A DNA stretch of 61,934 nucleotides, filler included, from Platydemus manokwari (lineage: Eukaryota): the NCBI GenBank assembly GCA_037951405.1. It is 6 parts of 6 records of this genome, joined end to end, with 100 filler letters (N's around TTAATTAATTAA, not from the genome) between each part and the next. Parts side by side here need not be neighbours in the genome. Positions count along the whole stretch, not along the records: positions 30,996 to 40,851 come from JBBMOY011196543.1; 5 more parts are not named here. The stretch is one strand, 5' to 3'. This document shows, piece after piece, positions 1 to 61,934 of this stretch. The notes below the pieces were generated by a model. It saw only the letters and a program-made list of their open reading frames with translations, had not been told where the DNA came from and ran no database searches. The position numbers were made by a program, and so were the translations under genes. Each line of letters starts with the position of its first letter. The first letter of the stretch is position 1.

Positions 1-14530: not shown

Positions 14531-15346
14531 TGATCCATGATTTTTTATAGATTTCTTCCTGATTGATGGCATAGAAATTCTTCTAACATCCATGGTTTCC
14601 GGCAGTTCCAATTTTGGAATTTGCCATTGATTTTTTTGATTGTTTGGTATAAAAAGTGATAATTTCGTACAATGCTAAATTACGTGGGTAGAAAATTTAG
14701 CAAAGTGTGTGTGTACCTTCTTGAGGATTCATGTATAGGTATTTATACAGTTTTTGTTCTTTGTTCTTTCCTTTTTTATTATTTTTATTACAACTTTCCT
14801 TTATTTTTAAATAACAAAATTAATCTTTAATACTCTTTTTCTTTGTACTTTTGGAACGATTATGAGCTTTGTGTTTTAACTTTATAACCACTATGATTTC
14901 TATACAGAGAATTTTCGTCTTTGTTTTATTTTCTACAGGTTTTCTGTCTTTAGACAACCAAAAAACATGTGAGAAGTATCAATGATTGCTCTTATTTTAA
15001 TTTTTTAATATTAAGACAATTTTTATTAATATTTTTGTAAAAAAATTAATTTTTCATTAAATTTGTTAGAAAAATTTCGAAATTTTTACCTTGTTGTTCT
15101 TTGTTAATTGATTCCTTTCCAAAAAGTATTTATTTTATTGCGTTGCGATAGTTTTTAATGAAGATTAGATTATGAAATAGGGGAAAAGAAACAATTTCTG
15201 AAATTAAATGCAATTCTCATGTATGAATTATATATACCTATTAATATTATATTAAAAAATATTATCAGTATTTTAAAAATAAAATATTTATATTTACATT
15301 TAATCAAAAAGAATAAGAAAAGTGAAAATTAATATACGAAAATCAA

Positions 15347-15492
15347 NNNNNNNNNNNNNNNNNNNNNNNNNNNNNNNNNNNNNNNNNNNNNNNNNNNNNN
15401 NNNNNNNNNNNNNNNNNNNNNNNNNNNNNNNNNNNNNNNNNNNNNNNNNNNNNNNNNNNNNNNNNNNNNNNNNNNNNNNNNNNNNNNNNNNN
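15347..15492. other. Sequencing gap (N run) next to an (ATA)n microsatellite at 15493-15598
   Basis: Direct reading. Confidence 0.95.
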
Positions 15493-15634
15493 TAATAATA
15501 GCAACAATAATAATAGTAATAATAATAATAAAAATAATAATGATAGTAATAATAATAATAGTAATAATAATGATAATAGTAATAATAATTATTATTATCG
15601 GCCCACCTTCGATTATAATATCATTTTGTTTCAG

Positions 15635-17309
15635 TCTATCCCAGAAAAAGTTAAGAGCAATCATGCAAGACAAATTTTGAATTTATTATGTCGAATGCAT
15701 CATTTGGAGATTCAACAAACAGATCTACGAACGGAAAACATGGTATTGCAGCAACAGTCATCTAAACATGATCTCATGCAAACAGTATTATTCAAACACA
15801 ATGAGTTATGCAAGAGAATTATCACAGCACAATCATCGATAATGTCCGATTATGGGATAGAGTTACCAAAAGATTTAGAGATGCTCTATGAAATATACAG
15901 TAGAGACGATATCACTATGACTAGACATTTGAATAAGAATCTTTTGGTTCTCGATAAGGTAGATTATAATGTTGTTTATTGTCTCTTTCATATCTTTATC
16001 TTCGATTTGATCATTATGAATGTTTGTTTGATATTTAAAAAAATTTAATCTAAGATTTATTTATGCATAAAGATGATCTTCACGAGGCGGTGGGATATCT
16101 CTCACCTTGGCCTCAAATTTTTATAATTGAGGTTTTGTATGGCTATTTCCGAAGGTCGTGGTCGCTTATACACACAGATTTCACCATTTTATTTTCAATA
16201 TCTTATCGTTCAATCCTCACATACTTCTAAGTGCTAATCAAACAGTAGATATGAATTATGATGTCAGCAAACGCATTACATAACCTATGATACCCCGAAA
16301 ATAAATAAAAATAATTTTATTGATTAATCATTTTTGTTATATTGTTTCCTTTAATATGGAATGACACCTCTGCAAATTTTGGAATCAAATATTGGACACA
16401 CACTAATTTAAATTGGCTTTAGTTTAACAATTATCTATTTTTCTGTTAATTTCTCTGCTGCTTATAAATTTGAGGTAGAAAGTTACACATTTTCAAGTTC
16501 ATTTTCAAGGCCATTTTAAATCGATGTTATTTCTTTTTGAGTGTATTGAGCAACTCTTTTTCAAAAGGTTTTATGAGAAATGAGCAATTGTTTTGACTAA
16601 AAGATTAGTTCGGATATAAAAGAATTTGAATAATTTGTTTCGATGGCGCGATACTAAAACGTTTATATCGAATTATTAATGTTTTACTCTATTATTATTG
16701 TGAACATTTTAAATTGAATTACAAATTTTAAAGCTTTTATTTTGTATAAAATTTTTTTGTATAAAAACAAATTAATTTTTTTAAATATTTACTTTTAAAT
16801 ATGATTTGATATCGTGACTTGTCAGTTCGTTTTTTACTGTGTGGTTTTTAAAATAGTAGCGGCTAACAATTATGTTTCTCACATCATTTTGGTTAATCAT
16901 ATTGGTATTTATGAAGGATAAATATTAAAAAGAAAGATTAGAAGAGAGAAATAAAATACATATATGGAAGTCTTGTCGGAACATAGAGCTTATAAACTAT
17001 CTTATTAAGAAGAAAGAACAACATACAATGAATTCTTTCAGAACAATTTAACTATTAAAATCTGAGATGTATGTGTATAATTTGAATTATTTATTGTATC
17101 GATTATTTAGGATTTGAACAATTACGAAAATATTCTCCCAGCTGAAATCGATTCATCTAGTGATATACGGTAATGAGTTATTTTATTATTATAATGTTTA
17201 ATGTCTTATTACGACTATTTGAAATATTTCATACCTATATCTATTAATAACTGAGCTGCATGAATAGTTTTGTCATTAAGATGATGATAATAATAATGAT
17301 AGACAATGG

Positions 17310-17354
<45 letters not shown>

Positions 17355-17362
17355 TTAATAAA

Positions 17363-17395
<33 letters not shown>

Positions 17396-19245
17396 TAAAT
17401 ATTTGTATCAGGTAGAATAATTTTATTGCTTTTAGACCAGTGGTTAGACCTATGTAACTCTTTCACATTCCAATCCATTAATAAGATAAGAATCCAATAA
17501 GATTAGCCAATAATTCAGTATTTATAAAGATATGAATGATGAAATCGTATAGCAAATCATATCTACTTGATATCTGCTTGATGATATTTGATTAAACATT
17601 GAGAAGAGTTGATTGAACTATATAACTTCATTGTTTCAAATTATCGTTAAAATATTTTATTATAATTGGTTTTGAAGACAAATATTTCTTTAATATCCTT
17701 TTTCTTTTCTTTTTTTCTTAATAGTTTCACAGTATAATCATTAAAGGACTTGTTTTATAAATCCAGAGTTGTGAAATAATTTTTCAGTTAATATACAAGT
17801 ACATTTTATATTCTACTATTACAGAGATTTTAATTCAAATGTCAGTAATAATGAAGTTCATCAAGAAAGCGAATCAATCACAAGTTTACCGAATATTAAT
17901 CAACCCAATTCAACACCTGAACCTTGGGACAATGGAAGTTTGCGCCGTGAAGCTAAATGGTTAACAATGAACAATTACTTACAAATACATGCAGATAGTA
18001 AGCTATTTATTGGATAATTTTTATATTTGGTGTAAGGATTTTCAAATTCAAGATTTTATAATTAATTTGTTTAAATAATTGTATTCAAATATATAATTTA
18101 TTGTCGTGCCTTTTCGGTTCGCTTTTAAAGCATGCTTTATATCAAATAATAGCGGCTTACATGGCAACCAAGTATTTAGATTCAATCCTGAGAAAATCTA
18201 TAACATTAAATTATAGAAGAGAAGAAGGAAGATAAAGAGAAGATTTAGAAACGACAAAGAAAAAATAGAGAAGATATAATGACTATATAAAAATGATATA
18301 ATAGAAGATATTAAAATATAGAGGAAATAGAAATTTTTATATAGATAAATATCTGGAGGATTCAATACATAAAAAATCAATGAGTTTATAGAAAGGAAAC
18401 TATACGGATTTGAAAATTTAAAAGATTATGTATTAATGTGTTTAAATAATCGTATTTTAAATACATAATTTAGTGTCGTGACAATTCAATTCGTTTGCAA
18501 GGCGTACTCTATATAAAATAATAGCGGCTTACACCGATTATTATTATTTGTTTTCAAGAAAAAAGATCATATTGGATTAATTGAAATATTTCATTCCAAG
18601 AAATTATCATTTAATTTTGAAACGGTGGTTTGATTTCCTGTGACTTTAAAACCATAATATCATCTTACTACTAATATGAATAAATAAGAAATATATAATT
18701 CAGCCAAATCAATGTCTGGTCCGAAAGCTGCTTTCGAAACTATTTCCAATTCCAACAGGAATAATAAAATATCCAAACTCCCTGTGAATCAATTACCATA
18801 TCGATTGTCAAACCGGTCAGTGTTGCCAGATCTCCGCAGTAGAAAACTTGTAAATGAAATCAACAAGAAAAATAATTCTAGATCTCGATCATTCGAACCG
18901 GAATCAGCTCCAATTAAAACCAAAATCAATCGTTCAAATAAAAATAAGATCAATCAACAAGTAAATAAATCCGGGATATTCATTATATTAAATGTATTTA
19001 TTTCTCTTTCATAGAACTCGAATGTCCGTAAGTTAACGATTGGTCCACGATTAGATCAATATAGCAGCAATAACACATTTGATCTAGATCTCAAGGGTAC
19101 AAAATATCTCCAAAAATATGAGGCGTACAAGAGTACACCAATGTTGGTATCACATAAAACAGACAGTAAAAAAAGATTTTTAGACTCACAAAAGAAAACA
19201 ACGGAAAACAAGGAAAGGACAAAACAACAAAATGATAGTAATTAA
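15635..19245 (+). CDS. KIF19: KIF19-like kinesin-8, C-terminal exons only: 15635-15958, 17111-17169, 17825-17997, 18704-18960, 19015-19245
   Basis: IPEKVKSNHARQILNLLCRMHHLEIQQTDL..HNELCKRIITAQSSIMSDYGIELPKDLEMLYEIY matches the KIF19 stalk (LPRRIGSEEQREVLSLLCRVHELEVEN..HRSLCDEIIQGQRQIIDDYNLAVPQRLEELYEVY). Downstream exons join through GT-AG sites with consistent phases (0,2,1,0). The tail exons are poorly conserved and less certain. No motor domain is present in the window. Confidence 0.75.
16790..16870 (+). repeat. Dispersed repeat family A (TRTCGTG...TAGCGGCT) copy
   Basis: Similar to 18090-18170, 18465-18535 and the reverse complement of 51325-51400. Confidence 0.75.
17314..17397. repeat. 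(AAT)n microsatellite
   Basis: Direct reading. Confidence 0.95.
18030..18535 (+). repeat. Dispersed repeat family A, two-motif copy in a KIF19 intron
   Basis: TGTCGTG..TTCG..AATAGCGGCTTAC motif twice, separated by a purine-rich AGAAGATAT tract. Confidence 0.75.
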
Positions 19246-20479
19246 ATAATAATTATTATTATTACTTATTATCATCATTTATAGTGAATTTTATTTTACC
19301 TTTATTAGTATTTAGTCTTCAAACTCGGTTTTTTCTTAATTGATTTAGAAATAGAGCGATTTCAAAAATGTAGAAGATTTTCCATTCAAAATTAAAAAAT
19401 TACAATCAGGAAATTTTCCAAAAACATGCTTATTGAAAAAAGATAAAGTGTAAATTTTATGCAAAAATGTTCTTCTGTTGAAGATCATTTTCAGAAATTA
19501 TTTACTCAGTTGATATGGTTTTCAGCTCCCAATGACAAAAACTAACGCGACATTTCAACAATTGCTCCTAACAATCATTAAAACTCATGAACTGAATGTG
19601 ATAATTACACTTATTTCCAATCTTAAACTTTAAAAGTTCTACAAATATCTATTTAATATAAAATAAATCTAATTAGTGTATTTTATTAATTAAATAAATG
19701 GTTTTACATGTGATTTAATAAATTAAATGAGATTTATTCATCTTTAACAATGATTTTCTCATTAAAAAAAGGCTTTTTATTAGTTTTTATAAAATTTTAA
19801 TAGTTGAGTTTTATTAAAATTTGAACGAATGAATGGGGTTAATGTTAACTGTTATTTTTCAATAAATTGGTATTACAAGTCAGTACAAAACTATATTTTA
19901 TGCCAATACTTAAACAAATTAACAAAAGTTTATCTTTGAACATTCACATTATTTTAAATGGATATTTATCAGAAATTTAAAATCCTCATAGTTACCACCG
20001 AAATTACAGATTTCCACGGAAAGCTTTTTTCAAGTGATATCCTTTGGAACAAATCTGCCGAAGAAGAAAAGAACATAGCATATTGAGAATGAAGCCTTTA
20101 TCTTCCACCTTGTTTCCGTTTTGTATTTTATATTATGAATAAGATTTTATTGGAAAATAAAGAAAATTATAGTATTTATTGCCTAGTATATGTGGGATTG
20201 TTAAAAAATCGCAATTAAATCGAAAAATAATAATAACTATATTTTATTTATCAAATCTTAAGTAGCTATGTTTCAGTTGAATGTTCCCCGTGAAATTCCC
20301 ATTGCAGCAAACCTTTCTTTATATTTGACTTGACCTTTTTTAAGTGAAAGTTTATGCATAAAACAATTGTTGCGTGTTGACCATCTTCTAGTACTCCAAC
20401 TACGAAAGTTTGTTTTTACATTAACACTTCAGCCAATCATTATATTTTACCATATTTTGTATACGTAATTCTTTATATA

Positions 20480-20559
20480 ATTTCTGCTGCTTCTTGTGCC
20501 TCTTCTATCTGTCTATCTAAATACTTTCTTTTATCCCCTCTTACAGATTTCTTAATACT
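20480..20559 (-). mobile_element. RTE-clade LINE fragment
   Basis: IKKSVRGDKRKYLDRQIEEAQEAA resembles the RTE ORF segment between endonuclease and RT; truncated by the linker. Confidence 0.6.
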
Positions 20560-20659
20560 NNNNNNNNNNNNNNNNNNNNNNNNNNNNNNNNNNNNNNNNN
20601 NNNTTAATTAATTAANNNNNNNNNNNNNNNNNNNNNNNNNNNNNNNNNNNNNNNNNNNN
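20560..20659. other. Artificial assembly linker
   Basis: N44-TTAATTAATTAA-N44. Confidence 0.97.
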
Positions 20660-21865
20660 AAGCAATATTATAATATATAATCAGCAATGGCAAAAAGGCA
20701 TTTAGAATAAAATATTTTCAATAAAATTATGTATTGAAATTAAAATATAAACATATAAAAGGGAATCATTTTGGAATAAAAATAATAATGTAACGAATTA
20801 AATATTTAAGTGTGAAGTATAAAATTCGTTTATGAATGGTATAAATAGATGTTCAAAACAACAGAACATGCCCATTTACCGAAACCACTTAGTCTGTTTA
20901 GTTAACTGAAACCATCAATGAAGATTTGTTAAAGCTCATAGTAAAAAACCACTGTTGTAAGATCGCTCGAAAACAGTATATGCCATATAGCCAATAATCG
21001 TTCATGTCATTGTCAGATATCTGTAAGTTCGATTTTGTTTTAAACAACTGATGCGTATTGTAGTAGGTTATCCTTTATCATCTTATTACAGAACTTTGCT
21101 CAAAATAAATTCTGAAGAAGATAAATTGGTTTATTCCTTGAGTTGGAGATATTAACCATCTTTTAATCTAGAAATTGTAAGGAAGTCGTTGCAACCATTT
21201 TTATTTCAGTGAAAATTCATAAAATTACTTAGTTTTACACAGCTTGTTATAATAATACATATTTAGCGCACTCATGTCTGAGTTAATGATAAAAGATTGG
21301 TAAAATATAAATATAGAATATATATATATTGAGACTTATAACAATAATAATAGTTTTTTAGATCGGTGTTGCCAATCATACAATCTCCATATAGTATAGA
21401 TTGCAGGTGAATAAGATAGCAATAAGGTTTTATAGATTCTACCTCGATTAGAACTCATTAGAGACAACGGTGATTCATAATAGTTACTTAACAATTTTAA
21501 GACTGATTAAAACATTAAAAAATTAAGGTTGCAAGCTCGAAACACATCATATATATATATCGATATATCAAGGCTACTGAATTAATAATTAATGCCATGG
21601 ATACTGAATTGTGAATCTGTTTGCGATTTCAGAACTGACATTTACATAGAACATCGATAATATGTGGCAATGTGAAATGACCTCTATAAACAGAAGCATT
21701 ATTTAACAAGGCCAAAGAGAACAATCATAAACATAATACACCATTTTGTGAAAGAATAATGGTAACAAAATCAAGATTCGCAGTGAGTATATACACAACC
21801 ATCATTCCACAAATAACAATTGGAGTACTTCTCAAAATTGATATTTCAGAAATCAATATTGTTGG

Positions 21866-21968
21866 GATACACTCTAGTCCAAATACACACCCTAGTCCGA
21901 ATACATTTTTGTCTAAATACATTTTTGTCCAAATACATTTTTAATCCAGTCCAAAGAATACATTTTTT
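21866..21968. repeat. Short degenerate tandem repeat (~16-18 bp, GTCCAAATACATTTTT)
   Basis: About five imperfect units read directly. Confidence 0.75.
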
Positions 21969-23254
21969 ACAATGAATTCGCGGTGTATGATAAAACCCAT
22001 AGTACATTAAGCTGTATATAATCTTAACCACAGTAGTCCTATCTCACGGTCTTAAATTCTGAATGTACCTTGATTATGGAGGGCGGTCCAAGAGCCGGAG
22101 CGATGAACAAATATCTATCATCTTGACAATTATCTTTTTAATCGTGCTACAAACAATATAAACAATCATTTATCTTTTTGTGTGTTATCATTTTGCGTGC
22201 TAAAAATTACCCTTTGATTTATGTTTCAAAACAATTATCTTTTATTTGTGTTATAAGTATCTTTTACCAAAATAAACATTTAATGCTCATGTTCATAGTA
22301 ATGAATGATTTTTGTATAGATATTTATGTTTAACTTAAATTTATATAATATAGAGTAATTCGGTCATCACACCAGTTACTGAAGCCCCCAGGAACCAGTA
22401 ATATTTAAAATCATCCGCCAATGTAACATTTTGTTTAATAATATAATACATATCAATTATCAATGACAAATATTTGTCATTTAACGAGGATTTGGCATCG
22501 CTTTCAAAGTGGACTGATCATAAAAATATATGACAAATGGGAAAAAAACATCAGAGTAAAGTACTATTATACGAAAATAACCTGTTTTTAATTTTGAAGA
22601 AAAGCGAATATCAGACCTATAAGTGAAGTATCTCAAGATTCGAATCTGCTTTTGATCAAGATGGCAATTTTCTATGAATCATTGGTTATGTACTTAAATT
22701 ATTTAATCAAATTATTTTGCTAGATAAATACATGTTTTAAATTGGTCCTCTGCGCTTCATCGCCTTTTTGACGTCAAGAATTGATTCCGAGAAATAAATG
22801 AAAAAAGACAAAAAAATCAATAGAAAAGTGACAAATTTTATTAATCTTTCTCTATTTTTAATGTTTCGGATACATATTATTGCGTGCAATCCTATTATAA
22901 ACAAGTAATAAATAAAATATTATTTTTTTTCAGATGTTCATTATGACATACCTTAAATGAAAAAAAATAGTTAGTAACCATAACACTGAGATGATCAAAA
23001 TATTAATACTGTTGGAATATTATGATATTCGGTGATGATACTAATTTGAATCAATCAGACAATCTCAATGATTCAAATATTATTTTATTTTAGCCCATCA
23101 AAAGTAAATTAATGGATATCCATCAAATATCTGACTCCTCACAGAATTAAGGTTACAGTTATAAATATGAATAAATAATAACAAATAAGAATTATAAATG
23201 ATATTTTTACTGATAAGTAATTACAATGTATGATCAAGTAAAATTAAAAGGGTA

Positions 23255-23420
23255 AGCTTTATGCCCAGAACTAATGAAAATCGGCGGAGGGTCTAGGTGC
23301 TCCTTACTTTGAATAAAAACTAAGGAAATGATAAATGATTTTAAAGATCTACAAACTCTAACGACTTTGCAAGTGTAATGAATATATATTTCCGCTGATA
23401 GTAAAATCCGATGTTCAGTA
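23255..23420 (+). repeat. Dispersed repeat family B (possibly solo-LTR-like), related copy at ~60290-60440
   Basis: Shared ATGAAAATCGG(G)CGGAGGGTCTA..GCTCC.TACT..AAACTA..GATTTTA..GACTTTG. Confidence 0.65.
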
Positions 23421-26400
23421 ATATGAGTTACTGGGAGCAGTTGATCATAAAGTTTCTCTGAATACTGACGTATGAATATAACGAACACTTTTTTCAGTCT
23501 GAGAAATTCTTGTGAATTTTGTTTATTATGGAATGTACCTATATAGTTGCTTGTGTTTATGTAAGCCTGTTTTGTGCCTGCTTGTATTTATGTGAGTCAC
23601 GCTTTGTGCGTTGGTCTTTTCTGTTGATTTACTGTTGTGGGCCTCGATGAACAAGCCCATCTCTACTTAACTACTCACCAGTGGCCAATACCGCACTCAA
23701 AATTTGTAATATTTTTGTTATATAATTTGTTTTATAATTTTTTATTATGTATTTTTTTTTATTATATTATCTGTATTATATTATATGTATATCCAACAAT
23801 ACTAAATACCAAAATTAGTAAAGAAATAGAAATGAAAAAATCATAATATAAATTATATAAATACTTAGATGAAAAGTCAAAATCGCCCAGTAGAAAACCT
23901 GATAGATAGCTCATTGTCGATATCATCGCTTATCAATTCCGTTAGTAAAATCGCTGAGATTACCAATAAATAATTATTCGATCCTCAGACAAAATTAATT
24001 TTATGGATAAAGCATTTATTCTGCCAATTTCATTTTATCATTTCAAAATCATCGGAAGATGAATTAACTCTAGAAAGTTCAATATTACTTGCTTACAAAA
24101 ATTCAACATTGTTATTACTGACAGTAGTTTGCAAGAAAATTATTATTATTTGTCATAGAATATTCAAAATTATAGAATATACAAAATTCACAAGAATTTC
24201 TAAAATTGTTCGCCTTGAATTAAAGTTTTTATTTCAAATTCGATCATCGATTATTAAGTAATTTTATTGAATTGAAACTTAAAAATTTTAAATTACTACT
24301 CTTTGTCAAATCATACAAATTCTAGCCTGAGTCTCATTCAACTAGAATATAAATAAATTCTAAAATTAATTGCCAAATTGCAAGGTGCCAAGTCTAACCA
24401 CCAGTAAACTATTCCTTGACTAGAGCTCTTTCGGACACAGCCATAAGAGAACACTTTTAAAGAGTATAAATCTATAATCTATTATAATATTTTTATAAAA
24501 CCTATAAGAGACAAACATTTCCAACTAATTACACAAGCAGGTTTATAAACCACTTAATCTATTTATTTTCATGGGACTCGCTCAGTTCTCCATTTAATTA
24601 CTAACCACATGATAACTCACTACTTTACCCTGCTTTAGGATATTTATATAGATTAATATAATCTGTCAATCATGTTATCTACACTGTTAATTTAATTATT
24701 TTTTCCTTCGATTGTAATTTACCTTGGATTATTACTCACCGTAATTTGGGATTCACTGTGAATGCATGTTGTACCACAGCCACTAGATTAATTTTGGTTA
24801 TAAAAATTACCATTCAAATTCTGTACACATGTGTAAATGAGACCTCACTAAATCTCTATTTGTAATATTTCCTAATCAGATATAGGAAAAATAACATTGA
24901 ATACTTAACACTGTCTGAAATTGCATAATTTGTCAAAATTACAGGTGTATGCATGTTGAATGTCAGACTGTAGGTTCAATTTATGAAAGAATAAAAAAAT
25001 AATTATACTTTCAAAAAGGTTACCAGTGGACCTACATTTTTATTTGAAATCTTTCAAAAATATTTCCAGAGTTTTAGGCTCTGACAATTATTAAGACGCA
25101 AGGGATGAATATTTCATATATAAAAACTATTACTGTTTGAGATATGGAAAGATAATCATGAAAAAAATGAAAGATGATGGAGTATACATTCAATAATTAA
25201 CAATCCTTTATTTTCTGGTTAATCTTATGACGAGAATGACTCTAAATCATTTCAAGAAATTGATACTGTTATCTGTAAATCAAAATTATCGATTCCATAT
25301 CTTACATTCTTTAAGTTTCATACAAAATATTCATGAACACAATAATAATTATCTTGTTAAATGATTCTGGATTTGGAAGATAACGATCAGTCCTAAGTTT
25401 ACATATTGGCATAATTTTTATATAAACTCGGGCCTCCTGGTAGCCTCAAGGGCATTTATCATGATATTTATAACTTTATAATGCCTGTATAATAAAATCA
25501 GCGGAGATGTCTTCATGATGCTATGAAACGAAGATCTTTGGATGAAAACAGAATACTATCCTTAGAAAATTAAGCGGTTTTATGTTGAAGAAAAATAGAA
25601 ACATTGTCTTAATGATTTTTAATGAGTGCTTCTTGTTTTCTTAAAGCATAAAAATTCAGAACGAACCAAGAAACATAACATTTAATAGAATTTCTGTACA
25701 GAAAACATTTACTATTTTCAATATGTTTAATAAATTAATTTTATCACTAGATTACTTTAATTTTTTCACAGATTTTGAATGTATACCCTAAGTACCTCTC
25801 ATAGAATATTATATAAAATTTCGACGTACTTTGGACTAATAATTGAATAACAATGGAGTGTTTACATCAATGTTCAAGATAGTCTGCCGATTAGTTTATA
25901 ATAGTTAAGAACTCAATCACTAATAATTAATAGACAATATAATTAATCCAATAAGAATTGCATTCAACCAATCAAGAAAATAATCATAATATCATTGTAT
26001 CAGTTTGAATAAATATAAATTTATTCCATAATATTTCAATATTTATCTAAATGAGAATGATGTATAAATATAAGATTCTATTGTAGACATATCAAGCGGA
26101 AACTCATTTTGACATACACATTTATTCCACCAGGGCAGCCAATAAGTTGAATAAATTGAATTATAATCAACAATCATTATTATTCATGTTGAAACATATC
26201 ATCAAAGAAATCATTGACAAAATCCAATATCAAATTCATGAAAAACAAACATATTTCGGCAAACATACATCATATATGATGTTACACAGCCGAACCAACC
26301 AAATCTATCACCAATGATTGATTTCTTATTATTAAAATGACAGAAATATGTTTGATTATCATTAAACAAATTCAATTTTGTAAGCCAATGCCATATAATT

Positions 26401-26962
26401 AACGATCAGATTTATGTCTCCGATAGAATATGATAAATAAATTTTGGTAATTTCAGCTAAAAACAAATGTTGGCTGATAAATTAAACCAAAATACACTGA
26501 TTACCAATAAGTAATTCTTTCGAAATTTGCTTATCTTTAAAAAATCTCAAATGAAATTGTCAAGCTTCACGAGAAAATCACCAAAATCTCAAATTAATTT
26601 TAATTTTCAATAAATTGTTGTTGTGTAATGGCTAATAATTAATTAAAATAATTTCACAGATAATAATAATCGTCATCAAATTTAATTGAAATATTTTGTG
26701 TTAAAAAATTAATAATAATAATCATAATAATAATCATCATAAAAATAGACACAAATATTAATGTAAAACTCATTAGATTTGAGCAAATTAAAATGAAATC
26801 ACAACTTATAAAAAGATTTTAATTTTATGTTAAATGAATGAATTATGGAACTTTAAATGAATTGCTCCCCTGCACGGTAGAACACAAAGGTGATCTATCA
26901 AACGAAAACAAGCTGAAAAACTCATTCAACAGATTTAAGTTAGTAACGATATAATGGGGAAA

Positions 26963-29482
26963 TTAGTCGGATTTGGATTTATTTTCCGGTGATTGCATAC
27001 TAGTCTCGTCTTCTTCACTGTCAACAATTTCACACACTTCTCCTGGTCTCAATAATTTACCAACAATGTAATATTTACCTAAATATTAATAAATTTTGTT
27101 ATACATTTCATTGGTTAAGGTTATCTGTGTAATATTATAATCTCTTCACCAAACGAGACAGAAACATCGACGTCTCTAAGATGGTAGAGCTTAAAATAAT
27201 ATTATAAAATGATAAAATTATATTTATAAATTGAATGATGCATAACATAGAATGATAAACGGTTTGTAAATTAATATCGAGATTGAAGACGATGATTTCG
27301 CTTCAACGAAATCGGAACAAAAATATTTCCTAGATTAATGATTTAATGCCAATTGTTAACAAATCTTAAGATTTTGTTGATTTCACCTTGATTACAATTA
27401 AATACAATAATTATTGTTATTATAAGCCATAAGCCATCGATTTCATCAGTATTATAAAACAAAATAAAATCTCAGCGTAGAAAGTTTTTATAAAGAGGAA
27501 ATGTATTACTGAATTTATTGGATCAAATAATCTAATAAAATATTACAAAAAAATTATTTATTTTAATTATTTTACCATTTAACTTTTAATAAAATAAATT
27601 AGATAAATGTCAATGTTTTTATTTTTATAAATGACTAGATTTATAATTTTATTAAATTCGGTAATCAATCCAATAAGTTCCACGAAAATGACAGAAAATC
27701 AATTGTTGATTTTAGTGTTGATTTCAAAAAATTAATTCAGCTCATACATCATACTGAATGAGGCAAAAAGCAAAAATATTGGTAATCTTAAATAAAAATT
27801 TGAAAATCATCCTTTTCGTTTATATCATATCGTTTATTCACAACTATTTCATTCCAGTTATCTATTCCAATCAAAAAAATATATTACACATCTTTATTAG
27901 AAATTGTATAGATTTTAACATCAAAGTATATTTAAATGATTATTTTAAATATAAAATATATTTATATAAAAATATATAAATAATCAAATTAACTTGTTTG
28001 GATATTTTGATTAAATATACTTCCTATGTTGATCTTTCTCAAATTCATTTTCCATTTGCATTTAATGGCATGGTAACAGCTTACATAGCAACTACATATT
28101 TGAGTTCAATTCTGAGAAGATCAATACAAGAAAAGTATAGAAGGTGATATAGCAGAGATGAAAGATATATATAATTCTATACAGAACAAAAAGAAAAAAA
28201 TAAATAGCAGATTCTATAAAAAATGTGAAGAAAATTAAAGATTTATAAAACAACGAGATATTTTGCGGTTTCAAGCTTTGAGCTTTATGAAGTAGTAGCA
28301 GACAGCATAAATAATTACACAGTTTCACATAAACCAATCCAAAATTAATCAATAACTCATTAAATTGAATGAAAAACTAAAGACAACCAATAAGATTCTT
28401 TGATTCACGTATTACTAGCATTATTTTTCAATTAGATCTATCAATCTATAATCAATCATATTTTATAAATTAAACAACCTTTTCTTCAACCAATAAAAAT
28501 TAACCACATTTGTGAAAGTGATATTAAAATTTTCTATGAATGAAATTTTAAAATTTTATAGTGATCTTTGGCAAATACAAATATTTAAATCGAACCTCAC
28601 TGAATTTGTCCAAATCTAGGACATGAATGAATATTTAAATCAAATTAAACGAAAATTAATTCATAAATTGACATAAATTAGTGCTGGTTTCAATAAAAAT
28701 CAATGAGATTTCATTTAAATATCATATTGGTTAATTCTGTAAATATACCCACAAAATGAATATCCCTAGAAAAATTTTTGCGTTTTATTTATAAATAAAT
28801 TTAAATAGTTTGAAAAATTTATTTTATAAACTTTCTGAAACTATTTTGAAGCACTTATTCGAATGTTGTAATTAATATTAAAATAATTTACTTTAATCAT
28901 TTTTCCAATTAAATATTAAAAATTAATATAACAATTATAATTATCGATGAAATGTGTAAAATTACTTTCCAATTGCATTTCCCATTCATTAATTTGATCC
29001 ATTTCACTTGGAGTCAAATCTGAAATATCATCATAATCATCTTTAATAGATGTGCTATCTAAATTAAACGTTGCTAATGCCCTTGTTGCATCTCTGCCAG
29101 CAAGACATCCATACGGGCCATCTGTTTGTAAAAGTTTATTTAAATATATTTCCTAACAATCATTACTTGGTCCATAATAATTCGAACCATTAGTAACATC
29201 ATATAATTTTCCATTCAGAGCTATCAAAATAGTTTCATTTTTCACACCATCGAATTCTCGTAATTGTTCAAGAGTTAAATTTCGTTTAACAATAACTCGC
29301 TTTTTTATTTCAGGTAATATTTCTTCTTTGGTCACACGTAATTTGTAGATTTTGAACAATAAATAGAAACAAATAGCTAATAAGCACGCATTCACTGGGC
29401 TTGAAATTAAGTCGTAAGCAAGAGTGAATGCATAATCAAATAAGCTTGAGGTATTTCCTGCATCTTGCAATTTTTCACTCAT
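26963..29482 (-). CDS. PGRMC1: Membrane-associated progesterone receptor component (cytochrome b5-like heme/steroid-binding protein), 3 exons: 29482-29167, 29121-28966, 27078-26963 (195 aa)
   Basis: TM segment followed by [79 protein letters not shown]. Canonical splice sites, both introns phase 1. PGRMC1 versus PGRMC2 cannot be distinguished in an invertebrate. Confidence 0.93.
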
Positions 29483-30317
29483 TGAAATATAAAATTTAAT
29501 AAATGTAATATATATAAACAATGTTGGTATTAGGATAAAATTAATAAACTAGAATAATTTTTAATATAACTTTACTTTGAATACAATTATTTTAAATCAT
29601 AATGTAATAAAATTTTATCAACAAAATATTAGGATTAAATTATAAAAATATGAAATATACTAAGAACAAATACACTTTCAAAAAAGTTATATTAATGACC
29701 TTAGACCAAAAAAGAAATAATTAATTGCAAATCACAAATTAGTTTCAAAATTATAAACCTAAAAAATGGATTCGTTGTGGTTGCGAATCATCATCTAGAT
29801 CTATAGAATTATTAATACAAACATCCTATTTGTTATTAATTGGGTGTTTGAAGGCTATCTCCAATAACAAAAACATAATGACATAATTATTGCATTATCA
29901 AGCTAGAATTTGTTACTTTAAATATTGGTGTTTTTTGGTTTACCCGATTGACTGTTATATGGGTACTATTTGGTGAGTTTTATAAGTATCTGGTTATATG
30001 ATGAATCAGAATGGCTTAAATATAATAGATATTTTAATATCACATAAATATTGTTTAAGTCATTTATTCGACTGTTATTTCTATTGGTTTTTCGAAGAGA
30101 ATTTATGCTTACAGTAGTTCAGTTAGATTTCATTATCACAAATATATATTGAAAAATAGCCCTGTAACCGAGCAAAGATGGGAATGCTTTTAAATAAGTA
30201 ACTAGAAAGAAAATGCAGTAAAAAATGATAATGGAAATGATACACACAAATAATGCATGAAAAAGAACTTGTATGAAAAAAAGTACTTCACGAGAACCAC
30301 ACATAAGCAAAATACAT

Positions 30318-30331
30318 GTTTCCTTGACAAC
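30318..30331. promoter_or_regulatory. X-box-like palindrome GTTTCCTTGACAAC
   Basis: Near-consensus RFX site about 840 bp upstream of the PGRMC start codon. Confidence 0.25.
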
Positions 30332-30774
30332 GTACTAAGATAAACTAGCGAACTAGTAGCATATTAAAGTAAACCATAGAAAAGAACTAAAATGAAAATA
30401 GGAAAGTAAATAAACATTTTAAAACATATATTGATTTAACAATGTCTTTGAATTATTATATTTAATTTTATTATGCACTCAAATTACGCTCTGTTAACAT
30501 TGATAGAGTTCATTAATTTCTCAATCCTAGTATCATTTATATCAGATTACAATACCAAACTTCTATCTATCCGCTGAGATATATATATATATATACATAA
30601 ATTGAATGGTACGGGTGCATTTGGGATTATAAATAGTGTCTCTTAGGCGCAAACTAGGGAGCGCGCCCCTTAAGAGAGGCGCAAAATATTATATTGGGGG
30701 TGTCTAAAATTTTTAGTTCTAAAATAAAATTTAGTTGTAATAATTTCGGGTTTGTTGAAATTAATTTATTGTAT

Positions 30775-30895
30775 AATTAAACTCTTCATTTCATTGCTCT
30801 TGCTTTAATAATATTAAAATTCGGCCTGGCGTTATCATGTAGTAAAATTACTTTATCATGTCTGTCAGCCCATTCTGACCTTTTCTCTTTCAGAA
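30775..30895 (-). mobile_element. mariner (DD34D) transposase fragment
   Basis: LKEKRSEWADRHDKVILLHDNARP matches the mariner HDNARPH catalytic motif; cut by the linker. Confidence 0.85.
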
Positions 30896-30995
30896 NNNNN
30901 NNNNNNNNNNNNNNNNNNNNNNNNNNNNNNNNNNNNNNNTTAATTAATTAANNNNNNNNNNNNNNNNNNNNNNNNNNNNNNNNNNNNNNNNNNNN
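30896..30995. other. Artificial assembly linker
   Basis: N44-TTAATTAATTAA-N44. Confidence 0.97.
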
Positions 30996-31032
<37 letters not shown>

Positions 31033-31066
31033 CATCATCATCATCATTATTATTATTACTATTATT
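30996..31066. repeat. (ATT)n/(ATC)n microsatellite
   Basis: Direct reading. Confidence 0.9.
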
Positions 31067-34000
31067 CCCTTGTAATTATTATAATTATTATTATGATTTT
31101 TTAATCTAAAAGCAAAGATTAATACTTTAAACTTTCATTTAATCAACTGGAACTGTTTTTGGATGTGGTCGAGCTGGCTGAATCGATACAATTTTTCCAA
31201 ATCCCCAGTAAACTTAATTCTTAAATTTAGTTTTCTTTGAGAAGTTTTTAAGATCGAGAAATTTTAATTTTTCCAGTCTATTTATATTATTTGAGAAGTG
31301 AAAATTCTACATAAGAAATTTAAAATATTTTTATTTTACCATTTTGGTTTAAAAATTATTTTTGTTTTTCATCAAAAATTCATTCTATTTATTTTATGAT
31401 TTTTAGAAAATTCACTTTTTATTTTAATGAATATTTCGTGATCAATTTATTATCCCTTGGAGTCATATTTAAAAGTTAATGAATATTTTGTAGAACAAAC
31501 CAGGTATACCCAACGTTATTATTAACAAAGTAAATGCGAAGTGTTATTCACGTTTCATAGGAAAACGGTTGTTGTACAAAATTTTATCTTGTAATGTGTA
31601 TTCTCAAATTATTGACGTTCGTTGATTATACATTATACTTTAGATATTTCTTATTTAATACGTTAATGGTTAATGTAGCAATGATCAGGAAAATTTGCAA
31701 ATAGAATAATTGTTATCAGTATATTAAAGCTCCTTACATGATAAATAGTTAAAATATTCATTTTACGTTGTATATGGTTAATCTCTTTAATTACATTAAC
31801 GCTTTTTCATCTTGACCACTTCAATTCTTGTGATATCCTATCAGTACTTCAAAGTGCGGTATTTTGGAGTTTTTGGTCATTTGACTTAATTTTATACAAT
31901 GAGCTGGGTTTCACTTTTATCTAGATTTTTTCAATATAATCGCCTAAAGTGACCCAATAGAATATCCTTAATTTGATTGGCATTTCTTATAGCGAGAAAT
32001 AATTCCCATTGTTTATTTCGATTTGTCTATTATTTATTTATTGGGGCTTTATTGAGACTATATTTATTAAACTGAAGTGGTCACTGGTTTTTTTTATCCA
32101 ATGGAAATTTCTGTAAATAATATGATGGCTATCATAATGCTTCTGTTATCAAAAATAATTTATCACAAAGTCGGAATTTTAAATCTGTCACTATAATTAT
32201 ATGTATCTTTTTTCTATATTCCTTTAATAATAACATCAATTGTCAAAGGCGTCTATTATATTTAAAATAATAATTTCAGATGAGTTCGAATAACCAATTT
32301 TACTGAAAAATCATCCATTATCAATATATACAATAAAATATTGATTACAGGAAAATTTTATCGTTACAATAAAATTTGAAAGCAAGCTAATAGTTATATT
32401 GGGGTTCCGGAAAAATAACATTTAACATTTTTGAATGCAATTGATTTGATGTATAAAAGTAGCATTTTTTATCGATTTATTGTAAAATATAAACTCTGAT
32501 GTGCAATTCTTATCTTTTTGTTTCTATAATTAATCGAAGCAGAATTTTAAATGAATTCTAATTCTTAAAAATAGTTTGATATTTTTGGTCATTAATAATA
32601 ATGTTAATAGTAACAACAATTCAATCGAAATTGTAAATAGTTAAAAATCTGATAAAATCTTTTATCATAATTAAATGTGATAATAATTTAGTTTAATTTA
32701 GGATAATTTAGGATAAAATTTTTAGTTAATTTCGAATAAAACTGGTAAAATAGAATTAATTAAATTGAAAATAAGTTAATAATTTTCATTTTAAACTTAG
32801 TGACTAATAATTATCAATTTTTAAACCCCTATTTTTCCCGAAATTACCCGTATATAAAAATAATCGTTAACAATAAAACCCGCATGGCAACCAAGTCAGA
32901 GAAATAATCCAATTGAATTGTGAAAACTCGTCACAATTAAATTGAAAAGTAGACCCGCTTATTTTATTCAATCCGAATAAATTCCCATTGTTCGTGAAAA
33001 CATATTTAAGGCAGTAGAACATCATATGCCTTTGCCCTTCTTGAAGAAACTCCTAGGATAGTGCGTTGTGTAAACCGAAAATCGAAGATAATTTTGCCGT
33101 CGAAGACTCCAATTTCTCTGAAGCCGTACGATCGAGTTTATGCCATATAGTAATATTGGAAGAGTCTGTCCTATAAGTTAAGATCACGTAAGAATAATTC
33201 CTGTAAAATACATATTGCCTCTATATATCTCGTATATTCTTCCTATTTATCTAGCCGAGCTCGGGAAAATCTCTGAAGAAAAGAACACTGACCCAATAGC
33301 ACGAAGGGTAACTGTTGGTCTAACATCTGCGTCCATTGAATTGCACATCCATTTTAATCCAGTGGGTAAGTGTATAAAAGTAGTTGTATAAAATCATTGT
33401 ATATCGTAGAAATTTATATTCATTGTTAATAATTTTATACAGTACAATAACAATAAACATTCATAACCCAAATATCGAGTTGATTTTTTGAATTGCCAGT
33501 TGGCTTAAGGTATCAACAATTCACAATATATATACATCATTATCATTCATCACCGATTTTGGAAATAATTTTGACAAATAAATTAATAAGAGAGACTGAT
33601 AATAAGACTGAGGAGAAAACAATAAAGGCAAGAGACTGTAAAAATATAATAATATCGATATCTACGCCGATCCACTTATCATCATATAAGTTGCGATCGT
33701 CGAGGCGAAAGAACATCAATTCATTTAAGGTCGAAATACTACCTGAAACGGACTCAGGGTACTGATAAGACGTAGTTATCGATCAATCAAAAAGAATAAT
33801 AATAAAGAATAAAAGAGAGTGACCCAAAAACGTATCAGTTACTTAAATATCTGATGTAAGAATTTTGAAACGAATTAAATTTTTTAAATATTTAATTCAG
33901 ATTTTGTATAAAATAATATTAATATTTTTAAATAATTGTAGCTAAATATAATTTTGTAATGTGGACTTCCGATTTGTTTTCAATTCATGTTTTATGGCGA

Positions 34001-36629
34001 CCACGCATCTGGATTTGATTCTAAAAACATCTTTGACTGAAATGTATAGAAGAGAAGTAGAAAGATATAGAAAATATATTGAGAATGTGTACAGAAAATA
34101 TAGAGAAGATACCTGTATGATATAAAGAAGAACATAGAAGATATAGAAAAGATATAAGGTAGTTATAAGAAATATAGGTATTAATATGGATACTTATTCA
34201 GATCATTCGATAGATAGATAAGTGTAATCATAAAGAAAGTAAAGGAACTTGAAAAAGGTAAGGATTTATTAAATAGTAAATGTAATGGAGAGCTTGAATC
34301 ACTACGGAAATGGAGGATTGATAAATAATAATATAAATTGTTGCAATTTATTAATCTGTTGGGAGTTGCTGGTGAATTTAAAATCACATAATAATCAAGA
34401 TGAAAACTAACAGATAACGATTACGAATATATATATATGCTTTCTTCAGGAAAATGCATTCACTCCATCCCTATTTTAAATACATGAGATTTTAGATTTA
34501 CACAACTCGAAACATGATATTTAGTCATGCTTATAACCTCGGAACGGCTATCTTGGCGTGATATTTGATGGTTATTGTTATTATTTTAATCTATTTCATT
34601 AACTCTGCATTAAAAAATTGTAAAAACTTAATAATTAATTCACCACAATATAATCATTTTTTATATTCATTTTTGATAGCTCATCGCTACCAGATCCATT
34701 AACAACACAAAAAACAATTTTTCATTCTTGGCATGCGCAGATGACATTCCAGAAAGAAAATCCTATTGAAATATATAAAATCCTTGAAAATAATTATTTC
34801 TAAATTTACACGTTAAAATAAATAAATATTCATTACTATTAACATCTGTGATTACCTATTAAAATAACCATGATCAATAAATTATATCAAAAAAAATTTG
34901 TCTCATAGATGCGCGGATTTAATGACAGAGAATTAAGACACAATTACTAGCAGTAATGATCAAGTGCTTCCTTAATTTCATACATTAAACGAGAAGATTG
35001 TTCTTCATCGATGATCCAGAATCTCTTTACGCCCAGTTTCATAATTCGAAAACCGAGTCACGTAAGCTTTAATAACACCCTAAAATCATATTCTAAAATC
35101 TATAATATTTCTACTTACCTCAATCTTAAAATGGCTTTGCCCTTATATTACGAAAGGGTTCTATAAACCATGATCTTATTTGAAATAGATAAGATTAAAA
35201 TCAACTGTTATCTCAAGTTGCATAATTGTGTGGATTTTTGTATTTGTTTTTTGTACAATTTTTGAGATTACTGTTTAATATATTTTTGATAATAGCGTGA
35301 GATGAAAAGAATTACAATATGGTATATTACACCTGGAGCCTTAATAAGAACTCCTTGAGATTGATTAAAACGACAGAATCAATAGTGTTAAAGAATAATA
35401 GCAAACGACATAAGTCCGAACGTAGCATTAATGTGTCCTATTTTTGATAATCTACTGATATTTAAAATTGAGGTTTTATTACTTGAATTTTGATTTTATT
35501 TAGATGTATTTCTAATTGGAGTCGTTTCTACCATAAAGTGTTTTTGTCAATTTTGGGTTACCTTGACGATAATTTTTTTGATTTTGCTCCTTGGAAACCT
35601 TGCTTTCGCAATTTAAGCATATACATGCTTACACAACCATACAGACATAGTAAACCTGTCAATCAAAGAAGATTTAGAAGATTTTAATTCGAAAAATTGA
35701 CATAACTACACAACTACTCACATGATGATGAATTTTACCAAATAGACGTCATGAATTCTACAGGCAATTTACCAGTTAAAGAAAAAACAATTGATAAATA
35801 AAATATTTATTATTAATGGACAAATTTTAACGATTTAATCCAAAATTTCAGTACACTTAATTTCCGGGCTGTAGTTACAGCAATTCCCAGAAGCTTTATG
35901 ATCTGTAAACCCGTTCGTAACTATTGGGGAAATATCTTTCACAAGTAGTTTAACTGTACAGATGGTTGAGAACATGCGTTTTTAAATTATTAATTATGTA
36001 ATGTGTATCCTGGAGATTTTTCTTTGCCTAAAATATTCAGATTACTTAAATTCTCTTCCACTTCAGCAATTGCCATAGACGAATTCCCTATTTTTACCAC
36101 AAAATGATGCTCCTCTCTTCTAGAAGGTAATTGTGATATTATTGTGTACTTCGTGTAATTATTAGCAATTATCATGTCGTTATTGTATTTGTAACTGTGT
36201 CATTAAAACGTGCATGCCATAAATGTGACTACTGTATTACATAGACATCAATGAGGCACTCGTAGAAATTCTCTGATTATTTATTTAATGCAGTGCATGC
36301 ATGTTTTACACGTGTGAATTAGTGATTGGGCAAATATATTAAAACCACAAGCGATTTTGAAACCAACTGTCCATTTTTAGTCTTTCTTATTTTTAATCGA
36401 TATTCAAACACATGAAAAATGATAACCCAACACAATGAACCTCATCAAACACTTAGTAAAACAAAAACCAAGGCTAAATAACAATTTAATAATAATATTA
36501 AATATTGACACAAGTATCAAATAGATAAACATAACTTCCAAATATTGGTTTGTGTAAGAAAAACAAGGGAAAAATAGCACAAAAAATGTTTACATTCGAC
36601 ATATATTCATTAACAAAAATAATTCTTCC

Positions 36630-38502
36630 TCAGTTCAACATTTCCAATTGTTCGTTGAGCTCAGTGTACAATCTCTGCATACGTAAATTTAAAGCAAATA
36701 GAGGTAGAATCTCTTTAAGTAGGACACGCTTGGAATAACGCTAAAAAACAAATCATCCATATTAACACGGTTGAAATTTAATATATAATGCGGAAATACA
36801 CAACAAATTGAACTCGTAAAATTTTTGAAAATATTATTTTTCGATGAAAAAAATCAATAAATCAATAAAAATGAGACTAATAAGATAATTATTAATGGTT
36901 TGAAAAAAATCGATAAATTTAAGGTAAAAATGTTTGTATAATTCAATCACAACAAAACTCTGTAAAATTTTCCAAAATTATTTTTAAATTTTTAAAGATT
37001 TTTTTAAAAAATCTAAGCTGATAATTTAGACAAATCTTCTGATTGTTATTATCGATTAATTATCATTTATGAATTATCATTATCACTGAAACAATTTTGG
37101 TAATTATGTGCTGATAAAACTATTGATAAAATACCAACAAGAAGTCGTTACTATTCATCCAATATCGGATGGGTCTACTCTTCACTCAAACTAATTCCGC
37201 TTTCCGGTCTGACTACATTTTGGTCATTATCACCACATCCATGATAATTATTACTTTATTAATTATTAACAATGATTATAATCATTATTGCTTTTATCAT
37301 TCCCAAATTAGTTATTCTTTTAAATACATTATAATAACGATATAATTTATTATTTCATTAATTATTGTTACCGTTGCTATGGATATTGTTATAGTTATGA
37401 TATTTGTCCTTATTAATTATTATTATCATTTTGTTGTTTCTCTCTAGATTTAACCATTATTTAAATAAATTTCGACATCGATTCATAACCAATAGGATCA
37501 GTTTACTATAAAAATCAATAATCATAATAATAAATTATTATTAATATTAATTTTATTATTATTCTAGTTGTTGAGACATGTGCTAATATGAGATCAAAAT
37601 GCAATCACAACAAGTCCAAATGGTCCAATGAAATGTGATTTAAATATCAACATGATTCTTATTGGTTATATTCCATCTAATTATTGATTTTACTTATCAA
37701 ATCAAAAATATTTTAAAATATTTGTCGGCCCAATATCGAAATGAAACAATTCACCAATACATGCCATCTCCTTTTCAATAAAACACTGAGCACCTTTCGA
37801 GAATGATTTCATATATTTTATAGGCTTGCCAAAAAATTAAAATAATTATTATGTAATATATTATAATTTTTATTTTAAAAAAATAAGAGAAAATAATAAT
37901 AAATAATAAAAATATCTCACCAAAATAAAAGGTTCCCAATTTGTTTTCGTGGATGTGTGGACTGGACCGAGGAAATTCTGACAAATATCTCGGACGCGGG
38001 TTTCTTTATCTAGAAAATAAATCACCATAGCATTAAATCACTGAAATCATAAAATTGATTATTGATATTACCTGCTTCAATGAGATGTCTCATCCATAAT
38101 AATAGCCAATATTTATATTCTTCAGGTGAATTGAGACTTTCTGCGAGTTTAACTTGGATTTCCAACCGATCCAGAATCAATTCCATTTTTGCAGAAGCAC
38201 TTAATCCTTTATTTGTGGTACTTAAAATATAACGATAACAGAATCTCCGTAAAAATATCATCAGCCTCACTCGTCATTAATAGAATCACTGGTTTGCATC
38301 AAAGCTAATGGTTTACACATCATTGTTTTGCACGACAATTTCGATACCGACCAAAAATCTGATTTATTAGAATTGTTGAATACTTCTTGCCAAATGGAAA
38401 ATTGCTTATTATAATAAAACGAAGATCCACTCTCGAAAGTAAGACTGATATTTCCTTCATTGGAAATCGATATATTTTTTACAAGGGTTTTATCTCCATC
38501 AT
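36630..38502 (-). CDS. HIRA: Histone chaperone HIRA, C-terminal exons: 38502-38271, 38220-38072, 38009-37921, 36740-36630
   Basis: LDRLEIQVKLAESLNSPEEYKYWLLLWMRHLIEA.KETRVRDICQNFLGPVH..WEPFIL.YSKRVLLKEILPLFALNLRMQRLYTELNEQL matches the HIRA C-terminus (LENQVAAALTLQSSHEYRHWLL..RLREICKDLLGPVH..RKRELLKELLPVIGQNLRFQRLFTE). All junctions are GT-AG and in frame; stop TGA at 36632-36630. Confidence 0.9.
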
Positions 38503-38720
38503 CTGTCATTGAAAGGATTACAATTATTATAGCGATCAACAATAATATCAAATGATAAAATATTTAAAAATAAAAATTATATCCAGCAAATAATGAAAAT
38601 AAAAAATATTGCGATTATAATAAATTTATAAATATTTTCAAAATTAAACGTAACATTAACATGTAGCAAAATATGTCGTTTTGATGAATAAATACAAAAT
38701 CCTTGTGATATTATTATCAC

Positions 38721-38740
38721 GTTTCTAAGCAACGATTGGA
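38721..38740. promoter_or_regulatory. X-box-like site next to a CCAAT box, between the mib stop codon and the HIRA exon
   Basis: GTTTCTAAGCAAC followed by GATTGG (CCAATC on the minus strand). Confidence 0.3.
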
Positions 38741-38833
38741 TAGAAAATCTAAATAAATAAAATCAAATAAGAAATAATGACAATCTATTTTAGAAAAATG
38801 AAAATATTAGTAAAATGGAAAATAATATCTTGG

Positions 38834-40851
38834 TCATTGAAAAAGTCTGATTTTCTGATCAATGCTGATTCGACAAATATGGCATTCAAACAAATTATTA
38901 GCACAAACATCGCATGAAACATGACCACAACCAAATGTGACATTGATGGGGTGATCTCTGCAGATAACACAAGTTTTCTGAAAATTATATCATGATAACT
39001 GAGATAGCATAATATTGTTTCTACCTCATCTCGCATCTGTTGAATTATTTCCTTCAATTTCTCGACTTCTTCATTGCCATTTCTTTGAACCTCAACAACG
39101 CATTGTGAAGATTCCTCAGACTGAAGGTTTGAAAAGATAATAATATTCTTTATTATATAAATTTGAAAATATATTTTCTAATAACCAGCCTATATTTAGT
39201 ATTCCAGTAGGTGTTAATTCAGAGATAATCAAGCGGTCAACCACGAGATATCTAGATGAGATGCCATCATATTGAAATTAGACGACTTCAATTTTCAATT
39301 ATTAGTTTAACTAAAGATAAAAATAATATTTGATTAATAATTTGTGTTGGTTTGGTTCTGTAATCACGAAGTGTGAAGCATTTCTATTCACTTATTGTGC
39401 TGATGAAAGAAAGGGATGAAAGCACAAATGTAAAGAAGAATTTACAATTCAATAAATTATCCTTGACTCCTCAAAAAGTTATAACATTTTCATCAAAATC
39501 TTTTGAACTGGTTCGTATTGTATACCAGTTGTATAAGTTCGATTTAGCTGGTGGTTCTATGTTGTTTATCAATAATTATCGTCGCTCTTAATATCAATTT
39601 TAATGGTCTTTCATTATATTATTCTATTTTAGGAAAGTTACAAGAAAGCATGAAATACATTTGCTTTTATACATTCGTAAATGTCGCGGTAACAATGATA
39701 GAAGTGGTGTACATTTTATAAAAATTACAATTAATTCAAATATTACCGAAGATGAAATGATATTACTGATGAAATCATGCTACTGATGAAATGATATTAC
39801 TGATGAAATGATGTTACTGATGAAATGATGTTACTGATGAAATCATGCTACTGATGAAATGATATTAATGATGAATGATATTACTGATAAAATGATGTTA
39901 CTGATAAAATGATGTTACTGATGAAATCATGTTACTGATAAAATGATGTTACTGATGAAATTCTGTATCAAATCGAAAAATTATCAATGAATCACATTAA
40001 ATGTGAAGTTATTAAATTAGATTTCGAATGGATTCGTGTGAATAATTTAAAGTTTTGTATTTGATTGTTGATTCTCGTTCTTACATAATATTTCACAATA
40101 TTTAGATAATTATTATCGATAATAATACTGGGAGAAAAGAAGTGAAAAATAAGCAATGAAGATGAAAAGATGAGAGACAGCAAAGCAACGAGCTGTAATG
40201 GAGCGAAATACTGATTGTTAACCTCTGATTTTTCTTAAAATCCTGCAATGTTTAAATATTGACATAATTTATTTATTATGATCACAGATAGTTTCCATAT
40301 AAATATTCTTCATTATCATTTCCATTTCCTGACAATAAGGGGCTCATATACAGATAGTTAATTATTTCACCTAAACATTATTTATAATTATTTTATCAAC
40401 CAACCCCACACCATGGAATTGATTTAGTTTTATTGTTTGACATAATCATTCAACATTGTTGCTAAATATAACCACTCACTAAACTAATCGTCATGCCGGT
40501 TTGTATCGACAATACTTTTGCTTTCAACAATTCGTCATCACAAAATGACATTGGAGTTTCGCCTTGATTATTTTTTATATCCAATCTAGCTCCCTTTTCA
40601 ATCAAATACATCACGATATCGTCAAAATTCTCCAATTGTTTCTCCGGATCCTCTTTTGATTTGAATAAATCACCTAAACCAAGCAACTTGCTAATTTTCT
40701 AAAATCATTATTATCGAATAACAAGTTCAAAAATAAAATTCACTTTCAATCTGTTCTTCTTGAATAATCGCATCCCTTCGTGGAGAGGTGTATCGCCATC
40801 TTCGTCTCTTAAATTTAAATCGGCATTATTCTCAACCAAGACTTTCACACA
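38834..40851 (-). CDS. mib: Mind bomb-like E3 ubiquitin ligase, 3' part (ankyrin repeats, coiled coil, C-terminal RING): exons 40851-40744, 40698-40480, 39120-39025, 38977-38834
   Basis: VKVLVENNADLNLRDEDGDTPLHEGMR and YLIEKGARLDIKNNQGETPMSFCDD match the last MIB ankyrin repeats. EKLKEIIQQMRDEKTCVICRDHPINVTFGCGHVSCDVCANNLFECHICRISIDQKIRLF matches MIB RING3 ([44 protein letters not shown]). Phase-0 junctions; 5' end lost at the linker. Confidence 0.85.
39751..39960. repeat. 17-bp minisatellite, ~12 copies (GATGAAATGATRTTACT), in a mib intron
   Basis: Direct reading; head-to-tail units with no spacers. Confidence 0.95.
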
Positions 40852-40951
40852 NNNNNNNNNNNNNNNNNNNNNNNNNNNNNNNNNNNNNNNNNNNNTTAAT
40901 TAATTAANNNNNNNNNNNNNNNNNNNNNNNNNNNNNNNNNNNNNNNNNNNN
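40852..40951. other. Artificial assembly linker
   Basis: N44-TTAATTAATTAA-N44. Confidence 0.97.
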
Positions 40952-40954
40952 GTT

Positions 40955-41230
40955 TTTTGAGTGTATTGCAAAATTCTATATAGTTTATTTAATTAAATTT
41001 TTTAAAAATATTTTGAATTTTTTATTTAGTTATTTAAGAAGAATTTTAATTGTTTGAAATCAAATTTGAAATAGACTATAGCTTAAAAATCTCCTAAAAT
41101 TTAATTTTTTTAAAAATTAAAAAGAAAGTCGAATTGAAATTTATTGAAAATTAGCGAGGACCCTTTTTTAACATTAGAAGAAAATTGAGAGATATTATCA
41201 ATTTTTACAATTATTTTATAAAAATAACCA
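40955..41230 (+). repeat. Dispersed repeat family C, related copy at ~57195-57455
   Basis: Shared GAGT.TATTGCAAAA(T)TCTATATAGTTTATTTAATTAAATT..TTTTGAATTTTTTATTTA..AGAAGAATTT..ACCC.TTTTTAACATTA. Confidence 0.8.
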
Positions 41231-41879
41231 ATGATATTATTAAAAATATCTGTAGTTCACTAACTCGATTTATAATTATAAGCATTTAAATCTAAAAACT
41301 CAAATAATCATGTAGAAGCGTTGTGATTAGAATGGGAACTTGATTTTAAAACTATGTTTTGTCACTATCATCCATCTTAAAAATGAGATATTAACTGAAT
41401 TATACGAATAAATCAAACGTAACAGTTATATATAAGATTAAGTTATAAAAATATCTCATGCGTGAAAATTCATTATAATCCTTTTTCTTAACTTAAGCAA
41501 AAAAAATTAGAATTGAAAACGAATCTAAGAGCTTCAAACCACAGAAGTATATCAAATTAAAATATTTAAACAATTCCAATTGATCTTTATATTTTTAAGA
41601 TCAATATATTTCTATTTAAAATAATCATTTATATATTTATTAATTTAAAAATTTTGACTACCACAGCTCTATTAATTTCTGAATGCAATCATAAATTATT
41701 GATATTAATTATAAATATTAAAATAATTTAAAAAATTACATAAAAATTTAAATCAAATTTAAAAAACCCACAATTTTTTAAACCATACCGATTGGTACAA
41801 TCTTTTTATTAAACTATTTTTCTTAGAGTTTGATATTTGCTTCTGAAGTTCGATTTTTCTGATTTTAGTTGAAATTTAT

Positions 41880-42880
41880 TTTCCAATGATGTTTCTTCCA
41901 TTTCTCTACAAAATATGTCAACATATGTTTTAGTCACCACTTGCTGTTTGTATTTCCTTTAAAAAGAAATTAATTTGATTTATCGCAATGCCAATTGAAT
42001 ATCGAAATCAAACTGTAAATTTATTCTCTATTTATTATTAATTATTGGTGTTTTATTTTGGAAAAAATTTGTTTGCTAAAATGATATGAAGGCATTGGCA
42101 AAACAATTCACAAAAGCAGCTAAACCCTCCATTGACTCTTCAGCTTTTTCTGGTTACTAAATTCGTATTTATCTATGAGTCTGAATGCATTATGATAAAA
42201 TTGTGAAATGGAGTCTTTGAAATTTTATTCATCACTGATGAGTAGGAATGACTATGAAACCTGCCTGACATTATACTGGCTGGTAATACTGTTAACTGCT
42301 CATTTTTCAAATCATCATATTCTCTATGCCTCTTGATCCATTGTATTGCATTCTGTTAATGTCTCGATTAATTGATTTTATGACACTTTTCCTTTGCAAT
42401 GCTTTTTGGTTATTTAATTTGGTTATGAAATAATAGATGCAACTTGTATTTACTGAAAACTTGGTTCCACCCAGTACTCAATTTTAATTCAATAAAATAA
42501 ACAATTTCTCTTTTTTACGGCTTCAACCATATATAAGACATCTCTGTATTTATACTCAGAATTTATATGTATTCTTTAATTCTTTAATTTCAATTAGATC
42601 TATTAATTTTTTATGATTGCGATTGGTCTATCCCTTAGTATGGCTTGTTGTATATTAATGAGCCTTGGCCAATTGAAATCTTCAAATTTATGCTTTTTCT
42701 AATTGAATAGTTCTTCAGATTTTCCCGGGTAGCTTGGCTCTTGAAGTAAAGGTATTTTATTGTTGGTATAACTTTGTTCATTATATTTTGCAATATGTTT
42801 TTTTGATTTTTCATGACCTTTTAGACCCCGGATAGTTTTTAATGAGATTTCACAAATTTGACATTTTCGTTCATTGATTT
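41880..42880 (-). pseudogene. Decayed ORF with an N-terminal C2H2 (matrin/U1-like) zinc finger, probably transposon-derived
   Basis: KCQICEISLKTIRGLKGHEKSKKHI at ~42870-42790, followed by stop-interrupted coding-like sequence. Confidence 0.4.
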
Positions 42881-44719
42881 TAAAGATTTAATTTTTATAA
42901 GGTTTTTTATTTTGTTTTTTTTAGTTTTTCTAACTTTTGTAATTTTTTAAAAAATGTATTTTATTGAATATGATGCCATATAGTAGTAAGTAAGATCAGA
43001 TCTTTTGAACTTGACCTGAGTTACTACTCAAATACATTTCCTCAACAATACCAATATTCATTGATTGACAAAGTCTGAAAGTCATCACCAATTTCAGTCA
43101 TTATAAATCTGAGATAATTGTAAAAATTGACAATTGATATGATGGCAAGAGAGGCTGTCACAGTAGCAACAACTCTACCGACACAACTAATCGCAAAAGT
43201 TTCAATTGGTGTCAATATCATTTATATTAATGAGAAGTTAAATTTGTTGAGACTGACGAAACAAAATTCGACGCGATTTCAACATGTAGTGTTAGTTAAA
43301 TAACTCACCGAATCAAATACTAAAGAAACAAAACTCAAATTTAGGTCTATCAATTGTGACCGCTGATGGAGAGTGGAATTTTAACATATTAAGGCAGGAT
43401 TCATGTGGTCGACTTGATAAACAAAGAGATAATATGAGATTCGATTAACAAAATAACGAGGATATTTTGAACCAATCATACAGTACTATAATTAAATAGA
43501 ATTTGCAATTTTTGTTATCTCATTGGTGATGATTTTGCTTAATTTGTTGTTTCGTTATTCGATACGAAATTGATATTTATAAATAAAGAATTCTCGTGAT
43601 AATAATTTCTTGTAAATTAATCGAATATAAAAATTTAAATTTGAGGACGATATACATGGTAATGAGCAGCATCAGATTGTGAAACGTCTAAGCAATCAGA
43701 TTGAGTGTATAAATGATGGCAAGGGTATAAAAATCAATGATAATCAATTGATTAAAATATCGAATACTTGGTTTACAGCTGTCTTATTTTAAAAAAATAA
43801 TTTCTGTTCATGTTACACTGACAGGAACTCACACTTGTTGACTGCATTTCAGAAAATAAAGAAAATTTTATTTTATTAACTTATTCCGTTTTCCAAAACT
43901 TTTTGAACTGTGACGTCCAACAAAATAAAAATTTTTCTTTTCAAATCGACTATTGTAGTGAATTCTCTTTAAATGTGCAATATAGTGTTTCTGAAATGAT
44001 GAATCTAAGTAGGTAGCCTGATATTAGACTAAGATTCCCTGAGATTGTAATTCAGTTTTCCTGTGGGTGAGGACTCCAGAGAAATATTGATTTTCAAATT
44101 TCTACTAAATTTCAAAGATTTATTAACATTGCCAATATCTCGGTTTTTGGTCAAGCCAAAATTCGAAAAAATTTTTGAAGTAAAAATTTTGAAGTTTATT
44201 TCGTTCATTCAGGAAGACTAAGCTCTTCTGATCAGTTCCATTGTAAGCATTCTGCCCAGTTCTAAAGACATCATGCCGCACAGTAGCAAATTTAATTATA
44301 GGACAATATAATAAACAATAATAAATTCCCTGTGTTGGCAATTTTGCTGTGATCTGAAATGAAAAATTAATTCTATTTAACCTATATCATATATAAGATA
44401 TTTTACAGGTTTTTGAACCCACCACGATATTGATCTTTGAAACAAGACAGACCTGCTTGTCTAGAAAAAATAAAAATGTAACAAATAAAAAGGTGAAGAG
44501 AACTATACTGTCCCTCAAGTACACCTTATAATAACCAACAATAGCAATAAAATACTTCTCGATAATAATTTTGAATAAATGAAAAAACATTTTTGATGAA
44601 GCTAGGAGCGAAGACAGTACCATCTCTTATATAAACATTAAAAAAGAACTCTAATCATAGAAATACCTACACTGGTGTCCCTTTTACGCGTGTTTAAGAC
44701 GTCATTTTTTTGTTACTGT

Positions 44720-47700
44720 GTTAAACATATTGGAGGGGGCTATTTATTGGAAGTATAGCCTCCTTCGCTATGTGAGATCTATATAACCTATATGATTCTA
44801 TAACAGAAGTAGAAACAAGAAGTGAAGCCGACTCATTTGAAATCTTTTTATCTAACCTTATTCGTCTCAAGACAAAATCATTCTGTGGATTCCATCATCC
44901 TAAACAACCTACGTTTAACACATACACACTTCCTGAAGTTCTGATTGCCTAGTTATTTGAACTTCATACTTTTGGTAGCTTCTCTCCAAGGTATTCCTAA
45001 GGGTTTCTTCTTTATCAAGTGGAAACTTAAGATCTACGAAGAATGTATGTTTTTTCAGGTTTTCATTACCTTAAGTTCACTATCTTATTCAAGACGTAAA
45101 GAAGTCCTCACCTCAGTTGGGGAGTAGCTGACGTCTACATTATGTCCTAAAGCAATAAGCCTTTTAGCCAAAATTGCAAGTACTGCATTATGCTTAGAGG
45201 TCGTCTTATAAGTGTTACCAATGCAATGGTAGATTACGCGGGCCATCGATTCTACTGCAGTGCAGCATCGACGGCAATTTAAACCTTTACCCTGCATTAC
45301 ACGGAAAAGCCAGAAATTTAGCGGTATAAGGTTATTTCTACCCAAGACCAGGAAGTGCCAAATCTGTGATGTCAACATAATTGAGTCCAAAACTCCCATT
45401 GAAACCTTAGATAGCCTTCTTAACTAACATTCTCAGTCCACGAGATAAAACGCAAAAATCCAAACCCAGCATGAAGAATTGAACATAATCTATCCTTCTC
45501 TTTATTGCCTATCATTCACTGTGAATCCCTACAGATAACCTTAACAAATATATCTCCTTCAAGCCAGACAAACTTATAATCTATTTATCCCTTCCGCAGA
45601 GCCGGATTACCAACCAAACCTTCGATCACCAAAAGCCCGCTCCAGCATGTTCATCATCAATTGTGTTATTTAGCCAGTCAAGAGCCCTATGAAATTCGTC
45701 AACCTCAGAACGATTGAAGCGCTTATTTACTAATGCGATCAATATCTTTTTTATAAAAAAATCAAAGACAGAGTCAGAGCTGTTCAACAACTGAAAGCTG
45801 CCTACTATACTCTTAATATAATAGTCAATCTCTGCTGGCATAGATCAAGACCACCAAACTTTCTACAGGTATACAAAAAACCATTATTGGGTGACGGAAA
45901 AAAGCAAAGTCCTATCACTTTTTTTAACTAACTTTCTGATCTTTTCATCGAACCCACCCATTTGCTCTTGTGTGGAGAGGAAAGAGATAGGGTATTGAGC
46001 TCTCTGTTTTGAAGATGAAACTGTAGTCTAGAGTGTAGAAACACTCTAAAGGCATGTAGCTTTTGGCTCGGGTCCTAATTACAAATCACCTCGAAGTTAG
46101 AGATGACATTATTTAAAATGTCACCAATATCTTTTCTCTTTGGGGAACCAAACGGAACTCAAAGATATTTATCTTGGTTTTTTTTCATCCACTGCTGAAA
46201 TATCACTATCGTATATTCTGAGGACCGTTCTTTTCATAGGATCACTACAGAAATGTCCACATTTACTTGAATCAAAAGTAAGATAAACCTTAATAGCCAG
46301 ATACACAATTCTACATAACCTACTAGCAATCCCTGCTGCATCACTAGAAACAACTAGCAAGTCGTCAGCATAAGCCAATATGGAAATTTCCATATTAAAT
46401 AATGTGAGAGGTCTCGGTAAATTATTGCAAGTCTTAATAAGGAAATCTTTCGATAAATAGAACAATGACATCGACAAGGGGCAACCTTGTTTGACACCTT
46501 TAACCAGTACTCACGCCACTATACAAATTCTTAAGAAGATTGATTCTGCTGGATACACAACCTATCTTTTCCAGAGACAACCAAATTAGCTCATAAGGTA
46601 AGCTAGGAAATGCTTCCTTAAGATCTAACCAAACGAAATGGTAATTTGCCCTTGACATTTTACAAGATTCCTAAATGGATTGAAGGCGTGCATTGTGCTC
46701 AGCACAATCATCCTCAGATAAGAGTGCTTTTTGATTCCCAGAGATTGAACCTTCACTGGTAATCCAACATAGCACACGAATGTTAATAATGTTACAAAGC
46801 AATATATAGGACGTGTCCATTAGCGCATTTGGTCACCAAAATGACAATAAGTGTGTTTGCCCAACCTTTCGTTTTTTTTAATATAAGAGAAGTCTTAAAT
46901 TGATTCCACTGATTCGGCACACGCCATGAACTTAACAATAAATTAAAGAACCTATGTAAAAACACAAATTTTGGATCATTCTCACACCAATCCTTGAAAA
47001 ACAAGCCATCATTACCAGGAGCAGAGCTTTTCGAGGTTTTGAAAGCAGAGGCAATTTCTTCAACAGAAATTGGCTCATTTGTGAAAAGGTCTTCTGAATA
47101 CGGAATGTCAATATTCAAATTAGAAAGAGGAGGTGGAGATTGATGTTTAATATGAGAGGTAATATCTTCAACAGAAGGTAGAGATGTTGGAGTAGAGGAA
47201 GGTAACAACCTCTTTATTACTTTCTTTATTACTATATACTCTTTCCTTAACTCAAAAATAGATTTAGAAGGTTCTACTTTTCCATCTGACATTTGTCTAA
47301 TCTTGGATCGAAACTTATCAGGATATACACTTGAAATTGCCTTTCTACCAAATTCAAGCACCTTAGTCAAATTCACTTCAATGTCATCCATCAACATAAT
47401 CGCTTCAAAGGGAGAGGGTGAAGACCAGACGATGATATACGAGTTTTTCAAATCCACGTTTCTTATTTAAGAAATCTCTTAGACAAGAGTTTATCTAAGA
47501 TCTAAAGTTCTAAACTGGAGATGAGAACATATAATTTTCGGAATAGTCTATCATATACTTGATAACAAAGAGACCACGATCAAATGAAGCGAGTTGTCTC
47601 GGAACATTGTCAATAAAACTTTTTGAGAAAGAGATAACAAGTCTTGGAGCAAGGAGATGCTCCAAGATCCAATTAATTTTGTCCCATAGAAATACTTGTT

Positions 47701-48830
47701 CTTCTGATAACTCACTCTTTGCGGGATCTATCATGAAAGATTTTTGTTTACCAACATTGGCAATGAAGGCAAGCCAATGATCGTTATTCCAATGTATCAG
47801 CTAAAGTTTCAATGAAGTTCCTATATTTCGAAACGGGAAAGAATCATAGAATAAATCTGGCTTACAGCGGGCTATATCTATAGCAGGAAGAGGTGGAGTG
47901 AAAACTATACCTTTCCCACCACACAATCGAAGTCAGATATAACCTTCAACAATATTTCGTACAAAATGACAATGAAAATTATTCCAAGATCATTAATATT
48001 TGTCAGATTATGAATTGTAGCAAAGTGTTTACTTACCACTTTAATATTGGTACTACAGGATATGACAAGAGATATGACACAAGCAACACCAAACCTTTGA
48101 GTTAGAGAAGCTGTGAAGATATTCATTACTGGCATCTCAAAAATGGTAGAAAGACCTGTTATTTCTATATCAGAGACTGGAATAGAGTTATTAGTTCCAC
48201 TGAAAAGTTTAAAAAGCCTTATATCTAATTTTAGGTCCTGGGAATCAACAATTGACGGTAGTGAAATGAAGGAGTCATCATCACTTTCCAAAACAATTTG
48301 TACACTTGCAGTAATGTCCATGGACCATAGAGTCAAAATCAGAGCTGCTAGAAGGGAATGTGACTTTTCCAATTGTGTGTTATGCCCTCATCAATCATAT
48401 TATTGAATAAGCAGTCAATTAGCCTATCTCCAAATTGATTAGTTGAACTTGGTATCATTTCTTTATTACCAACATAAGGTACAATAGCAGAGCAATTATT
48501 ATCAATTGTGAGAACAAAATCAACGATACTATTAAACATTGTGTACAATTAAATATCAATTACCTCACCTAAAAGCTTATCTATTGAATAATCATACTCG
48601 AAACTACAAGATATCAACATTTCCAAACCAGACTTGAAGCACTTCCTACACCACAGACAAGATATACAAAGATAGATCTCAGCTTGCTCAAATTATTCTC
48701 ATCGCAAGTCTCAATCCTTCTTCTGCATGTCTTTCTGAATCTTGCACCTTCAAGAAAGACGTGCCTTAAGATGAAATCAACATTGTACCGCTTAAATGAT
48801 CTCATATCGATTCCTATATCATAGATTTAC
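44720..48830 (-). mobile_element. Decayed non-LTR retrotransposon of the RLE type, NeSL clade: zinc finger, Ulp1-like protease, RT, CCHC and restriction-like endonuclease
   Basis: Ordered remnants: C..STNIKVVSKHFATIH; NDHWLAF..IDP..PRQLASFDRGLFVIKYM; SAPGNDGL; VPNQW; GVKQGCPLS; ILAYADDL; SKC; FLYT..FGGLDL; CRRCCTAVESMARVIYHC..KHNAVL; VGCLG*WNPQNDFVLRR. Many stops and frameshifts; ends not defined. Confidence 0.88.
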
Positions 48831-49881
48831 CTATAGCAAGTTACTAGCCAATCATTTATATATTCACAGTACTAATAGTGCATTTATTAATTGGTTCGTG
48901 TTAAAGGAGATTTGAATATCTATTTAAATCGATATTTGAAAGAGCCATATTTCATTTCTGTTTTTTGGTTTAACACTTTTTAGGGCTTTTCAATCAAAGA
49001 TTTTAAATAATTTCAGGAGTTCACAAAGGCACTTTATAACTTGATTGATTATTTTAACAATAGGTTTAATTAACTAGTATGTTGATCAATATTTCTGAGT
49101 GTATTCAAATCAATGTGCCATATTATATTTTTTTCAGATTTGCATTGCAAAAATTGAGAAAAAGATTTGAATTTTGAGCCATTTAAAATGTCTTAACATT
49201 AGATGAATAAAACACTTGATAATTCAATCATAATGTTGTGTCTACCGGATGTGGTAACAACTCGTTTAACTGTCTGACTCCTAAAGGCAAAAAGTTGTGT
49301 CACTAAGATGTCTTTAAATTACAATTTTCAGACAGATAGAAAGAAGGGTTAATCCCTTAATAAAAATCCTGTCAATAAATCACTCAAGGGCCAATTGGTG
49401 ATTTAAAACATTGCTTATAAAAATTCGGGTCGAGACCACTCACTAATTTGGATTACAGGGTAGGTATCTGCTTCATGCCTTACCCTTATTTCGAAAAAAC
49501 TTTTACAAAATCGACACTCTAAGATGCAATCATGATTATCAATATCCCCAATAACTATTATGAATACTTTACTCAAAAATAAAATTATAAATTCCTGATT
49601 CTTGTCAACTGTTGTTCCGTGATTTTATTCATGATTGATATCATTTTTACTGTTGCACAACTGCTGCATCATTGTGCAGTAAACATACTTCTTATTGGCT
49701 TTGCATTAATAGAATGCCTAGCTAATACTTGGACTTCAAATTCCTATTTCAGTAAATATTTTATTTTTAATAAATAGGACTCACTTAAACCATTTATTTA
49801 TTTATTTGATTCATTTTAATATTTATTTTCGGTATTTGTTATTTTATTTTAATATTATTTATCTAGTTTTATCATATTAAT

Positions 49882-50015
49882 NNNNNNNNNNNNNNNNNNN
49901 NNNNNNNNNNNNNNNNNNNNNNNNNNNNNNNNNNNNNNNNNNNNNNNNNNNNNNNNNNNNNNNNNNNNNNNNNNNNNNNNNNNNNNNNNNNNNNNNNNNN
50001 NNNNNNNNNNNNNNN
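49882..50015. other. Sequencing gap (N run)
   Basis: Direct reading. Confidence 0.95.
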
Positions 50016-50099
50016 CTTTTATTTGTAGAAAATCCAAAAAATAATGCTATTCTAAATGTCATTTTATTAAAATACTTCTAAGATCCACTTTTTCTTCCA

Positions 50100-50500
50100 A
50101 ATCAGTTAACCGGAAGCTCATTAAAAACATTAGAACATAAACTTTACTACTAAATACCATGCTGAATAGGACTCTCCTACATTATTGAAGCAATTTTTGA
50201 AATATTTCGTTTAAAATTAATCTTTTTCCAATCGCATCAAATGAAATTTGTAAAATGAATTATGATTAAGAGAGAGAAGTTAATTCAAAGAAATTAAGTA
50301 GCTTTGCACTTGTGGAAAATAACGAGATGAATAAATTTACTCTTTTGTTCTTAAATTCGTCATCAATCAAATAGTTACTCATTTATTTTCTATAACTAAT
50401 AATTACAAGAAACCATTCATTTAACTTCATTTACGACAAATATATCATTTGGAGTTAAATCCAGGACACAGTATGTAAATATCTGGTAAGAAGTAATACC
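50100..50500 (-). mobile_element. Highly decayed CR1/Jockey-like RT fragment
   Basis: Remnants FSTSAKLLNFFE..ILQISFDAI resemble STxxQLL..DFxKAFDxV; weak. Confidence 0.3.
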
Positions 50501-51319
50501 CTAAAACCTGAACTATTTCAACTATAAAAAACCACAGGCATTTTAAAAATAACTCATAGATATGGATACAGAGGTAGACTCATGATACGTGCATAGTAAA
50601 TCATTATATGCGACATGAATTGGAAATGAACGCTATCAAGTATAAATTAGCCCACAGCTTCATAACCCTAACAAAATATTCTAAAATATACGATATATGT
50701 AATTATAAAACAAGGTTGAAAATGTTTCGATTTCAATGTTTTTTTAAATTTCCTTTTTTATAGTTTTAATCGAAAGGTATTTCCACTGACTAAGGAATTA
50801 ATTTGAAAAATTATTATTAAATGAAAATACCTCAAAAATAATATTTATTAAAATAATTTATCCTTACATAATTAATTAACTAAACTACAACATCTACTCA
50901 TTTATTATTAATTTCTTTTATTACTTTGTTAATTTTTTTTATTTTTTTCTCGTCATGTAAAATTGTAGAAAAATAACAGTGAGCATGTGCAGATTTTCAC
51001 TTAATTATTTATCGAAAAAGAACAAATTGTACATCAAGTATTCGAATGTAAACAAAAATTTGTATAATTAATATTAAACCTGACTTAACTAACACTAGGA
51101 GGATCCTGAAAAATCACATTAAAAATTTAAAACTGCGAAGAACTTTTGATATATTTTTTCAAATCGAATTAAATTTTAAAATAATATTCATAATCTCTTT
51201 TGAATTAAATTCAAAATAAAATGCTCAGAAAATCGTAAAAAAACTTGTATTAAAGGTACGTTTTTTGAATATTGAATTTCTCTAATTGTTTCTCTATTTT
51301 TATAATCAATAAATAAAGG

Positions 51320-51760
51320 CTAACTGTAAGCCGCTACTATTTTATAAATCACACATTAAAACCGAACTAAAAAGTCACGACATCAAATTATATTTAAAAT
51401 ATAAATATTTAAATGAGGTAATTTGGTTTTATACAAAATGAAACCTTTAAAATTTTCAATTCAATTTGATTTACTTTGTATTGCTCACGTATTTGTCAAC
51501 ATAACAAAAACTCTAGTTCCTCTATCTGCTTAATATCTTCTTCATATCTACTATATATCTTATATGTGGCTTCTTTACATCTTCTTTATAAATATTCTCT
51601 ATATGGTCTCAAAGCCTTTCTCATTCTCTCCAATAATTTTCAGTCACCGATGTTATAAAAATCGAATTGCTAATCGAATTATTAAAAACGAACTAAAATA
51701 TAACGACACCAAATTTTTTTTAAATACAATTATTTTTTTATACAAAATCAAATTTTAGAC
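51320..51760 (-). repeat. Dispersed repeat family A, inverted copy
   Basis: GTAAGCCGCTACTATT..CGAACT..GTCACGACATC, a pyrimidine-rich tract, then a second ACGAACT..ACGACACC motif. Confidence 0.75.
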
Positions 51761-52560
51761 ATAAATAAGTCTAAAATTTTAAGTTTTATTTAAAATACTC
51801 ACACTTACAATGAGAAACCTGGACAATTTCCCAGTAAGCCATTTTAGCCATTCCACAATTTTTCTGTCGATTATTTTCATTTTTCTATCAGTTCATGAGA
51901 ACATCCGATTATATTTATGAGAATTAATGATCCAGTTCTGACTAGTAACAAATTTTTAAAATATCATCTGAAAAATGGTACCATTGAAATAATAAAACAA
52001 ATGACATTAATACAACTCGACAATTATTCATTTTTATCTATCATTAAAGTTTGCATTCAACTGACAAAGGACAATTTAAAATGGTATCATCATCGATCTT
52101 CATCTGTCACTGTTGTGAGTAGATAATTTCGAGTTTCTTGTAATGAAATATAAAATTCGTTTAATCATTGGCTTTCGACGTCAACCAAGCCTGCTTATGG
52201 AATACGGTATCCATAAATATTATTAGTTTGACGTTGAGTTTCATTTATTAGAAAATGATATCATTGAGAAATTACGAAGTCTGGTTCTTGAATATTTCGA
52301 TTAGTCAAATGAATAATGAGAATTTAATGATTTCCTTAATACAATTGGACGAAATTCGAGAGGTTTATTTTTAAAATACAAATTCGTAAAATCAAACTCG
52401 TTATTTGAGTGGTTATAAGAATATCAACAGTTTATGTAGTCCACTGCAAAATAATTGAAATCTATCTCTTTCTATTTGGCAAAAGTAGAACATATTCGAT
52501 TATCACAGTTATAATTAAATAATCAAGACTTTAATTGGAATACAAATATTTTCATAGCAG

Positions 52561-52660
52561 NNNNNNNNNNNNNNNNNNNNNNNNNNNNNNNNNNNNNNNN
52601 NNNNTTAATTAATTAANNNNNNNNNNNNNNNNNNNNNNNNNNNNNNNNNNNNNNNNNNNN
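52561..52660. other. Artificial assembly linker
   Basis: N44-TTAATTAATTAA-N44. Confidence 0.97.
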
Positions 52661-55600
52661 TGGTTAGGTTTCAGGTACAATTATTTTAGGATTCCAAACA
52701 CACACAAATTCAATTGTATTTCATAGAACTTAGCTAAAGAACACCTTGAAAAATTGGTATTATTCATGTTTTTCGACATTACAATGAAGAATAATAAATA
52801 ACTAAAAATGATTATTATTTATAATTCATCAAGAAATTAAGAATCAAAAAGTAATAATAAAAATTGTATAGCAAAATTGGAAATGAGATTAAACACTTGA
52901 TATCAGTACGATTTCCCAGTTAATAAACTAAAATGGTACCCGAATTTTTAGCTGGCATTTAAAATGTATGGAAAATTTTTCTGTAGTCCAGAAATTATCA
53001 GATTCCGAAACAATTTTCATCTCTTGGATTGAAAAATAATAATTTTTTGTAATCATTTACATGAGCGCAGATAGAATGCAATTAAAATTTAATTGCAGAC
53101 CAGAATTTCTTTTAATTCCTTAAAATTTGTATTGCTCTATTATTTTTCAAATTAGGTAAATAACTACAATCCCATTATCGGGAATTTTTCTTGCAACGTA
53201 AGCTTTGTTTTATTAAGCTTTTCCGAAACAATGCAACTTAATCCAAAATGACATTTTCAAAGAAATGGGAATTGGAATTTTTTATAAAACCAATAAAAGA
53301 CTGTCAACGAAGTTCATTATGATTTATTATAATTTTCCATATCAACTTTTCAATTTTTTTTGGTTTCATCATACTATTACTTTGTAAAGTTTTATTCATT
53401 TTATTTTACTTAGCAAAACAGTTGTATTAAATTTTGTTTGAGAAATCAAATTTCTGTTCCAGTAACAATGCAGATGTTGCTGAAAGTATTTGATAGCTAT
53501 TCTATGTCGTAAACAAGAGCTTGTGTTTAGCGTAAAAAATTCAAAGAGGGTCGAGAAATTAATGATGATGAAATACATTACAACCAACCACAGATCAAAT
53601 AATGAAGGTCTTGGTGCAATAATTGACAATTACTGACCTTGTTGGTACTGTAAGCATTTTATTTGGATCAGTCCAGACAATTTTTAAAGAAATTTTCGTG
53701 TCTCAGACGAATCAAATCTCGTTTCATACCAAAAATGCTAAACTTTCTGGAAAGGTGATTCAACTCTTGGTCTTAACAAAATGATAATGAATTGTTTCAC
53801 ACTCCATTGGTTTTCAAGATTGTTTCAACAAAAATTCAATACATATCATGACACAACCACTGTATTCGCCTGTTTTAGTATCACCCGACTATTCAACGAA
53901 CTGGAAAACCGCTATTGGGTTTCAGTTTTGACTCAACTAAAGAGATAAAATCAGATTCGAGGATGGTATAGAAAGCCATTTCGCAAAAAATTGACTTTAA
54001 CAACTATTTCGAGAATTGGTAAAAATTCTGGCACATATTGAATCTCACAGATTCAGATTGCGTTGAAATAGATGAAACTGATTTGGAGAATAAATAAATA
54101 TTTTTCAAAATTCTTGGTCATATTTGATCAGAGTACCATATAAAATTTTATGTTTCAAGACATCGTAGGACGGACCGGCTTATAAAATACCAATTTTACC
54201 AAAATGATAGTTAAGCTAATTTTACCGTGCCAAAATGACCAAAATACAAATTCGATCATCTCGTAGGATTATGATTTTCTCTAATTTAATCCACGATAAT
54301 ATTATCGTGGATTTCTTGCAAGAGCTTTTATGGGTTTAAATTACTAATTTATCCGGAGTACAAACGATGTGATTATTAATTTTTTGTACTTCAAATTTAT
54401 AAAACTATATTATTAGCTTAACGGGTACAATTTAGCCTTCAAATTATCACAATACGATTATTAAACTTCATTTTTAAATTACAATTATTTTGAATTGAGA
54501 AAATTGAAAAATAATATTCGTCAACCTACAATCCAATCTAAAATATTTGGATTCGATTTCCACATTTTATATCTATGATTGTACTGATTTCAATTAATAT
54601 CTCATTTGTAATTATGAGATACTTTCGATAATTTTATAAGACAATCTCAATTACAATTTTTTAATAATTGCTGATACCATCAGCGTAGTAAGAAATTAAT
54701 TCTCGATAGATATTTGATTTAAAACATAATATTGGAATTTCTCAAAATTTCCACTTTCCAATCCAAGATAATTAATTAAATTTATTAAATCACTTCATCT
54801 GTATAATCCATCATGTCGGACAGAAGCATCAATTTAAGGAATTAATAAATTGTGACATGAATCTCGAATTTATAAAATCTCACTTGGAAAATTATGCCGA
54901 AAATCTAACAGACGCATATATATGTACATATATAAACTTAAATATTAAATTTGATACTATAAATAGAATAAAAACAATTTCAGAATAGTTCGTGAAGAAG
55001 CTATAATTTTAATTCTTTCGTCAACAGTTAACTTTTTAAAATTATTAGATCATATTACAATTAAATTAATGCGGACAAACATTTTATTATAAACTGTTAA
55101 GAATGAAGACCAGATGTATGAAACAAGTTTTAAAATATTTAATTTATTATTTCATAAGTTATGCACTATTTTAAAAATCGAATTCATTTCAATACTGATA
55201 TCGAAAATTTTACTTGGATTATTAGTTATATATATATGTGTGTTTATAGACTTAGATTTTTCATTTTTCTATTCATGAGAGCAACTGTTTATGTAACAAC
55301 AATTTGATGAATATTATTAATTTGTAATAATTTTGTTCGATAATTTTATAACTCATAGTTTCATTGTTTTCAACTATTTTCGAATCCCAAGCAATTTTGC
55401 TGTTTATCTGCTTTTCTTTTACATCTATTATCAGGTATTTATTTGATTAAATTTTCCAAATATCTTTCCTTTTATCGATTATAATTACGGAAACCAAATC
55501 ATAATTTCTACATTGACCAATTCAGTGATTATTAAATTTCGTCATCATTTCAAAGATCACATTAACAATGGCACTTTATATACTTTGCCGGGTATTTCAT

Positions 55601-57849
55601 TTGATTCCAGATCAGTATACTCCACCCATCACACCGTCTATTTTGTGGAGTAATATTAAATTTCATTGATCTATATCTGATTTTGTCAAAATATTTCTGG
55701 ACTTGACAAACAATTTGATTTGAAAATTTAAAAATAGATATGACAACATTAATAATTTAATATTTGAGCGAATAATAATAATAATAATAAAACGTTTGAA
55801 ATAGTATGTAGTGACTATAAGTTGAGAGTCACTATTTTTAGATGGGTAGAATCCACTGGTAGATATTTATATAGAAATCTTGAAACACAAATTAAACATT
55901 TGTGTAAATCATCACAGCGTTCATAAGGATGATAACTTGTGATTTTTGACAATTAATGAGGAAATGACATGTCAAACATTCAACTTTCGATAATTATTTC
56001 TCCAAATATTTATACCATTATCATTATTATTTCAAATTAAATGATATGGTTTATCTAAAATATTCAAGTGGAATTATATTAATTACAATTTTGTTTTTCT
56101 TGAAACCAGCACTTCTTTTTCTAATGATCAGCTTTTTACTTTGAACTTATTTAATTAAACATGGTGATGTAATTGATCATTAAATCTATAACAAATAATT
56201 TTCCAAATGGAATCTGTTTTTTCTTCATAGAGTTTATAAAAGGAATTCCATTAAAAACGATGATTCCAATATTGAATACAGTTAAGTGTAGTTGTTCATG
56301 AATAGTAGAAGGAAATTTAAAAATTTCCAATCGACAAACAACGGGATTCATGAATTGTGAGAATTAGATAAAATATTTTCCATTCAAATTTAGAAAGTAG
56401 TTAGTAATGGCATTTTTGAAATTATTTTTGAATTGTATTCAAAGAATTATTAAAATAGAATTGTTAATATTAGGATTTATTATTTTATAATTCTACATTA
56501 AATTATGATGATCAGAAATAGCAATTGCTTATAAGAGTTATTTGACGTCTAAAATTGTTATAACGTTCAATTCATTCTTCAACAGATGTTTGGATTTGTA
56601 CAGATTTTTCGATTTGAATTGAATGATAAATTATTTGAGTAAATATAATATCAATGCATCAAATTTTGTGGAAAATAAATGGAACAGTTGAATTTCAAGA
56701 TTATTTGACAAGATTGAGGGTAGTTCATCTGGTTTGAAAGCTAATTATCTTAAATAAATTCCGAACCATGAGCATATTTTGGCGGATATTTTACAGAGTT
56801 CCAGGAACAGATAATTATATCATTTAGCATGGAATACCTTTCCAAAATTTCCAGTATTATTGATCAATAAGACAAAATCAATTCAGTTTCTTCAATGATT
56901 TTTGCTCTGGAAGAAAATACATATCTTCTAATCGGAAAGATTGCCATTACCTCTCTTGAAGTACGAAAACTTATTGTTTTGATGTTGTGTTTTCTTAAAG
57001 CCTATGTTTAAAATGGCTTAATTTAATGAAAATATGAAATGTGGGGAATATATGATATTGTTTTATGTGGATGAATTTGTATCAACCAGCAGGCATAAAA
57101 TGTGTAAATAAAAATGTAAGAATTCTCGGAAAGTTATTTTTCATTTAATATTTGATAATTTTTTATGGCTTAAGTTAAAAAATAAAATTATGTGGAGTTT
57201 ATTGCAAAATCTATATAGTTTATTTAATTAAATTCTTTAAAAACATTTTGAATTTTTTATTTAAGTATTTGAGAAGAATTTAAGTTGTTTATAAAAAAAT
57301 ATTATATACACAGGAGTTTTAAAATATACTAAAAATTAATTATTTGAAAAACGGGTCAAAGTACGTCAAAATGCAAATTATCGAGAACCCATTTTTAACA
57401 TTAAAAGCGCATGAAATGATATCTAAGATTTTTAGAGATGTTTTATAAAATAATGTGATTTGTATTTTTGTATTTTATTTTTTGTATTTTATCTCAAAAT
57501 AAGTATGTCAATTTCTATTTAATAAATTTGATACATAGATCCAAAACCTACCGATACTGCAATGAAATCAAAATTTCATCCAAATCGAATAAATCTTATA
57601 GTTAGAGATGCCACAAATATATAAGAAGTTTCGTAATACAAATAGGGACTTCATTCAACAATTCGGCATTGTCCCTTTTCGACACTCTAAATAAAGTATT
57701 TGTAGTGCACTAGGTTCACCCATAACGTATATTAGCAAAATGACCTTCATAAGAAAATCAACAATTTTTATTAAAATAAAACTAAGAATTTAAAATTATT
57801 TATTAAGGTATGAAATTTGTAGATTCCACCCGTATAAACAAATAGCTTG

Positions 57850-58130
57850 GCATAGACAAAAAATAGCAGGCCTAAATATCAACATTGAAATTGATGAGGC
57901 CTATTTTGGACGTGCCAAATATAGTAGCGGGCGTCGAAGACATGGCAATTTAGTTATTGAAATACTGGAGAGAGAATTGATTCTTATTTCTAATCCGCAG
58001 CCGAAGCGCATTGACTCCAGAAGCATTAAATACAAGTTAAATAGAAAATTTACATTTAAAATGATACTTTTATTTAATAGTATGTCTGTGAAACCATGAT
58101 ACATAATATATGAGGATTCTTGGGGCTACT
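57850..58130 (+). mobile_element. Merlin (IS1595/ISXO2-like) DDE transposase remnant
   Basis: KIAGLNINIEIDEAYFGRAKYSSGRR and VKP*YIIYEDSWGY match the Merlin motifs VEIDESKFGKRKYxRGR and PGTxIxSDxWxAY. Confidence 0.8.
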
Positions 58131-60289
58131 TTTTCCTTTTTTATCTAAAATTGAATTTTATGTAAAAATTTCATTAAAATATGATTAGAAATAAATTTTA
58201 ATATTAAATAACTAACAAAAAATGATTATATTAAAATTGGATCAAAGGACCCTTTCTCTTAACATAAGCCAAAATTTCTAATTATAATATAAATAAATAT
58301 TACACTTGATAGAGATTTTAATTCTTTTAAATTTTAAATTATTTTAGAAATTTTCTTAATGTCAAATAGATTAATTAATTTTAATTGTCATGATATCTGA
58401 TCCACGCTTCATTGTATTAGTTTGTTGGTTTTCAATCTGTTATTATTATTGTTATGAAGAAGTCATTATTACATTAAGTTTATTTTCATGCTATTTTTAA
58501 AGCAAGTTTTTAAAAATAAAGATGATTCTTAGATAATTTTCAAAAGGTGCCGAATGTAAAAATTTGTTTAAAAAACCGTTGGAATAATGTGGCATGAATT
58601 TGATGAGAAATTATATTCTTTAGTAATAAGTAACAAAAATCTAATGACATTTCATTCATCCTGATGATTCGTTAAAAAATATATGTCCAATTTTAACCTT
58701 CCTTGTAATCTATTCTTAATTTTACTTTTTAAATTGCAGTTTTAATAGTTTAAATTATTATAAAAATTCTCAAAAATAAAGCTTTTATCAGATTAATAAA
58801 GTATTATTGAATTTACGATTGACGTTGTAGATTTTTTATACAAAAACCTGAGGAAGATATCTGCCTAATAAAAACCACCTAGTTTATTGTATTAACATAC
58901 ACATACGCGTGCTTATTTTTTAGAATGTGGGGTTTGACTACAGTAATTGCAGTAGGCCATCGTTACATAACATGCATGCATACACGGTCAGACCCATTAT
59001 GTTATTGGATGATTATAATAATTATTACATGAATGGTTAACTAGGTTGACGCCACAATATATTACCATAATAATTATTATTTGTTTTACCAGAAAAAATT
59101 GAAACAATCTAAATTGAAATTTTGAATACAAATATGATTTGATCTTTTTATAATGTTGTCATATTTACCTATTGAAGAGGCTGATCTAAAATTCCCCTAT
59201 TACTGCATTAGATGTCTCGATTTCAAAAATGAGAATGTAGCAACAATTATCCAATCTCAAGAAATAGAATAAACGCATCGGTGATTTCAAAATAAGCCAA
59301 TCTTTAACAACCAAAGAGAGAAAATTTTGATCGAAGTTTGAAATATTTTTTAGACATTATAATGAAACATGTGTAATTTATAATTAGTATTTTGAAAAAT
59401 TTTGAAATTTCTTTCAAATAAATATAGTTGTTGCAAAAATATTTATTATTGGATTATCTTCCAATTAGATTTCACCAACTTGTTGCAATAAATAATCATA
59501 AAACTTCAAATGATAAAACTTTCAAATCAGAAAGAATTTCTGAATATATTTTCTTCGAGGACTTATATATTCAATGCAAATTTTAGTGTTAATTTGACAT
59601 TTTCAAAAGAGATAATTGTTAATAGAATTAACACCAAAATCAAATAATTATATTCCATCCGATAACTAAGCATCCGTTCAATTAAAAACTTATAAAATCA
59701 GAATTTTATTTTGTTAAGTTTGACCGATGATGTTCCCTTATATAAAATTTATTCAATTAACACAAATATCCACTAATAAAAAATTTATTCGTGTTAAGTT
59801 TATTATTGTGTCACAATAATGAATCCTTTGTTTCTCACAATTTCTTGTAACCTTAGCATTTGGACTGTGAACTTGTCCAAAACTCAGTCCTATGACCTTA
59901 TTAAAAATGATTCCATCGGTAACGATAGTTTTCCTATAATTTTTACTGCACATGTTAATGCAAAATTTATTTCAGACCATCTTCTCTATTTGCATTGTCA
60001 AAATATCAAAAGATGTCGCAAAAAATATGTTTAAAACCCAAACATAGATTTATTATACTTTAATAAGCTACATGCTTCGGATTCCAAATCTTAACTCTCA
60101 CTATAATAATTATTATTGATGGAATTCAATTAGATAACGAGTTTAGATTGATGTTTCCACCAAGAATCCGACTCCTAACAGAAAATTAGGTGCGTATTGC
60201 TATATAATAATATAAACGATATAATACTTTTATTTATGATGCAATAAATAACAAGATACAATAATGATTTTAACAGTGAAGGTGTTGTG

Positions 60290-60440
60290 ACCTGATGGCT
60301 TGTATGAAAAATCGGGCGGAGGGTCTAATTGGCTCCCTACTCCGATATGAAACTACAGGAGAATTGATTTTAGGCTCTAACAAATTCGATTTTGACTTTG
60401 TGTAGTGGTATTAATTAAATAATTTCAACTGATCTCCTAT
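60290..60440 (+). repeat. Dispersed repeat family B copy
   Basis: Similar to 23255-23420. Confidence 0.65.
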
Positions 60441-61934
60441 CGAAGATTGATGAAGGAAAAATAAGAATGTATAAAATAACAGTTACCATTGTAAGACTGA
60501 ATAATAATATGAAAATCACGAAAAGCTTGTGAATATGCAAATTCCAATCGATTCCGAGGCAATAAATCAAAATTTGAGGGAATATGCGTCAGAAATTATT
60601 GTGCGAGAAACTAAAGAAAGTGTTCGTTTAAATACTATTTTATGTAACGAGAGTTTCTAGGTGCTATTATTTATTATTTACTCAACCATAGAAATTTCTT
60701 GCGTTGATATGGTTATCTTAATTTTAAATACAAATGACTAAGGATACTTCCACCGTTCCCACGGCAACGTGCATTAATCATATTTTTAATCTTATAAATG
60801 TTAAATCAATAGGAATTGTTCAAAATTTTATAATAATTTTATTTATAATTATATGTATTATCTGTATATTTATATGTTACTATGGATATATGGATAACCA
60901 ATATTATTGTCATTATTATATTATGGATATATTATATTGTTTTGTATAATTATTTTAGGAAAAAACCCGTGAATAAAAACATAAATATCGCAAACGTTTA
61001 AAACTAGGTATTATAAAAGGAATTTTTCGATATCTTTGTCTCTGCAACAAGTCGAACATCAAAAATTTGGCATTACTTTACAGTATTCGTCATCACGATG
61101 CCTGAAAAACGTTATGTAATGAAATTCCTTATTTATTTGTAACAGAAATCTTACTTTAATTTAATGATTATACAATTTGTTCTTGTTCCGTTCTTGATTA
61201 ATTAATTTTATTAATAAATCATCGGTAACAAAATCTAATTTATGAGCAACCATAAACATCAAAATAAGCAAAGTTTTGTAACATTGACAAAAAATAAACG
61301 AACAGACCTTGCCAGCTTAAGTTCAGATGGAGACACTGTGGCAAATCTGCCAGTCACGGCTGTTATCATTTTTCTATGATTGAAATTGAGATACTCAATT
61401 GCAATATTTTGTTCTGCAGAAATGTAACAATATTTTTGTTATCTGTAAAAAACCCTCAGCTGATAATTTTATAGAAAATATAATTGTTTGAAGTCCATAA
61501 ATTATTGATTAGTTGAAAATGTTACTTTTGAAAGAGTTATTACTGTTCATAAAATTGTGCAGGTCCATTTAATTCAACAAAAAAATGGAAACTTATTATA
61601 CGAAAAATGGGAATCTCATTTTTCATTGTCAAAGTGCTTTATTTTAAAATTATTTTATTCATCAGTAAATCAATATAATTTCCTTAGAAATTTTGCTTCC
61701 TTTTCAAATTTATTCTGGTAATATTATGCTCAATTTAGTGTTAGAGGTTCAAGTTAGAAATTGTTATGTATTGTTAAGTAATAATATAAATAATTGGATG
61801 CAGGTTTGAATGAATCAGTGCCAAGTGATACCAACAAGAGTTATCTCCAAAACGAAGATGACCATTATCTTCTACAGATATATTGAGTTGATATAATAAA
61901 TAAATCAATGGATTAAATAAATGAAAATAATAAT

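What the first reader, a model, noticed from the sequence alone, without database searches (positions are those of the whole stretch)
36630..40851. A Mind bomb-like ligase sits where the rest of HIRA should be: same-strand nested gene or split HIRA
Within one gap-free contig, the mib-like stop codon (38834) is followed 331 bp later on the same strand by an internal phase-1 HIRA exon (38502). The four HIRA exons are intact but encode only the last ~190 aa. HIRA normally has a large WD40, B-domain and Hira-domain part upstream, and none of it is visible before the mib exons. Possible explanations: a whole multi-exon E3 ligase nested in the sense orientation within a HIRA intron; HIRA split into two genes; chimeric mib-HIRA splicing; or a partial duplication or misassembly. 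I see no canonical AATAAA on the minus strand in the gap, so how mib terminates without truncating HIRA is unclear.
Basis: partly seen in the sequence, partly recalled or inferred. Interest (0 to 1): 0.7.

Follow-up and report, generated by a model that had tools for sequence, protein, structure and literature searches.

The report
Ligase gene tail abutting HIRA's tail
On one short AT-rich contig, the end of a Mind bomb-like ubiquitin ligase gene sits 331 bases upstream, on the same strand, of the last four exons of the histone chaperone gene HIRA; most likely the ligase gene lies inside a HIRA intron, which is an ordinary arrangement, but the contig is too short to prove it.

Summary
On the minus strand, four exons encode the last ankyrin repeats and a MIB1 RING3-like finger (stop 38836-38834). 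After a 331-nt gap (20% GC), four phase-consistent exons (38502-36630) encode about the last 193 residues of HIRA.

- Three HIRA exons are individually significant against Pfam Hira or human HIRA.
- The first HIRA exon starts at position 69 of the 220-position Hira profile, so it is an internal piece of the domain.
- No earlier HIRA exon is detectable among the visible mib introns.
- In-frame mib-HIRA chimeras from the visible donors are excluded: all donors are phase 0, the acceptor is phase 1, and a stop follows after 7 codons.
- The missing AATAAA is not significant, since 30% of shuffles also have none.

The piece is a 9.9-kb contig that ends in a microsatellite and in an ankyrin-repeat exon, so the upstream HIRA exons simply cannot be seen. 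No RNA run, no relatives and no read laying were available.

Best reading (about 0.5): a same-strand nested gene in a HIRA intron. The rivals stay open: partial duplicate, chimeric contig, or an independent C-terminal HIRA gene starting at ATG 38509. Interest is low.

The parts
40744..40851 (-). mib-like exon A (ankyrin repeat), cut by the edge of the piece; donor GT at 40743-40742, phase 0
   Evidence: Open frame from 40848. Pfam Ank_4 E 1.9e-4 and Ank_5 E 4.3e-4.
40480..40698 (-). mib-like exon B: last ankyrin repeat and following linker; 45-nt intron upstream
   Evidence: Weak Pfam ankyrin hits. Matches the MIB1 ankyrin region 8v0e chain 345-377, E 4.4e-10.
39751..39961 (.). 17-nt tandem repeat, 12.5 copies, inside the 1.35-kb mib intron B-C
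   Evidence: TRF score 324; repeat family D1.
39025..39120 (-). mib-like exon C: charged linker (probably coiled coil) before the RING; phase 0 at both ends
   Evidence: Open frame, acceptor ...ccttcag and donor gtagaa. Its position corresponds to the linker before RING3 of MIB1; this is an inference from my own knowledge of MIB1.
38834..38977 (-). mib-like last exon D: C-terminal RING finger, plus stop codon at 38836-38834
   Evidence: zf-C3HC4_3 E 6.7e-9, 35.9 bits against a cut-off of 27. Best solved-structure hit is RING3 of MIB1, E 2.1e-7, aligned to the C-terminus.
38503..38833 (-). 331-nt gap between the mib stop and the HIRA acceptor. It must hold the mib 3' UTR and its poly(A) site. 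In the nested reading it is also the 3' end of a HIRA intron.
   Evidence: GC is 20% and the sense strand is 49% T. There is no AATAAA or ATTAAA. TATAAA lies at 38630, AATAGA at 38789, and AATAAT at 38715 and 38528. An in-frame ATG lies at 38509, and there is no ATG between 38655 and 38510.
38271..38502 (-). HIRA exon E1, internal: starts in phase 1, ends in phase 2
   Evidence: Pfam Hira PF07569 E 2.3e-6, 27.8 bits (cut-off 25), profile positions 69-136 of 220.
38072..38220 (-). HIRA exon E2
   Evidence: Pfam Hira E 3.4e-6, profile positions 170-206. Matches human HIRA 5yje chain 270-305.
37921..38009 (-). HIRA exon E3 (29 full codons), ends in phase 0
   Evidence: Open frame, with canonical AG and GT and a phase that links E2 to E4. 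It has no database hit of its own.
36630..36740 (-). HIRA last exon E4, plus stop codon at 36632-36630
   Evidence: Matches human HIRA 5yje chain 340-372, E 2.6e-6. AATATA lies at 36607 and ATTAAA at 36490, downstream of the stop.

Best explanation
Two separate genes lie head to tail on the minus strand of an AT-rich, short-intron animal-type genome. The upstream gene encodes a Mind bomb-like ankyrin/RING E3 ligase and ends at 38834. The four exons that follow are the true 3' end of a HIRA gene. The first of them (38502-38271) is an internal, cis-spliced exon. Its upstream partner exons (the rest of the Hira domain, the B domain and the WD40 propeller) would lie beyond the contig edge, upstream of the mib-like gene. 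On this reading the mib-like gene, or at least its last four exons, sits in sense orientation inside a HIRA intron of more than 2.35 kb. HIRA transcription would have to read through the weak, non-canonical mib poly(A) site, and the whole guest gene would be spliced out with the intron. What is shown: the exon structures, their homologies and their phases. What is inferred: that upstream HIRA exons exist and that there are two independent transcripts.
For: - E1 starts at profile position 69 of the 220-position Hira domain, exactly at a canonical AG with a pyrimidine-rich run in front. The frame needs one base from an upstream exon.
- In human HIRA the trimerising beta domain (W799/D800), the ASF1-binding B domain and the UBN1-binding WD40 domain all lie N-terminal of the part encoded here (PMC6078998; mapping). 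A 193-residue product would therefore lack almost everything HIRA needs.
- All four HIRA exons are intact and their phases are consistent.
- All visible mib exons are intact and end with a proper MIB1 RING3-like finger and a stop. Both units therefore look like live genes.
- No HIRA-like open segment exists in 38503-40851, so the missing exons must lie further upstream.
- The contig ends in a (TTA)n microsatellite and in an ankyrin-repeat exon. These are typical assembly breaks, so failing to see the upstream exons is expected.
- From my own knowledge: same-strand nested genes are a documented minority class in animal genomes.
Against: - No HIRA exon is seen upstream of the mib exons, so the defining feature of nesting (host exons on both sides of the guest) is not shown.
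- No related genome was available to test whether the arrangement is conserved.
- An in-frame ATG at 38509, a TATAAA at 38630 and an ATG-free stretch at 38655-38510 would also allow an independent start.
Confidence: 0.5

Rival explanations
1. Partial duplication: a copy of the 3' end of HIRA (its last four exons) landed downstream of the mib-like gene. A complete HIRA lies elsewhere, and this fragment is a young pseudogene or an untranscribed relic.
For: Only the last ~193 codons are present, starting in the middle of the domain. Nothing HIRA-like lies upstream within the piece. The 5.6 kb downstream holds no recognisable gene.
Against: All four exons keep open frames, canonical splice sites and consistent phases. 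The copy break would have to fall inside the intron, leaving E1 and its acceptor whole. There is no sign of decay.
Confidence: 0.15
2. Chimeric contig: the assembler joined two unrelated loci inside the 20%-GC, low-complexity gap 38503-38833.
For: The assembly is fragmentary: the piece is 9.9 kb and both of its ends fall in repeats. The gap is very AT-rich. The only public run holds 84% of the sampled words, not all of them, and it may be the source of the assembly.
Against: No repeat longer than 19 nt in the gap matches anything else in 37013-40851. Both genes lie on the same strand with sensible spacing. Short-read assemblers usually break at repeats rather than join across them.
Confidence: 0.12
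3. Split HIRA or an internal promoter: the C-terminal ~195 residues are expressed on their own, from a start in the gap and the in-frame ATG at 38509. This would be either a separate gene (with the N-terminal half encoded elsewhere) or a short isoform.
For: ATG 38509 is in frame and lies 5 nt upstream of the putative acceptor. No other ATG occurs in the 146 nt before it, and a TATAAA sits at 38630. From my own knowledge, fungi carry HIRA functions on two proteins (Hir1 and Hir2).
Against: - The product would begin at position ~69 of the Hira domain and would probably lack the trimerisation residues (an inference from the alignments).
- The ATG context (T at -3) is poor.
- In 80% AT sequence, an ATG within 21 open codons, a TATAAA and a 146-nt ATG-free run are each expected by chance at roughly 0.1-0.3 or more.
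- Two upstream ATGs (38662 and 38656) open short ORFs.
Confidence: 0.1
4. Chimeric mib-HIRA transcript: mib exons are spliced to the acceptor at 38502.
For: The two units share a strand and are close together, and no canonical poly(A) hexamer lies between them.
Against: The visible mib donors (40743, 40479, 39024) are all phase 0, while the acceptor needs phase 1. Read in phase 0, the exon stops after 7 codons (MMEIKPL*). Exon D carries its own stop. The lack of AATAAA is not significant.
Confidence: 0.03

Closest known systems
HIRA (histone cell cycle regulator; human HIRA, structure 5YJE of residues 644-1017)
   Same: E1 and E2 match the Pfam Hira domain. E2 and E4 align to the alpha-helical C-terminal part of human HIRA, up to its end.
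   Different: Only about the last 193 residues are present on the piece. The WD40 propeller, the B domain and the first ~68 profile positions of the Hira domain are not seen.
Mind bomb E3 ligases (MIB1/MIB2)
   Same: The last ankyrin repeat, a charged linker and a C-terminal RING whose best solved relative is RING3 of MIB1 appear in the same order and reach the C-terminus.
   Different: Only one RING is visible. RING1 and RING2 of MIB1 are not found between the last ankyrin repeat and the final RING. The N-terminal MIB/HERC2, ZZ and REP domains lie beyond the edge, if they exist.
Same-strand intron-nested genes of animals (my own knowledge; one example of an intron-nested gene is Israa in Zmiz1, PMC8361231, listed)
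   Same: A complete-looking multi-exon gene ends a few hundred bases before an internal exon of another gene on the same strand.
   Different: Host exons upstream of the guest have not been seen, so nesting is inferred rather than shown. I found no report of a mib gene nested in HIRA.

Membership tests
HIRA | Hira domain (PF07569) in the C-terminal half | tested here: met
   E1 scores 27.8 bits and E2 27.3 bits, both above the 25-bit cut-off. They cover profile positions 69-136 and 170-206 of 220. Positions 1-68 are absent from the piece.
HIRA | Conserved C-terminal helical tail | tested here: met
   E4 aligns to human HIRA 5yje chain 340-372, E 2.6e-6. E2 aligns to chain 270-305.
HIRA | N-terminal WD40 propeller (binds UBN1) and B domain (binds ASF1a) | not testable with these tools
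   Nothing of the kind is found in minus-strand open segments of 38503-40851. The piece ends at 40851. Domain roles are taken from PMC6078998.
Mind bomb (MIB1/MIB2) | Ankyrin-repeat block followed by C-terminal RING finger(s) of the zf-C3HC4_3 type | tested here: met
   Exons A and B give ankyrin hits, and exon D gives zf-C3HC4_3 at E 6.7e-9. The best solved-structure hit is MIB1 RING3. The last ankyrin repeat matches MIB1 8v0e.
Mind bomb (MIB1/MIB2) | Two or three RING fingers after the ankyrin block | tested here: not met
   Only one RING is found. No RING-like open segment lies in the 1.35-kb intron between exons B and C.
Mind bomb (MIB1/MIB2) | N-terminal MIB/HERC2 domains, ZZ finger and REP/SH3 repeats | not testable with these tools
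   These would lie upstream of 40851, outside the piece.
Same-strand intron-nested gene pair | Host-gene exons on both sides of the guest gene | tested here: inconclusive
   Host exons are seen only downstream (38502-36630). Upstream of the guest the contig ends.
Same-strand intron-nested gene pair | Separate transcripts, with host splicing across the guest | not testable with these tools

The most novel reading that the evidence does not exclude
In this lineage HIRA has been broken up. The C-terminal ~195 residues (the end of the Hira domain plus the CABIN1-side helical tail) would be expressed as a gene of their own from a promoter in the 331-nt gap, using ATG 38509. The WD40/B-domain half would be encoded elsewhere. 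This would be an animal counterpart to the two-protein Hir1/Hir2 arrangement of yeast.
Probability: 0.08. Interest if true: 0.6.

Novelty: new member of a known kind. Interest (0 to 1): 0.2.

Why it matters
If the nested reading holds, this is one more example of a sense-strand guest gene in a host intron. It raises a mild question: how does the host polymerase pass the guest's poly(A) site? Here the site looks weak and non-canonical, which fits. That is of routine annotation interest only.

The practical value is a warning. Gene predictors given this contig would call a truncated HIRA or a false mib-HIRA fusion.

The finding would only become interesting if HIRA proved to be truly split or to have an independently expressed C-terminal fragment. 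That would bear on how the trimeric HIRA scaffold can be divided.

Tried and rejected
- **Relatives.**
  - The search of protein representatives with E1 returned only low-complexity, repeat-type proteins and no HIRA.
  - The search for homologous proteins with the E1 ORF and with mib exon B found nothing. Its length window also excludes full-length HIRA or MIB.
  - Two metagenome scans, with E1 and with E2, found nothing.
- **Literature.** There is no report linking HIRA and mind bomb by position.
- **Hidden HIRA or RING exons in the mib introns.** None were found.
- **Poly(A)-signal depletion as a sign of a host intron.** Rejected as not significant.
- **SL trans-splicing or operon reading.** Rejected: a transcript starting at acceptor 38502 opens with an out-of-frame ATG and a 7-codon ORF, and the next in-frame Met is late in E1.
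- **RNA genes.** There are no Rfam or tRNA hits.
- **Joined exon model.** All searches were made exon by exon, by reference.

Full report
**The piece**

Places 30996-40851 are a 9.9-kb stretch with about 26% G+C. It starts in a (TTA)n microsatellite and ends inside an ankyrin-repeat exon. Both are typical break points of a fragmentary assembly. Short introns of 45-62 nt, TTTTCAG-type acceptors and the gene content point to an AT-rich invertebrate-type genome; that is an inference.

**Observation**

Reading the minus strand gives two exon series. Every exon reference translated without a stop.

| Gene | Exon | Places | Notes |
|---|---|---|---|
| mib-like | A | 40848-40744 | cut by the piece edge |
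| mib-like | B | 40698-40480 | |
| mib-like | C | 39120-39025 | |
| mib-like | D | 38977-38837 | stop at 38836-38834 |
| HIRA | E1 | 38502-38271 | acceptor AG 38504-38503, starts in phase 1 |
| HIRA | E2 | 38220-38072 | |
| HIRA | E3 | 38009-37921 | |
| HIRA | E4 | 36740-36633 | stop at 36632-36630 |

- All mib-like junctions are GT..AG and phase 0.
- The gap between the two series, 38833-38503, is exactly 331 nt at 20% GC.
- The HIRA junction codons are open and the phases agree. Together the four exons encode about 193 codons.

The homologies are well beyond chance:
- E1 and E2 each pass the Pfam gathering score for the Hira domain, at profile positions 69-136 and 170-206 of 220.
- E2 and E4 align to human HIRA, 5yje chain 270-305 and 340-372.
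- Exon D is a zf-C3HC4_3 RING. Its best solved relative is RING3 of MIB1, aligned to the very C-terminus.
- Exon B matches the last ankyrin repeat of MIB1.

**What can be excluded or weakened**

1. In-frame mib-HIRA chimeras from the visible exons are impossible. The three visible donors are phase 0 and the acceptor needs phase 1. Read in phase 0, E1 gives MMEIKPL followed by a stop.
2. The same short ORF argues against an SL trans-spliced, operon-type start at 38502.
3. No earlier HIRA exon and no further RING exon is detectable among minus-strand open segments of at least 25 residues in 38503-40851.
4. The absence of AATAAA and ATTAAA in the gap is real but not remarkable. The sense strand is 49% T, and 30% of dinucleotide shuffles also have none. 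Variant hexamers are present: TATAAA at 38630 and AATAGA at 38789.
5. The gap shares no sizeable repeat with the rest of 37013-40851.

**What the HIRA fragment would lack**

In human HIRA the WD40 domain binds UBN1, the B domain binds ASF1a and the C domain binds CABIN1. Activity needs homotrimerisation through the beta-strand part, with W799/D800 as the critical residues (PMC6078998).

E2 aligns from chain position 270 of the 644-1017 construct. E1 adds only about 88 residues before that point. Barring indels, the fragment would then start some 20-25 residues after W799/D800; this is an inference. Together with the Pfam match starting at profile position 69, E1 looks like an internal exon of a larger gene rather than a natural N-terminus.

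**Best reading**

The mib-like gene lies in sense orientation inside a HIRA intron, and the upstream HIRA exons lie beyond the contig edge (confidence about 0.5). The guest's weak poly(A) context would let host transcription pass through it; this is also an inference. Same-strand nesting is a known minority class of gene arrangement in animals (my own knowledge), so this would be ordinary.

**Rivals that remain**

- A partial duplicate of the HIRA 3' end (0.15). Against it: all exons and splice sites are intact.
- A chimeric contig joined in the AT-rich gap (0.12).
- An independently expressed C-terminal HIRA gene or isoform (0.10). It would use the in-frame ATG at 38509, with a TATAAA at 38630 and no ATG in the 146 nt between. 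Each of these features is likely enough by chance in 80% AT sequence.
- Chimeric splicing (0.03).

**Limits**

- No RNA run holds the stretch.
- The exhaustive protein search with E1 gave only low-complexity hits.
- Word searches and metagenome scans found no relatives.
The joined protein was never built for a search or a fold.

**Verdict**

The likely explanation is ordinary, but it is unproven for lack of sequence upstream. Novelty is low and interest is 0.2.

Noticed in passing
window 39751-39961: A 17-nt minisatellite (consensus GATGAAATGATGTTACT on the + strand, 12.5 copies, 88% matches) lies inside the 1.35-kb intron between mib-like exons B and C.
   Followed up: partly
window 30996-31098 and 40744-40851: The piece begins in a (TTA)n microsatellite and ends inside an ankyrin-repeat exon. 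Both ends are repeat-type assembly breaks, so the contig edge says nothing about gene boundaries.
   Followed up: yes
window 30996-36629: The 5.6 kb downstream of the HIRA stop has no Pfam-recognisable coding segment on either strand, no Rfam hit and no tRNA. This holds despite a local G+C rise to 0.34 at 32996-33495.
   Followed up: partly
window 34058-34156: A degenerate purine-rich 11/21-nt tandem repeat (unit TAGAGAAGATA) coincides with a strong local GC skew of +0.34.
   Followed up: no
window 38977-40698: The mib-like tail goes from the last ankyrin repeat straight to a linker and a single RING3-like finger. Counterparts of MIB1 RING1 and RING2 were not found. This may be a one-RING Mind bomb relative.
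   Followed up: partly
window 38503-38833: The gap is strongly T-skewed on the sense strand (T 0.49, A 0.31). It carries 7 AATAAA/ATTAAA hexamers on the antisense strand and none on the sense strand.
   Followed up: partly
They lie in the 1.18-kb HIRA intron between E3 and E4 and overlap an AT-rich 21-nt repeat that was reported earlier. They were not examined further.
   Followed up: no
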